DNA from: Polyangiaceae bacterium
GTDB taxonomy: Bacteria; Myxococcota_A; Polyangia; Polyangiales; Polyangiaceae
DNA: 64,000 nucleotides
Direction: 5' to 3'
Assembly (NCBI GenBank): GCA_050287085.1
Contig: JBNKBE010000015.1
Span: forward strand, 64,001-128,000
The notes beneath the pieces were generated by a model. The model was not told the DNA's origin. It worked only from the letters and a program-made list of their open reading frames with translations, and made no database searches. Below are positions 1-64,000 of this stretch, one piece after another; the first letter of the stretch is position 1; every line of letters starts with the position of its first letter. Position numbers and translations under genes: made by a program.

Positions 1-218
1 GGGCGCGCGGGCAGAAAGTACATCAACGCCGCAGGGAACCCCGCTGTGCAGATCAGCGCCACCGTCTGGTAGATCAGCATGATGCTGCCCAAGACGCCGA
101 CCTCCGCTTTCCCGAGCAAGCGGACAACGATGAGCAGAACCGCACCCTCAGCTAGGGAGGCGAGATTCTGTCCCATCACCAGAAAGCCCGCCTGACGAGA
201 CGGGGTGGTGTCACTCAA
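1..218 (-). CDS. Oligosaccharide flippase (Wzx/MATE-like), N-terminal part, runs off the window edge
   Basis: Own translation from TTG at 218 (overlaps the glycosyltransferase TGA): SDTTPSRQAGFLVMGQNLASLAEGAVLLIVVRLLGKAEVGVLGSIMLIYQTVALICTAGFPAALMYFLPAR. Hydrophobic helices with an 'RLLG..E.G' pattern typical of Wzx N-termini. Confidence 0.7.
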   Translation of the reverse strand, partial: MSDTTPSRQAGFLVMGQNLASLAEGAVLLIVVRLLGKAEVGVLGSIMLIYQTVALICTAGFPAALMYFLPAR

Positions 219-1153
219 CGGCCATCCCCCCAAGGCATGCGCTTGAAGTCGTCCATCACCCTCGCCCAAGCGGCCAGGTTCTTCTCGAGACTGGCGTTCT
301 CTAGAACCCATTGCCTTGGCGAGTACGTCCGCGATGCTAAGCTCCCCAAGAACTCCGCCACAGCTTGTCGGAGCGCGCTCGCATTGCGGAAAGCGGTCTC
401 TGGGTCAATGGTAGCGACCTGGGACGGCCCCGACGCATCCTGCATCAGACCAACGCGCGTGAAAAGACAGGGCAGGTTCTGCGCCATGGCCTCATTGCAG
501 ACGATGGAATTCCCCTCATACTTGCTCAGGTGCACAAAGGCCGCAGCCTTGCTCATGCGCTCTGGCACTTCGTGAGGTTGGCATGCGAGGGGCTCAAAGC
601 GCCACTCCGGGAAGGCTCGTTGCAGTTGCGCAATCTGACGAGAACCCTTCAGGCTACTGCGGGCGTCATGGAGAACCAGACGGGAACCTGCATTGTCCAA
701 GCGTCCGCTGAAGCGCTCCAAGTCCACGATATGATAGATCACGTGGCGGGCCCCATTACCGTAGTGCTCTTCGAAGGTCCGCGCAATCCACTGGGCACAG
801 GCCACCCACAACGTGTTGCGCCTCCGCGCGGCCTTCTTCTGTCTCCTAGCTAGTTGGAAGTCGGACCAATTCCCCGTGGCGCGCCGTTTGACACTGGCTA
901 CGCCATGCTGAAAACCGATCACCGGTATGTCCTCTGGCCAGTCTAGCACCCAGTGGTTGTCGCAGACCACAGGGAGCCTTTGGGTCCTGACGTAGTCCAA
1001 GTCGATGCTACCGGGCGTCGCAAATTGGACGTCGCGAAAGGCCAGCTGCAGACTGCGAGCGAATGTCTCCACGCCCCCTACGTGGCGCTCAGGATCGTTC
1101 TTGCCATAGTGAACGACCGAATACGGCAATCTCTGGAGTGGCGGGCTGGTCAT
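215..1153 (-). CDS. Glycosyltransferase, GT4-like (GT-B fold)
   Basis: GGVE N-terminal motif and C-terminal 'SKYEGNSIVCNEAMAQNLP' (E-x7-E). Translationally coupled to the flippase. Confidence 0.85.
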   Translation of the reverse strand: MTSPPLQRLPYSVVHYGKNDPERHVGGVETFARSLQLAFRDVQFATPGSIDLDYVRTQRLPVVCDNHWVLDWPEDIPVIGFQHGVASVKRRATGNWSDFQLARRQKKAARRRNTLWVACAQWIARTFEEHYGNGARHVIYHIVDLERFSGRLDNAGSRLVLHDARSSLKGSRQIAQLQRAFPEWRFEPLACQPHEVPERMSKAAAFVHLSKYEGNSIVCNEAMAQNLPCLFTRVGLMQDASGPSQVATIDPETAFRNASALRQAVAEFLGSLASRTYSPRQWVLENASLEKNLAAWARVMDDFKRMPWGDGR

Positions 1154-1738
1154 TCTGCGGTGCGGAGCGATGGTCGAACCACCTCATCTGCCCCCAAACA
1201 CTGGCCGCGCCGGAAATCGAGAGGCTCGCTCGCACGGCTGCTCTGGCGGGCCCCAGGCAGCCCCAGGCTAATGCTGCATCTCATCCGTGCTACGACTACG
1301 TCGCCCGAACGGGGCTGTAAAGCACTAAGCTTGTCCAGCTCTTCTGTCGCAGGTGGGGTGCTCACTGCGCCGCAGTCTGAGCCAAGGGCAATCGAACTGG
1401 CAAAACAGCGCACGGCATGGGACCCGCGGCCGGGGGTACCGCGCCTGAACGCCCGCCTAGCTTCGGGAGCACGGCCCCGCCGGGCCTCGAGTATGCGCTT
1501 CGCTCGCCACATGTCCGCCCCGCTCGGTCCGTATCGTAGGGGCACGGGCAGCTCCCGACATCACGTGCCTCCCGGCTTCGTAGTCGTCAACAAGCCGCTT
1601 GAGCTCGGCCACCGAGGCGATTGCGCTGCGCCGAACCGAGGCGTAGGATGGCCACCTCCACATGAGAGCCAACCAGGCCCGGCGGCAGCGTATCCGTAAC
1701 GGGTGAACAGCGTATCCTGGCAGCCCTCGACCGTTTGA

Positions 1739-2140
1739 ATGACCCCGATGCCGACTCGCCTCGCAGTCCTTTTCTTGCTCGTAGACATTGGGTTTCTGAC
1801 CTACTGGCTGATCACCGCTCTAGGCATATTGCCTGCCGAGTGGCTTTTCAAAGACTACGACAACCCCATCCTACACGCCTGGAACTGGTCCTTTCTTCCG
1901 CTCGACCTCACCGTCTCCGCTACGGGCATGGCAGCCGTCGCTCGCTTCCGAGCCGGCCGCCCATGGCGTTCCCTCTCTATCTTATCCCTGGCCCTGACCA
2001 GCTGCGCCGGGATGCAGGCCATCGCCTTCTGGATCTTGCGACAAGACTTCGACCCGTGGTGGTGGCTCCCGAACCTATTCCTGTTGCTTTATCCGGTCGC
2101 ATATCTTCCGGGCCTCTTGCGTGCGTCAGGCGAGAGCTGA
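1739..2140 (+). CDS. YvaD/DUF5360-family membrane protein
   Basis: 'DIGFLTYW...DYDNPILHAWNWSFLPLDL...GMQAIAFW...FDPWWWLPN' signature, 4 TM segments. Confidence 0.8.
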   Translation: MTPMPTRLAVLFLLVDIGFLTYWLITALGILPAEWLFKDYDNPILHAWNWSFLPLDLTVSATGMAAVARFRAGRPWRSLSILSLALTSCAGMQAIAFWILRQDFDPWWWLPNLFLLLYPVAYLPGLLRASGES

Positions 2141-2247
2141 GCCCCTTCCGTACGCCTCTTGAGGTAAGGCCGTGCCTCCTCCCCAGTGGCCAGCCCCACC
2201 CGCACGCAAAAAGGCCGTCTTCTTACTAGGCCAGAACCTGCATCTCC

Positions 2248-3426
2248 CTATGGCTCACAACCAATGCGCGAACTGGCCAGGGCGATGTCGTCAATCCACG
2301 CGGTGAAGCCGCTGTCCGCCGTCTGATAGTTGGACCAACCGAATGACCAGCTGTCAAAGCGCTCTGGGATCTCAGTACCGTCGTAGTTCCCCGGGCCGTT
2401 GCTCTTGACGATCGAATCGACCCGGGCACCATCCACGAAGAATTCGTAGACTTGATTGCTGGCATCCAAGTGCCACTCCGCGCACGTCCAGGTATCCGAA
2501 TACCGATAGTCGTAGGTGCTTCCCTGACCGAACTCACCGCGGTTCTGCGGTTGAACGTTGTAGAGGTACTGGTGATTGCCGTTCGCGTCGAGAACCGTGT
2601 CGACCACCCGCACCTCGATCGGATCGCCCAGGGGGCTGCTCGCGGTGCCGGCCACCAGGGTCGAGTGGATCACCCCGCCGCGGGGCACCGGGTGTGGCAA
2701 CTGCACCCTGAAAAAGATGCGACCCCACTGCTCGCTCCCAAGCGCCTCGAAGGCGCTGCGAGCGAGGTTGATGCGCCGCGGACCGTTGGGTTCGGGCTCG
2801 ATGCGTAGCGAGCGAACGCCGCCGTGTGCTTGATCGCTGGCCACCCCGACGCGACCGGTGTTGGTGAAGTCCTGAGGAATGCTCCCTTCCGGGGTCGCCT
2901 CGAAGTCTTCACACACGACCACGTCAGCGCGATCGCAGATCGACGGCGGGTTCTGGGGCGGGATTGCTGGGTCTGAACCGCCCTCAGCCCCCGCACCGCC
3001 CGCACCGCCCTCGGCCCCCGCACCGCCCTCGCCCGTGTCAGTCGTGCCGCCTTCCGCCGGCGGCGCTGGCCCCGCGCCGCCGATCGCCAAGTCTCCACCT
3101 CCACCGGACAGAGCGCCCTCGGTGCAGGGCGGGCTTCCGCCGGAACCGTTCCCCGCGCAGGTCGGCGCGCTCGGAGGCGGGGTGGTCCCCGAAGCTGCAG
3201 GGGCGCTCGAGTTCGAAGCTCCGCCAGAAGGAAGAAGGCTCATATCCCCGGGTACGGGCGTCCCCGAGGGAACGCTGGAGCCCACAGGCATGCCGGGGGG
3301 CCCCAGGGGGTTGGAGCCCTCCTCGGCGCAGCCCGAGAGCATAAGGGAGAAGCTGACCGGAATTCCCATCACGATGGGGGCGCGGAGGGATCTGGTCATT
3401 CGCGGGTGGCTCCCGTGGAGGCTCAA
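2248..3426 (-). CDS. Lipoprotein with Gly/Pro/Ser-rich tether and C-terminal Cip1-like (cellulose-induced protein 1) beta-sandwich
   Basis: Lipobox LSGC. The C-domain 'CEDFE...AHGGVRSL...WTCAEWHLD...FGWSNY...AWIDDIALASSRIGC' parallels the fungal Cip1 core as recalled (FGWEAY...WFDDISIASTRVGC). Start overlaps the DUF1552 stop; the true start may be slightly downstream. Confidence 0.7.
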   Translation of the reverse strand: MSLHGSHPRMTRSLRAPIVMGIPVSFSLMLSGCAEEGSNPLGPPGMPVGSSVPSGTPVPGDMSLLPSGGASNSSAPAASGTTPPPSAPTCAGNGSGGSPPCTEGALSGGGGDLAIGGAGPAPPAEGGTTDTGEGGAGAEGGAGGAGAEGGSDPAIPPQNPPSICDRADVVVCEDFEATPEGSIPQDFTNTGRVGVASDQAHGGVRSLRIEPEPNGPRRINLARSAFEALGSEQWGRIFFRVQLPHPVPRGGVIHSTLVAGTASSPLGDPIEVRVVDTVLDANGNHQYLYNVQPQNRGEFGQGSTYDYRYSDTWTCAEWHLDASNQVYEFFVDGARVDSIVKSNGPGNYDGTEIPERFDSWSFGWSNYQTADSGFTAWIDDIALASSRIGCEP

Positions 3427-4835
3427 GCCTTCAGTTCGGTGAATTCGCCAGTCGGGCCCGAACCGAACCCTTGAGTGGGAACGCCCACGGCGTTGAGTAC
3501 CGTAGCCAGCATCTTGTTGCTGTTGCCGTTAGCCCCCTCGACGCCCGCGATGTCGGCTGTACTGCCCTCGATGAGAATCGACTGGCCCAACTTGAAGTAG
3601 CCCGCGCCGCCAGCGACGATCAGCGGCAGGTCACCCGTCGTGTGGCCCGCCCCGTGCGAGAATTCGTTGGTGTAGAGCACGACGGTGTTGTCCAGAAGCG
3701 TCGTGCCGCTGCCCTCGGCATACCCATCGAGCAGGTCGAGAAGTTTGCGGAACTCGGTGAGGTTCCAGCGATCTATGTCGAACAGCATGTCCTTGTAGCC
3801 GTTCACGACCGCGTCGTTGAAGTCCTCAGTCGTGCCGTGCGAGAGCGGGTGATGCCGGTAGCTGTGGTTGATACCGTCCCACTGATACATCGGCGAACCT
3901 GCGACGGCCGCCCCCCACTGGAGCACTGCTGAACGCGTGTACCCGCAGGCAAGAGCTAGCGCGGTGAGCTTGACGTGCAGTCGCGCCACGGTCGGGAAGT
4001 TCTCGTTCGCCTCGACACGAGACGAGTCCAGGCCCTCGAGTTGACTTGCCGTGTCTGCGTCGAACGCGCAGCTGACGAACTCAGGCTGAGACATGCCTGT
4101 CTCCACGTCTCGTACCAGGTCGAAGTGAGCCTGCAGTTTCTGCTGATCGGCGCGACTCAGGTTAACGCCCTCAAGCTCCACGAACTCCGCGCGCACCAAG
4201 TCGATGACGCTTTGGCGCTTGGCGAGCAAACGTTCCGCCACGGGGTCGACTTCAGCGCCGGGCGTCTGCGCCACGACCTCCCCCCCGACGATGCTGCGGT
4301 AGGCTCGATACGGATCCGATTCTGCGTCCACCATCTGCCCAGGGGCCCGATACGAGATGCTGTTGAACATCGGCACCCCCAGATCGCGTCCGCCAGGCCT
4401 GAGCACGAGAGCCTCTCGCCCCGCTGGATTCAGGGCGCTCGCAATCATCTGGTCAACCGAGACACCTTCGGCCAGCGAGGTACCCTCACTGATCGCCGCC
4501 GCAGTAAGCGCCTGCCCCGTTCCCTGGAGATGACCCGTCCAGGTGCCGCTCGGGTAGCCGTGAACTCCGCGCGGAATCAAGATGCGGTCAGCGTAGTCCT
4601 GGAGCGGCTCGACACCGAGCCCCGCGAACGATTGGGCGTCGAAGGCACCTATGGTCGGCCAGAAGCGATCGGTCTCGACGCCGCTGGAGCAATGGAAACA
4701 CAGAAAGCGCGGGGTTCGGGTGGTCGCCGCGTGAAGCGGTGCGCTGCCGATGCTTTCAAGGAAGGGAAGCCCGAGGGTGACGCCCGCGAAGCCTCGCAGG
4801 AAACTCCGTCGCTGAAGGAACTTTGCTCTAGTCAT
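3423..4835 (-). CDS. DUF1552 family protein, Tat-exported
   Basis: Twin-arginine 'QRRSFLRG..LGLPFLES', plus 'SVDQMIA', 'HPLSH', 'TLLDNTVVLYTNEFSHG' and 'LPLIVAGGAG'. Confidence 0.9.
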   Translation of the reverse strand: MTRAKFLQRRSFLRGFAGVTLGLPFLESIGSAPLHAATTRTPRFLCFHCSSGVETDRFWPTIGAFDAQSFAGLGVEPLQDYADRILIPRGVHGYPSGTWTGHLQGTGQALTAAAISEGTSLAEGVSVDQMIASALNPAGREALVLRPGGRDLGVPMFNSISYRAPGQMVDAESDPYRAYRSIVGGEVVAQTPGAEVDPVAERLLAKRQSVIDLVRAEFVELEGVNLSRADQQKLQAHFDLVRDVETGMSQPEFVSCAFDADTASQLEGLDSSRVEANENFPTVARLHVKLTALALACGYTRSAVLQWGAAVAGSPMYQWDGINHSYRHHPLSHGTTEDFNDAVVNGYKDMLFDIDRWNLTEFRKLLDLLDGYAEGSGTTLLDNTVVLYTNEFSHGAGHTTGDLPLIVAGGAGYFKLGQSILIEGSTADIAGVEGANGNSNKMLATVLNAVGVPTQGFGSGPTGEFTELKA

Positions 4836-4845
4836 GTCGAGATGC

Positions 4846-6612
4846 CTATTCGATCGCTGGCAGGTGAGAGAAAGCGGCGCTCCCCGTCAAATCGACGAGG
4901 AGCTTGCGCACGCCGTAGTCTTCGGAGGCCAGCTTCTCAGCGAGCGCGCTCAGAAGCTGCGAGTCCTCGGCCGCGGGCTCGCGCCCGTATGCATACTGAA
5001 ACCAGTTCTTGGCGTAGCAAGCGCCCAGCTCGGGCGAGGATGCCAGCTGGGCCGCCAGGTCCTTGGCTCCGTCGAAAGCGAGGGCCTTGCCGCCGAGCTT
5101 CATCGTCCCCTGGACGTCGACGGCGCCCCCATGGTCTGTCGTGCGGGCCGCGCCAATGGCGTCGAAGCCTTCGAAGGCGAAACCTACGGGATTGATGAGG
5201 CCATGGCAGCCCGAGCACGCAGGCATAGACGTCTTCCAGGTGAAGAAGTCGCGGGTGGTCACGAGCGGCGTCTCCGAGGGCGGAGGTTCCTGTTGGGCGG
5301 CGTTTGCCGGAGGAGTCGGAATGACCTGGCACAACAAGCGCCGGAGCACGAAGACCCCCCGCAAGATCGGAGAGGTCGTCGTGCTTGAGGAGGTATGGCC
5401 CAACAAGAAGCTTCCCTGGGTGAGCAGCCCGCTCCGCACTCCGTCGGTGAGCTCGACGCGCTGCAACTCGCTTCCAAAATCACCCTCGACGCCGTACAGA
5501 GGCGCCAAGTTGGAATCCACGAAGGTGTAGTTGGCGGTCAGCAGCTCGGCGATCCCGCCATCGTTGTTCAGCGTGACTTCTTCAACGAAGCGCAGGGTTT
5601 CTGCCCGCATCGAGTTCGCGAGCTCGGGCGTGTAGCTCGGGAATACGGTCACGTCTTTGCTCACGCCGTCCAGGGCATCGAACTCGAGCCAGCGCTGATG
5701 GAAGTCGACGACTCGCTCCTTGACTTCCGGCAGCGCCACGAGCCGTTCCGCTTGCGCGGCGATCTGCTCTGGCGTCGAGAGCTCCTGGGCGCCCGCGGCC
5801 GCCAGCAATTCATCGTCGGGGGTGGTTCCCAAGAGCATGAAAGCTAGGCGCGTCGCGACCTCGTAGTCGGTCAACGGTGTGCCGAGGCTGTCGGCGTCCG
5901 CTTTGCCTCGCTCGATTCGATACAGGAAATTGGGCGATTGCAGCATCGCCTCGACGATGACCTGCACCCCATCCGCGAAGGCGTTGCCGCTGGCGATAAG
6001 CTCCGGTGCCTTGTCGAAGAGGTTGCGGTACCGCTCGAGTTCCGAATCCGTCAGGGGACGCCGAAATGCACGCAACCCGAAGTCCTGAAGGAAGGTGTCC
6101 CGGCACGCCGGCTCGGTCTCGGAGCAACCGACGACCTGTGCGTAAGCGCTGGGAGTGGCAACCAGGTTGGCGGCCACATCCGCGGCAGATCGGAGCATCT
6201 CATTGTAGAGGCGTTCGTTCACCCGCAGAGTGTCGGTGGCGTAGTAGCCATCTAGGGTTGCCTGCTCATCCGGGAATTGAGCCGCGGGTGAGATCTCGAG
6301 ATGAACCAGATCGGAGACGGCTCGCTCGTACTCCGCATAGGTAAGGCGCGCGGCGCGAGTCCCGGACTCGGCAGCTCCAGAGCCTCCCGACGATGGAGCA
6401 TTATCGGGATCTCCCGAGGAGGGACCCTTGGCGGGATCTCCCGCGACCGGCGCCCCTGAACCGTCGACCATACTCCCCGGCGGCGAGTTGGCATTGGAGT
6501 CGGTCCCCGGGCTTGGGTCGGCTAGGCTGCCCGACCCACATGCGGTAGCTCCCGCGCTCAGGCTCAGCGCAACCCAAACGCTCGACCATTTCCGTTTGTT
6601 AGCTCGTGTCAC
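4846..6612 (-). CDS. DUF1592/DUF1588/DUF1595/DUF1587/DUF1585 multi-domain lipoprotein with CxxCH
   Basis: Lipobox ATAC, 'RLTYAEYERAVSDL', 'AFRRPL', 'LQSPNFLY', 'ATRLAFML...PDDELL', 'SPILRG', 'CSGCHGLINPVGFAFEGFDAIG'. Confidence 0.9.
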   Translation of the reverse strand: MTRANKRKWSSVWVALSLSAGATACGSGSLADPSPGTDSNANSPPGSMVDGSGAPVAGDPAKGPSSGDPDNAPSSGGSGAAESGTRAARLTYAEYERAVSDLVHLEISPAAQFPDEQATLDGYYATDTLRVNERLYNEMLRSAADVAANLVATPSAYAQVVGCSETEPACRDTFLQDFGLRAFRRPLTDSELERYRNLFDKAPELIASGNAFADGVQVIVEAMLQSPNFLYRIERGKADADSLGTPLTDYEVATRLAFMLLGTTPDDELLAAAGAQELSTPEQIAAQAERLVALPEVKERVVDFHQRWLEFDALDGVSKDVTVFPSYTPELANSMRAETLRFVEEVTLNNDGGIAELLTANYTFVDSNLAPLYGVEGDFGSELQRVELTDGVRSGLLTQGSFLLGHTSSSTTTSPILRGVFVLRRLLCQVIPTPPANAAQQEPPPSETPLVTTRDFFTWKTSMPACSGCHGLINPVGFAFEGFDAIGAARTTDHGGAVDVQGTMKLGGKALAFDGAKDLAAQLASSPELGACYAKNWFQYAYGREPAAEDSQLLSALAEKLASEDYGVRKLLVDLTGSAAFSHLPAIE

Positions 6613-6687
6613 AGCTTCTCTTTTCCGTCTTGGCTCGCCAGTGGCGCTGGCATTCCGGATGGTTTAGCGCACACGTCGGTGAGTGCT

Positions 6688-6763
6688 CACCAAAGAATGC
6701 GTGTGGTGAACACAAAGAAGGCGTGTGATCACAAGGAATGCGCTCGATGGTCACAAAGAGTGC
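6688..6763. repeat. Four imperfect direct repeats (consensus CAAAGAATGC) upstream of the DUF1592 operon
   Basis: caaagaatgc 6691, caaagaaggc 6713, caaggaatgc 6732, caaagagtgc 6754. Spacings are 22/19/22 bp, and each copy is preceded by CA or CAC. Confidence 0.7.
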
Positions 6764-7010
6764 ATTCTGCGATCGCACCGGGTCGTTGCGCGTAGCCTAG
6801 TCGGGGCCATCCGGACGCCCCTGGGGCAATTCAGCATTCGCATCGGAATGAACCGAGTGGCCAAGGGATCACTCGGCACGCGTTCTGACAGACCCAGGCG
6901 CCGCGCGACGTTGCCCAATGCCTTCGCCGGTCGAATAGCACAACAACTTTCCGTTGGGGATCCCTACACGCCAGCGCAAAGGTCTCATCAAGGGGCAGCT
7001 CCAAGCACGA

Positions 7011-7348
7011 ATGGTAGTGGGCGACGTTTTCTGGACAGATTTCGGAGAGCCGACGGGGTCGCAACCTGGCTTCATCCGTCCGGTAGTGCTCGTCCCGTCC
7101 GACGCCTTCAACTTGAGCGCGATTGCTACCGTTGTCGTAGTACCCCTTGCGTCGAATCTGCGTCTTGCACGCTTTCCCGGAAACGTACTTTCTCGTCCAG
7201 GTCGACTGGTATACCCAAGGATTCGGTTGCAAACCTATCGCCAGTCACCACCGCAGATCGCCTGCAGCTAGGTGAACAGTTCGGCGCTCGCGCGAAAAGC
7301 AAGCGCGCCTCCGTTCTGAATGGTGTCGCAGTTGTCTTGGATAGATGA
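7011..7348 (+). pseudogene. PemK/MazF-family toxin, frameshifted
   Basis: ATG 7011 gives 'MVVGDVFWTDFGEPTGSQPGFIRPVVLV...VVVVPLASNLRLARFPGNVL'. It continues in another frame after ~7190 as 'STGIPKDSVANLSPVTTADR' to TGA 7348. Confidence 0.8.
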
Positions 7349-7527
7349 GGTACCGAGACACCACGACGTTTGGGACGTTGGTCATCAGCGGTCACCGTGG
7401 AGGCCAGATTTGGTTTAACGGGCGCGTCGCGCTTCTTCGATTGCTGCGACGAGTTGGTCCGTGACTAACAATCCACCAGAGCACCGCGTCGCTTTCGCGG
7501 TGGGACAATTGCTGCTACGGTGGATGC

Positions 7528-10500
7528 GTGTTGCGCAGAAGCTTTGGGGCGTCGGTGGTTGCTGCGATAGCAATATCGGCCTGTGTTGACGGTGAATCGA
7601 CGAGCGGTGCAAACGATTCAGCGAACGCGATGGGGCAGGACGCCGGAGTCGACGGCTCGTGTGCAGCGGCCGATTGCCCCGACAATGGCGGGACTCACAA
7701 CATGGGGACGGACGAGCCCGCAGGGTCGGGCGCCAGCGGAGAGGCTGGCGATAAGCCGAACACCGACGCCGGTGAGGGCGCTGGGGGAGCGTCGCCCAGA
7801 GGGGGGGCTGGAGGAGAAGCGTCGGGGGGTGGGAATGAGACGAGCGGTGGCGGACAGAGCACCGGTGGGACTGAAGACGACGTGTCGAGCGACAGCGCGG
7901 GCGACGCGTCGGGTGGCAGCGGTGAAGTCACCGCCGGTAGCGGCGGGACCGGCGGCAACGCGGCGGGCGGCAATGCTGGGGATGCCGCCGGTGGCGGCGG
8001 AGGCGACATGACCGGCGGCAGCGGCGGCAATGGCGGGACCGGCGGCAATGGCGGGACCGGCGGGACCGGCGGCAATGGCGGCAATGGCGGCAATGATGCG
8101 AGCAGTTGCGGGGATGGCGTATTGGACGCCAGCGAGGAGTGTGACCCTGCGCGCGAATTCGGAGCGCCGTCGTGTTCCGCCGAATGTGAATTACCGTCTT
8201 GCGGTGATGGCATACGCCAATCCGGAGAATGGTGCGACGACGGCAACACCACTGACGGTGACGGATGTGACAACACCTGCCGCGGACGTTGCGCGACGGG
8301 CCCAGCGTTGCGCGATGTATCCAGTTGTCTGGAGTCCAGATACTGGCATCACCCGACTCGCTGTGGATTAACAGCCGAGACCTTCGTCGACGTCACTTGC
8401 TGTCTGGAGCCGGATACCCTAGATCCGAACTGCCCGCAAAGCTACCCGTTCAGCGTTTCGTTTCCCATGGCAAGCCAAGGAGATGACCTGGATTGGAGGC
8501 AGGAGGACATCGCCTCATTGGCGAGCACGGAATGCCGCCCAGTCGTCCTGACGGTGGAGCCCAAGGCGGCGGTAACCGGAGGGTTCGTATCTGGAACCGC
8601 TGTGCCGCAAATCGACTTCGCCGGATTGGACACCCAAAGGGGCCCTACGGTTGTCATCGGTCCGGAGGATCCGCCACAGAACCCGACCTTCATCAGCGTG
8701 GATCAACCCGTGGCGGGCGTCACCCTGGACTACCGTGTCGACGTTTGTACAACCAGCAGCTGCACTGCCAGGATTTCGGATGGCACCATTCAGTTCCACT
8801 TCACGGAGTTTCTGCCCGACACCTTGGTCGAATCGGAGAACCCGCTCGAAGCGCCCCAGGTTGCCGGAGATCTGGCTCAGGTCTTCGTAGCATACCGCGA
8901 GGTCATTGCTGGACAAGGACAAGCAATGCTGGTGAGCGGGACGCTCCCGACAGTCGAAGGCAAGTTCATTTTGGGAGAGCCGAACTATCAAGCCCAGAGC
9001 GGCCCACTGCTGCTTTCCGCAAGTGGTGCTGACGCGAAGTGGATCAGTCTAGCCCACTTCCCCGATGACGAAGCCACGGCGGGCCCCACGCACGTCGTGT
9101 GGATCGAGGATGACAGCGAACTGCATCACGTAGTGGTCGCCGACAACGGCACGGTGCTGGCTAAACAGCTACTACATTCGGGAACGGAGCTCGCTGAGGC
9201 TCAAATAGCCGCCGTCAGCGCGACCGAAGCCGGACTCATCTTCACGGAAAACGTGGCGGGGACGCGCAGGCTTCAGCTGCTTTCGATAGATGTTTCGGGA
9301 AGCCTGGGCGCCCTTCAGACGATCACCGCAGCCGATGTATCCGCCAGTGAACCTCACTTGGAAGCTCAGCCCGAGCTCATCTGGATCCAGAGCGATTCGC
9401 AGGGCAAACGGGAAGTGTGGTCTCAACAGTTTGACCCCTGGACTCTTTCGCTCGGCGGACGGCTTCCGAAGCCGAGTTCGCCAAACGCCGTCTCACCAAG
9501 CCATCCAGTGGTGACACCTTCTGGGCATGTGTACACGGACACCTCGGCAGAAGGCACCGACCTATTTCTCAGTGACCCAAGTCGGCCGCTGAAGCTGACG
9601 AAGGGAGGTGTCAGCTCGAAAGCGGTCGCGCCCGTCAATCCAACGGGCTCACTGCTGCTTGGTTGGCAGACCGACGGCCAGATGGACTCTGTGCGGATCA
9701 GCTATCTTCGCACAGACGGGTTGACGACGCCCCAGCCTCTGAGTTTGGCGTGTTCCACCCAAGACACCCAAGACCTCTCGCTCGAACACCTCGGAGTCTA
9801 CTACCTCGAGCAGAACAGCGGCGCCTTGTACTCGATTCCTTTGGTGTACGGCGTCTGGGTCGAGGGCAAGCGCATCGTTGGCAAGCAGATCCCCAACCAA
9901 GGCATGCGCACCGCGGCACGCTGCCCCGCTGGAGAAAACTACTGCAACGGCTTTCTGGAAGTACGAAGCTGCGACGCGAACGGTGTGAGCAATACCTTGG
10001 TCGAGCGCTGCCCGTTTCCGGAGCGCTGCGACAGCGAAACCGTCAGCTGCCGCTGCGATCCGGGCCCTACTTGCCAGGGAGACCTGGCCGTGACCTGCCT
10101 GCCAGATGGAACCTATGCTGACGATGCCATCGATTGCACGACTTCCGGATCCCACTGCGTAGACGGCGCATGCCACTTCCCCTGGTACGCGGAAGACTTC
10201 GAGAATGGGCTGGTCGTCGATTGGTTTGCTGACGGGCAGGCTCAGTTCTTTGCTAGCGCTCAGGCCGCCGCTGCTGGCACGAGCTTTGGACTCAGCCTGT
10301 ATACTCCAAAGGGTACGGGTGAACTCTACCGCTATTTCCACACCGGCGTTAGACCTGTACGCGTTGCCTTCTACTGGCGCTCGAGTCAGGCGGCGAGCTA
10401 CGACGGGCCGCGCACGATCCTTGAAGGCACAATGGGCTCGGTCGAGCTATTTCTCGATAGAGAAGCGGTGCGAGTGGGCGAGCGAACGCGACCCGCTTCC

Positions 10501-10692
10501 GCGGACCAGTGGTACAAGATCGAGCTGACCGACTTCAACTGGGAAAGCGGAGGCGACTCGTTCATGTTCTCCGTCGACGGCTCGGCGCCACAATTGGTTT
10601 CGCTGAGCACGCCACTCGGTCCCGAACTGCGCCAACTGCGCATCCACAGCAACGGACACAACGCCGCCTGGGACGAATTTGTGATTGAGTAG
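7528..10692 (+). CDS. Large lipoprotein: Gly-rich tether, DUF4215 myxobacterial Cys-rich repeats, central beta-rich region, C-terminal concanavalin/LamG-like domain
   Basis: Lipobox ISAC, 'CGDGVLDASEECD', 'CGDGIRQSGEWCDDGNTTDGDGC', a second Cys-rich block, then 'WYAEDFE...WYKIEL...FSVDG...WDEFVIE'. Confidence 0.8.
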   Translation: MLRRSFGASVVAAIAISACVDGESTSGANDSANAMGQDAGVDGSCAAADCPDNGGTHNMGTDEPAGSGASGEAGDKPNTDAGEGAGGASPRGGAGGEASGGGNETSGGGQSTGGTEDDVSSDSAGDASGGSGEVTAGSGGTGGNAAGGNAGDAAGGGGGDMTGGSGGNGGTGGNGGTGGTGGNGGNGGNDASSCGDGVLDASEECDPAREFGAPSCSAECELPSCGDGIRQSGEWCDDGNTTDGDGCDNTCRGRCATGPALRDVSSCLESRYWHHPTRCGLTAETFVDVTCCLEPDTLDPNCPQSYPFSVSFPMASQGDDLDWRQEDIASLASTECRPVVLTVEPKAAVTGGFVSGTAVPQIDFAGLDTQRGPTVVIGPEDPPQNPTFISVDQPVAGVTLDYRVDVCTTSSCTARISDGTIQFHFTEFLPDTLVESENPLEAPQVAGDLAQVFVAYREVIAGQGQAMLVSGTLPTVEGKFILGEPNYQAQSGPLLLSASGADAKWISLAHFPDDEATAGPTHVVWIEDDSELHHVVVADNGTVLAKQLLHSGTELAEAQIAAVSATEAGLIFTENVAGTRRLQLLSIDVSGSLGALQTITAADVSASEPHLEAQPELIWIQSDSQGKREVWSQQFDPWTLSLGGRLPKPSSPNAVSPSHPVVTPSGHVYTDTSAEGTDLFLSDPSRPLKLTKGGVSSKAVAPVNPTGSLLLGWQTDGQMDSVRISYLRTDGLTTPQPLSLACSTQDTQDLSLEHLGVYYLEQNSGALYSIPLVYGVWVEGKRIVGKQIPNQGMRTAARCPAGENYCNGFLEVRSCDANGVSNTLVERCPFPERCDSETVSCRCDPGPTCQGDLAVTCLPDGTYADDAIDCTTSGSHCVDGACHFPWYAEDFENGLVVDWFADGQAQFFASAQAAAAGTSFGLSLYTPKGTGELYRYFHTGVRPVRVAFYWRSSQAASYDGPRTILEGTMGSVELFLDREAVRVGERTRPASADQWYKIELTDFNWESGGDSFMFSVDGSAPQLVSLSTPLGPELRQLRIHSNGHNAAWDEFVIE

Positions 10693-10873
10693 GCAGCATT
10701 GGAGGTCGCTCGCAACCGGATGGCTGTGCTCGATTTCAAGCGCGGCCATCCACGGCAGTAGCACAACCCCGAGACCCAATGTACGCACTCGCCGAACCTC
10801 TTTTTCTGCGGTTCTTGACGGACTCGCTCGAAAGATCGGCCCAGCTAGCCGAAGACTACAGGGCGGGGCTCGG

Positions 10874-11908
10874 ATGACTTGGCTGCACGCTCTAAGCACG
10901 ATGCTTGCTTGCTCACTGGCTACGTCTTGCCTCACGAGCAAATACACCATCTCCCGCGAACAGGTATCGGTGCTGTCTCGACGCACGCCCGGGCAGCGAG
11001 GTGGACGGGTCACGGCGGTTCAACAGACGGCCTACAGATACGACAACCTAACGTCCGCAGGTGAGCAGCCACCGTGGCTACTGGACGAGGCGGGGGCGAC
11101 GAGCACAACACGCACACACAGCCACGAGGCCGCTCGATCAGCGCTGGACGCGGCCCGAATCGCGAGGGTCGCGGCGCAGGCAGCCACCGTTCCACCGCTC
11201 GCTGCATGGAGCGTCGGCACCGTGGGGACAGCGTTCGTTCTCTGGTACTTCGGGTACCCTGTCGCAGAAGGAACACGCTTCGATGGGACGCTGCGCTTGG
11301 CGCCAGACCAACCACTGCACCTCATCGGCAAGGGCAATCTCCACGCGTGGGTACCCTTGAATCGCATTCAACCGGAACAGGTCGACTGGGCCACGCGCAT
11401 CGTCGTAGATTCGGATGAAGGGGACGTCGAACGTGTCATTCGGCGACCACTTCATCGGGTGGGATTCACGGGCCACCTATTGGGCGGAGGCACAGCGGTC
11501 TTGAACGCGCGAAACCGAAGTGTTTCCGCAAGTCTGCTTCGCTACGGAATGGGGTACGCCCCCCTACCGTCGCTTTCACCTACGCTCAGCTTCGACCTCG
11601 CATCGGCCGCGAAGACTCTGCAGTACAGTGGTCTGCTCTGCGTTGACTGGTATCCGCTAACAGCTGGACCAGCGCACTTCGGTGTCGCTGCCGAGCTCGG
11701 CTACAGCAGCGCGTCGACGGAGCTACCGATGGATCCGGCAAGCGAACAAGCGTATCCGACAATCCGCTCCACCCAGGGACTGCTTGCCGGTGGCAGCTTT
11801 CTCATTGAGCTCGAGTTCTCCACTCGCCTAGCCCTGTCCACTCGCTTCGGCATCCGCCACCGAGACTCTATCGAGCCATCCTACTTATTCGGAGTTTCCG
11901 TGTACTAG
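10874..11908 (+). CDS. Putative lipoprotein with C-terminal outer-membrane beta-barrel-like region
   Basis: ATG 10874 'MTWLHALSTMLACSLATSC' (lipobox-like). Alternating beta-strand pattern ending in 'FGVSVY'. Confidence 0.6.
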   Translation: MTWLHALSTMLACSLATSCLTSKYTISREQVSVLSRRTPGQRGGRVTAVQQTAYRYDNLTSAGEQPPWLLDEAGATSTTRTHSHEAARSALDAARIARVAAQAATVPPLAAWSVGTVGTAFVLWYFGYPVAEGTRFDGTLRLAPDQPLHLIGKGNLHAWVPLNRIQPEQVDWATRIVVDSDEGDVERVIRRPLHRVGFTGHLLGGGTAVLNARNRSVSASLLRYGMGYAPLPSLSPTLSFDLASAAKTLQYSGLLCVDWYPLTAGPAHFGVAAELGYSSASTELPMDPASEQAYPTIRSTQGLLAGGSFLIELEFSTRLALSTRFGIRHRDSIEPSYLFGVSVY

Positions 11909-12164
11909 GTCCGGCACCGCTAGCTCGATGACCCCGGCCCATGCGTCGGCCCCGCGGAGGACATCTCCACGTCGAACTCCGATTGACCTCCCTGCCATCG
12001 GCCTCACTGACAAGTGCTCGCCGACCTGAGGGGCTCTGCCGGTTCTCGAGAAGACGGGCAGCCGCCTGTCCGGGATTGGGCGACCGCCGACCGTCGCTGT
12101 GACGATGTCATTGAGGCTTGCGGTCCTGCGAGGGAGAGATAACCTCGCGCACAAGTGAACGCCG

Positions 12165-12881
12165 ATGACAACGACAAGCAACTGGACAACCCTTCATGCT
12201 GAGCGCGGGGTGTGGATTCACGAGTACAAGTTTTCCAAGGAAGGTTTCGCCCATACGTTCGTCGTGCGCATGGCGGACAAGAAACTGCTTGTCTTGAGTC
12301 CGGGCAGCGACATGGCTGATGCTGTCTTCCAAGAGCTGGATTCTTTGGGCGAGGTTGCGGCTATCGTTGCGACCAATGGCTTTCACCATTTGGGTATCCC
12401 CGACTGGAGGAGGCGCTATCCGGGGGCGCGGTGTTTTGCCCCCACGGCTGCCGCGCGAAGAATTGCCGCAAAGAATCCGGACGCAGGCTCATTGGAGCCG
12501 CTGTCTGCCTTGAAGGGCGTAATCGACGCAGATATCGTCGTCCGAGAGGTGGACAAGGCCAAACGAGGAGAGCTTTGGCTCAGCGTGGAAACCCCGGGCG
12601 GTCACATCTGGTTTGTCTCCGACTTGCTCGCCAATCTCCCCCATTTGCCTGAAAGCTTCGTGATGGGGCTGGTGTTCAAGTGGACCAAGAGTGCGCCCGG
12701 ATACAAGGTGTTTCACCTCGCACTCATGTTTTTGGTCAAAGACCGCCGCGCCGCACTGCGCAGCATGTTGGATGCACTTGAAACACATCGCCCCTGCATG
12801 GTGGTGCCGGCCCATGGCTCACCGATTGCGCATGACAGGGTGGTGGACGAGACAAGAGCCCTCCTAGAAGCCTACGTTTAG
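12165..12881 (+). CDS. MBL-fold protein, DUF4336-like
   Basis: 'LLVLSP', 'IVATNGFHHLG..W', 'VSDLL', 'VVPAHG'. Confidence 0.75.
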   Translation: MTTTSNWTTLHAERGVWIHEYKFSKEGFAHTFVVRMADKKLLVLSPGSDMADAVFQELDSLGEVAAIVATNGFHHLGIPDWRRRYPGARCFAPTAAARRIAAKNPDAGSLEPLSALKGVIDADIVVREVDKAKRGELWLSVETPGGHIWFVSDLLANLPHLPESFVMGLVFKWTKSAPGYKVFHLALMFLVKDRRAALRSMLDALETHRPCMVVPAHGSPIAHDRVVDETRALLEAYV

Positions 12882-13246
12882 AACCGATCCGAAAGTCGTG
12901 CGCCGGCAAATCGCGGCTCATCGAGCATGTAGACAAGGAAGAGATCTGCGGCTATCGGCGCCACCAAGATACCCTGAGCGCGAGCTCGATAAGACTCCAC
13001 ATCGGCGAGGCTGCGTATGGCTGGGATCAGCTTGGTGGGATCTGCGACCTTGACTACAAGGCTTTCATTTGCAGCCTGAACAACCGATTCGAGATACTCG
13101 CGCGCCATTCGCTCGCAATCCGGTCCATTCTTGGTGCAGTACTCGAAGGGCCTTCCGAGCCATACTTCCAATCTCTGTTCCTCGTGCCGAAGCTCGAGCA
13201 CCAGCGGGTCGTCATCGTTCTCGATAGGCGTGTGCACCGCGAACAA
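12878..13246 (-). pseudogene. Internal fragment paralogous to the DUF1444-like lipoprotein at 55213-56067
   Basis: 'LEVWLGRPFEYC..N..DCERMA.EYL..VVQAA.ES' and 'ADVESYR.RA.GIL..PIA..LF.VYM.D.P' match the 55 kb gene. Lacks the signal peptide and the C-terminal half. Confidence 0.8.
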
Positions 13247-13301
13247 TCAACCAGTGACCTTCGGGGGCGCGCGACTGCCAAAGCCAAGCCTGTGCGTCCC
13301 A

Positions 13302-13766
13302 TCATTCCAAGACGGCAGAGGCTACCCGCGTGATCCCCGAAGTCTCGCCACCGTACATATTCCGCTCCGCTGGAGCGTCCGAGAGGTATTCGATGAACTC
13401 CAGCTCGGTTCCCGAAGGCTCGATGAAGTAAATGGTCTTCCGGTGCGGGTGGTCGGCACCGATCGTTGCAATCTCATATCCCGCGCTGACCAGGCGCTCG
13501 CGGACGTCGTCGACCGAGGGCACCTCGATGCCAACATGTGAAAGCCCAGGGCTCACTCCGCGGAGGTCGCGCCCCGCGCCGACCGCGCCGTCATTGAGCG
13601 TGATGTAGAAGTCGTCGGTCCCAAAGTGCACCCACTCGCGCTTGACCCCATACCACTCGCCAGGACCTCGCCCGCGCACCGACCACTCCGGCAGAGCGGT
13701 CCTCAGGAAAGCCATCGTCTCATCGATCGAGCGTACGACCAGGTTCACATGTTCAACTCGTGCCAT
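13302..13766 (-). CDS. VOC/glyoxalase family protein
   Basis: AGGAG RBS then 'MARVEHVNLVV', 'GLSHVGIEV', 'IYFIEPSGTELEF'. Divergent from LysR. Confidence 0.9.
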   Translation of the reverse strand: MARVEHVNLVVRSIDETMAFLRTALPEWSVRGRGPGEWYGVKREWVHFGTDDFYITLNDGAVGAGRDLRGVSPGLSHVGIEVPSVDDVRERLVSAGYEIATIGADHPHRKTIYFIEPSGTELEFIEYLSDAPAERNMYGGETSGITRVASAVLE

Positions 13767-13863
13767 CTCATCTTCTCCTTCGCTGAGGCCTTGCGCCTCG
13801 AGGTAGGAAGAAGACATAGCAGTTGCGCATCTCGCATCAATGTGGCCTGCGTTCAAATCACAT

Positions 13864-13878
13864 TTGATAAATTCTCAA
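13864..13878. promoter_or_regulatory. LysR-type T-N11-A recognition box
   Basis: Perfect TTGA-N7-TCAA dyad in the AT-rich divergent VOC/LysR intergenic region. Confidence 0.6.
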
Positions 13879-13902
13879 CAATCAACTACTTTCGCCAACG
13901 AC

Positions 13903-14823
13903 ATGAACATCCATGACCTCGCCGCGCTGGTTGAGGTGATCGATCGTGGGGGCCTCTCTCCCGCCGCCGAGGCACTCGGCGTGACGACGTCGGCGGTGTC
14001 GCGCCGGATCAGCGGGCTCGAGGATGAGCTCGGCGCGCAGCTCCTTCTCCGTACGACCCGCAGCAGCGAGCCCACCGAGGTGGGGCGTCGCGTGCTTGAG
14101 CACGCGCGGGGCGTCCTCGAGGCAGTGCAGCTCGCCCGCGACGCAGCGCGCGAAGAGCAGGCAGAGGTGCGTGGACTCGTACGTGTCGTCTCTCTCATGG
14201 CCTTCGGTCGGCTCCACGTAGCGCCGCTCCTGGCGGAGGTGCGACGCCGGCACCCTGGCATCGAGCTCGATCTCATCTTCGACGACCGCCAAGGACGCGT
14301 CCTCGAGCGGGACTTCGATCTTGCGCTCGTCGCGGGGATGCCTCGGAGCGATCGCTTCTTCGTGACGCGCGTCGGCGAACTCGGCAGCGTCGTCTGTGCC
14401 GCCCCCGCTTACCTCGCCGCTCGCGGGGCCCCTTGTCACCCGAGTGAGCTTGGCGCCCACGACTGCGTCTTGTACAGCTACTCAGGCTCCCCCGATACGT
14501 GGGTCCTCTCACGCGACGGGCAAGCAGTCGAAGTTCGCGTCTCAGGCTCCCTCCGCGCCAACAACGGTGAGGTGGTCGCGGATCTGGTGCATCGGGGGCT
14601 CGGGATCGGGCGCCTGCCGGAGTTCATCGCCGGACCCCTCCTGGACGCGGGGGAGTTGGTCAATCTCTTTCCAGCCTTCGAGATGGTCACGGTGCCCCTC
14701 TTCATCGCGACCCAGCAGAGCCAGCCGCTGCCGCGGCGTATCCGCGCGGTGCACGACGTGCTGGTGGAGGGTCTCCGCCGCGTGCCCTGGGCCACGCGGA
14801 GAGCCACCGCCCCAGCCACCTGA
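13903..14823 (+). CDS. LysR family transcriptional regulator (CrgA/DmlR-like)
   Basis: HTH 'SPAAEALGVTTSAVSRRISGLEDELGAQLLLRTTR' and 'CAAPAYLAARGAP.HP.EL..HDC'. Confidence 0.95.
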   Translation: MNIHDLAALVEVIDRGGLSPAAEALGVTTSAVSRRISGLEDELGAQLLLRTTRSSEPTEVGRRVLEHARGVLEAVQLARDAAREEQAEVRGLVRVVSLMAFGRLHVAPLLAEVRRRHPGIELDLIFDDRQGRVLERDFDLALVAGMPRSDRFFVTRVGELGSVVCAAPAYLAARGAPCHPSELGAHDCVLYSYSGSPDTWVLSRDGQAVEVRVSGSLRANNGEVVADLVHRGLGIGRLPEFIAGPLLDAGELVNLFPAFEMVTVPLFIATQQSQPLPRRIRAVHDVLVEGLRRVPWATRRATAPAT

Positions 14824-14880
14824 CTGCAAAGCTCGCCGCCGCGACCCCGGCGCGCACCGCGGATCGCAGTCTCGGCCCGC

Positions 14881-15462
14881 TCAGAAGTGGAACTGTACCG
14901 AACCTTGAGTTCGCACGGTCGTATTCCAGAACGGCACCAGATCCGTACTGAATGCCAACGAGAGGCACCCACTCGCCCGATGGGTATAGCCCAGGCGAAG
15001 ACCCGCAAGCGGATCAACCTGGGTCCTGGACGTTTCAGCGACGTGGGTAGCCGTCATTTCAACCCCGCCCAACGTCGCGACGAACAGGCGATGACGCGCG
15101 TCGTACCAGGGCGCGTAGCTGAACGCCAGCACGGTCCAGGCCGCCGTCCCGTCAACACCGGTCTGGGCCACCGTGCCGGAGGGTAGAAACACGTTGTAGA
15201 CGTCCAACTCCAGCGCCCACGCTGGAGTCAACTCAACGCCGAAGATGGCCCCGAGTTGGGCCGCTCCCGGATTCGTCTGCAGCTCTCCCACCGAACGGCC
15301 CTCGAAATCGATCCCCGAGCCCACGCCCACATACCAGGTGGGCGTGGTCTGAGTGGGCGACACCTGTGCGTCGCTCGCCTCGCCCTGTGGGGCCGCGTGC
15401 GCCGTGGCAGCAGCCAGAAGGAGGGTCGTCAGGGTGGCGAGCTTTGTCTCGATTCTGTGCAT
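14881..15462 (-). CDS. Small outer-membrane beta-barrel protein
   Basis: AGGAG RBS, signal peptide ending AHA, amphipathic strands, C-terminal Phe (VQFHF). Confidence 0.7.
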   Translation of the reverse strand: MHRIETKLATLTTLLLAAATAHAAPQGEASDAQVSPTQTTPTWYVGVGSGIDFEGRSVGELQTNPGAAQLGAIFGVELTPAWALELDVYNVFLPSGTVAQTGVDGTAAWTVLAFSYAPWYDARHRLFVATLGGVEMTATHVAETSRTQVDPLAGLRLGYTHRASGCLSLAFSTDLVPFWNTTVRTQGSVQFHF

Positions 15463-15545
15463 GTACAACTCCTGTGATTCATCGGCCCTCTCACCTGGGC
15501 GCACAGGCAGCATGCGGATCCCCTGCGCCAATGTCGTGCCCCGAA

Positions 15546-15619
15546 CGACGAACGGCGCGACACGTCGCGACCAGCGGCGCTCGAACGGTTCCGAGCGTTC
15601 GCTGCGCGCCGATGGATGG
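15546..15619 (-). promoter_or_regulatory. Putative LytTR (AlgR-like) direct-repeat binding sites
   Basis: cgacgaacggcgc 15546 and cgaccagcggcgc 15568, with weaker copies at 15589 and 15610 (22/21/21 bp spacing). The reverse complement of the first is CCGTTCGTCG. Confidence 0.6.
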
Positions 15620-15667
15620 CGAGGGCCCCGCTTGCAAGAACATGCCCCTCGGGCCCATCATGAAGCC

Positions 15668-16774
15668 ATGCTCACGCTCTCAGTCGGAGCTGACCGTCGC
15701 GCGGTCGCACTCTTCGCCAATCCGTGGAAGGCCTTGGCGCCTTTGGCGTGGGCAGCGTACTTGGTAGTGCCAACGATTGTCACGCTGCTCCTCGTGCCCG
15801 TGGCCGCCTTGAGCGACATCGCCGCCGTACGCTTCGAATGGGTGTGCAACTTCATCGGAGCGGTGAGCTTGGGGGCGCCGCTACACTGCACCTGCTACTT
15901 GCTGGGTCGACGCAGCCGAGGGCGCCCCTTGGCTCGCCTGCCATTGCGCCTCGCCTGGACGGCCATGATGCTCGTCGTCGCGACGCTCTTGGGTGCTGAA
16001 CTTTCGTTGCCCTTCGAATATCCGCGACATCCTGGAATGAATGTGACGGCGTATCGGCTGCAATTCTACCGCCTGGGATTGTTGTTCGCGTCCCTGTGGA
16101 TGGCCGGGCTCTGGATCTACGACGCAGCGCTATCGCACGCGCGCGATAGCGCTCTGCGGCAGCAGGTAGCTGAGCTAAACGCCCGAAGGGCCCAACTCGA
16201 GGCCCTGCAGGTCCGAACCGACCCACACTTCCTTTACAACGCGCTAAATGGCGTTGCGGCGCTCATTTCCCTCGACGCAGAGCACGCCCAAAGCGCGACA
16301 GAACAGCTCGCGGATCTCTTCCGCCGAGTCGTGGAAGTTACACGTCGACCGACGAACTCATTGGGCAGCGAACTCGAGCTGGCCGAACGCTACCTGGACA
16401 TCGAACGTCTCCGCTTCGAGGATTTGCAGCTCGATGTCCAGGTGGACGAGCGCGCCAAGTCTTGGGTGGTGCCGTCATTGTTGTTGCAGCCACTGCTGGA
16501 AAACGCCGTCAAGCACGGTCGAAGCGCGAGCGGAAAGCGACATGTGAGCCTCGAGGCTCACGTCGTCGAAGAAGCTTCGAAGAGTGCGAAGCTTCGCCTC
16601 AAGCTCAGCAATCCACACGACGAGAAGGCGTGCACCTCTGGCTCCAAAGCAACACTCGCACATCTGCAGCAGCGGCTAGACTTGCTCTATGGCACGCAGG
16701 CCAATTTGATAGCACGAAGTGACGGGCGACATTTCATCGTGCTTGCTGAAATCCCTGCCGAGAGGATTGCGTGA
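15668..16774 (+). CDS. LytS/YehU-type sensor histidine kinase
   Basis: Four TM helices, 'DPHFLYNALN', 'YLDIERLRF', 'LLQPLLENAVKHG'. Confidence 0.92.
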   Translation: MLTLSVGADRRAVALFANPWKALAPLAWAAYLVVPTIVTLLLVPVAALSDIAAVRFEWVCNFIGAVSLGAPLHCTCYLLGRRSRGRPLARLPLRLAWTAMMLVVATLLGAELSLPFEYPRHPGMNVTAYRLQFYRLGLLFASLWMAGLWIYDAALSHARDSALRQQVAELNARRAQLEALQVRTDPHFLYNALNGVAALISLDAEHAQSATEQLADLFRRVVEVTRRPTNSLGSELELAERYLDIERLRFEDLQLDVQVDERAKSWVVPSLLLQPLLENAVKHGRSASGKRHVSLEAHVVEEASKSAKLRLKLSNPHDEKACTSGSKATLAHLQQRLDLLYGTQANLIARSDGRHFIVLAEIPAERIA

Positions 16775-17454
16775 ACATACTCATCGTCGATGACGAACCG
16801 CTCGCTCGAGCGCGGCTGCGGCAGTTGGTGGAGAAGATACCAGGCGCCGTCGTCAGCGGAGAGGCACGCGACGTCCCGAGCGCAATCGCAGCTCTGCGTG
16901 AAGCGACCCACGACGTGATCTTGCTGGACATTCAAATGCCGGGTGAGTCCGGCATGGAGTTCGCACAGCATCCGCTGCTGCCACCGGTCGTCTTCGTGAC
17001 CGCCCATGACCAACACGCGCTGCGGGCGTTCGACGTCTCGGCCGTCGACTACCTCCTCAAACCGGTTACCCTCGAACGCCTGCAGCGGGCACTCGGGCGC
17101 GTCACGGCACGCGCGAGCAGCTCGACGCATGCGACGCGTCTCGCCGTCAGGAGCGGGGAAACGGTGGAGTTCATCGCATTGGAACGGGTGACGCGCTTGT
17201 GGGCCAGCGACAAATACGTCGTCTGCACCGTGGATGGTCAAGAGCGCTTGTTGAGCGACAGTCTCAACGAACTCGAAGTGCGCCTGTGCGCCCATCGTTT
17301 CCTACGAACCCATCGGGCGGAGCTCGTCAACCTAGAGGCTGTCTGCAAGCTGCATTGCAACGGTCACGTTGGAGAACTCGAGATGACGGACGGGCAGCGG
17401 GCGAGAGTCAGTCGTCGCATGATGCCAGCAGTGCGGCGCGCCCTGGGTCTATGA
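16771..17454 (+). CDS. LytR/AlgR family response regulator
   Basis: REC 'VDDEPLARARL...LLDIQMP...FVTA...DYLLKP' and LytTR 'FLRTHRAELVN...VSRR'. GTGA overlap with the kinase. Confidence 0.95.
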   Translation: MNILIVDDEPLARARLRQLVEKIPGAVVSGEARDVPSAIAALREATHDVILLDIQMPGESGMEFAQHPLLPPVVFVTAHDQHALRAFDVSAVDYLLKPVTLERLQRALGRVTARASSSTHATRLAVRSGETVEFIALERVTRLWASDKYVVCTVDGQERLLSDSLNELEVRLCAHRFLRTHRAELVNLEAVCKLHCNGHVGELEMTDGQRARVSRRMMPAVRRALGL

Positions 17455-17800
17455 AGCGAATGTGAGCGCAGCGCCCGCCCACTCCACTTCGAGGCATTCA
17501 CCTCCGGGCGCTCAAACAGCCATCCCGACCATGCCGTAGCGAGCCGCAGTCCAAAATCGAACTCATAGGAGTACCCCAGTCCGAAACCGGGACGCAACGC
17601 GCTGGGACTGAAGTGGGCCGCTGCTCGCCCGGTACGCGCCGGACTTCCTCGAGCGAAAGATGAACGCATCATGACGCGTAGTCGCTCGTATTCGCCGCCC
17701 GGAGTGGGCTCCGCCTCGAACGCGATCCAGTCCCCCAGCTGGCTCGCTCGTCGCAGCGGTTCAAATGCCCCGGCGCACCCGCTACTATCAAGAACTTGCG
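17451..17800 (-). pseudogene. Possible remnant of an outer-membrane barrel gene
   Basis: Open stretch 'ALRPGFGLGYSYEFDFGLRLAT' has a barrel-strand pattern. No credible start or signal peptide. Confidence 0.3.
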
Positions 17801-17885
17801 AAGTCCCCGAACCAAGCGCGTCACCCGGCGGCAGGTGCAGACACCGCCGCGCGCTAGCTCTCATCCAACAATCAACGGTTGACCC

Positions 17886-18308
17886 ATGAAGATACGTCCG
17901 TTCTCAATGGCCGACGAGCCTGCGGTAGTCGAGCTCTGGCGTCGGTGCGAGCTGACGCGACCTTGGAACGACCCCCACCGTGACATTCAGCGAAAGCTCA
18001 CCACCCAGGCTGACCTGTTTTTGGTCGGCGAAGTCGACGGAGAGATTGTGGCTTCGGTGATGGCTGGATTTGACGGTCACAGGGGCTGGGTCAATTATTT
18101 GGCCGTTTCGCCCGAGCACCGTCAAGCCGGTCTTGGTCGCACCCTCATGCGTCACGCGGAGTCTGAGCTCAAGAAGCGCGGCTGTCCTAAGCTGAACTTG
18201 CAGGTCCGCGCAGCAAACCGTTCCGCATTGGAGTTCTACAAACGCATCGGCTATTCAACAGACGAGGTGATCAGCCTCGGCAAACGGCTCGTCACGGACG
18301 AGTCATAG
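17886..18308 (+). CDS. GNAT acetyltransferase, YpeA-like
   Basis: 'LTRPWNDP.RDI.RK', 'MAGFDGHRGWVNYLAV', 'GCPKLNLQVR'. Confidence 0.92.
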   Translation: MKIRPFSMADEPAVVELWRRCELTRPWNDPHRDIQRKLTTQADLFLVGEVDGEIVASVMAGFDGHRGWVNYLAVSPEHRQAGLGRTLMRHAESELKKRGCPKLNLQVRAANRSALEFYKRIGYSTDEVISLGKRLVTDES

Positions 18309-18413
18309 AGAAACGAGCTTCCGACCATCAGCGCTGTGCCCGACCATGGCGCCCCAGCCGCCCGGCGCTCGCGGAGGCGCATTTGCCCCAAACCGCTTGC
18401 GGCTCCAGAGCCC

Positions 18414-19188
18414 TCACTCACAGCGCCAGCTCGCTGGCGCCAGCGGCAAGCCCGCGATGACCGCCTCACACGCAACCCCGGCGCGGACGGACAGCGCGGG
18501 AGCTAGGGCGCCGGTGGTGATCACTTCGCCCGGCTGCAGTGCGGGTGCGCCGCGGTCAGCGAGCACTGCGCTCAGCAACTCCAGGGCCCGCAAGGGACTG
18601 CCGAGCACGCGTTCACTGCCGCCGTCGCTGACGGCGTCGCCGACCCTGAGACGCGCACGCAGACTCGTGAGCAGGGGCGCGTGCGCGAGAGCATCATAGG
18701 GCAGCCAGGGACCTAACAACAGCGCAGCGTGCACGGCGCCAGCGGCCACCGCTGCAGGCACCGTGAAGTCCCACGTGGCGTAGGGGCGGTCTACGAGCTC
18801 GATGCCGAGCGCCATCGCCTCCGGAACGCCACCTGAGCCCAAGCGAAACACCAACTCCACCTCGGCCTTTGGCTCGCGCAAGGCGCCCAACGCGAGCACG
18901 CCTTCGAGCGGCCGCGTGCTGTTCGCATATAGCCACCCCCACGTAGGAGCGGAGAGGCCCTGGGCGGGCCACAGCTCCGCCACCGTGTGCCCGATCTTGC
19001 GGCCCACCGCACGTTCCCCCCCCCCGCAGGCGGCGCGTGTGATTGAGCGCAGCGATGGCGTAGGCCTCATCCAGCGCCAGCCCCTCAGGCACGGGCGCGA
19101 GCCCTCCCGCGACCATGGGACGGCCCGCCCGGGCGAGCCAGAGCTGCTCAGCGCAGCTCTGAAGGCGACTCATCAGGACGTCGTGCAT
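18414..19188 (-). pseudogene. 2-keto-4-pentenoate hydratase (FAH superfamily), split by a +1 frameshift in a G10 run
   Basis: N-part 'LDEAYAIA...RRLRGG' and C-part 'ERAVGRKIG.T...EPKAEVELVF...GIELVD...PGEVITTGAL' are in different frames. C10 at 19016-19025; G9 would restore the frame. Confidence 0.8.
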
Positions 19189-19280
19189 GGGGATGATTGT
19201 CCGTCCTTTGCGCGGGCTCAGGCAAGACTCGAGAGGCCGAATCCTAGCCTTTCATAAGGCGGGTACCGTCTGAGCTGCCC

Positions 19281-20351
19281 TCAGCTCTGGGTGCGATGGA
19301 AAGCACGGCGCCGCGTCAACCCCGCAGCCAATGCGAGCCCAACGACCGCCCAGCTCCAGGCCATGCCCGAACCTGCTCCCGGGACGCTGCTGCAGCCGCC
19401 CGCGGAGCCTGACCGATCGTCGGGAGCCACGCCAGCACCACCACTAGGAGCACCGGCCCCCGCCCCACCTGCAGCCGTTGCCATCCCGGCGCTCCCTGAG
19501 ACGGGCGGATCTGTCCCCGGTGCGCCGGCGACAGGCGAGTCATCGGTTGCATCAAATGGCGCGGCCCCCTCGGAGCCAAGCGCATCGTCCGGCGTCAACG
19601 ACAGTACCGCATAGCCGTTGATGAAGGTCACATTGCCCGGGGCGTGCTTTGAGAGGCCCTTCGGTGACTCCCAATTGGCCGTGGCCCAACCGGAGGGTTT
19701 CGTCGTGCCGTTGAAATCCTCACGCCACTCGAGCTTGAAAGCGCCGTCAGCATAGGAAGAGTACTGAACCCAGTTGATGTACTCGTGAACCGGCAGGATC
19801 GCCGGGTCAAAATTCCCACCAAAGCTGGCATCTCCCGGCCAGATGTTGAAGCGGATCTGCATCCCGTTCGCGGCATTCTCCGCGTAAGCCGCCGCAACAT
19901 CCCCGACCTCTCGACGAATCTCCACCCCATCAATGAACCAGGCGATGTACTCTGGCGTCCACTCATAGGTGTAGGTGTGGAACACTCCGCACAGGTCCTC
20001 GGTTCCATCGTAGGTCGCGTTGTGGGTCGCTTGAGGCAACCCGTATAGCGCGTTGGTCTCGAGCTCGCAGTTTGCCCGTAGCTTCTCGAAGTCTAGCTCG
20101 TTCCAGAACACCGAGGACTGTTCAGAGCCGTCCTTCCACATGAAGAACGAGCTCACCACACCATCACCCGCGGCGAATTGGACGCGCGCGTCAATGCGGC
20201 CGAATGAATAGCCTTTCGAGGTGTAGAGCTCCGCGCTGCTGACGGCGCCCGCCGAGCTGGCCACCAGAAGGGCAGCGAGCGCCGAACCAGAAGCTAGGAG
20301 GCTAGCAACCTTATGCGAAGCGTTTGATCGAATCATACTAACTGGAGTCAT
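19281..20351 (-). CDS. GH16 beta-glucanase (lichenase-like) with MYXO-CTERM anchor
   Basis: Signal peptide, 'SAELYT', catalytic 'WNELDFEK' (ExDxE), 'FHTYTYEWTP', C-terminal 'GGC...TM...RRR'. Confidence 0.9.
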   Translation of the reverse strand: MTPVSMIRSNASHKVASLLASGSALAALLVASSAGAVSSAELYTSKGYSFGRIDARVQFAAGDGVVSSFFMWKDGSEQSSVFWNELDFEKLRANCELETNALYGLPQATHNATYDGTEDLCGVFHTYTYEWTPEYIAWFIDGVEIRREVGDVAAAYAENAANGMQIRFNIWPGDASFGGNFDPAILPVHEYINWVQYSSYADGAFKLEWREDFNGTTKPSGWATANWESPKGLSKHAPGNVTFINGYAVLSLTPDDALGSEGAAPFDATDDSPVAGAPGTDPPVSGSAGMATAAGGAGAGAPSGGAGVAPDDRSGSAGGCSSVPGAGSGMAWSWAVVGLALAAGLTRRRAFHRTQS

Positions 20352-20365
20352 CCGGCACCTTTCAT

Positions 20366-21685
20366 TCAAAGTAGTACTGGGCGCTGCCGACGACGGCGGC
20401 CCACCAAGCTCAACAACGCGCCGAGGAATGCGGCGCTCAGAATCAGCCCAACGCGCTGCGGAGCGCGCGACCCGACGCTCTGGCATCCGCCACCACCGTC
20501 GTCGCCCGGGTCGCCCACAAACCCGGGCGCACCCGCCAGGGAAGGAGCGCCGGCGGACTGTGCACCGGCGCTGGGGCCACTGACTTCACCCATTTGGCCA
20601 GCGGCTCCCCCGGCTGCGCCATCCCCGCTTGTACCGGCGGGTGCCGGTGGATCACCCACTCCGGCCACGCCGCCCGCGGCGGCGCCTGCCACTCCACCCG
20701 CGCCGGCTCCACCACCAGCTCCGCCTACGCCAGCTCCGCCTACGCCAGCTCCACCCGCGCCAGCGCCCGCTGCTGCCATGCCCGCGGCGCCCGAATCCCC
20801 ACTGCCTGAACTCCCCCCTTCAGCGATGCTTCCCTCTCCGCCACCACCCGGGTCAGTCATGCCGCCACCGGCGCCGCCTCCCGCGGGGTCGTCGGGATCC
20901 ATGGGAGCCATGCCCTCAAAACCGGTGGCGTTATCTGCCGTAAGCGCAAGCACAGCATAGCCATCCCTGAAGACGACATTGGCCTGGTTGTGGGTGGAGC
21001 GCCCCTTGGGAGAATCCCAATTTGCGGTCGCCCACCCCGAAGGCATGGCGTTGTTGTCGAAGTCCTCGCGCCACTGCAACTGGAACTCCCCGTTGGAGTA
21101 GGCCGAGAACTGGACCCAGTTGACGAACTGATAAACCGGCAAGTTATCGGGGTTGAAGTTGCCCCCGAAGGTTTCGTCCCCAGGCCACACATTAAAGTGC
21201 AAGCGCAGTCCACCCGCGACGTTGTCCCGAAAAGCCGCCGCCGTGTCCCCCACCTCTCGTCTGACTTCGGTATCGTCAACGAACCAGGCAATGTAATCCG
21301 GGGTCCATTCGTACGCGTAGGTGTGAAACTCGCCGCATAGGTCGCCCCGGCCATCGACGCTCGTATTGTGCGACGCCTCCGGATTGCCAAAGAGTGCATT
21401 GGACTCAAGACCGCAATCCAGCCCCACCTTCTCAAAGTCCAGCTCGTTCCAGAAGACTCCGGGGGTTTCTGACCCTTCCTTCCAGAGAAAGAAGGAGCCG
21501 ATTATTCCGTCCCCTGCAGCGAAGCGTAGTCGCGCCTCAAAGCGGCCGTAGCCATAGGCGTTTGTTGTGTATAGTTCTCCGCTGGTCACCGCATAAGCAG
21601 GTAACGGCAAACTTGCGCCGAGCGCACACACGTACCCTAAGACCCTGAGCGGGTTGTTGTTCACACGCCTTCGGAGTATTCGCAT
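20366..21685 (-). CDS. GH16 beta-glucanase paralog with long Gly/Ala linker and MYXO-CTERM anchor
   Basis: 'SGELYT', 'WNELDFEK', 'FHTYAYEWTP', C-terminal 'GGGCQS...TM...RRRR'. Colinear with the adjacent GH16. Confidence 0.9.
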   Translation of the reverse strand: MRILRRRVNNNPLRVLGYVCALGASLPLPAYAVTSGELYTTNAYGYGRFEARLRFAAGDGIIGSFFLWKEGSETPGVFWNELDFEKVGLDCGLESNALFGNPEASHNTSVDGRGDLCGEFHTYAYEWTPDYIAWFVDDTEVRREVGDTAAAFRDNVAGGLRLHFNVWPGDETFGGNFNPDNLPVYQFVNWVQFSAYSNGEFQLQWREDFDNNAMPSGWATANWDSPKGRSTHNQANVVFRDGYAVLALTADNATGFEGMAPMDPDDPAGGGAGGGMTDPGGGGEGSIAEGGSSGSGDSGAAGMAAAGAGAGGAGVGGAGVGGAGGGAGAGGVAGAAAGGVAGVGDPPAPAGTSGDGAAGGAAGQMGEVSGPSAGAQSAGAPSLAGAPGFVGDPGDDGGGGCQSVGSRAPQRVGLILSAAFLGALLSLVGRRRRQRPVLL

Positions 21686-21929
21686 TTGGTACTTGACCTT
21701 CCTTTGGTGCACCAAGTCGGGACACCTGGACCCACCGACAACAGCGGTCGTCGACGTCTCAGCAGGATGCACTGCCACAGGCCCCGAAGTTCGCATTTCT
21801 TGGGAAACACTCTAGGCTACGATTGCTGAGCCATTCCCCGAAGGTCGGAAGTCCTACAATGCAGCGGGCCCGCGTTGCAACGCCCCACCCTATCACCCAC
21901 TGCGCCGTTGTCCAACGCACTATTCGCCC

Positions 21930-22790
21930 GTGTCCGCTCCCATCTTGCACCAGAGCTTTCTGCCCCTCGGCCCCAACGCGGTAGACGCCTACGTCTGGAA
22001 GTTCTCCCTCGAGCATCGCGGACGCCGTCCTCGGCACTTCCACGTCGAGCCGGAGCTCAATCTCGTCGTCAGCGGTTGGGTGGAGTTCGGGGTCGGCGAG
22101 TCGGTTGTCAGAGCGTCAAAGGGTGAGCTCGTGGGCTTCCCGGCTGGGCAGGACCACGCGCTGCTCGCCACCTCGCCTGACGTCTTTCTCTTCGCCGTTG
22201 GGCTCAGCCCGCACTTGGCCTCCCAGGTCCTGGGAGCCTCAGTCGGAGAGGTTGCCGTCCCGCTGCACCTCAGGCTGAAGCCCCAGGAGCTCACGACGCT
22301 CACACGCAAAGCAGAGCTGGCGGTGGAACGCAGTGGCATTGAGCAGCCCTGCGCTGAACTGTGGGAGCAAGTCCATTGGCTAGGCCGTCACCGTCCCACC
22401 GGAAGGAGAGGTCCTCTCCACGCGTTGACGCAGAGAGCGCTGCAGGCCGTCGCTGAATCGCCGGAGCTCGGCCTGGAGGCCATTGCGCAACAAGCACGGG
22501 CCAATCCTTCGGAACTCAGTCGCTACTTCCACAGAGATCTGGGAATGACCTTCGTCCGCTATCGGACTCGCCTGCGCTTGCTGCGCTTCATCGAACTCAT
22601 CGAGCAGGATAGGGGGACGTGGGGCAGCGCGGCCATTGCCGCCGGGTTTGGCTCCTACTCGCAATGCCATCGCACTTTCCAGGCCGATATGGGCTGCTCT
22701 CCTCGCGACTTCTTCAAGGGCATCAAGCATGAAATGCAGCTCGCCTACGACGACGACGGGCTGGAGGTACCAACGCCCGCCGGGAACTAG
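21930..22790 (+). CDS. AraC family transcriptional regulator
   Basis: Cupin 'HFHVEPELNLV' and HTH 'LSRYFHRDLG...AGFGSYSQCHRTF...G.SP'. Divergent from the GH16 pair. Confidence 0.92.
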   Translation: MSAPILHQSFLPLGPNAVDAYVWKFSLEHRGRRPRHFHVEPELNLVVSGWVEFGVGESVVRASKGELVGFPAGQDHALLATSPDVFLFAVGLSPHLASQVLGASVGEVAVPLHLRLKPQELTTLTRKAELAVERSGIEQPCAELWEQVHWLGRHRPTGRRGPLHALTQRALQAVAESPELGLEAIAQQARANPSELSRYFHRDLGMTFVRYRTRLRLLRFIELIEQDRGTWGSAAIAAGFGSYSQCHRTFQADMGCSPRDFFKGIKHEMQLAYDDDGLEVPTPAGN

Positions 22791-22833
22791 AGTGGCTCCC
22801 GGCGGCGAGACTTCCGCGTAGACCCGGTCGGGC

Positions 22834-23592
22834 TCATTGCGCTGGAATCTTGTACGCGTCCGCCATCAGATCGATCCCACATTCGAGGTTCTCGACCCAA
22901 TCGATGAACTGCCCGACGAGCTCCTTACCGCGAAACAGTGCCCCGTGCTGAGGTGCGATGATCTCAATATCCAACTGCCTGGCGAGCCCTGCCCACGCTC
23001 GCATCGCCTTGTTGCACGACATGTAGCGCTGATGAAAACCCAGCAGGTGCTCCACGTGCGCGTCAAAATCACTCACTTCGCGGTAGTCCGCTGACACACT
23101 CGCCCCCAAGTCGCCACTATAGAGAATCTTGGATACGGGGTCATAAACATGAAGGTTGCCGCAAGAGTGTAGGAAGTGCGCAGGCAAAATGTATAGCTCT
23201 GTGCCTCCGAGCAAGAGCCGCTGCCCTTCATCCGGCACCGCCTTGAGCCGCTCGGCCACCAGATTGTCGAGGCCGAAGTGAGGAATGAATCGAGTCCACA
23301 GACTGGGCGCCAGAGCCACTGCGTCAGTGGTCATCAACCAGCCATTGACCGCCGCTACGATGTCAGGATCTTGATGCGAAAGGAAGACGTAGCTCAGCTT
23401 CGCCGCCCCCAAGAGACCCGTCGTTTCGGAAAGCACCTTGCTGTAAATCTTGTGCCCGCCGGGGTCGAGGATCATGCCCTCGTCCCCATGCACGATCAGG
23501 TGCTGATTGGTGGAAACAGCTTGCCCTTGATCGAGGAGTGGAAGGAGCACGTTCCTATGCCCACTGTCCTCAAATAGTATCGTCGAACTCAT
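22834..23592 (-). CDS. ODP-type oxygen-binding di-iron protein (MBL fold, stand-alone)
   Basis: AAGGAG RBS, 'NQHLI...ILDPGG', 'SHQDPD', 'PAHFLHS.GN', 'YSGDLG', 'FHQRYM', 'IAPQHG'. No flavodoxin domain. Confidence 0.85.
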   Translation of the reverse strand: MSSTILFEDSGHRNVLLPLLDQGQAVSTNQHLIVHGDEGMILDPGGHKIYSKVLSETTGLLGAAKLSYVFLSHQDPDIVAAVNGWLMTTDAVALAPSLWTRFIPHFGLDNLVAERLKAVPDEGQRLLLGGTELYILPAHFLHSCGNLHVYDPVSKILYSGDLGASVSADYREVSDFDAHVEHLLGFHQRYMSCNKAMRAWAGLARQLDIEIIAPQHGALFRGKELVGQFIDWVENLECGIDLMADAYKIPAQ

Positions 23593-23623
23593 CGTCATCT
23601 CCTTAGAACCGGTCGTGACCACG

Positions 23624-24148
23624 TCATAGCCCTCCGCGCGAAAGCTCAGCCGCCAGCAGACGCAGAACGGCAGACTTTGACGCGCCGTCGAGGGGCCGCT
23701 CCGCCACGGCAGCGAATAGAAAAACCTGCTCGCTGCGAGTGAAGAAGAACGCGCTGACCCAACCCCTTGCAAGCTCCGTACAAATCACCGACGAGTCTCG
23801 CCCCTCAAGCTGACTGGCCTGTTCCAAACCCACCATCAGTCGCGCCCCCATGGCCTGAGCTTGCTCGGTCTCCACATCACCGCAGACAGCAATGAGCAAT
23901 CCTTCGTTGCCCAGGACAAACGTCGAACTAGCCTCCAACTCTCGTCTACACTCCGCAACGAGACGCTCCCAGCCACTGCTCTCTTTCGTGTCGCCAGTTG
24001 CCGTTGGGGCCGCGCGCCGGCGAACCCGTACGTAGGGCGACACAAGCGGCGACTTCGAGCCGCCGGCGGACGCCCCTCCACACAATTGGCGCGTCAGCTG
24101 GCGCGCCATCTCGAGGTCAAAGTAGCGATCGCAACGGTCTGTTGACAT
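23624..24148 (-). CDS. Divergent Roadblock/LC7-like protein with N-terminal extension
   Basis: AGGAG RBS inside parA. 'FVLGNEGLLIA...AQAMGARL' helix-strand pattern resembles Roadblock 'xxxGLxIA'. Confidence 0.55.
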   Translation of the reverse strand: MSTDRCDRYFDLEMARQLTRQLCGGASAGGSKSPLVSPYVRVRRRAAPTATGDTKESSGWERLVAECRRELEASSTFVLGNEGLLIAVCGDVETEQAQAMGARLMVGLEQASQLEGRDSSVICTELARGWVSAFFFTRSEQVFLFAAVAERPLDGASKSAVLRLLAAELSRGGL

Positions 24149-24932
24149 CGTTGTCTCCTGTATCGGTCATGTCGGCCATCAAGGTTTCGACTTCAGAGGC
24201 GAGCACGTCAAAACGCCTCGCTTCTGGACTCGTGCGCCCCGGCAGAAATGCCAAGGGGACGCCATGTAGACTCGCCGTCTGAAACACCGAAGCGCGCGGT
24301 ATGGTTGTGTCGAGCACGCCCTCAAAGCCCGTCCAAAGTTCAGCCATGACGCTCTGAGATGCTTCGTCGTTCCGGTCGACCATCGTCGGTAAAATGCCGA
24401 GCAACTTGAACGAAGGATTCTCCGTCTGCGCCACGTTCGACACCACCCTCAACGCCTGCACGGTCGAGCGCAGTGCTAGCGGCTCCGCCTGAAAAGGAAT
24501 CAACCCAAACTCCGCGTTCCGCATCGCCGCGCGGGTAGGCATCCCCAGCCCCGAGGGCGTATCCATGACTATGAGATCGTAGTCGTCCTGCACGCCCCCC
24601 AAAACACGGCGCAGCGTCTCGCCCTCGAAAAGTTCCAGCTCGAACTCGCATACGTCTACGGGATCGAGGCGTCCGCGTGCAAGCAGGGTGAGGTTGGCGA
24701 TCTTGGTGGGCGTTAGTGCCTCCGAAAGCGGAACGACTCCGGCCAACACGTCCGCAAGTCCAAGCAGCTCCGCGTCGCCACGTGCAAGCGCCAAACCGAT
24801 GCCGCCCTGGGGATCTAGATCAACCAACAAGGTCCGATGCCCCCTCTTGGCAAGGGCCAACGCAAGGTTGAGGGAAACAGTAGTCTTGCCAGTCCCCCCC
24901 TTCTGACTGAGCACAACAATCTTGTCTGTCAT
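24117..24932 (-). CDS. ParA/MinD family ATPase (orphan, no parB)
   Basis: Deviant Walker A 'QKGGTGKTT', 'VDLDPQG', 'DLIVMDTP', 'LLGILPTM'. Confidence 0.92.
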   Translation of the reverse strand: MTDKIVVLSQKGGTGKTTVSLNLALALAKRGHRTLLVDLDPQGGIGLALARGDAELLGLADVLAGVVPLSEALTPTKIANLTLLARGRLDPVDVCEFELELFEGETLRRVLGGVQDDYDLIVMDTPSGLGMPTRAAMRNAEFGLIPFQAEPLALRSTVQALRVVSNVAQTENPSFKLLGILPTMVDRNDEASQSVMAELWTGFEGVLDTTIPRASVFQTASLHGVPLAFLPGRTSPEARRFDVLASEVETLMADMTDTGDNDVNRPLRSLL

Positions 24933-24948
24933 CGAGGCTACTCCTAGG

Positions 24949-25914
24949 CTATTCAGCCACTTCTCTATGCTCGGACTCTGGGGGCAGCTCGACCCCAAGC
25001 TCACCAAGGCGCCGCAGATTGGCTCGCACTCGGCCGTCGTGGGGACGTAGAGCGGCCGCCTCGGTGAAGCTGCGCAGGGCCTGCTCATAGCTACGGCTTA
25101 ACAAGGCATCGACACCCGACTCCCAGGCTCGCTCGAACTGCACATCCTCAGCCGTCATGAATGTGCTCAATTCCGGCTCACTCTCCGGAACGGCATCATC
25201 GTCCGACGAATGGGGGAATGGCTTGCGGCCCGACGCCTCGAATCGCTTCTCCTCGTCCATGCGTCTAACCGCGTCAAGCAGCAGCACTTCCCAGCCCTTG
25301 TCGATGTTGATCTGCTCGGGACAGGACACAATCGACGCACAGGCGACGCGTGCGTCGTCCGCGAATGCCAGCCGGCAAAAGGCAGCTTCGCCTGCACCGT
25401 CTTCGTCTGCAGCGGCCACGACCTGACCTTTCCACACCTCAATACGTCCCAGCGGCTTTCCCTGTTTGGTGACGCGAAGTACTACCGAGTGATTGCCCAT
25501 GCACGCCAGCTGCAGGTAGTCGGTCACCCCAAAAGGACCCCCTTTGGGTTCGCCACCACCACCAATGCGCGACTGAACCACTTCTCGTAGCCGCTTCAGG
25601 GACACCGGCTTCTCGAGAACATCCACATCCGCGTGTTGTGGTATTTGCGACCGGTATGCTCTCAAGTACCCAGTAACGAAGACGACTGGCACGTGGAGTC
25701 CACGTCGCCCGAACTCGCCCAACAGCTCCAAACCGGAGCGCCCCGGCAAGTCGATATCCGACACGACAACATCCGGCGGGCTGCCGTCGATGACGCGCAC
25801 CGCGTCGTCAACTGTAGCACAGTCAGTCACTGTGACTCCGGGGAGCTTTCCAAGGCCCTTAGCCATGGTAAGCCGAAGCATATGCTCGTCCTCTAGGATC
25901 AATACTCGTGTCAC
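24949..25914 (-). CDS. Response regulator: REC + PATAN/DUF4388-like + C-terminal TPR-like helix pair
   Basis: 'LILEDE...VVSDIDLPGRSG...FVTG...KP', 'DYLQLACM...GRI....GQVVAA...GEAAF.RL...LLLDAVRRMDE', 'YEQALRSF.EA..LRP.D'. Confidence 0.85.
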   Translation of the reverse strand: MTRVLILEDEHMLRLTMAKGLGKLPGVTVTDCATVDDAVRVIDGSPPDVVVSDIDLPGRSGLELLGEFGRRGLHVPVVFVTGYLRAYRSQIPQHADVDVLEKPVSLKRLREVVQSRIGGGGEPKGGPFGVTDYLQLACMGNHSVVLRVTKQGKPLGRIEVWKGQVVAAADEDGAGEAAFCRLAFADDARVACASIVSCPEQINIDKGWEVLLLDAVRRMDEEKRFEASGRKPFPHSSDDDAVPESEPELSTFMTAEDVQFERAWESGVDALLSRSYEQALRSFTEAAALRPHDGRVRANLRRLGELGVELPPESEHREVAE

Positions 25915-25934
25915 CGCTTCGCCCTAACGTTTCG

Positions 25935-26300
25935 CTAAAGAATCTTATTTATCTCCCTCACCGCTCCGTCCATGTCCAAGAATATCAGTCCGAGTTTCGC
26001 GTCAGCGCTCGTCAGCACCAACAACATGGTACCCTGGGACGCGGTCCGCGTCACAGCAAATCCATTTTCCCCACGAATCAGGACCTGCCTCAACTCACCA
26101 CGCTCCAACTCGGTGGCCGCTCGAGTCCCTAGACTCAGTAGCGTCGAGCTCATTCCTGCGATCCGCATCTCGTCGACATGCTGTGGCAGTGCGCTGGCGA
26201 TCATCAGGCCATCGTCGGAAATGAGCGCGCTGGCTTCGATGTCGGGCGTTCCACTCTGTAGCGCCCTTAGTATTCTATTCAGTTCGTCTGTACGCGACAT
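25935..26300 (-). CDS. Roadblock/LC7 (MglB-like) protein
   Basis: 'IEASALISDDGLMIAS', 'ELERGELRQVLIRGENG', 'AKLGLIFLDM'. Confidence 0.92.
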   Translation of the reverse strand: MSRTDELNRILRALQSGTPDIEASALISDDGLMIASALPQHVDEMRIAGMSSTLLSLGTRAATELERGELRQVLIRGENGFAVTRTASQGTMLLVLTSADAKLGLIFLDMDGAVREINKIL

Positions 26301-26303
26301 GTT

Positions 26304-27383
26304 CTATTCCACTGCTTGGGTTGTTCTCTTCTTCAGCTTGAAGTCATGATTCGAGTCTGAACGTCGCATAGCGACTCCCCCTATTGGGATCGTAAGACGA
26401 ATCACCGTACCGCGCCCCAGCTCCGTATCTATGTCGAGTTGACCCCTGGTGGAGGTGACCGCGCTCAACACCAAGGTCAGCCCAATGCCGGAGCCCTTAG
26501 CCTTGGTCGTGTAGAAGAGATTGCAACACCGGGCGCGACTCTCCTCGCTCATTCCACAGCCCGTATCACTCACCTCGATTCTTAACTCTTGAGCGTTGCT
26601 GTCGAAGCTGGCTCTGAGCGCAACCTCGTCGCCGGGTTCGCAGGCGTGCAGCGCATTGGTCATGAGATTGAAGACGACCCCGCGCAACACCGCAGCGTCC
26701 AGAGGCAGCAGCGGCATACCCCCGACTTCGCAGCGAAGCTTGATGCCCTGCTCTTGGGCGCGTCTCGTAAATACGCGATGCACTTCCTGAAGAGCGTAGT
26801 CTATCGCTTGATTCCGATTCGAAGGAAGCTCGCGCCCCCCCGACCCCAATCCGTCGAGGGTCAAGCTCATGCGTCGAATCTCAGTCAAGACTGCATGAAG
26901 GTCAGCTTGCACTCGCCCCGCGGGCAGGTCTTCAAGGAGCAATTCAACAGCGGTTCCGACCGAGGCCAACGGGTTCTTCAACTCATGAAGAATCGCCGGA
27001 AGGGCTTCGGATACGGCGGCCATCCGCAACAAGCGGTCTCGCTCTTCTCGAAGTCGTTCGAGCTCGGTGACGTCCTCAAGCACCACGCTGACCCCTGCAT
27101 CGTCAGGAAGGCGACCGACAGAATAACCCAACACCGACCTCCGCCCAGAGGCAGCGGCAGCGTCCTCCTGAACGCCGCTATCCGCATTGTCCGCTACAGC
27201 CAAGAGCGCACTCATCGGAGCCACCAATTCTTCGATGTGCCCCCCCACGAGGTCTGCGATGGGACGAGCAAAGACCTTTGCGGCGCGCGCGCTCGCCTGC
27301 GTAACGGTTCCTGAAGCGTCGACCACCAGCACCGCAGCAGCGAGCGTTTCAAGCACCTGGCTTGAATTGAGGGAGGTGTTCAC
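26304..27383 (-). CDS. Cytoplasmic PAS-domain sensor histidine kinase
   Basis: PAS-like 'AVLVVDASG.V...S..A..VF', H-box 'HELKNPL', N-box 'NLMTNA', 'DTGCGM', 'FYTTK', 'GSGIGL'. No TM segment. Confidence 0.92.
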   Translation of the reverse strand: MNTSLNSSQVLETLAAAVLVVDASGTVTQASARAAKVFARPIADLVGGHIEELVAPMSALLAVADNADSGVQEDAAAASGRRSVLGYSVGRLPDDAGVSVVLEDVTELERLREERDRLLRMAAVSEALPAILHELKNPLASVGTAVELLLEDLPAGRVQADLHAVLTEIRRMSLTLDGLGSGGRELPSNRNQAIDYALQEVHRVFTRRAQEQGIKLRCEVGGMPLLPLDAAVLRGVVFNLMTNALHACEPGDEVALRASFDSNAQELRIEVSDTGCGMSEESRARCCNLFYTTKAKGSGIGLTLVLSAVTSTRGQLDIDTELGRGTVIRLTIPIGGVAMRRSDSNHDFKLKKRTTQAVE

Positions 27384-27880
27384 GAATCAGCACAATGACT
27401 CGCGGAGCGCCCCACGATAACCGAAAACTTTGCGTACAGCGAACCAGGCGCGCCCACTCCATACTTCTCACCGTTGCGCGTCGTCACTTCCTGCACCGCT
27501 GCACGACGTGCGTTCACTGGCTCCACATACCAGTCAAGAATGGTACGCTACGCACACGAGCAATACATGGAACAACAGATGTTCACACCCAAGGACAAGG
27601 TCTTTGGCATATCGTCCTCGCTCTTGGCCGGCAAAGGCTTCATGACCTAGGCTGGACCTACCCGGCGGCTGATCCATAAAACGCAAATAACTCGCCTTTG
27701 CTGACGCCCAAGCACTCCTGCTCGCTGCGGGCAGTCGGATGCACCAGAGCGCCCGCGAGCGCGCCCGCGACGGTACCGCGGCAAGAGCTCACTCCAGGGT
27801 CAACGAGCCACGCGCTGAGCGCGGAGAGAAAAACAGCGACGTTGGCGCTGCCCCTCAGACTGTGATAACTAACGATTCTG

Positions 27881-28285
27881 ATGTCGGATATTCCCGCCCT
27901 CACCCAGCCAGTTTCAATGATCATGACCACCGGGGACTTGGTCACGGTCGATTCGGAGGACGACGTTGCTGTCGTCCGCGCGATCTTTGCAGAAGGGCAC
28001 ATCAACCACATCCCCGTCTTGAGTGACGCTCGACGTCTCGTTGGCGTCGTGGCATCGGCCGATCTGCTCCAATTGGAGTCCAAGCTGGAGAGCTCGAGCG
28101 CCCGTGTCACCGTCGGTGAAATCATGACTCGCAACATCGAAACGGTTGACGCAACGACTGAGGTCCGTCGCGTCGCAGAGTTGCTCAGCCTGGGCACCTT
28201 TCATTCCGTGTTGGTGACCGACACCTCCGGCGAACTGCTCGGTATTGTCACCAGCGGCGACGTGCTCCGCGCCGTTCTGGCCTGA
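27881..28285 (+). CDS. Tandem CBS-domain protein
   Basis: 'VSMIMT...HIPV...LVGVVASADL' and 'VGEIMT...LLGIVTSGDVL'. Confidence 0.9.
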   Translation: MSDIPALTQPVSMIMTTGDLVTVDSEDDVAVVRAIFAEGHINHIPVLSDARRLVGVVASADLLQLESKLESSSARVTVGEIMTRNIETVDATTEVRRVAELLSLGTFHSVLVTDTSGELLGIVTSGDVLRAVLA

Positions 28286-28562
28286 GCTACCCGGCCCAGG
28301 GGTTCTCATCTAGCGGGCCCCTTTCCTGGCACGGGCTCGTCCGAGCTGTTGGGCCGGCACACGATGCAGACGACTCCCATTGCGCCGCGTTCGGCTCGGA
28401 GTCCAGTGCCCCCCGGTCGAAACGAGACCGGCGGCTGGGGCTTGCCTCTTCCGTCCGCGCTTACCGGCCCTGACCGTTTTGGCCGATCGCTCGTTGGGTC
28501 CGATCTGGCCTCGCACGTTGTCGGAAATGCGCCAGAAATCCGGTACAATCTATGGCCTGCTC

Positions 28563-30197
<1,635 letters not shown>

Positions 30198-30306
30198 CAG
30201 CCAATACCTCTCTGGCCCCGCCAGGGAAGCTGCTCGCCTCTCGACAGGGGCCAAGCGCTCGACGCACGCGCCGGCACCGGTGGAGAGCCCCAGCCAGAGC
30301 GAGCGC

Positions 30307-31203
30307 TCACGGCGCCACGAACTGCCAATCGCGCTGCAGCGCCAGGTCGATGAATGCCCGCAAGCTCGCAGAGGTCAAACGCGAAGCAGGCATGACCAGC
30401 TGAATCGGCAGCGGCGGAAGTTCGTATTCTGGCAACAGGACACGCAGACGCCCACATTCAATCGCCTCCCTCACTTGGTAGGAAAGCACCATGGCAATGC
30501 CTCCGCCGCGCTCGGCATGACCGATCGCAGCATCGGCGCTGTTGGTCGTGTACATGGGCCGAAACACGATGCGCTCCGGAGCTCCTCCCCGCTGGAAAGT
30601 CCACTCCGCGGAGTGCCAGAGCGACCGGAAGTGAATCAAACGATGGCTCTCCAGATCGGTCGGCTTGCGGATTCGCGCGCGTGCATCGAGATACCCGGGA
30701 CTTGCGACCAGCACACGCCGAGTTCGCCCGACAACGCGTGAACGCAAGCTCGAGTCTTCCAGCTCACCAATACGAACCGCAACGTCAACGCTCTCCTCCA
30801 AGAGATTTACCATCCGATCTGCAAGAGTCAGTTCGCCTGTGACATGAGGATGGGCTTCCAGGAATTCGCACATCAAAGACGCTACATGGAGACGCCCAAA
30901 AACGAGGGGCGCTGCAACTACGAAGTGACCGCTTGGCTGGCTGATCTCCGCGCGGGCGCCGTCTTCGGCTTCGTCCACGGCCGACAAGACGCGGCGGGCC
31001 CGGTCCAGGTACCGTGCACCTGCGTCCGTCAGCACAACGGAACGGGTCGTGCGCTGCAGCAAGGCAATGCCCAAGTGCTCTTCGAGCGACGCCACATGTC
31101 TCGTCGCTGCTGAAGCCGAAATGCCAAGACGACGGGCCGCTGCGCTAAACCCCCTCAGCTCAGCCACAGCAACGAAGACGCTCATCGCCTCAAATCGGTC
31201 CAT
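30307..31203 (-). CDS. LysR family transcriptional regulator
   Basis: 'MDRFEAMSVF...FSAAARRLG.S...LE..LG..LLQRTTR'. Confidence 0.95.
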   Translation of the reverse strand: MDRFEAMSVFVAVAELRGFSAAARRLGISASAATRHVASLEEHLGIALLQRTTRSVVLTDAGARYLDRARRVLSAVDEAEDGARAEISQPSGHFVVAAPLVFGRLHVASLMCEFLEAHPHVTGELTLADRMVNLLEESVDVAVRIGELEDSSLRSRVVGRTRRVLVASPGYLDARARIRKPTDLESHRLIHFRSLWHSAEWTFQRGGAPERIVFRPMYTTNSADAAIGHAERGGGIAMVLSYQVREAIECGRLRVLLPEYELPPLPIQLVMPASRLTSASLRAFIDLALQRDWQFVAP

Positions 31204-31208
31204 CACTA

Positions 31209-31223
31209 TTGCATAATTCGCAA
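31209..31223. promoter_or_regulatory. LysR-type T-N11-A box
   Basis: TTGC-N7-GCAA dyad immediately upstream of the LysR start in the divergent promoter. Confidence 0.6.
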
Positions 31224-31326
31224 AGGTCTATTCCACAAGCGCATAATTGTTGCGCATGGGACCGAGAGCTAGACCCTCCTAGCCGCTGGCGACAGACGCC
31301 ACGGCCAAACAACAGGAGCCATCGCC

Positions 31327-31878
31327 ATGAGTCGAATCGCAACCCCAAAGAGTATTGAGACGTCCCCCGTCGAATCGCAGTCGCTGCTAGAGGCGGTCAA
31401 GAAACAGCTTGGCTCAGTGCCCAACCTATTCCGAGTGGTAGGCAACAGCCCGGCGGCGCTCGAAGGCTATTTGGGACTGAATGCTGCACTCAGCAAGGGT
31501 GCACTCAACGCCCAGACGCGAGAGCGTCTAGCCCTGACCGTCGCCGAGCAGAACCGCTGTGGCTACTGCCTTGCGGCCCACACCTACATCGGAAAGAACG
31601 TGGCCAAGCTGAACGGACAGGAGCTGACGGCCAACAGAAGGGGCCATTCGTCGGATCCCACGGCTGAGGCTGCGCTGCAGTTTGCAACGGAGGTCCTCAC
31701 GCGCCGCGGCCACGTCTCGGACGCGGCGTTGGCGGCCGCTCGAAACGCTGGCTATGGCGACGCTGAGCTGATCGAGATTGTCGCCCACGTGGCCCTCAAC
31801 ACCTTGACCAACTACGTCAACAGCGTGGCTCAAACCGAAGTCGACTTCCCGGTCGTTATCGGTGAAGCAGCCGCCTGA
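31327..31878 (+). CDS. AhpD/carboxymuconolactone decarboxylase family peroxidase-related protein
   Basis: AGGAG RBS, 'LGSVPNLF', 'N.CGYCLAAH', 'TNYVN...EVDFP'. Confidence 0.92.
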   Translation: MSRIATPKSIETSPVESQSLLEAVKKQLGSVPNLFRVVGNSPAALEGYLGLNAALSKGALNAQTRERLALTVAEQNRCGYCLAAHTYIGKNVAKLNGQELTANRRGHSSDPTAEAALQFATEVLTRRGHVSDAALAAARNAGYGDAELIEIVAHVALNTLTNYVNSVAQTEVDFPVVIGEAAA

Positions 31879-31897
31879 AGACAAGCATCCAACAAGA

Positions 31898-31944
31898 GGC
31901 GGATCCGGGGCGGAGTGCTTCTTGCCGCCGCCCCCGGATCTGCC
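31898..31944 (+). terminator. GC-rich stem-loop after the AhpD-like gene
   Basis: GGCGGATCCGGGG...CCCCGGATCTGCC. No U-tract. Confidence 0.5.
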
Positions 31945-32039
31945 CGATCCCTCGGACAACAGACGTCGAGGCTACTTGGTCTACCCGGCAACGTCTAAGG
32001 TGGGTTCCACGACCGCAGCTTTCGTGTCAAGACGGAGCC

Positions 32040-32390
32040 ATGCAGTTGATTGTTTCCTGGCTGACCCTTTCGCTGGGCCTATGGGCCTCGCACAAGCTCA
32101 TCTCCGGATTTCGTATTGATGGCGACTGGCCAAGCTTCTTGCTCATCGGAGCTCTCGTGAAGTTGCTGCACTTCTTTTTCGGCTGGCTGCTATTCTTCAT
32201 CTTCGGCATCGCAACGCTGGGTATCGGTTTCATTCTAGGCTTCTTGACGCGGCTCCTCGCAACCGCGGTCGTGTTGAAGCTAGCAGACCGCATGAGCGAT
32301 CGTTTTCGGATCAAAGGCTTTACCCCGGCTTTGCTGTCCGCGGCTGTGCTTGCGGTCGTGAGCGCCGCGTCCGACCTCATCATGCGTTGA
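32040..32390 (+). CDS. 4-TM membrane protein, phage holin superfamily IV (YvlD-like)
   Basis: 'ISGFRIDG..S.L.IGAL', 'TLG..F', 'FRIKGFTPALL.A'. Confidence 0.75.
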   Translation: MQLIVSWLTLSLGLWASHKLISGFRIDGDWPSFLLIGALVKLLHFFFGWLLFFIFGIATLGIGFILGFLTRLLATAVVLKLADRMSDRFRIKGFTPALLSAAVLAVVSAASDLIMR

Positions 32391-33187
32391 CTCGGACGGG
32401 GCGTCGAACCACTGGCCACGAGACGCGACTTTCCTCGCAGCGTAAAAACGGGCATGTTGTGCTCGTGTCGGAAGCACTGGACCAAGAACTCACGAAGTTG
32501 GCTGCAGAGGGTCTCAACTGGCTAGCCTTCGTGCCGAGCGAGTTAGGGCCCACGCCCGCAGGCTGCCAGGCAAACGCAGACAACGGCCTACTGCTCTTGC
32601 TTTCGCTGGGACCTGTCTTCGGCCGTCAGACTGCGTTCCGCGGCGGCACTGAGAACCCTTTCGACCAGCGCGCGCGGAGCTTGACGCAAGACTTCGTTGC
32701 GAGGCACTTGACCCCACACGACCCGGCTGTCGAACTGCTCTATCCCGGACCCGCGCAGCTGGATCTGCGCGCGTGGCTGCAAGCGGGCGCCGTACAGTTC
32801 CCGTCTCGACTGGGCATTGGGATTCGCCCCGACTGTGGAACCTGGCTTGCGGTGCGCTCGGCAGTATGGGTGACGCCCCCGGTTGAACTCCGTCGCTTGT
32901 TGATCAGGCGCTATCCGCCACTGAAGGGTGAGTCGCCCTGCGATAGCTGCACAGAGAAGCCGTGTTTGGACGCCTGCCCAGTGGACGCACAGCGTCTCGA
33001 AACGGGCCGGCTCGAGCGCTGCATCGAGCAGCGCTTGGTAGAGGCTACCCCCTGTGCGGAGCGCTGCGGGTCCCGGAGCGCATGTCCGGTTGGAACGGAG
33101 TATCGCTACGGCGAAGCCCAGATGCGCTACCACTATGGCGTTTCGCTGCGCGTTATCCGTGAATGGAAAGCATCGTCACGGGGCTGA
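32387..33187 (+). CDS. 4Fe-4S ferredoxin-like/QueG-related protein (start probably near GTG 32465)
   Basis: 'NPFDQ', 'SRLGIGIRPDCGTW..VR', 'PCDSCTEKPCLDACP', 'C..R.ACPVG..YRY...Q..YH'. Confidence 0.75.
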   Translation: MTRTGRRTTGHETRLSSQRKNGHVVLVSEALDQELTKLAAEGLNWLAFVPSELGPTPAGCQANADNGLLLLLSLGPVFGRQTAFRGGTENPFDQRARSLTQDFVARHLTPHDPAVELLYPGPAQLDLRAWLQAGAVQFPSRLGIGIRPDCGTWLAVRSAVWVTPPVELRRLLIRRYPPLKGESPCDSCTEKPCLDACPVDAQRLETGRLERCIEQRLVEATPCAERCGSRSACPVGTEYRYGEAQMRYHYGVSLRVIREWKASSRG

Positions 33188-33304
33188 GGAGGGCGCCCAC
33201 CGCGCGAGTACTACTCGCTGCCGCCAGCCTACCCGCAAGACGTGGTGGGACGGCAGGGCTGAGTAGCCCACCAGCACCGGTGTCTGACGCCCAGTCTTCA
33301 TGGG

Positions 33305-33390
33305 ATGCGGCCTACCGATACCGAGCTCAGCCTTGATCTATGCTTGATAATGCAACTACATTGGTTGCTTGAAGAGGCACAGTCGAGCGA
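33305..33390 (+). pseudogene. Possible LysR N-terminal remnant
   Basis: 'LSLDLCLIMQLHWLLEEAQSS' resembles 'LDLNLL..L..LLEE..V'. Similarity ends after ~25 aa. Confidence 0.35.
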
Positions 33391-33588
33391 GGCACTCATC
33401 CGGGAATGGCTCAAAGGAGCGGCACTGGTTCACCCGGCGCCGTCGTCCGGCATCGTCAGGCCATCCCCGTACCTTCGTCTCTGGCGTTGATGTGGTGATT
33501 CGAGCCATCAGGACTTGGTCACCTGCAGCGGGTTTTCGGCCATCGCAACCCGGGTGTGTAGGTACTTCGGCGGAGATTGAAAAACCGG

Positions 33589-35004
33589 ATGAATAACAAG
33601 ACCACGAACCATGCGACCAGCGGCACGCAGAACGGCAAACTGAGCTACGCGGAACGCGCAGCTTACTCCGCCGGCGACTTTGCATCCAACTTCTATTGGA
33701 AGCTCATCGACTACTACTTGCTCATCTTCTACACAGATGTCTTCGGCATCTCAGGTATGGCCGCTGGCACCATGCTGCTTGTCACCAAGACCTGGGACGC
33801 CATCAACGACCCGTTGATGGGTCTCATTGCAGATCGAACCCAGACCCGTTGGGGCAAGTTTCGTCCCTATTTGCTGTGGGGTGCTATTCCGTTGGGGGCA
33901 GCCGGCGTTCTCACCTTCACCACCCCGGACCTGAGCGACAACGGCAAACTCGTTTGGGCCTACGTTACATACACCCTCATGATGACGGCGTACACGTTCG
34001 TTAATCTCCCCTACTCTAGCCTGCTCGGGGTCATCACACCCAATACACAAGAGCGAACGACTCTCGCGAGCTGGCGCTTCATCGGCGCGTTCAGCGGTGG
34101 CATTCTAACGACTCAATTCACTCTGAAGTTGGTTGAGTACTTTGGGTCCAGCAGCCCCCAACTGGGCTGGCAACTCACCGCGCTCTTCTGGGCGGTGTGC
34201 GCAGCGCTACTGTTCATCTGGAGCTTCCTCGGCACGCGGGAGCGAGTGAGCCCCCCTGCAACACAACAACCTGACTTCAAGCGGGACGTCAAAGACCTTC
34301 TGCGAAACAAGCCCTGGGTCGTCCTCGCTGCTCTGGCGATACTAGTCATGCTCAACATGTCGATTCGCGCTCAGATCACCGCCTACTACATGAAGTACTA
34401 CGCCAACGCAGAGGAATTGATTGGGCCTTTCATCTCTAGCAGTCTGGTTGCATCCCTGCTTGGCGCGGCCAGCACGCCGTTTTGGACAAAGCTCTGGGGC
34501 AAGAAGAAGCTCTTCCTCATTCTAATGGCTCTGCTGACGGCCCTATCAATGTCATTCTTCATCATTCCTCGCGACGCGATTTGGGCGATGTTTGCCGTGA
34601 ATCTGATGATCAACTTTGTCATGGGTCCCAAGGCGCCGTTGGTCTTTGCGATGTACGCCGACGCGGCCGACTACGGCGAATGGAAGTTCGGACGACGAGC
34701 AACCGGCTTCGTATTCGCCGCTGCTTCATTTGCCCAGAAGTTCGGCGGCGCGCTGGCCGGCTACTGCATTGGGTTGATGTTCGCCTCCATGGGGTACGAA
34801 GCCAACGTCCCCCAGACCGAAGACTCGCTGCTCGGGATATTGCTCTTGATGAGCGTCATTCCGTCGCTGTTCTCGTTCATCGCGCTATTCGTGGTAACCC
34901 GCTATCCGCTCAGCGACCGAGAGCTGCTCCAAGTAGGCCATGACCTGGCCACAAGACACGAGGCCGCAAGACACGAGGCCCCCAGCGCGACGACCGTCGA
35001 ATGA
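33589..35004 (+). CDS. MFS glycoside-pentoside-hexuronide:cation symporter (YicJ/XynT-like)
   Basis: 'GDFASN', 'FYTDVFGI', 'WDAINDPLMG.IADRT.TRWGKFRPY', 'D.ADYGEWK.G.R'. Confidence 0.95.
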   Translation: MNNKTTNHATSGTQNGKLSYAERAAYSAGDFASNFYWKLIDYYLLIFYTDVFGISGMAAGTMLLVTKTWDAINDPLMGLIADRTQTRWGKFRPYLLWGAIPLGAAGVLTFTTPDLSDNGKLVWAYVTYTLMMTAYTFVNLPYSSLLGVITPNTQERTTLASWRFIGAFSGGILTTQFTLKLVEYFGSSSPQLGWQLTALFWAVCAALLFIWSFLGTRERVSPPATQQPDFKRDVKDLLRNKPWVVLAALAILVMLNMSIRAQITAYYMKYYANAEELIGPFISSSLVASLLGAASTPFWTKLWGKKKLFLILMALLTALSMSFFIIPRDAIWAMFAVNLMINFVMGPKAPLVFAMYADAADYGEWKFGRRATGFVFAAASFAQKFGGALAGYCIGLMFASMGYEANVPQTEDSLLGILLLMSVIPSLFSFIALFVVTRYPLSDRELLQVGHDLATRHEAARHEAPSATTVE

Positions 35005-35101
35005 AACGCGACCAGGAGGGGCCCGAACAGCGGCCCCTCCTGACGTCGCTACGCGACCGCCCCCGCCCAGGGGGCGCGGGCTGCGGCAGACTCTCGCTCG
35101 C

Positions 35102-35761
35102 TCAACTCCAGGTGCCTTCCATCACGACCGCGTCCCCTTCGTCATCCCCACCTGAGATGATGCGACACCTCGGATTCTTCACGCCGCTCAGCTGGATCAT
35201 TCGTTCCGTCGCGCCCAGCAGATCGAGATACATCAGATGATCGAAGCCGCGACAGTCACGCACGGAAACCCGGAGAAGCCCTTTGGATTCAGCTTCTACA
35301 ATCAGTCGTCCGTGCGCGTAGTAGCGCGGAAACAGCAACTTGAAGAACGCGACCAGCGTGCCAGGAGTCATGAGTTTAAATAAGGTTCGGTAGACGCCAT
35401 TGAGATCGAGCTCGATCCCACGGCGGCCTAGCTCGCGTGCCATGCCCTTGCGTCCCCCCTCACCGGCGACCACGGCAGCCAGCAGCTCGCGGTACCAACC
35501 GATCGGATACCAGCCGCCGGCGACGACCCGATGATATCGCAGCGCGTCTTGTACCTCCCCGCTACAGCGTTCAATGGCCCGTCCCAATGCGTCTTCTCCC
35601 CGCAGGTCGACGAAGGCTCGCATGGTGGCTCGGAACGCGACTCCCTTGACCTTGTTGTCTAGTGCGGTGCCCGCACGAGGTCTCTCACCAGCGACGGCCG
35701 CCTCCACGACCCGCGCTTCCTCATCGCCCTGTAGACGCGAATTTCCAGATTCATGGTCCAT
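35102..35761 (-). CDS. Myxobacterial hypothetical protein, possibly H-NOX/V4R-like fold
   Basis: 'VKG..F', 'GWYP', 'ELGR', 'GVYR.LFK', 'YY..G', C-terminal W. Fold assignment is inference. Confidence 0.55.
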   Translation of the reverse strand: MDHESGNSRLQGDEEARVVEAAVAGERPRAGTALDNKVKGVAFRATMRAFVDLRGEDALGRAIERCSGEVQDALRYHRVVAGGWYPIGWYRELLAAVVAGEGGRKGMARELGRRGIELDLNGVYRTLFKLMTPGTLVAFFKLLFPRYYAHGRLIVEAESKGLLRVSVRDCRGFDHLMYLDLLGATERMIQLSGVKNPRCRIISGGDDEGDAVVMEGTWS

Positions 35762-36185
35762 ACTTGGAACGACCCACCAAAACACCCCCACGTCTGCAAC
35801 CGAAGAGCGCGCCACGCGGGGCTCGCGACCTTCCGCTTGAACTCGTGCTCTTCAACCGTCGCGATGACCTTCCTCAAAGGTACCAGCAGCGTTGACCTTC
35901 GCCAGTGGTCAGGGCAAGCCAACGGGCTGTAGCGCACGGGATGACCTACGTGCTCGGCGTGTAACCCCCACGTAGGCATCGCCGGACCGCATCAGCTCAT
36001 GAACGTCCCGAATTGCGACTCCTACTGACCCGTGAAAGCACAGCTCCGCTCCCTCGCGCGGGAAGCCGGCAGATACCGCATGATAGATGCCCCCTCGCGT
36101 AGAAATTGCGCAAAAGGCTAACCTTGTGGCGTCACTGACGCCTTGAACCCTTCAAGTTTTCTCGGCTCGCTACCTGACTGATTTG

Positions 36186-36201
36186 CGGCACACAAGTTGC
36201 A
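36186..36201 (+). promoter_or_regulatory. Putative sigma-54 (-24/-12) promoter
   Basis: CGGCAC-ACAAG-TTGCA with exact GG-N10-GC spacing, ~110 bp upstream of the DUF2934 gene. Confidence 0.6.
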
Positions 36202-36309
36202 CTGGGTCGTGCGTGGGGACAATGCCGGGGCAATTCACCTTGCCCCGCCCGGGGCGGTTCCCCATCGCGAGCGGTGCTCAACTTGTTCCGGGAGAATAGG
36301 AGTTTAGCC

Positions 36310-36528
36310 ATGGCCCACATTCACTACCCTTCTGAAGCACAAGTGAGAGCGCTTGCCTACGAGCTATGGGTCTGTCGCGGTCGACCCGCGGGGGACGCAG
36401 AGGTCGATTGGTTCAACGCTCAAGCTCAACTGACTGCGGAGCTGGCTCTCCGCGCCGCGTGCGAAAACCTTCACCCCCCCGTCAGCCGACTCAGAAGGCC
36501 TACCAGCTACCATCCGTCAGCCAAGTAG
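36310..36528 (+). CDS. DUF2934 small protein
   Basis: AGGAG RBS and 'VRALAYELW..RGRP.G....DW..A..QL'. Confidence 0.85.
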   Translation: MAHIHYPSEAQVRALAYELWVCRGRPAGDAEVDWFNAQAQLTAELALRAACENLHPPVSRLRRPTSYHPSAK

Positions 36529-36666
36529 GTGCTTCCGCGCTACGTCCCCAGCTGGGCAGCTCGCAGCGAGAAAGCGATACACTTGCTGCACGCAACAGGG
36601 TCCCTCGGTGTTGAAGCCGCCGTCGAGCCGTGACACCCAGGTCCCCGCGAGCTACCATGGTGGTTG

Positions 36667-38070
36667 ATGCAGTTTGCGCAGGCTTTCGTCTCCGTAGCCG
36701 TTCTTTGTACGGTCGTTGGGTGTTCCGATCCGGATGACGAAGGCCCCCCCCTCGGCGGCGGAGGGGAGGCAACGTCTGACGGAGGACAAGCGGGCGGAGA
36801 CGAGGCACCGACTGCCGGAGGACAAGCACCCACTGCCGGAGGACAGGCACCGACTGCCGGGGGACAGGCACCGACTGCCGGAGGACAAGCAGGCGGAGGG
36901 CCGGCGCCGAGCGCCGGAGGCGCCGGCCCTCTAGAAACGGGGGGCACTGGCCCGACTGACGAGCCCAACCCCACGGCGGCCGGCGCGGGAGGCTCCGGCG
37001 GCGCCCCGTCGGACGACGAGGGCCAGCAGGACGAAGACGCAAACTCAGCGGGTCGTAGCCTACCAACCCCGGATTGTCCGCAACCTGCTGAGCTTGGCGT
37101 ACACATTGTCGGACGCCACGACGGATGCCAGGCGGGAGCAGTCCGCTACTCGTGGTCGGGCTCTGGGTTTGTTGCGCGCTTTGAAGGAACCGGCTTGCGC
37201 TTCACGCAGAGCGGCAACTCGGTGGAATACACGGTGATCGTTGATGGCACTCAACAGCCCAAGTTGCTCACCACCAGCGGCGAAGGAACCTACGCAGTCG
37301 CGAGCGAGCTGTCCCCTGGTGAGCACACGGTCGAGGTCTATCGCCGCGGGGAGGCCTCTTTTGGAGCCAGCGTGCTGCTCTCCGTGGAGGCGATCGAGGG
37401 TCAGTTGCTGACGCCCCCACCCGCTCCCGAACGACGCATCGAGATCTTTGGCGATTCCATCACCTGCGGCTATGGCAATGAAGGCATTGACGCCAGCTGC
37501 AGCTTTACGGCCGATACGGAGAACCACTACTTGACCTATGGAGCCATACTCGCGCGCCATTTCGAGGCGGAGCTTTCGACCGTCGCGTGGTCCGGCAAGG
37601 GTGCAGTCGTGAACTACAACGGCGACATGGGTACAACTCTGACAGATATGGTCGACCGCGCTGAGCCTAATTCCGCATCGAGCGTCTGGGACTATCGCCT
37701 CGCGCAGCCCGCCGATCTCGTCATTGTCAACTTGGGCACCAACGACTACAGCACCGATCACGATCCAAGCTCGGCCGAATTTCAATCAGGCTACGAACAG
37801 TTGCTGTCGACCCTGCGCGCCCGCTATCCGGATGCGTATATTCTGTGCACGCTTGGGCCACTTCTGGGTGGGAGCGATTTGGATACAGCCCGAGCAAACA
37901 TTGCTGCCGCAGTCGCCGCCCGCAACGACGCCGGGGACGCACGGGTTCAGACCTACGAGCTGGCGCCGAACAACCCGGACCCAGGCTGCGATTGGCATCC
38001 AAGCCTCGCCACGCACGAAGCAATGGCAGACGAATTGAAACCGGTAGTAGCGACGGCCCTGGGCTGGTAG
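36667..38070 (+). CDS. SGNH hydrolase lipoprotein, carbohydrate esterase family 2-like (acetyl esterase)
   Basis: Lipobox VVGC, N-terminal beta domain 'SWSGSG...F.G', 'FGDSITCGYG', 'WSGKG', 'NLGTND', 'GCDWHPS'. Confidence 0.9.
   Translation: MQFAQAFVSVAVLCTVVGCSDPDDEGPPLGGGGEATSDGGQAGGDEAPTAGGQAPTAGGQAPTAGGQAPTAGGQAGGGPAPSAGGAGPLETGGTGPTDEPNPTAAGAGGSGGAPSDDEGQQDEDANSAGRSLPTPDCPQPAELGVHIVGRHDGCQAGAVRYSWSGSGFVARFEGTGLRFTQSGNSVEYTVIVDGTQQPKLLTTSGEGTYAVASELSPGEHTVEVYRRGEASFGASVLLSVEAIEGQLLTPPPAPERRIEIFGDSITCGYGNEGIDASCSFTADTENHYLTYGAILARHFEAELSTVAWSGKGAVVNYNGDMGTTLTDMVDRAEPNSASSVWDYRLAQPADLVIVNLGTNDYSTDHDPSSAEFQSGYEQLLSTLRARYPDAYILCTLGPLLGGSDLDTARANIAAAVAARNDAGDARVQTYELAPNNPDPGCDWHPSLATHEAMADELKPVVATALGW
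36805..36888 (+). repeat. 4 x 21 bp coding tandem repeat (APTAGGQ)
   Basis: GCACCGACTGCCGGAGGACAR units in the linker of the CE2 lipoprotein. Confidence 0.9.
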
Positions 38071-38095
38071 TAGGCGCCCACGCAAGGGCCTTTTC

Positions 38096-39805
38096 TCAGA
38101 ACCAACGCAGCTCAAACGGTACTCTGGCCCACACCCTTTCGTGGCCGAAAGCCAGGGTGTCACTGAGCAATCCGGGCAAGCTCTCATGCACTTGTTCGCT
38201 CAAGTGACCAGCCACGTCGAATCTTGCTCGCAACGCGCGCCAGAAGCCGGGACGGTCGGCTATCAGCAACTGAATGGGGGCATCAACGGCCAGCCCAAGG
38301 CTCCCTCGGACTTCACCCAATGCGGCACCCAGTCCACCGAGTTCATCAACCAGTGCATGGCCCTGCGCTTGCGCCCCAGTCCAGACGCGCCCCTGCGCCA
38401 CAGCATCGATCTGCTCAACGGTCCGGCCCCGCGCCTGCGCCATCTTTTCTACGAATTCATCATAGTGGGCGTCGATCTCTTGCTCCAGTTTCTCGAGCTC
38501 GTCCGTACTCCAACTTGATGCAGGTCGGTGAAAATCGGCGAATCTCCCCTGCTTGACCACGGCCCGCTGGATGCCCAGCTTCTCGTACAATCCGGCCACC
38601 TCGATCTTGCCCCCCACAACTCCGATGGACCCCGTCAGCGTCGGAGAATTGGCGAAGATGCGAGCGCCTTGCACGCCACTGACGTAGTAGCCCCCCGAAG
38701 CCGCAACATCCACCATGCTGACGACCAAAGGGCGGTGCTTCTTGGCTTGCGCTATCGCGTGCCACATCAGATCGCTGGCCAGTACGCTGCCCCCTGGGGA
38801 GTTCACCCGCAACACTATGGCTTCGACCCGCGGGTTGTCCGCGATGGCCTTCAGGCTACGGACAAAGCGACGACTTCCGGTTGCTCTACGCCCACGCGGA
38901 CCGAACCCATCCTCACCGGTGCGGATGCTACCGTCAACGCACACCAGCGCAACCACAGGCCCGCGCGTTGGCAACCAACGCCTCGAGCGCCGTTCCAAGT
39001 AGCGGCGCAAGCCCAGCATGCGCGAAGGCTTGTGTTCGTCAATCCCCTTTCGGAGTTCGTCGTAATACCCCAATTCGTCAACGAGGCCGCAACCTTTGGC
39101 AACACTCGAGCGAAATGGCCCACTATCAAGAGCCGTTCGCACTTGAGCGGGCTCAATGCCTCGCCCCTCGGCGACACGCTCAACGAGCTGTTCGTATAGG
39201 TCCGCGGTGAGGCTCTCAAGCATCTCACGATTGGCATCGCTCATCTGCTCGGCGGCAAACGCCTCACGCATGCTCTTATAACGTCCGCGCGCCGCCAGCT
39301 GCGCCCGCACGCCCGCCTTGTCCAGTAGCCCCTTGAACAGCGTAAACTCACTTGCAATGCCCGCTACATCAAGGGCTCCGGCGGGACTGAGCACCACACG
39401 ACTGGCACAGGACGAAAGCCAGTAGCTCACCAGGTTGAGACTGTCAGCGTGCACGACAACCTCTTTGCCCGCGGCACGAAGCGCAGCTAGGCCTTGGCGC
39501 AGCTCCTCGGCCTTGCCGAGGCCGAATTGGGGCTCGTCGATCCGAATCAGCACGGTGCGTAACTTCGGATCCCTGCGCGCATGCTCCAAAGCGAGTAGCA
39601 GGGGCAGGAACGGGAGCTGTGGACTCGCAAACACCCCGCGCGACGAAGACACGTCGGGCAGCGAGCCCGCCACCTTCAGTTCGAGTGCAGTCGCGGGTCG
39701 GTAGCGATCTCGTGCCGCCCCATACAATAGAAACGGGAAGCGGAGAGGGAGAAGAAGCAACCAGACCAGCCAGCGGAGTATCACCCAGCTGACATAGGGC
39801 AACAC
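38096..39805 (-). CDS. sppA: Signal peptide peptidase SppA, 67K type
   Basis: Two S49 domains, 'GRYKS', 'VNSPGGS', 'AASGGYY', 'TGSIGV', 'QGRVWTG'. Confidence 0.92.
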   Translation of the reverse strand: MLPYVSWVILRWLVWLLLLPLRFPFLLYGAARDRYRPATALELKVAGSLPDVSSSRGVFASPQLPFLPLLLALEHARRDPKLRTVLIRIDEPQFGLGKAEELRQGLAALRAAGKEVVVHADSLNLVSYWLSSCASRVVLSPAGALDVAGIASEFTLFKGLLDKAGVRAQLAARGRYKSMREAFAAEQMSDANREMLESLTADLYEQLVERVAEGRGIEPAQVRTALDSGPFRSSVAKGCGLVDELGYYDELRKGIDEHKPSRMLGLRRYLERRSRRWLPTRGPVVALVCVDGSIRTGEDGFGPRGRRATGSRRFVRSLKAIADNPRVEAIVLRVNSPGGSVLASDLMWHAIAQAKKHRPLVVSMVDVAASGGYYVSGVQGARIFANSPTLTGSIGVVGGKIEVAGLYEKLGIQRAVVKQGRFADFHRPASSWSTDELEKLEQEIDAHYDEFVEKMAQARGRTVEQIDAVAQGRVWTGAQAQGHALVDELGGLGAALGEVRGSLGLAVDAPIQLLIADRPGFWRALRARFDVAGHLSEQVHESLPGLLSDTLAFGHERVWARVPFELRWF

Positions 39806-39987
39806 CGTCTCATTTCAAAGCACTCATGATCCTGCGGCTGGCCGAGCGCGGACTCGCTGCGCGGGCAGCTCTGCTTGATCGAAGAGAGCATCGTCGAATT
39901 GGAGAGCCAGGTGCAATCCACAAGGCGGCTTCCATACGCCGCCGAGCTTCACATCAACCAGACCGCCACGCCCCATCCGCCTTCGCC

Positions 39988-40989
39988 TCAATGCGCTACA
40001 ACGGAGTCCGGGTAGTGAATCTCGCGAGCCAGCCTGCAACTGGTCAAGTCGCGAGCGTGTCGGTGGCGGCGACTCTCACTGATCCAGGCGGGATCCACCA
40101 GTCTTCGTACGCTCAGCAGCACAGCTGCCTTCTTCATATCGATAACGAAAACGCGCACGAAGTGGCGATTCGTTCCGTCGAACTCACTGGGGCCGTCCCC
40201 GAGTTTCGGCTCGTCGAGAGCCAAGATGAATAGATCAGCCAGGGCGGCTCTGCGGGCGTCCGCCAGCGGCGCCGCCTCCACCATTCGTCTCAATTCCCGG
40301 ACGTCGTCGATGAACTCAGCCCGCTCAACACGCTCTTGCCACGAGGGCGCCAGGAGCGGCAAGCCTACGAGGCCGGTAAGAAGACGCTGGACATGCGCCG
40401 CTCGCTCTCCCGCAATGCCTCCGCTCAGTTTCGGCAGCATGGCGCTTTCCGTAGCCTCCGCGGGTGGACTGAGAAGACAGAATAGAAGGGCGTCTTTGCG
40501 CGATTCGGAAGCAACGCGCCGCAGCGAGCGCTCATCTTGAAGGTCGATCAGAGGGCCGCGGAGATAGACAGCGTCTTGGCTGAGCAGCTCCGCCAAGACG
40601 TCCGAACGTCCTGACTCCGTGGGACGCTCGTCGCCTAGGTATTCAGCCGTTGCAGTCCTTATCCATGGCCGTACGCGGCTCTCTAGCTGGAAGGCCGTCG
40701 GGGAAAGATCCCTCCGTGCCGCACGCAGCTCTCGGCTCAGCCCCCGCTTCGCCTGCGTGAGTTCATCTTGAACATGGTGCTGCATCCACGACCAGGCAGC
40801 TACGCTACCCAGGATCCCCGCCAAAGCGGCGAAGCGAAGCAGGGCAATGGCCCTGGGGCCCACACGCGCATGGCCGGCGGGCACTCCCAAACTGCGAAGC
40901 ACCCGGCTACGCAGCTCTGGGGACATCTTGTCGTTGAGGAGCCACGACGGCACGTTACGCCGCTCCGCCACTTCGAGTGTTACGCTCAA
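39988..40989 (-). CDS. Hypothetical single-TM protein (start possibly ATG 40926)
   Basis: Long ORF packed between the MutS-like gene and sppA, with one TM helix followed by a helical domain. Confidence 0.65.
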   Translation of the reverse strand: MSVTLEVAERRNVPSWLLNDKMSPELRSRVLRSLGVPAGHARVGPRAIALLRFAALAGILGSVAAWSWMQHHVQDELTQAKRGLSRELRAARRDLSPTAFQLESRVRPWIRTATAEYLGDERPTESGRSDVLAELLSQDAVYLRGPLIDLQDERSLRRVASESRKDALLFCLLSPPAEATESAMLPKLSGGIAGERAAHVQRLLTGLVGLPLLAPSWQERVERAEFIDDVRELRRMVEAAPLADARRAALADLFILALDEPKLGDGPSEFDGTNRHFVRVFVIDMKKAAVLLSVRRLVDPAWISESRRHRHARDLTSCRLAREIHYPDSVVAH

Positions 40990-42643
40990 TCAGCCCTAGC
41001 AACTGCTCACCCGTGACCCCCAAACGCGCTGCAGCGTGTGCGGCGAGTGACGTCTTTGCCACCCCAGGGCCAAACTGATAGGTCGGCTCTTGACGCGGAC
41101 CCAGCAGGACCTGCAAGAAGCGTAAGCTGCCAATCGCGCCCGCGGCCTGCAGCCGACTTGCAAAGTCGAGAAAGTGCGTGGTGATGAACGCCTGGGGCGC
41201 CAGCTTCTCGAGCATGCGCACCACGAGCTCGAAAATCTCTTCCCCTTCGGAAGGGTTGGTACCCGAGCAGAGTTCGTCCAAAATGACCATCGCCCCTGGG
41301 GGCAAGCACTCAAACAACTGCCGAATACGCATCAACTCCATACCGAGACGTCCCTCCGTTTGGTCAACGTGTGTTTCCTGAATCAGGGATACAACCATCC
41401 CCGGACACGGCGCAAGCTGTGCCGCGCGGGCTGGCACGAAGAGTCCAACCTGCGCCAAGAGCTGGGTTAGTCCAATCGCCTGCAATAGGCGCGTCTTGCC
41501 GCCACTGTTGGGCCCGGTAATGAGCGTGGTGGCCACGTTTCTGTCACACTCCAAATCGCAGGGCACCGGAATCTGTTTACCCATCAACAATGGATTGAAC
41601 AATCCAACGACCTGCCTTGGCGCGCCGGACTCAACAAATTCCGGCAGGCAAACCTCCAGGCCCGACGCACGCGCACGCTCCGCAAAGCCGAGCGCCCCCA
41701 GGTAGAATTCGAGATCACCCAGTACTTGCACCAAAACGACAAACTGCGGGCGTACCCCCTCGAAGACCGCGTCCAGCAAACGTGCCATCACCTCCCCGTC
41801 CCCGAACCGGAAGCCTCTCAAGAACAACTCTAGCTTGGCAAGCCACCGCTTCCACGGAGCCGCTAGAAACATATTGTCGGTCTCTTCATGCGCCTCAACG
41901 AGCTCTAAGCGCCGCACGCGCCCGTCAGCCCCGATTGCAACTTTGAAACTCAGGCTGGCCATCTGTTCGTCGTACGCGAGCAACTCGACGAGAGCGCGAT
42001 AGCCCTCACTACCCCGCACAGAGTCCGCGTAGCGGGTGAGACGCTGGAGTCCCGAAGTTGCGCCGGCAAAGCCCTCGGCTAAAAGCTCGATCAGCGTCCG
42101 AAAACTCTCGAGAATGCTCAGCTGGCGCCGGTTGGAATCAAGGGTACTGTGCCCAGACGTTCCCTCAAGCAAGGCACGCAACTGACTGAGACGCTGGTAG
42201 ACGCGCTTGAGATTGTTCGCGAGTGCTGGCGCTTGATCCAGCTCCGACAATATCTCGCGGCGTAGCTGCACTGATGCAAAGTCCTTGGGTGGAGAACACA
42301 AGAGACGAGACAGATGCTCGGTGCACACCTCCGGCGTTTGACCTCCGATACTGGGACGCAGGCATTGGGCCACGAAGGTGCTCAGAAACAGATCTCGTGC
42401 AAAGGCCCCGGGCTGAAACGACGAAGGGGCGTGGGGAGCGCGGCCCAACGCGTCGAAGAACAGACCACCGGAACTACCTGCAAAAGCCAGCACCAGCGCC
42501 AGATCAGTCGCTTCGGCGTCGATCCGCAGCGCGGGACCCGCATGCAGTAGATCCAGAATGGCGACGGAAGGGGGATCGGAGAAGACGTTCATGGGTATCC
42601 TTGGACTCCCATCCCTACCATCAAATTGGGCTCCAGCGCTCAC
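40955..42643 (-). CDS. MutS-related ATPase (domain V, no mismatch-binding domain I)
   Basis: Walker A 'TGPNSGGKT', 'LLAQVG.FVPA', 'G.LG.EL', Walker B 'ILDELCSGT', 'TTHF', 'G.A..S.A...A..LG'. Confidence 0.88.
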   Translation of the reverse strand: MSAGAQFDGRDGSPRIPMNVFSDPPSVAILDLLHAGPALRIDAEATDLALVLAFAGSSGGLFFDALGRAPHAPSSFQPGAFARDLFLSTFVAQCLRPSIGGQTPEVCTEHLSRLLCSPPKDFASVQLRREILSELDQAPALANNLKRVYQRLSQLRALLEGTSGHSTLDSNRRQLSILESFRTLIELLAEGFAGATSGLQRLTRYADSVRGSEGYRALVELLAYDEQMASLSFKVAIGADGRVRRLELVEAHEETDNMFLAAPWKRWLAKLELFLRGFRFGDGEVMARLLDAVFEGVRPQFVVLVQVLGDLEFYLGALGFAERARASGLEVCLPEFVESGAPRQVVGLFNPLLMGKQIPVPCDLECDRNVATTLITGPNSGGKTRLLQAIGLTQLLAQVGLFVPARAAQLAPCPGMVVSLIQETHVDQTEGRLGMELMRIRQLFECLPPGAMVILDELCSGTNPSEGEEIFELVVRMLEKLAPQAFITTHFLDFASRLQAAGAIGSLRFLQVLLGPRQEPTYQFGPGVAKTSLAAHAAARLGVTGEQLLGLIERNTRSGGAA

Positions 42644-42734
42644 CAGACTGCGGGCTGGCCAGCCCCTTGCTTCCGTTGCCTCCTGGGTCGCTCATCACTC
42701 GCATCGAAGAACGCGTTCACGCTAGCCTGCACGG

Positions 42735-43232
42735 GTGAAGACCAACGCCATTCGGATTCTCGAGCAGCACGGGGTGGCCCACCGGCTGCTTCACTACGAG
42801 GTCGATCCTGACGACCTGACGGCAACAACCGTAGCCGAAAAAGTGGGCATGCTGCCGAGCGCCGTATTCAAGACGCTCGTGTGCCGCTCGGAGCACTCCA
42901 AGATTTGCTTTGCGATCGTGCCCGGTGACCGCGAACTGGACCTGAAGGTGCTGGCGAAGTCGGCCAACGCGCGGAAAGTACAGCCGGTTGCCCTCAAAGA
43001 CGTGCAGCCGTTGACCGGCTATGTGCGCGGAGGTGTCACTGTCTTGGGTGCAAGGAAAGCATTCCCCGTCTACTTGGACAAGAGCGCATTCGATTGGGAC
43101 GAAATCGCGGTATCGGCCGGCGTCCGGGGTACTCAGGTCCTACTCGCGCCCACCTGCTACGCGCGGGTAACCCGCGCCCAGGTCGTCGCAGCGCTGGCGC
43201 GATCGAGCTCGGCCCCACTCGCCCACCACTGA
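42735..43232 (+). CDS. ybaK: Cys-tRNA(Pro) deacylase
   Basis: 'KTNAIRILE', 'VFKTLV', 'TGYVRGG', 'VSAGVRG'. Confidence 0.93.
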   Translation: MKTNAIRILEQHGVAHRLLHYEVDPDDLTATTVAEKVGMLPSAVFKTLVCRSEHSKICFAIVPGDRELDLKVLAKSANARKVQPVALKDVQPLTGYVRGGVTVLGARKAFPVYLDKSAFDWDEIAVSAGVRGTQVLLAPTCYARVTRAQVVAALARSSSAPLAHH

Positions 43233-43270
43233 AGCAGGCGCGTCGACCCGACCGGTGATATCGTGTCGCT

Positions 43271-44419
<1,149 letters not shown>

Positions 44420-44546
44420 ACGCTGTCCACTCAAACGCCGTCCCACCAGCGCGGCCCACACCGCATATCGGAGTGCCGACCTGCCGCTGTCAGACGCGCG
44501 ACTGGAAGGTCCCAGCAAATGGTTGCCGTCGATATTCAATTCGTCC

Positions 44547-44978
44547 ATGAAACCCACGCCCCCCGGTTGGCCCCGCATCTCGTCGGCCATCTACTACGAA
44601 GACCCGGCTCACGCGATCGACTGGTTGTGCCAAGCGTTTGGCTTTGAGGTGCAACTGAGGGTGAAGGCGACGGCGGGCGCATCGAGCATTCTGAGCTTGT
44701 CTACGGCGGCGGCTTGATCATGGTCGTCGGCGGAAAGCGCCCGGGCTGCAAGCCCCCTGCTGGCGGCCTCAACACGCAGAATATGATGGTCTATGTCGAC
44801 GACGCTGACGCGCATTGTGAGCGGGCCCGCGCCTGCGGAGCCACCATTACGTCAGAGCCCACGACCACCGACTATGGCGGTGACTACTGGACAGATCGCG
44901 GCTACGAGTGCAAAGACATTGGGGGTCACACTTGGTGTGTTCTGCCAAAGACTCAGTGCCGAGAGCAAACCAGCTTGA
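44547..44978 (+). pseudogene. VOC/glyoxalase (PhnB-like) gene with two frameshifts
   Basis: 'MKPTPPGWPRISSAIYYEDP..AIDWL..AFGF', shift ~44663, 'GRIEHSEL...YVDDADAH.ERA...DRGY...D.GGH.W', shift ~44938, 'FCQRL..KPA*'. Confidence 0.8.
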
Positions 44979-45070
44979 CGACAACTGCAACTGCACGGCT
45001 GGACCGCACGCTGAGCGCCCTCGCGGACCCCACCCCTCGCTCCGTGAGCGAGCTACTCTGTTGGTCACCG
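44975..45070 (+). pseudogene. Truncated ArsR-family regulator
   Basis: TTGA overlap with the VOC stop. 'LDRTLSALADPTPRSVSELL', after which similarity ends. Confidence 0.6.
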
Positions 45071-45092
45071 GACCCCAATACGTATGCGGCGA

Positions 45093-46253
45093 TCAGAAGC
45101 CGGAGAAGAAACTCCAAATGGCCTCGGGCTCCTCATTCCACGGCGCGTGCCCCCCGGAAAACTCACACCAGAAGGTCGGGGCATCGCAATCCTGGTATTC
45201 CACGCATGGCGCCGGACTAACAGGCATGGTCTGCTGACCGCAGTTGTTGCGTTCCAGGTATTGCTCGAGGGCATCGTGACCACTCTGAGTCGTCACAAAG
45301 GTGTCCGCGTCTCCATGAAAAGCCATGATGGGAAGCGGTGAATGATTGTTCTTATCGTGCGGGATAACCGTGAGGTTTCCAGAACAAGGCGCAATGGCGC
45401 GAAAGACGTCGAATTGGAACCCCACCGTGTAGGACATCATTCCGCCAAAGCTGAAGCCCGTGGAGAAGATGCGCTCCTGATCGATGCACAGCCCGTCGTT
45501 GAAGCGCTCGAGGAGGGTCGTGAAGAACTGCATATCGTCGCCCCCCTCATTCCACCAGCCCTTGCCATTCACCATTTCGTTCGAGCCGCTCAGGCCGTCC
45601 GGGGCAACGAAGATTGCACTGCCATTCGATAGCGGCTTCAGTCCGTTGTAATTGCCTGCGACCTGTTGTGCGTTGCCCCCCAACGGGTGCCACACAAAGA
45701 CCAGACGGTACGCCTCGTCTGGGTCGTAGTCCGCTGGCACGTCTAGAATATAGGTACGCATCGTTCCGTTGATGTCGACAGTGAAGGTACCGCTCTGGAG
45801 CGGCGACGCGGAGCCGCAGCCCGGGCTGCGAACAGTGCTCATCGAGTCATCGTCGTCATCACCCAGGCCAGAGCCCGCCGTACCGGCATCCCCCTCTGGA
45901 ACCTCCGTCTCAGCAGCCCCGCCCACGCCAGCCGACGCCATGTCCGCGTCGGCTCCGGCCATTCCGGAGTTCGCCATACCAGAACCACCTTGGCCAGCCA
46001 CGCCAGCACGGCTCGCATCATCCCCCGCGTCGCCCGCAGCGGCCCCGCCCCCACCGGATACGGTGTCGGCTCCGCCGCTTCCGCCGGAAACCGCACTCGC
46101 TCCCCCGGGCAGGCCCCCACCACCGGATTCGCCTAGCGACGTCATGCCACCATTGTCTCCGACGGGCACGCTCGTGTCCTCCGCGCACCCCGCGGCAAGG
46201 ATCAAACTCAAGAACACTACGCGGACGTCTGTTGCAGCATTGCAGGTCATCAT
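45093..46253 (-). CDS. Alpha/beta-hydrolase lipoprotein, feruloyl esterase/PHB-depolymerase-like (CE1-like)
   Basis: Lipobox AAGC, 'SPGCG', 'RTY...P..YDP', nucleophile 'GFSFGG', 'FHG..D..V', 'GGH..W'. Confidence 0.88.
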   Translation of the reverse strand: MMTCNAATDVRVVFLSLILAAGCAEDTSVPVGDNGGMTSLGESGGGGLPGGASAVSGGSGGADTVSGGGGAAAGDAGDDASRAGVAGQGGSGMANSGMAGADADMASAGVGGAAETEVPEGDAGTAGSGLGDDDDDSMSTVRSPGCGSASPLQSGTFTVDINGTMRTYILDVPADYDPDEAYRLVFVWHPLGGNAQQVAGNYNGLKPLSNGSAIFVAPDGLSGSNEMVNGKGWWNEGGDDMQFFTTLLERFNDGLCIDQERIFSTGFSFGGMMSYTVGFQFDVFRAIAPCSGNLTVIPHDKNNHSPLPIMAFHGDADTFVTTQSGHDALEQYLERNNCGQQTMPVSPAPCVEYQDCDAPTFWCEFSGGHAPWNEEPEAIWSFFSGF

Positions 46254-47067
46254 GATCGTTCCCCTCGCTCGTCGATGCGGTCTCTCCTTCGCGTGAGGAC
46301 TCGCATGATCTCATTACCTGAGTGGTCCATATCATGGCGCTTGCGCTGGCGGGAACTTGAGCACAGCGTGACCTTCTCGATGGGCTCTAGACGCAGCCAC
46401 CCAGACAAGACTCTTTCCGCGCTGCTGGATGGCCCCATTCGTCGTGTACCCGTTCTTTTCTGACCGGTTCTGCACGAGTCGTGCGGCGCTCCTGAAATGC
46501 GGGTGATTCCGCGCTCTTTGAGCGGCACGGCTAGACAACGCTGTTGTCGGGAACACCTTCGCCACCCTTGAAGAAGGACAGCTGGCACAGCAACCGCTCA
46601 CTTTTTCCAGCTACACGAGACCCTCGTAGGCGACGATATGGACAACTGCTAAGACGTAGAACGCAAACATTCCTAGCCTGATCTGCAAATCACCAGTGCT
46701 ATACGAACCGCCACATGGGGAACAAGCCTGTCCACCGAAGCGACCAAGTCCGGGAGTCGCCGGGCTGGAGGAGGAACTAGGTGGTAAGAAGGCAACGCTT
46801 GCGCTTCCAGCGTCTTCCCGGTGGCCATCGTTTACCCGGCGCACCCACCTTCGGAGCGCACGCTTCTTGATCCTGTCTGACTCAACCGTGACGGCCGCGA
46901 ATCCACTGCGGCCTTGGGCAGAGCGCCAGGACACGTGGGACAACATTTCGCGCTCCGAGATGCGGCTCGCTGCGGACTCAGCGCACGTCGCGGATTTCAA
47001 TGAGGAACCCGTGGCATCTTGTCTTGGCCAGACGTCGTGTCCGGTTGAAACACCCAGGAGAGTACCA

Positions 47068-48429
47068 GTGCCCGATCGTTCCCTCTACCCGTTGACTCGT
47101 ATCGCCGCCTTTGCGACCACAACTCTCGCCGCCGCGCTCATCGCGCCGCAGGCATCCGCCAGGGCGCCGGTAACGCTCGACGATGCGTTCCTGGAAGTTG
47201 CCCGGCAGGCACCCGAGTTTGCGGGGGCGTACTATAGCGATGGCGGTAACCTGACCATCAATGTCGCGACTCCTGAAAAGACACCCAACGCGAAACAGCG
47301 GACGTCCACGCTGGACGCGTTCATACGCGTCTTCGGTAAGGCCGCGCTTCAACCGAAGCCCTCTCACCGACGACCGAACCAACGCAGCTATGACGTGAAT
47401 TTCCGCAGCGTGCGCTACCCCTTCGCCACCCTATCGACGTGGTACAATCGCAACGTACGCCCGCTGCTGCGCATCAAGGGAGTCACGTTCAGCGACATAG
47501 ACGAGCGGCGCAACCAGTTGGTCCTCGGCGTCAGCGACAAGCAGGTGATGCTCGAAGTGTGGAAGGCTATCGAGTCCGCCGGACTCGCACCAGACTCCGT
47601 GGTGTTGGATGACGGTCGAGAGCTGGTCTACCAATACTCAGGCTCCATCGTCGGCTCGGAACAGCGCCCTACCATTGCCGGCATCGAGCTCGGTACGGAG
47701 AGCGGTGGCCGGTGTACGCTGGGCATGAACGCGGAGTTCCCCGAATGGTGGTGGACAAGCCCTGGGTTCGTGACCGCCGGGCACTGCACGGGCGATTGGG
47801 ACCTCTTTGGCAACTCACTCGCGCAGCCCGCAGGCGGAGACATCATTGCCTGGGAGTTCTTCAAGCCGGCCTTCGTACCCTCCGCGGACTGCAACTTCGA
47901 CGGCTGTCGTTACAGCGACACGGTGGCGGCCAAGTACAACAGCGATGTGGCGTTCGAGGATGACCCAAGCATCATCCGCACCCGAGACCGCGAAGGTGAC
48001 GTCAACGTAGATGTAGACGCCCAAACGTTTGACGTCACCAGCGCCAGCACATGGCTCCTCAGCGGTGATGAGGTGCAGAAGGTAGGCGTCGCAGCGGGCT
48101 GGCGGGACGCCGCCATCAATCAGACGTGCGTCGACTTCGAAGCGCCAGACTCCACCGGCGGCGAGCGGGGCTTCTTATGTCAGTTCACCGCGGCGACCAT
48201 GACCGATCTGGACGTCTCCTGCCCGGGTGACAGTGGGGCCCCGGTGTTCTTCTGGCACGAAACGCTGGCGCCCAACGCGCTGCTTGCTGGGTTCCTTTGG
48301 GGAGGATTTCTGGAAAGTGGTACATCGTCGCCGTGCGCACCGGAGTACGTGTTCAGCCCCATGTCAGGCGTCGCGGCCGACCTGGGACCGATGTCCATCG
48401 GTCACCTACCGATGGCTAGCTGGTACTGA
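47068..48429 (+). CDS. Secreted S1 (chymotrypsin/alpha-lytic-like) serine protease with pro-region
   Basis: AGGAG RBS and GTG, signal peptide ending ASA, 'CTLG', 'TAGHC', 'SDT', 'GDSGAP'. Confidence 0.9.
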   Translation: MPDRSLYPLTRIAAFATTTLAAALIAPQASARAPVTLDDAFLEVARQAPEFAGAYYSDGGNLTINVATPEKTPNAKQRTSTLDAFIRVFGKAALQPKPSHRRPNQRSYDVNFRSVRYPFATLSTWYNRNVRPLLRIKGVTFSDIDERRNQLVLGVSDKQVMLEVWKAIESAGLAPDSVVLDDGRELVYQYSGSIVGSEQRPTIAGIELGTESGGRCTLGMNAEFPEWWWTSPGFVTAGHCTGDWDLFGNSLAQPAGGDIIAWEFFKPAFVPSADCNFDGCRYSDTVAAKYNSDVAFEDDPSIIRTRDREGDVNVDVDAQTFDVTSASTWLLSGDEVQKVGVAAGWRDAAINQTCVDFEAPDSTGGERGFLCQFTAATMTDLDVSCPGDSGAPVFFWHETLAPNALLAGFLWGGFLESGTSSPCAPEYVFSPMSGVAADLGPMSIGHLPMASWY

Positions 48430-48581
48430 CTCAGAAGCCGCGCTGGCCCGCCCGTCGTGGGTCCTGAACGCATCCGGACGCCACCCAACCGGCTGAGCGG
48501 TGCGACAGTAAAGAGCCTGCCCGGCAATTCTACACTCGGAAGTGTAACCAATCCTCCACTGCCGCTCACTAAGGCAGCCGT

Positions 48582-50189
48582 ATGCGCTCACGATACCTCG
48601 TGCATGTCGGACTGGTTTGCTGCCTGGCGGGGTGCGGTGATTCGTCATCCGACGACCCAAGCGGCCATGTGGGGGGGAGCGGTGGCGACGCTTCGGCGCT
48701 TGCTGGAGCCACGAGCGCCGGGGAGACGGGGGCCTCCGGTGCACACGCAGGTGGCGCAGGCGGTGCTGTTGAAACCGCCGGCGCGAGCAACGGCGGAGCG
48801 TCGGGAGGGTTGAATTCGGCTGGCGCGGGAGGCACCGTGGGGGATCCTGGGGGTGCGAGCGGTTGCGGTGGAGGAAGCACTAGCGCCGAGTGTGGCGGCG
48901 CTGGCGCTGGCGGTGCTGGCGCTGGCGGCGACGGCACCGCAGGAACGGGAGTTGGTGGCGCCGGGGTGGACGAGCCCACGCCGGCGTTTGCCGCTGACCT
49001 GGACAAGTTTAGGTATGAGTGTCCGTGCTTACCGGGCGCGGCAAATCACACGGGTGACGGCAATTGCAATATGGCTCCTGAGGTCGACCGGCAAACGACG
49101 GTCAAGACCATGGATGGGGACCCGGATACGCTCTACGACGTGACGTTTCGGGTACGCGGCATCGCCGAGCCAAACACCTACACCGGCGGAACGCTAGAGG
49201 GGGAGCGCTTCTACACCGGCGGAACGACAACCACCGCTGGTTATACTTCCTACATGCTGACGGTTGCGGAGCCGGCACAACACTACTTCTTCAACTACAG
49301 TCCAACCACCGGTCACTTCAACTTCCTGCTGGACTACGAGGTCACCATCAGGATTCGCGGCGGAAGTGAAGTGACCTTCGACGTCAATGGCGACGGCTCG
49401 GTTCCTGATGGGCACGGCGTGTCCAACGACGGCCAGACCATTGTGCCCGATGTCCCGCCCGCCCCGGATTGGTACGACGGTCAGTTCGTTCAACTGGACG
49501 TGGTGTCGGTAGAGCCGGTGGCTACTCAGAGCGGACTCCTCGCCGTTGCGGCAGAGCTCAACTCGTCCGCGGGCTTCAAGCTGGAAGCGCCTTGTGGCGC
49601 GCTCGATCCCCGGCAAAGAAGCTGTGATCACAACCCCAGAGACAATTGCGGGAGCGGCTCTACGACATTCCTGCGAACGGACGGCACTGTGGCCGGGGAA
49701 GCCGGGACGTTCTACAACGTCACCTTGCACTTTCGGGGTATCGTTGAGGCCAACCAATACGATGGCGGCACCTCCGAGCACAACGGGTTCTATGTTGGCG
49801 GACGAGCGAGCAATGCCAACGGCCTAGACGGTGGAGAGCAGTACAACCAATACGTGCTTGAGGTAGCCTCGCCCCCAGGCGTCTACCATCTCAACAACAT
49901 CGATCAGGAGCAGCGCGACACGTACCGTCAGGGCCTCGCGGGCTCCTCCGGGGTTCATCACTTTGGCTTCGTCTTGGACTATAGCGCCACCATTCGGGTT
50001 GAAGGCGGCACCACCGTAAGCCTGTATCTGTTGGACAACGATTGCTTGTTTGGCCGCAACTGTGAGCCGCCCGCTGACGACTTTGGTAGCTGTCAGGCGC
50101 TCTCACTCCCCGACGTCTCTGAAATCCAACAGCCGTTCGACGGCAACTTCATTTGGGTGGATGTGGAGGACGTCGCGCTAGCTCCTTGA
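48582..50189 (+). CDS. Lipoprotein with Gly-rich tether and two tandem copies of an unrecognised beta-rich domain
   Basis: Lipobox LAGC. Both halves share 'PC...Y.VT...RGI.E...Y.GG...FY.GG...Y..Y.L.VA.P...Y..N...H..F.LDY..TIR..GG..V...DG.F...DV'. Confidence 0.8.
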   Translation: MRSRYLVHVGLVCCLAGCGDSSSDDPSGHVGGSGGDASALAGATSAGETGASGAHAGGAGGAVETAGASNGGASGGLNSAGAGGTVGDPGGASGCGGGSTSAECGGAGAGGAGAGGDGTAGTGVGGAGVDEPTPAFAADLDKFRYECPCLPGAANHTGDGNCNMAPEVDRQTTVKTMDGDPDTLYDVTFRVRGIAEPNTYTGGTLEGERFYTGGTTTTAGYTSYMLTVAEPAQHYFFNYSPTTGHFNFLLDYEVTIRIRGGSEVTFDVNGDGSVPDGHGVSNDGQTIVPDVPPAPDWYDGQFVQLDVVSVEPVATQSGLLAVAAELNSSAGFKLEAPCGALDPRQRSCDHNPRDNCGSGSTTFLRTDGTVAGEAGTFYNVTLHFRGIVEANQYDGGTSEHNGFYVGGRASNANGLDGGEQYNQYVLEVASPPGVYHLNNIDQEQRDTYRQGLAGSSGVHHFGFVLDYSATIRVEGGTTVSLYLLDNDCLFGRNCEPPADDFGSCQALSLPDVSEIQQPFDGNFIWVDVEDVALAP

Positions 50190-50353
50190 CCGGCACGCCG
50201 CTGGGCCCTCATGAGCGACCGTTGCTCGTCCTATGTCGCAAATGGCGGGCTGCACTGCTTCCTCCCGATCGTGGCGATTTCAACCCACTGGGCGGTGGCG
50301 AGCGGCCAGTGCAGGACTTGTTCCCACAGATTTTCGCGATACGGTATGAGCTG

Positions 50354-51190
50354 ATGCCGCTGCGATGGACCGTCCACGAACCGTCTGTTCCCCCGCAACT
50401 GCAACGAGACGTGCACCACGTCAGGCTCTTCGACAACCGAAGCCCGAAGCCCTATTGCGTCAAAGTTGCTCCGGTCGCGTTGCCCGGCATTGTCCTGCAC
50501 CACCGCGGACGCTCAGGGGCGATTCGAAATATCGAAACCCCGCTCGGACTCACAAGCCGCTTGCCGTTGATATTCGTATACGGGGCAGGAACGACGCCCA
50601 GCACCATGCGTTTTCATGGCGGACCGCACACCACCATTCAGATCATTCTCAAACCTCATGGTCTTCGCTCCCTTCTGGGCTTGAACGCGGCTTCGCTACG
50701 CAACAATTTCTTGCCACTCTCCCAGCTTCCAAGAGCTCCGCTACAGCGAGACGTGCTCGCCTTGTCGCCCTCGGAAGCTAAGCTGAGCGCTCTGCTTCAA
50801 TATTTGGAAGCCGAGTCCACGCTGCACAACACCCACGACCCCTTGGTGGTCCTAGCGCTCGAGTGGATGGACGAACAGATTTGCGACCTACGGCTACCCC
50901 GCCTCTTGAAGGATCTCGGTGTCACTGAACGTCAACTCCAACGCAGATTCTTGGCCTCCGTAGGCGTTACCCCAAAGACCTATATTAGGATTCGACGCTT
51001 CAATGAAGCCCTCCGAATGATGAAGGGTCGCCGGCACGCTACTTTGGCTAGTATCGCCTACGAGCTCAACTTCGCTGACCAATCTCATTTCATCCGTGAT
51101 CTGAAGGCATTTTCCCTAGTCACCCCACGCGGTCTCTCTGAGCGTGCCGACCACTTCCACGAATTGGCGGGGTTTTCCTACGCGGACTGA
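50354..51190 (+). CDS. AraC family regulator (DUF6597-type)
   Basis: 'ERQLQRRF...VGVTPK.Y.RI.RF', 'FADQSHFIRD.K.F...TP'. Confidence 0.92.
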   Translation: MPLRWTVHEPSVPPQLQRDVHHVRLFDNRSPKPYCVKVAPVALPGIVLHHRGRSGAIRNIETPLGLTSRLPLIFVYGAGTTPSTMRFHGGPHTTIQIILKPHGLRSLLGLNAASLRNNFLPLSQLPRAPLQRDVLALSPSEAKLSALLQYLEAESTLHNTHDPLVVLALEWMDEQICDLRLPRLLKDLGVTERQLQRRFLASVGVTPKTYIRIRRFNEALRMMKGRRHATLASIAYELNFADQSHFIRDLKAFSLVTPRGLSERADHFHELAGFSYAD

Positions 51191-51193
51191 GTT

Positions 51194-51209
51194 TGTCGGA
51201 AATGTCCAA
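51194..51209 (+). promoter_or_regulatory. Possible operator between the AraC gene and its downstream target
   Basis: TGTCGGAAATGTCCAA (TGTC repeated at 9 bp) directly after the AraC stop. Resembles motifs recalled from similar loci; unverified. Confidence 0.3.
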
Positions 51210-51242
51210 TTCACCACGATGCCGCGTTGCTAAACGCAACCC

Positions 51243-51830
51243 ATGAAGAAAATTGTCGTCTTTAACAATCTGAGCGTGGACGGGATGTTTTGCGATGCGA
51301 TGGGTGGCGTGAACTGGTCCAAACGCGACGACGGCGAACTCACGGAGTATGTCAGACAGACCGGCAGCGAAATCGGAGCGTATGTTTTTGGCAGAGTGAC
51401 ATACGAGATGTTCGCGGGCTTCTGGCCGACACCAGCGGGCAAGTCTGCAAACCCCTACTTCGCCAAGCTCCTCACCGAAGGTAAGAAGGTGGTGTTTTCC
51501 AGTAAGCTGAAGAAAGCATCATGGGAACGCACCGTCATCGAAACCCAGGCAGACGCCGCCTCCATCGCCCGACTGAAGGCATCAACGGATGGTGATTGCT
51601 TGGTTTTCGGCAGCGGGACTCTGGTGCGTGACTTGACCAACAAGGGCTTGATTGACGAGTACCAGGTTGTTCTCAATCCCGTGCTCCTCGGCGGCGGACG
51701 ACCCTTGTTCGGCCCAATGCCGTCACAGGTCGAGCTAGAATTCCTCGAGTCCAAACCCTTCAGCAACGGCACCGTGCTTCTGCGCTTCGCACGCAAGTAT
51801 TTCGGCCCGCAAAGCGATTCCAAGCTTTGA
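51243..51830 (+). CDS. Dihydrofolate reductase/RibD C-terminal family protein
   Basis: 'SVDG', 'FGRVTYE....W', 'K.VFS..L', 'GSGTLV..L...LIDEY...P..LGGG.PLF'. Confidence 0.92.
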   Translation: MKKIVVFNNLSVDGMFCDAMGGVNWSKRDDGELTEYVRQTGSEIGAYVFGRVTYEMFAGFWPTPAGKSANPYFAKLLTEGKKVVFSSKLKKASWERTVIETQADAASIARLKASTDGDCLVFGSGTLVRDLTNKGLIDEYQVVLNPVLLGGGRPLFGPMPSQVELEFLESKPFSNGTVLLRFARKYFGPQSDSKL

Positions 51831-52112
51831 TGTTTAGCGGAGGCCATCCACAAAACACCCCTACCCTGGTAGTCTGGCACGAGCACGAGCTCGTACATGA
51901 GGCACGGACTTGTTTGACTCTCGTCACGACTTGGCGAACGTTCGACGAACCCGCTTGCTCGATCCGCACCGCCGTCAGCAACGGGACGTAGGCTTGAAGG
52001 ATGAGCTAGAGCCCTTTGCCAACGCGGCTCTCCGGATCCAAGTCCCACTCGCGGTTCAGCTGCGGATAGAGCTCTCCAAGAGATAACCCCTTCACGGCGC
52101 AAGGGGTCCCAC

Positions 52113-53222
52113 CTACTGGATCTCAGCGAGAAAGGCTGCGGCTGCCTGCGCCGCCGCAGCGTTGCCCTGGGCGGTTAAGTGAGGACCGCCCCCCCGCATA
52201 TCATCACACGACCGAGCCTCCCAGCCGGGCGCCAAGAACACTAGCCCTGGGTATTCGGCCGCTACCTCCATCATGGCGGCCTGAAGCTCAGGCGAAACCA
52301 CGATCGTCTCTCCTGGCGTCGGTTGCGTCGGGCAGAGCCCGTTGTTGGGACCCCGAATCTGAGTCATGAAGTCGAGTCTTCGAAGACCCGGGTACTTGGA
52401 TTTGAAACTCTCTACGGCCTGCATGATGTTGCTACGCCACTCGTCCTGTTCATGGATGCTCCAACTGAAGATCATGAATACGACCCGATCGGGCGACGCG
52501 GTGCCGCTGGCACAAGGAGACTCGATAGCCGCGTCCCAGAAGGCACTCTCCGGCTCGGCCCAAGCGTCCACGAAGCCGCCATCTTGCCACTTGAGCTGCC
52601 AGCGACTGTCGTCAAGCATGCTCTCCAACCCGGCGCTGAAGAACTCCTTTGTCAAAGTACCCCCAGTTACCTGATTGCAGGTGAACGGACCCGAGTCCCC
52701 GCCACCGGCACCACCGCGATCCTCAAGTCCGCCTGAGCCGCCGAGCAGATCGCCCGCTCCCCCCGTATCGTCGAGTCCGCCAGAGCCACCGGGCATGCCA
52801 TCGGTGCCCCACCCGCCGACCTGTCCACCCGCACCGCCCTCGTCAGCCCCCGCTCCGCCGCTGTCAGCCAGGCCGCCGGGTGCAGCCTCAATTCCGGCGC
52901 CGCCAGACGCTCCGGCGCCGGTACCCGTATTCCCCCCGAGGGAACCTCCCGAAGCCGAGCTGCCGCCGGTGCCAGCTACGATTTGGGATGCTCCGGAGCC
53001 GCCGGAGTCGACCGCACCTGCGCCCCCAGGCATCGGCGTTCCTCCCTGCCCCGGAGCTCCAGCCTCTTCCGCCGAACAAGACCAGAGCCCAGCCGCGCCC
53101 AGCCAGATGAAGCCACCGATAGCCCAGCGCGCGACCGCTGCGTTGAAAGCTGGGTCAACCCTTGAACAGTTCGTCTTGGATGTGCGCCCTACGCACGCGG
53201 GATGCCTTGTCGCTGAGTTCAC
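52113..53222 (-). CDS. Hypothetical lipoprotein with Gly-rich tether and possible SGNH-like C-terminal domain
   Basis: Lipobox-like LWSC, long Gly linker, C-domain ending 'GPHLTAQGN'. Confidence 0.65.
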   Translation of the reverse strand: MNSATRHPACVGRTSKTNCSRVDPAFNAAVARWAIGGFIWLGAAGLWSCSAEEAGAPGQGGTPMPGGAGAVDSGGSGASQIVAGTGGSSASGGSLGGNTGTGAGASGGAGIEAAPGGLADSGGAGADEGGAGGQVGGWGTDGMPGGSGGLDDTGGAGDLLGGSGGLEDRGGAGGGDSGPFTCNQVTGGTLTKEFFSAGLESMLDDSRWQLKWQDGGFVDAWAEPESAFWDAAIESPCASGTASPDRVVFMIFSWSIHEQDEWRSNIMQAVESFKSKYPGLRRLDFMTQIRGPNNGLCPTQPTPGETIVVSPELQAAMMEVAAEYPGLVFLAPGWEARSCDDMRGGGPHLTAQGNAAAAQAAAAFLAEIQ

Positions 53223-53314
53223 TACTGGGTTCCTTCCGTTGGTAGACTATGCCACGTGTTCGACGCCGCATGGCCGGCAAGCGTCGGTGGTTTGGCTGCA
53301 AGTTACTGCCTGAG

Positions 53315-53823
53315 CTAAGCCCCGTAGAGCTCTCGCAGGTGCCCCTGGATGTCGCGGGTGGTCATGCCGCGGGCGTAGAGGGCCAGGACCTTCTCGTCGA
53401 AGCCCTCTAGCCGTCGCTGGTGCTTCTTCACCAGCTGGGACTCAAAGGTGCCATCCCGGTCCCGCGGCACGGCGATGGAGACGGGGCCTGAATCCGTCGT
53501 GACGGTCTTGCGTGAGTGACCGTTGCGGGCGTTGCCTCCCTTGCTCCGCTCGTGGGGCTCTCGGCCCAGATGCGTGCTCATCTCCGCCTCCAGCAGGCGC
53601 TCCATCACCTGCCCCTTCAGCTGCGTGAAAACGCCCTCTGGCCCGAACAGGTCGCCCTCTGTGGCGCATTCCGACAGCAGCGCCTCCAGCAGCTCCTGCT
53701 TGCGCTCAGACCGCTCCCGGTTGCTGAGCTTCTGCCCCATCTTCTTGATACCTTGCTCTTCCATAAGTGACTCCTTTCAAGTCACCCGGATTGGTCAAGT
53801 TACACAAGTTTGCTGACACCCTC
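53315..53823 (-). mobile_element. IS256-family remnant: left end plus transposase N-terminus (53315-53764), truncated
   Basis: 'LEAEM..HLG', 'N.RNG...KT..T..G...I.VPRDR.G.F', 'LYARGMTTRDI'. End sequence GAGGGTGTCAGCAAACTTGTGTAA read from 53823 on the minus strand. Confidence 0.88.
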
Positions 53824-54525
53824 GCTTGGTACGTACAAGGGTACCGCCGTCGTCGATGGGTTTGCCTCCTACCCGCCTGTTGCGCTAGCGAATCCGGATA
53901 TCAAGTTTGCGCACTGCTGGGGGCATGCGCGCAGGGAACTGCTTCCGTATGAACACCTCAGGATCCCGGCGCGAGCGCTGCGAGTGATCCAGCGCATGTA
54001 TCGGCTCGAGGCCCTCGCGAAGGAGCGAGGGTTGGCCGCAGACGAACTGCTTCGTCTGCGGCAGCGCAAGACCAAGCCGCTACTGAAAGCGCTCTTGAAG
54101 TGGGCCAAGACGCTCTACATCCCTGAGCCCGAGTCGCTCGTGAAGGCGTTTCGCTCCATCATCGAGCGGGAAGACGGACTTCTGCGCTTCGTGGATGATC
54201 CGTTGTTGTCGCCAGACAACAACGACACTGAGCGTGCCGTCCGCGGCGTCGCCGTGGGGCGCAAGAATCATTACGGCTCACGGTCGGTGGAGGGAACCAA
54301 AACCGCCGCGCTCATGTACAACCTGGTGGAGTCCGCTCAGCTTGCCGGGGTCGACCCGGGACGCTACCAGCGCGTCACGCTCGCAGCCGCGCTGGACGGT
54401 CAAGAGATCCCGCTCCCTCACGAGCTCGTCCCGGCCCCTCAGCTCGCTGACGATTGAGCCCCGCTTTCGGCAGCTCCCTCACCAGAAAGCCCAGAAAAGG
54501 GGCGCGGCGAGTGGGTACCCCTTAC
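53824..54525 (+). mobile_element. IS66-family remnant: TnpC C-terminal part (to 54457) and right end
   Basis: 'DG...Y', 'CWGHARR', 'DNN..ERA.R....GRKN', 'L.ESA...G.DP..Y'. Ends ...CCCCTTAC at 54525 (GTAA terminus on the reverse strand). Confidence 0.85.
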
Positions 54526-54587
54526 GTGCCCCACGCGGTGATGCTAAGTTCTGCAGGCTGGCCCGAGCTTGCTGAACGAGGTTACCA

Positions 54588-55199
54588 ATGAAGTCCTTTT
54601 CAACAGCGCAGGTCGATCTGTTGCTTGTCCTCATATCGCTGCCGGTTGTGTCCTGCAGTGGCGAGGCTCGCCAGCTCGGCACTACGACTACATCCAATTC
54701 CATGCCCACTGCTAGCGTCCTCAACCCGCTAGACGCGGGAGAGCCACGAGATTTCTCGGTGGCCGATGGGTCCGTCACACGCCCGCGTGTCGACCCCCCT
54801 GAGGTCCCGCTCAGTCTCGGGCCTGGCTGCGTCTGGGTCGGCTACGGCATCGGCGCTCCCCCAAACCAGCAGCTCGACTCTCAGCACCTCTCCTCACACG
54901 CATATGGGGCCTGCGCAGACCTAGGCGGTGTTCCGGGAGAGCAGCTGCTGGTCGCAGAAGACGACGAAGCCCGAATAGAATGCTGCACGGACGGCGCTCC
55001 ACTCGCCTCGCCCGAGCAAGACTCGGTCTCTGACGTCGACTCCGTGGTCAACACGTCCAGCGACGGCAACACGCGACAGGCGCTCGTTGCGGAGGCGTCC
55101 GCCATGTGTTCTGAGACGGGACAGCAGCTCGGGGACTGGGTTGCCGTGTACACTGAGGACGGCGTCACCGTCGAACGACTCCACTTCGAGTGTGGATAG
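54588..55199 (+). CDS. Hypothetical Cys-containing lipoprotein
   Basis: GAGG RBS, lipobox VVSC, two similar 'A...C...G...EC' segments. Confidence 0.65.
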   Translation: MKSFSTAQVDLLLVLISLPVVSCSGEARQLGTTTTSNSMPTASVLNPLDAGEPRDFSVADGSVTRPRVDPPEVPLSLGPGCVWVGYGIGAPPNQQLDSQHLSSHAYGACADLGGVPGEQLLVAEDDEARIECCTDGAPLASPEQDSVSDVDSVVNTSSDGNTRQALVAEASAMCSETGQQLGDWVAVYTEDGVTVERLHFECG

Positions 55200-55212
55200 G
55201 AGCCGACAGCGG

Positions 55213-56067
55213 CTACGGTTCCTGAGCAACGGTCCAGCCCGCGGCGGTCCAGCGCAGCACGGTTGCAGACGTCCCTCTTGGGGACTTCGTGAACACCTCA
55301 TGCGCCCGAGCAGAAAGTGCTCTCACCACTGAAGGTGACAGCTCCTGCGCGTAGAGCAATACGTCCGGTGCCGGCACCGCAACCAGCAGCTTGTCATCAA
55401 AGGATCGTGCAACATCCTTCCACACCGAGTGAGGCAGCAGCAGGCTCGAAGTGTAGTAGTTGTCGAGCCTGACCTCGCCGATAGCTTGACCGTCGCCCGG
55501 GCGGATCAAGGTGGACAGCTTGGGCAGTTGCTCTCCAAGGTTTCGGAAAGCCCGAGTCTTGACTTGTTCCGGGCTCAGACCAAGCTCCGCCACCGTCTTG
55601 CCATCCACGACACGCGCCGACTTCGGGGAGTCCACCATGTACACGACGAACAGTTCGCCGGCGATTGGCTCCTCGAGTATACCTTCCGCCCGCTCCCGGT
55701 AGGACTCGACGTCCGCTCGATTCCGCACCGCTGGAACCAGCTGGCTTGGCTCGGGCTTCGTGGCGCCGCTTTCAGCTGCTGCCTGAACAACCCCAGCGAG
55801 GTACTCGCCGGCCATTCGCTCGCAATCGCCAGCATTGTTTCTGCAATACTCGTAAGGACGCCCCAACCACACTTCGAGATGCTGGTCACCTCGGTTCAGC
55901 GTCAGCACCAACGGGTCCGCGCCGCCTTCGATGGTCCATTGTGGCAGTTGCTCCTGCAGCGCGCTCTGCGCCCAGGCGCGCATCTCGTCTGGTGAGCTCG
56001 AAAAGGATGGTGCCCCGGTCCGCGAACATGCGACGAGCATCAGCGCAGCGAGTATCTGAAAGCGCAT
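55213..56067 (-). CDS. DUF1444-like lipoprotein
   Basis: 'MRFQILAALMLVAC' lipobox, 'LFVVYMVD.P', 'A..NL', 'Y.SS.LL', 'LLVAVP..DVL'. Confidence 0.7.
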   Translation of the reverse strand: MRFQILAALMLVACSRTGAPSFSSSPDEMRAWAQSALQEQLPQWTIEGGADPLVLTLNRGDQHLEVWLGRPYEYCRNNAGDCERMAGEYLAGVVQAAAESGATKPEPSQLVPAVRNRADVESYRERAEGILEEPIAGELFVVYMVDSPKSARVVDGKTVAELGLSPEQVKTRAFRNLGEQLPKLSTLIRPGDGQAIGEVRLDNYYTSSLLLPHSVWKDVARSFDDKLLVAVPAPDVLLYAQELSPSVVRALSARAHEVFTKSPRGTSATVLRWTAAGWTVAQEP

Positions 56068-56263
56068 GACGATCAGCGTAACAGGCACCCCTTGGTCTGG
56101 CCACGCCATTGAGGTTGCGGTCTTTCTCCGCAGCTCTCGTGTGGGGAATGATGTTCCTTCGAAGTCAACGGTCCAGAGCTCCGCATCACGCGTCCACAAG
56201 AACAGCCTCTGGTTAGAGGAGTCCACGCGGGCTAGACTCCACTAGGCCCGCATCCCGAAAGTC

Positions 56264-56780
56264 TCAGCGCAGGTGATAGCCGAGGTGAATCGCAGGGAAC
56301 ACGGAGACCGATTGTGCTTCGAAGCGCTGGCCGTCCAGCACGATGTCTTCGGCGCTGAAGGCGTAGCCAAGTCCCAACCAGGCCGTGGCGTAGAAGTCCG
56401 CGGGTAAGTCGAAGCGCCAGCCGAAGTTCACCCCAGCCGTGTATTGGCGGTGTTTGCCAGCTCTGTCCCCTTCAACGCGACGCGCGCACGAATCACACCG
56501 CCATCGACTCCGACGAAGCCCCCCGTCTGAGGTTTGAACAAGAAGCACTGGAGCGTCGCGCCATACCCGTCGAAGGAAAGGTCGAACCCATCCTGCCCGT
56601 GGACGGCTTCGGGCACTGTCATGCCAAACACGCCGAGGTCGACTCGCCAATGCCCGGTACCGAGTCCTGAGTGCAGCGAGAAGCCGTCGAGCACGAACGC
56701 GGTCGGGTCGATCTCGACGTCAGCGCGAAGGAGAGCCAAGGCCAATCGAAGTGGCAAGAGCGACGTGCTGCGAACATGGA
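56264..56780 (-). pseudogene. Frameshifted outer-membrane beta-barrel gene
   Basis: 'EIDP.AF.L.G.SLH...GFD.SF.GYG' continues after a shift at ~56455 as 'GWRF...FY..AWLG.GY...VFPAIHLGY'. The 5' end is also disrupted. Confidence 0.65.
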
Positions 56781-56859
56781 ACCCCGCGCCGGGAGTGCCA
56801 TTGGAGATGTCGTGACGCGAATTTCTGGCGCCAGCGTGCCCCATCGCTCGTCGACAGCG

Positions 56860-57300
56860 CCTTCAAGCAGGCAGAAGCCCTCGAGAAGACGGACCAGTCC
56901 ACCCCCGCGAACATCTCGAAGGACAGGTCAGCCTCGGCGAGAGCGCCGTTCAGTTCCCGAACTGCAGACTCCGCTGACCGAGCGGAGTCGCTGGTGTGGC
57001 GGGCCCTCGACGAATCCTCTTCCGAAGGCAAGGATACGAGTGCGGGGCGAGATAGCTCAGCGGTTCGGTAGAACTCGCGGGGGACAAGGCGACCTTGGAG
57101 GAGCAAGTGAAAACCACCAAGGACAGCGTCTGCGACGGCGTCTGGCTGAGCGTGCCGGTCAACGTTCGCTTCGCCACGGGGGATGGGGCGTTCGATGAGG
57201 CTCTTGGGGGGGGCAGCTCGTCTACGATACGAGGACCGAGGGCACGACGTGGCTTCCCGATACGTTGCCTTTGAGGGCATTTCCACGGAGACCTGGACGC
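56860..57300 (+). pseudogene. Possible decayed secreted-protein gene
   Basis: Protein-like segments in shifting frames ('EALEKTDQSTP...LVW', 'CDGVWLSVPVNVRFATGDGAFDEALGG', 'QLVYDT') with internal stops and a G8 run. Confidence 0.3.
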
Positions 57301-57440
57301 CAGCCCATGGGGGGCAGCGCTCGGCTCCGGGTCAGGGTCGAGACGCGGAGCGGCGCGGCGTCCGCGTCTCGACCCAGCCAGCCGGGAGTCTGACATATGG
57401 GCGTTACGGGAGAACGAATACCGAAAGGCGCAGCCGCACC

Positions 57441-57538
57441 CGCCTCGTCACGGCACCGCTTCGTCACGGCACCGCTTCGTCACCGCACCGCTTCGTCACC
57501 GCACCGCCTCGTCACGGCACCGCTTCGTCACGGCACCG
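57441..57538. repeat. Intergenic minisatellite, 6 x 16 bp
   Basis: CGC(C/T)TCGTCAC(G/C)GCAC at 57441, 57457, 57473, 57489, 57505 and 57521. Confidence 0.95.
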
Positions 57539-57594
57539 ACACGTCGCGGCCGCCGGACGGAGCGGACAATCGCTGGACCCGCTGGTCGCTGGCG

Positions 57595-58998
57595 CTACCA
57601 CAGTCTCACTACCACTTGGCCAGTGAAGGGATTGGCAGCCAGGTATTCGTACCGCCACCCCTCGCGCGCTACCGCCTCTCGAAACGCGCGGTATTCGTCC
57701 TGGCGCCAGCTCTTGTGACCGAAGTATTCGTCGAATACGATGACGGCGCCGGGGAGGAGCCGCGGAGCGAGGTGCGTCAGGCCGCACTTGGCGCTCTCGT
57801 ATAGGTCGCTGTCGACATGCAGTAGCGCGAGGGGCTGCTCGTGCGCCTGCAGGTAACGGGGCAGCTGCTCCGCGAATGGTCCCACCCAGTACCTGCAATC
57901 GATGCCTTCCGGCGTCCTGCCGGCCGTAGTGAACGTCCCCTCGGGTACCGGATGCCAAGCGCTCGGCAGCCCTTCGAAGCTGTCGAAGCCGTGCACCCGC
58001 CCTGGCTTCAGCTCTACCAGCCAGCGCAAGGAAACTCCGTGGAACACACCGAGCTCGACCACGTCGCCCGTTCGCGGCGCGCGAGCTGCCGCGAAGCGCA
58101 GCGTCTCCCGCGCGCTCGCGAACAGGCGCGCTGCCGTCATGTGCTCGCGGACGTAGTGCGCTGCATCCGCAAGGGCTTCGAGCGCGGGCGTGGCTGGTGC
58201 AGACGCGGCCGGCGACGAACGTCGCTCACGGCCCCCGAGCAGCCAGTGAAACACAGGGGCTTCCGCATGCCCCAATTGGGTCGCCCGGGCGAGTGACTCC
58301 AGGGCTGGGTCGCGCCGCGCATCGTCGAAGACGGCGCGCGCCAGCGAGAAGTGAACGGAGGCGTTGTCCGGCCGGAGCTCCACGGCACGGCGCGCCGCGT
58401 CGGCCGCCAGCTCGCCAAGCTCGAGGCGCAGCTGCGCCAGATGAAGCCAAGCTCCGACCAGCGCAGGCTCACGCGCCACCGCACCCTCGAGCGCCGCGCT
58501 GGCCTCGGCGAGTCTCCCGACGCCCTTGAGCCCGATGCCGATATCGCGCAGGACGCGGCCGTTGCCCGGCGCGAGCGTCGCGGCGCGCTCGAAGGCGAGA
58601 GCCGCTTCAGCGGCGCGTCCCGCGCGCGCCTCCAGGGCGCCTAGATTCATCCAGGCGTCGACGCGTTCGGGCTCTATCTCGATGCACCGCGTGTACAGCG
58701 CGATGGCAGCCTCGGCGCGTCCAGCGCGCTGGGCACGCAGCGCGTCGTCCAGCAGCGCACACTGACCGGGCGAGCTCGTGTAGCGAACAGGAACCTTCCG
58801 GGAACCCCCGGCACGAGACAAGCGCGACAACGCCGGAGCAGGACCACGTTTGGCGCCGTGAGGCAAGTCCGATTTGGCATGACTCCGGAAGTCCGATATG
58901 GCCGTTGGCGATCGCGAGCTCCTCGCGTGTGTCCCTATCGAGGTCAAGGAGGCGCGTGCGCCACTAGCAAGACGACTCGAAACCCCAAGCGCGCTCAA
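57595..58998 (-). CDS. TPR-repeat protein fused to a TylF/Methyltransf_24-like class I SAM methyltransferase (true start probably ~58800-58870)
   Basis: Several TPRs ('AWMNLG', 'AWLHLA'), then 'ELGVFHG.S', 'GFDSFEGLP', 'LHVDSDLYES', 'VFDEY'. Confidence 0.85.
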   Translation of the reverse strand: MSALGVSSRLASGARASLTSIGTHARSSRSPTAISDFRSHAKSDLPHGAKRGPAPALSRLSRAGGSRKVPVRYTSSPGQCALLDDALRAQRAGRAEAAIALYTRCIEIEPERVDAWMNLGALEARAGRAAEAALAFERAATLAPGNGRVLRDIGIGLKGVGRLAEASAALEGAVAREPALVGAWLHLAQLRLELGELAADAARRAVELRPDNASVHFSLARAVFDDARRDPALESLARATQLGHAEAPVFHWLLGGRERRSSPAASAPATPALEALADAAHYVREHMTAARLFASARETLRFAAARAPRTGDVVELGVFHGVSLRWLVELKPGRVHGFDSFEGLPSAWHPVPEGTFTTAGRTPEGIDCRYWVGPFAEQLPRYLQAHEQPLALLHVDSDLYESAKCGLTHLAPRLLPGAVIVFDEYFGHKSWRQDEYRAFREAVAREGWRYEYLAANPFTGQVVVRLW

Positions 58999-59137
58999 CT
59001 CGAGCCGGCTATGCGCATCGAGACACCTCGCGCTCCAACGCGCAGCTCACCTTCCCCCAAGCCCCGCGACAACCCACGCGCCCACGCGAGCGAGAGCACG
59101 TGTGCCTGTGTACCGTCATGAACACGGCTCGTGCGGC

Positions 59138-60151
59138 TCAGGGCAGTCGCAGCAACCAGCGGGCGCATACGGTAGGGCTACAACCATGCCCAAAAATGCT
59201 CTTGCCGTCTCCCGACGAGTGATTCGCTGAGAACAGCGTCCAGCCTCCTGCCAGGCCTAGGTCACCCAACAGCTCCTGAACCTCTTCTAGCCTGGGAAAC
59301 TTGCCGTAGGCTGAACGCACATCGTCTTCGCCGCGTGTATCGAGCACCCCGTCACGCCAAACCACCTCATACGGCTGTGAGCCGTCCGCCGGCTCCACAT
59401 CGCCGAAGATAAGGGTCCCGTCCTTATTGACCCCGCTGGCTTTGGTTGGCCCGGCGGGATCTTGCGGAAGGATCTCCAACCCCCCATCCAGCGTCCATTT
59501 GACGGGTACCGGTATCGTCGATTCCGGTGCGTAACGGGGAACGTGGGTCCCCACAATGGTGCTACCGTCATAGCTCATCGTCGTCAGAAGCAGCTCGCTG
59601 TTGCTTCTCGCCGGGCCGATCTCACGGAACAATGGGAGCTCGCACTTGGGCAAGGACTCAACGGCACAATCGCAAAGCGTGCCGTACGTGACGTCAATAC
59701 ACGCGCCGTGGTCGACGCAAGCTTCCACCGAGCAGGGCGAACCCGCATCGCCACCCGCCCGGCCTGCGTCGCCCGTGGAGTTGCCGTCCGGCTTGTCCGC
59801 GCCCGCGTCTGGCGTGACCCCGACCGCAGTCGGAGCGTCGTCAGAATCGGTAGCGCCGGCGTCAAGAGGAACGTCAGGCTTGGGTGCTGGGTCCTCTGGC
59901 GAGGTGTCCTTGACCTCCGACGGCTTCTCGGAGCCAGCTTCTATGACATCGCCGACGGGCGTCTGGGGGTCGGTATCGTCGGCGGACCCCTGCGCCCCGG
60001 AGCGGCCGCTCTGAGAGGCCTCGGTTGCGCGGATGTCGTGCACCGGGCCTTGGTTGCACGCCACAAGGGCAAGGCAGACGATGCCGACAGGAGTCGGACC
60101 AACACTCGAAAGCACGCGGCTAGGCCGGAGGAGACGCTGGGGCTTCAACAT
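59138..60151 (-). CDS. Lipoprotein with acidic linker, EGF-like Cys module and short HAF-like repeat region
   Basis: Lipobox LVAC, 'C...AC..HG.C......CDC', 'S.DGSTIVG', 'GVNKDGT.I.G', 'S.DGK.I.G'. Confidence 0.7.
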   Translation of the reverse strand: MLKPQRLLRPSRVLSSVGPTPVGIVCLALVACNQGPVHDIRATEASQSGRSGAQGSADDTDPQTPVGDVIEAGSEKPSEVKDTSPEDPAPKPDVPLDAGATDSDDAPTAVGVTPDAGADKPDGNSTGDAGRAGGDAGSPCSVEACVDHGACIDVTYGTLCDCAVESLPKCELPLFREIGPARSNSELLLTTMSYDGSTIVGTHVPRYAPESTIPVPVKWTLDGGLEILPQDPAGPTKASGVNKDGTLIFGDVEPADGSQPYEVVWRDGVLDTRGEDDVRSAYGKFPRLEEVQELLGDLGLAGGWTLFSANHSSGDGKSIFGHGCSPTVCARWLLRLP

Positions 60152-60661
60152 GACGGAAGCTTGGCATAAGAGGCGAGCGTAGTCTCCAGTCATGCGCACG
60201 AGCCACGATGACTGGGCCTGCGCGTGCAGCCACACGCAGATTGTTCTTCCGCGACGATTTCGTCGGGGAGACAGCAGGATTCTGTGATCGTTCGCCGGCT
60301 GCCAGTTCTGGCTGCGCGCCCCGCCGCGAGCTGAACGCGGTGACACGCCGCCCGTACCACCGCCGAACACCCAGCCGCACCACGGCCCAGCCGTACCGCC
60401 GACACCTGACCTCAGCGGGACGGCTCGTCGTGTCGCGACGGACCCGTGTTTCACTTTCCATCTTCCGGCCCGATCAAGAGCGCCTGAAGCATCCGGGCGG
60501 CGCCCGCTCGTCCGTATTCGCCGCACTGCCTTCGCGAGAGGCCGCAGCGCCGGGACGGCGTCCGCACTCCGGCCCAACCGGCGGAGACAGATCGTACGTA
60601 GGCTGCGACACCCAGCGCTGGGCGCTCGATCGCTAGAATATCGACAACTGGCAGTTGAGCC

Positions 60662-61558
60662 CTAGCAGACCTGGGAGGACAACGGCCTGCCTCCTAGGTA
60701 GGTCAAGGCACGGTCCAACCACCGCCCCCAGGGGTAGGCCAGGAGCGTTAGAATGTAGATGTTCTGGCCGAAGTAGATGCTCAGACATAACTCTACTCCC
60801 AAATGCATGCCGATGAGAGCGGTCATCACGTATGGACGAGGCTTCTCATACCAAATGGCAACGCCCGCAAGCTCCGCCAGAAGTCCAAAAGTCAGAGCCA
60901 AGGTACCCACCCACGGTTTGCTCAGGACTAGCCGCTGGAGAAAATTGGGCTCAAACGCTCCGAACGACGACGTGACGTCGACTGAACGCTCCCCCACCCA
61001 CAGAGCCATATGTTCACCCATAGGCCACGACAGGCCGCTGGCCACCAACTTACACACCCCAGCGCTGGCGTAGCCCACGCCGTATAGGAAGAAGAGCAGG
61101 CCGAAGACGAATCGATACATCGAAGCAGACGTCCTGAACCGCCAGGCCCCCAGCGCCAGCGCCACGAGCGCGAGGCCGACGAAGTTCGATCCGTGCGAGA
61201 TTTCACCCAGCGAGTAGCGTGAAGCGTAGAGCAGATGAAGGGCCACGAGGGCCCCTGCGTAGCCGAAGCGCCAGACGCGGGTGAAGCCGAGTACGACAAA
61301 GAGGGTAAGCGCTGCGACGAGCCCGTAGGCAGGAACTGGCGCAAAGAACACCGTCAGGTCGAAGTAGTTCGCCAGCCCCAGTGGCAAGACCACGACCCGA
61401 TGGCGAAGCATGGTCTCGGCCCAAGTCCACCCAGCCTGGAGCGCCCACCCCCCAATGAGGAACTCAAAGAAGCGAAAGAACAGCAACTCTCCGCGAGTTG
61501 GCGTGCGCTCGTAGGGAAATAGGTTGGCCGCAAGCCCCTGGATCCAGCGCTCAAGCAT
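60662..61558 (-). CDS. HTTM-like polytopic membrane protein (vitamin-K-dependent carboxylase/SdpB-related)
   Basis: Multiple TMs, 'GEISH', 'Y..AG..KL...G..W..G', 'E......' and 'MHLG......I.F'. Confidence 0.7.
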   Translation of the reverse strand: MLERWIQGLAANLFPYERTPTRGELLFFRFFEFLIGGWALQAGWTWAETMLRHRVVVLPLGLANYFDLTVFFAPVPAYGLVAALTLFVVLGFTRVWRFGYAGALVALHLLYASRYSLGEISHGSNFVGLALVALALGAWRFRTSASMYRFVFGLLFFLYGVGYASAGVCKLVASGLSWPMGEHMALWVGERSVDVTSSFGAFEPNFLQRLVLSKPWVGTLALTFGLLAELAGVAIWYEKPRPYVMTALIGMHLGVELCLSIYFGQNIYILTLLAYPWGRWLDRALTYLGGRPLSSQVC

Positions 61559-62072
61559 CAGAATGGGCCTTCTTCAAAGCGGGATTGATTCGAGAGCTCT
61601 CCTGGCTCATGCGAACGAGGCCGGTGAGACCTATTTCTACGCCGCCGTTGTCCGATGATCGGCCATCTGCCGACAACAACATGAGCCGACGACCGCTCGC
61701 CAGCGGAGCCTCATACAATGCTCGCAGGGCGGACAAGCGCTCCTCGTTCCAAACACGGGTCAGCTGCACGAACTTCGACAGATCGTTCGTGTTGACTCCG
61801 ACCTCCCGCGTAGGAAGCGGTTTGCCGGGCAATGCCTGCAGCGACCACGGCCCCCAATCGAGGGGCGTCGCTGACGACGCGGAATCCTCATCGGGAGAAA
61901 GCTCCACCATCAGAGCTCGCCGCCACGGGCGCCCTGCACGGGAAAACATCGGGAAGATACTGAAGGGCCAGAACTCCCCCTGATGCGTGGCAACACTCAC
62001 GGTGTAAACAGCCAACACCCCCCCCAAGGTCAGCATCGAACGCCGGCGTAGATGGCCCCATTGCTCAGACAT
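61551..62072 (-). CDS. Membrane-anchored partner of the HTTM-like protein
   Basis: One N-terminal TM then 'GEFWPFSIFPMFS'. Stop overlaps the HTTM start. Confidence 0.7.
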   Translation of the reverse strand: MSEQWGHLRRRSMLTLGGVLAVYTVSVATHQGEFWPFSIFPMFSRAGRPWRRALMVELSPDEDSASSATPLDWGPWSLQALPGKPLPTREVGVNTNDLSKFVQLTRVWNEERLSALRALYEAPLASGRRLMLLSADGRSSDNGGVEIGLTGLVRMSQESSRINPALKKAHSDA

Positions 62073-62266
62073 CCGCCGCCGTATAGTCCCGGTCTGGGCA
62101 TGCGCAAGTGCGCGCGCCGTAGGCCGCAACCAAGTGGGCCTCCCACGCAGAAACTTCGCGGATATTGACCCGCTGCTCTGAACACTGAAGAGCGAAGCTG
62201 CATTATCGTTCCAGCCATGGCAGATTCGGCCCTGTGACATCACATGCCCACCCTGGATATCGTCGA

Positions 62267-63844
62267 ATGGCCTTGAAGCTCAGCCGGGTGTTTGGTGCGT
62301 GCGCGGCAGGCGATGGGCGGCATGTTTGGTCAGCCACGGCGCTCCTATGCGGCTTCGCTTGGCTTAGCACCGCCTGCTCGAGGGACGCGACGAGCTGCAC
62401 CACCGGCGAAGAGCGGTGCGCCTGCTTTGGGAATCAAACGTGCAACGTCGGGCTCGTATGCCTTTCTAATCGCTGCGTGTCCCGCTCTGACGCATCCGCC
62501 GACGCCAGCGCAGATCAAAGGCCAGACGCCAGGCGTCGTACCCAGCCGACCAAGATGGACGCCTCCGCTCCCACAGCCGACTCCTCCCCCGCGGACGACT
62601 CCGCTCCCACAGCCGACTCCTCCCCCGCGGACGACAACTCGCCACCCGACGACAACTCGCCACCCGACGACAACTCGCCACCCGACGACAACTCGCCGCC
62701 CGACGACGACGGTTGGACACATTTGCCCCCGCGAGCGCCCGACGCGCTCGCCGCGAGCACGGAATCCGTTCCCCCCTCAGAGGTCTGTGACCCCGTGATC
62801 GACACCGGTGCGTTATGCCGCGTTGAAGCATCGTGTGAAGCCCCTCCTTGCCTCGCACGCTTCGAATGGATGTGGGCTGAGGCGGCAGCCGACGGCGCAA
62901 CCAATACCCTCGTGCCCAACGATCTGAGCGGCGATGGGAGCACCCTGCTCGGCAATTTTCGCTCCGAAGGCAACACCACGGCTCGGCGCGGATTCGTCTG
63001 GCGCTGGGGCACCCAAGCGCTGACGGAACTGCCAGGGGTTACGGACAGCGCCGCCAACGCCATCAACCGCGACGGAACGGTCGCCGTCGGATATTCACTC
63101 GACTGTAGCGCGGCTGGCTGCGATAGCTCCCCGGTGCGCTGGAGCGGAGAGAGCGGAACCACCGTTGAGAACGCACCCAGCGACGCCTCTCCTTACGACA
63201 TCAGCGACGAACGAGCGGTCATTGGCTACCTGCGCTCTGGCGGGACCTTGCAGAGCGCGTTGTGGGGGATCGGAGCCGGCCTCCGCTTGATACCTGGCGT
63301 CGCCTGCAACGCACTCAGCGGTGATGGAACAGCGGCTGGATGCGGCGCAGATGACGGAGTCATGAAACACTGGAGCATGGCATCCGGCGTGCGTTCAATG
63401 CCAGCGCAAGGCGGATTTACCTCGAGCAATGCCAGCGCTATCAGCCACAACGGGCAGCTGGTTGGCGGCTGGGGCTGGAACGCACAGCAGCTCCAAGAAC
63501 AAGGCCTACTGTGGAACGCAAGCGGCAGTCAGGTGCGGGTGCTAGTAGGCGAGCCTGGCTATGGCTTTGCTCCGACTTGCGCGGGGGATGCTGGGGATGT
63601 CGTGCTAGGAGTCTCACGACCCCAGTCGGCATCTCCGGGACCCGATGAAAAAGCCCACGCCGTGTATTGGGATGTCGCCTTTGGCCGTCGAACTCTAGTC
63701 GAAGAACTCTTGGCTCGCGGGATCCGAGTCCCCGCGGACATCACCCTCGAAATCCCCCGATGTTCAGCAGACCTCCATACGCTGGTCGGCTCTGGGACAA
63801 AAGGTACTACGCCTATTATCTGGCGAGCGCAACTGAAGCCATAG
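62267..63844 (+). CDS. Lipoprotein with Cys-rich module, Asp/Pro/Ser repeats and HAF-like beta-propeller
   Basis: Lipobox STAC, 'C..GEE.C.C.....C..GL.C....C', repeated 'A.AIN.DG.V.VG' and 'S.DG...G'. Confidence 0.8.
   Translation: MALKLSRVFGACAAGDGRHVWSATALLCGFAWLSTACSRDATSCTTGEERCACFGNQTCNVGLVCLSNRCVSRSDASADASADQRPDARRRTQPTKMDASAPTADSSPADDSAPTADSSPADDNSPPDDNSPPDDNSPPDDNSPPDDDGWTHLPPRAPDALAASTESVPPSEVCDPVIDTGALCRVEASCEAPPCLARFEWMWAEAAADGATNTLVPNDLSGDGSTLLGNFRSEGNTTARRGFVWRWGTQALTELPGVTDSAANAINRDGTVAVGYSLDCSAAGCDSSPVRWSGESGTTVENAPSDASPYDISDERAVIGYLRSGGTLQSALWGIGAGLRLIPGVACNALSGDGTAAGCGADDGVMKHWSMASGVRSMPAQGGFTSSNASAISHNGQLVGGWGWNAQQLQEQGLLWNASGSQVRVLVGEPGYGFAPTCAGDAGDVVLGVSRPQSASPGPDEKAHAVYWDVAFGRRTLVEELLARGIRVPADITLEIPRCSADLHTLVGSGTKGTTPIIWRAQLKP
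62564..62707 (+). repeat. Compound coding tandem repeat: 2 x 36 bp (SAPTADSSPADD) + 4 x 18 bp (NSPPDD)
   Basis: Near-perfect nucleotide repeats read directly. Confidence 0.95.
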
Positions 63845-63913
63845 CCAGCGCCAGGCGAGGCTCGCATCTGAGGATCGCCCAACCCCAATGGGAGCGGTGA
63901 CCGTACGCCCCAT

Positions 63914-64000
63914 TCATTCATGCCGATGTTCCAGTAGCCAGGCGAATACGTCGTTTCCGGCGCTGAGGTCATAGGTCTTAGTCCACGCGTCGTGCTCGGT
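63914..64000 (-). CDS. C-terminus of a probable alpha/beta hydrolase (predicted peptidase/esterase), partial
   Basis: Own translation TEHDAWTKTYDLSAGNDVFAWLLEHRHE*, with an 'H..W...Y...WLL' pattern. Confidence 0.55.
   Translation of the reverse strand, partial: TEHDAWTKTYDLSAGNDVFAWLLEHRHE

Follow-up and report, generated by a model that had tools for sequence, protein, structure and literature searches.

The cluster described here is a real six-gene signalling operon whose conserved core is an oxygen-binding di-iron protein (ODP) together with a Roadblock protein (RB1), and whose ParA-family ATPase alternates in related loci mainly with an anchor, i.e., a transmembrane (TM) OmpA protein plus a TM Roadblock, and not with the GTPase MglA. 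The reading favoured here, at a probability of roughly 55%, is that of an O2/Fe-responsive cytoplasmic complex in which the second Roadblock would act as a swappable positioner, either static on peptidoglycan or dynamic through ParA. The sister clusters with a cell-wall anchor in the ATPase's place suggest an undescribed manner of placing an oxygen signal at a selected site in the cell.

Layout of the operon and its kinase and regulator genes

The open reading frames (ORFs) of the stretch of DNA analysed (64 kb, hereafter the window) include six co-oriented genes on the minus strand, in the order kinase, RB1, REC-PATAN, ParA, RB2 and ODP, with gaps of 3, 20, 16, -32 and 31 bp:

26304..27383, minus strand: kinase, a soluble PAS histidine kinase (359 aa, start uncertain; Pfam PAS, HisKA and HATPase_c)
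25935..26300, minus strand: RB1, a canonical Roadblock/MglB-family protein (121 aa; Pfam Robl_LC7, 3e-15)
24949..25914, minus strand: REC-PATAN(DUF4388)-TPR-like response regulator (321 aa; Pfam Response_reg and DUF4388)
24117..24932, minus strand: orphan ParA-family ATPase (271 aa; Pfam AAA_31/CbiA)
23624..24148, minus strand: RB2, a divergent Roadblock (weak Robl_LC7 match, E 0.05; fold search)
22834..23592, minus strand: ODP, of the oxygen-binding di-iron protein family (252 aa; PF19583)

The layout, gaps and domain set claimed by the initial annotation were all recovered by combining ORF calls, Pfam and fold searching, the HMM matches comprising ODP, Robl_LC7 (weak in RB2), DUF4388 and AAA_31/CbiA. 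Its statements that TM helices, a GTPase and parB are absent held as well: no 19-residue hydropathy window exceeds 1.57 among the six proteins (the same windows reach 2.06-2.41 in four membrane-anchored relatives), and Pfam found neither a GTPase encoded within the operon nor a parB adjoining its parA. The neighbourhood survey that it called for, across Myxococcota and beyond, covered 127 loci with the operon's ODP subfamily, including 80 metagenome and 39 phylum-sample loci. RB1 lies near ODP in 105/127, and all six genes stand together in 18/127 (17 distinct, L190 and L250 being one sequence) as well as in 7 of 60 relatives; since the genes recur together, the arrangement is not due to chance.

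The kinase start, a GTG at 27383, lacks a clear ribosome-binding site and its assignment is uncertain; H133, N239, N243, D273, G275, G277, G299 and G301 are invariant in 12/12 aligned sequences, and the predicted phospho-His133 and ATP-binding boxes are intact. In the regulator, DUF4388 scores 32.6 bits (Pfam cut-off 25), the TPR match is weak (E 0.06), and 90% or more of the 15 sequences aligned retain receiver residues D53 and K102. It combines an intact receiver with PATAN/DUF4388 as in PatA-type regulators, the order of REC then PATAN being the reverse of that in PatA, and Pfam finds in it no DNA-binding domain. With kinase and receiver intact, ODP could directly control the kinase in a plain phosphorelay to REC-PATAN, while ParA-RB2 would work separately within the same operon. 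ODPs are indeed found in operons with several types of signal-transduction genes (PMC7319448, accessible part), and ParA-RB2 stands without ODP elsewhere, yet in the 39 long loci ODP occurs with RB1 in 28 and with a kinase in 18, a kinase is present in 0/10 AAA-type loci, and the slot at the tail of the operon is always filled with another Roadblock, which leaves this explanation quite unlikely.

ODP, RB1 and the nature of the signal

The ODP gene product matches PF19583 with 226.7 bits (cut-off 27.2, E 3e-67) and is a stand-alone MBL-fold domain of 252 aa with no flavodoxin match in Pfam. The initial annotation would have been wrong had this protein grouped with FprA; it groups with the solved ODPs 6QRQ (E 2e-66) and 6QNM (E 8e-56) as opposed to the flavodiiron proteins (7e-5). 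Its metal-site motif residues agree with those of solved ODPs, and it carries HQDPD and the later His/Asp motif residues, which are the iron ligands in the family. D161, H187, R189 and H216 are invariant in 129/129 sequences; as HQDPD and H139/H142 served to select the rows, their own invariance is by construction, whereas D161, H187 and H216 played no part in the selection. By analogy with its family, ODP would report O2/Fe(II) status. Alternatively, the homologue could sense iron alone, NO or peroxide, act as an enzyme or belong to a conflict or defence system. Such a reading could draw on the lack of a nitrogenase link and on the frequent recruitment of ParA lineages to immunity stated in a preprint (accessible part), but it is very unlikely given the agreement with solved ODPs, the four residues kept in 129/129, a protoglobin gene within 4/127 ODP loci a PADLOC search that returned just two weak generic matches, and the lack of an effector gene; the defence reading was rejected on the PADLOC result. 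As regards nitrogenase, nifD occurs in 3/8 six-gene genomes vs 1/53 others (61 genomes), and in 0/400 genomes of the phylum sample, 38 of which carry this ODP, so that the link was rejected as a general explanation. NrdD is found in 0/61 genomes, which is uninformative. No motif is shared among 30 kinase-upstream stretches, an O2-regulator box included; FNR-, CRP- and sigma54-like matches, scored with no shuffle control, are scattered among these stretches with none in the window, and the promoter scan was at chance level.

RB1, 67-81% identical across 7 relatives and closest among solved structures to 7F8M (E 2e-26), is the constant neighbour of ODP, being near it in 69/80 metagenome and 28/39 phylum-sample loci; in about 10 long loci ODP stands alone. 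An MCP-like ORF lies near ODP in 2/127 loci, both times on the opposite strand, and no co-oriented chemoreceptor gene adjoins ODP in the operon. In 7 more distant ODPs, a Roadblock match is found in 0/7 and an MCP-like gene nearby in 5/7; a plasmid search returned distant ODPs only. Fusions of RB1 with an AAA_22 ATPase occur in 10 loci, which argues that its partners are not GTPases alone.

The ParA-RB2 module and its alternation with an OmpA tail

From its alignment, RB2 consists of (i) a conserved N-terminal helix (about residues 12-22), (ii) a variable linker, and (iii) a divergent Roadblock domain (about 54-170). The predicted structure (pLDDT 82.5) has M. xanthus MglB as its best Foldseek match (E 1.6e-6) and superposes on 3KYE with Z 13.9 (rmsd 2.5, 113 aligned); as modelled, the product of the fifth gene has a Roadblock fold. 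The RB2 ORF shares 32 bp with the ParA gene, stop included, an ORF overlaps that stop on the downstream side in 28/29 loci, and the downstream ORF matches the RB2 profile in 14/16 new loci. ParA-RB2 is a portable two-gene module, also present without ODP, so its tie to O2 is not obligatory; it is found once in a single gene run with MglA, Roadblocks and PATAN (locus L289).

The complex prediction proposed for ParA and Roadblock was run for ParA-RB2, with a weak outcome. A model of two ParA with ATP, Mg and RB2 scores 0.58 against 0.00 for the best of 3 controls, at least 70% of contacts agree between runs and partner pLDDT is at least 70, while no interface was returned and the custom alignments and ligands lie outside the calibration. 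The model-score mark is reached by 116/157 solved and 2/215 mismatched pairs; at scores of 0.60 or below, it is reached by just 18/157 solved pairs plus both mismatches, and since 0.58 falls in that range the model gives weak support to RB2 binding ParA. Complexes already solved, of ParA with ParB or of MinD with MinE, may be reflected in the model.

In ParA, the KGGxGKT, DxD and Walker B motifs are intact (K11 in 119/120; K16, D38, D40 and D124 each in 120/120). The equivalents of Soj R189 and R218, DNA-binding residues according to the accessible part of PMC3778016, are basic in 10/120 and 0/120, vs R in 59/63 and 56/63 control ParAs, and position 215 is acidic in 101/120; position 187 is basic in 109/120 and R239/R240 are nearly invariant, so this ParA may yet bind DNA. 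ATPases of the membrane-binding MinD/FlhG type carry a C-terminal amphipathic helix; the C terminus here is a polar linker followed by a conserved RxLL and may or may not form one. PriB1 ParA is marked, in the accessible text of a preprint, by Gln two residues past DxD and by Asn ahead of Walker A; here, Q42 is found in 119/120, and the residue at position 9 is Ser in 111 sequences, the other 9 having Asn. Quick trees set this clade apart from 63 parB-linked ParAs, and a second, Soj-like ParA gene is located on contig C2 of the genome. Scanning the genome collection with the ParA alignment was swamped by generic Walker A, 1 of 80 matches being close and the rest being used as controls.

In the 40 loci with kinase, RB1, REC-PATAN and ODP, the tail is ParA-RB2 in 18, membrane OmpA in 17, both in 0 and neither in 5, an exclusion whose independence is overstated by the count as the loci are related and 7 were chosen via ParA. 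The OmpA tail is usually accompanied by a membrane-anchored Roadblock, the TM-OmpA and TM-Roadblock pair occurring in 51/127 loci. Pfam matches OmpA in 5/5 of the tail's membrane proteins, and both adaptor and OmpA protein have hydrophobic N-terminal segments. By fold comparison, a Roadblock fold is present in both tails, the RB2 and OmpA-type adaptor profiles being weakly alike (E 7e-4, probability 26%). Ordering the swap from the ODP tree was abandoned, since the tree is poorly resolved, with starred branches forcing just 2 changes for ParA, and neither type is taken as ancestral.

The initial annotation had ParA fill the switch role of MglA. That GTPases rarely accompany homologous operons was borne out (MglA nearby in 4/127 ODP loci), but the stand-in role was not: ParA alternates mostly with TM-OmpA plus TM-Roadblock, the ODP tree does not show ParA taking the place of MglA, and ParA-RB2 is a separate module, once even beside MglA. 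Outside the operon, the genome has mglBA plus two further MglA-like genes, i.e., three MglA-like proteins, so that a GTPase might work in trans and be the actual switch. The Roadblocks might then regulate it as MglB does with RomY, feeding O2 status into ordinary polarity with ParA as a helper only. Those genes, the 4/127 loci, the L289 run and the known bipartite Roadblock GAPs (PMC9481161, accessible part) are consistent with this explanation; it is nevertheless unlikely, as RB2 is coupled to ParA and not MglA, the AAA_22 fusions extend RB1 partners beyond GTPases, and the OmpA-type adaptor is labelled mainly from Beta- and Gammaproteobacteria, which may or may not encode MglA.

Proposed mechanism and comparison with known systems

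For the favoured reading of a complex with a swappable positioner, we infer the path of the signal and its output as follows. ODP would sense O2/Fe(II) status, with RB1 its probable partner because it is the most constant neighbour; RB1 would pair with the second, divergent Roadblock as a localisation adaptor. Here, soluble RB2 may bind the ParA ATP dimer, probably via the conserved helix at its N terminus; positioning would then be dynamic and ATP-dependent, with no requirement for the nucleoid, while in sister operons an adaptor with an N-terminal membrane helix beside an OmpA peptidoglycan-binding membrane protein would provide a fixed anchor. The spatial role proposed initially gains new support from these sister operons. 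The kinase would phosphorylate REC-PATAN, and PATAN would act through contacts with other proteins, the machinery of motility or polarity being a plausible target. For the polarity of myxobacteria, an input from O2 would to our knowledge be without precedent. In Synechocystis, according to a source accessible in part, PATAN domains have the pilus motor as a binding partner, and PilB, FlhA and CheW genes are present in the genome. More tentatively, and somewhat doubtfully, ODP and a Roadblock pair could form a scaffold for oxygen signalling, as yet undescribed and spread over several phyla, into which anchors are plugged: the second Roadblock would be tied to peptidoglycan (TM plus OmpA) or to a non-nucleoid ParA activated via its N-terminal helix, RB1 could serve ParA, MglA and AAA_22, and O2/Fe would directly gate the location of a motility or polarity regulator. 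As a natural experiment, the ParA/OmpA swap sets static against dynamic positioning of one signalling complex.

Muok et al. reportedly described ODP-chemoreceptor systems in 2019. Those of Treponema denticola and Thermotoga (accessible parts of PMC7319448, PMC6978683 and PMC7666581) share with the present one the family, the motif residues and genetic ties to signalling genes, whereas the neighbour here is a Roadblock and not an MCP. The initial view that the composition is undescribed stands in part: neither a link of ODP with Roadblock nor the ParA/OmpA swap turned up in the openly accessible text searched, while ParA displacing MglA in MglA-MglB systems is mentioned, in one sentence and Fig. 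2B panel 16, in bioRxiv 10.64898/2026.10.19.760177 (Li, Burroughs and Aravind), where ParA beside MglB-like genes without MglA is read as a switch, and whose accessible text has 0 mentions of 'oxygen', 'PATAN' or 'receiver' and includes neither an ODP link nor an OmpA swap. Like the MglA-MglB(-RomY) switch of Myxococcus xanthus and the MglB/PATAN neighbourhoods (PMC4316618, accessible part), the operon holds two Roadblock folds, a P-loop NTPase and a PATAN regulator; it differs in having ParA as its NTPase (elsewhere AAA_22 or none), in the addition of ODP and a soluble kinase, and in the N-terminal extension of the second Roadblock. In the same accessible part, Group 1 Rup GTPase neighbourhoods resemble the OmpA-type sisters in their TM-OmpA protein, coiled-coil protein and kinase; the Rup GTPase was not found here, where ODP and Roadblocks are present. 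Of 749 Roadblocks counted there, 328 were orphans, none characterised at that date; the operon gives them a concrete context, and provides ODP with a candidate partner that is not part of a chemoreceptor array. With it, two small soluble proteins suffice to test the old idea that Roadblocks also act as regulators of NTPases other than GTPases. The actinobacterial conservon (CvnABCD) likewise joins a histidine kinase and a Roadblock, but the present operon has no GTPase, its kinase is soluble and not TM-HAMP, and a response regulator is included. In contrast with ParABS, no parB gene lies beside the operon's ParA. Orphan ParA/MinD positioning ATPases include ParC, McdA and MinD-MinE; as in these, a ParA ATPase is co-encoded with a partner likely binding its dimer, the partner here being a Roadblock and the Soj arginine pair not being kept.

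Gene content and conservation of the operon

The initial annotation described six co-oriented genes, separated by 3, 20, 16, -32 and 31 bp, and this layout was reproduced on the minus strand, with the following surroundings:

19281-21796, two tandem GH16 glycoside hydrolases
21930-22790, Cupin-AraC regulator (Pfam), converging on the operon end
22834-27383, minus strand, operon: PAS kinase, canonical Roadblock (RB1), REC-PATAN-TPR, ParA, divergent Roadblock (RB2), oxygen-binding di-iron protein (ODP)
27881-28285, CBS-pair gene (Pfam), diverging from the operon start

Five of the proposed domain assignments were recovered by Pfam; RB2 gave only E 0.05 there and was recognised as a Roadblock through its model (pLDDT 82.5), which matches the fold of M. 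xanthus MglB (E 1.6e-6) and 3KYE (Z 13.9, rmsd 2.5, 113 aligned). Gene 6 is indeed an ODP rather than FprA, matching solved ODPs at E 2e-66 and 8e-56 vs 7e-5 for flavodiiron proteins. A strongly hydrophobic window is absent from all six proteins, in line with the claimed lack of an evident transmembrane helix, and alignment of homologues indicates that catalytic residues are kept in kinase and receiver. Homologues are labelled Polyangiaceae, Myxococcales and, for a few, Nitrospiria.

The system is real and conserved. The genes are kept together, all six occurring in 7 of 60 relatives (5/17 within the same genus), where the ODP gene follows RB1 in five and comes last, as in the window, in two; neither the Cupin-AraC nor the CBS-pair gene was found flanking the operon in these seven. 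Across 400 genomes sampled evenly over the phylum, an ODP of the same subfamily (E < 1e-90) is present in 38 and the six-gene form in four, namely G338, G448, G209 (twice) and G040. The neighbouring GH16 proteins have linkers rich in Gly and Ala; their C-terminal tails are hydrophobic and basic and would be MYXO-CTERM-like.

Association of the ODP subfamily with Roadblocks

The loci compared comprised the best 80 of 477 confirmed metagenome matches, 39 phylum loci, the 7 relatives and 1 further genome, annotated with profiles built from the same loci and with Pfam searches of two selected sets, 32 and 55 proteins in size; metagenome counts are lower bounds because many contigs are short. Among these 127 loci, the ODP lies near RB1 in at least 105, a kinase in 51, OmpA in 51, REC-PATAN in 45, ParA in 22, an AAA_22 ATPase-RB1 fusion in 10 and a protoglobin in 4. 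The operon had been noted for lacking an MglA-like GTPase, and MglA is near only 4/127 of its related loci, a motif scan of the ODP loci finding no further GTPases. Seven more distant ODPs of the phylum, taken as a control, present the reverse picture, with no Roadblock match (0/7) and MCP-like genes nearby in five, whereas an MCP-like ORF neighbours 2/127, both on the opposite strand; operon-type ODPs are therefore a subfamily tied to Roadblocks.

Several variants were encountered. In L129, L134, L139, L147, L153, L154, L164, L169, L172 and L174, an AAA_22 ATPase with C-terminal RB1, presumably ExeA-like, precedes ODP and OmpA. The MglA-type operons L130, L247, L249 and L252 encode a helix-hairpin-helix protein, L252 also an HU-like one. 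In L231, L234 and L236, extra Roadblocks, RB1 and ODP come after a Ser/Thr kinase (Pfam-checked in L231), which appears to replace the histidine kinase. A protoglobin gene sits within the ODP-Roadblock operons L119, L141, L162 and L176 (Pfam-checked in three).

Alternating ParA and OmpA tails

Forty loci carry kinase, RB1, REC-PATAN and ODP, of which 18 end in ParA-RB2, 17 in OmpA and five in neither (short contigs in L140, L180 and L261; only a doubled RB2-like gene in L239; none in L243). ParA co-occurs with OmpA or MglA in 0 of the 127 loci, an exclusion that is comparative, drawn from non-independent related loci, 7 of them found through ParA. The OmpA protein has a hydrophobic segment at its N-terminus, and the product of the next gene combines a hydrophobic N-terminus with long helices and a Roadblock fold, its homologues being labelled mainly Beta- and Gammaproteobacteria. 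Each tail thus brings a divergent second Roadblock together with something able to keep it at a given site. For the spatial output initially proposed, this alternation is the best evidence, and it is comparative. A quick tree of the ODPs places all four MglA loci within one starred branch of 7 rows and interleaves the ParA and OmpA types with weak support; it yields no order of events.

The ParA clade is large (834 clusters reach E 1e-60 out of the 8000 scored) and, in quick trees, separate from 63 parB-linked ParAs. Catalytic residues are intact in 119-120/120. At the sites corresponding to Soj R189 and R218 (PMC3778016), the residue is basic in 10/120 and 0/120, against Arg in 59/63 and 56/63 controls, and position 215 is acidic in 101/120; a basic position 187 (109/120) and near-invariant R239/R240 nonetheless count against DNA binding having been cleanly lost. 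Two Verrucomicrobiota records, L038 and L099, encode a ParA of the same wider clade, directly followed in L099 by an RB2-like gene.

The downstream ORF overlaps the ParA stop by 14-47 bp in 28/29 loci, the exception (L195) being cut. The RB2 profile matches 14/16 new loci, with a weak Pfam Roadblock match in L293 and none in L296. Alignment and model indicate that a short N-terminal helix of RB2 is kept across a variable linker; a similar motif in L099 and L293, which lack the gene overlap, argues that it is not merely an overlap artefact. Two ParA with ATP, Mg and RB2 were modelled at a score of 0.58 (best of three controls 0.00), reported as a score and no interface, with at least 70% of contacts shared between runs and a partner pLDDT of 70 or more. 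The calibration mark was reached by 116/157 solved and 2/215 mismatched pairs, but scores of 0.60 or under held only 18/157 solved pairs and both mismatches, so modelled support for ParA-RB2 binding is weak; the score may also owe something to resemblance with solved ParA-partner complexes.

The ParA-RB2 pair is not confined to ODP loci: elsewhere it stands next to TPR/PATAN and V4R-like genes, one such case being a second copy in the window's genome, and in a single case it shares a run with MglA. That run, L289 in G170, is co-oriented (MglA, REC, REC-PATAN, PATAN/TPR, Roadblock, PATAN-Roadblock, ParA, RB2), and G170 gave no ODP match. In the second module of the window's genome (G000, contig C14; L034:7067-11812), a TPR protein, ParA and an RB2-like protein precede proteins of 200 (unknown), 421 and 120 aa; a V4R lead for the 421-aa protein comes from 17-23% of its cluster members, and its type follows ParA in 11/24 loci, two of which built the profile. 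A plain control of the kinase by ODP, with an independent ParA module, is improbable.

Proposed function and known systems

With a probability of about 0.55, the system is an O2/Fe-responsive complex, in which (i) ODP and RB1 would form the core, (ii) the second Roadblock would be a localisation adaptor, (iii) ParA cycling would provide a dynamic anchor, and (iv) a kinase to REC-PATAN branch would act on a protein target. PATAN domains of Synechocystis are reported to bind PilB1, and the window's genome carries PilB, FlhA and CheW genes. It also carries three MglA-like genes, which favours the Roadblocks acting in trans on the genome's own MglA, an unlikely reading yet the likeliest of the alternatives; another ligand or function is the least likely. 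A nitrogenase link fails at phylum scale (nifD in 0/400 sampled genomes). The window's Polyangiaceae-like genome has nitrogenase genes (contig C10 174670-181785; nifD above cut-off, nifH-like), and nifD occurs in G003, G006 and G024. No shared box was found in 30 kinase-upstream stretches; one (L152) holds a single perfect FNR-like palindrome.

PMC4316618 reports numerous orphan MglBs as well as Roadblocks associated with PATAN and MglA, papers citing Muok 2019 describe operons that combine ODPs with signalling genes of several kinds, and a preprint (10.64898/2026.10.19.760177, 2026) has some ParAs displacing MglA in MglA-MglB systems. Nothing on ODP with Roadblocks or on ParA/OmpA alternation was found in the literature covered; the Muok 2019 supplement may list this locus type. 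The system is probably undescribed as such, its parts being known. The operon would operate as Roadblock-NTPase switches do, yet falls outside the MglA-MglB, conservon and ParABS families.
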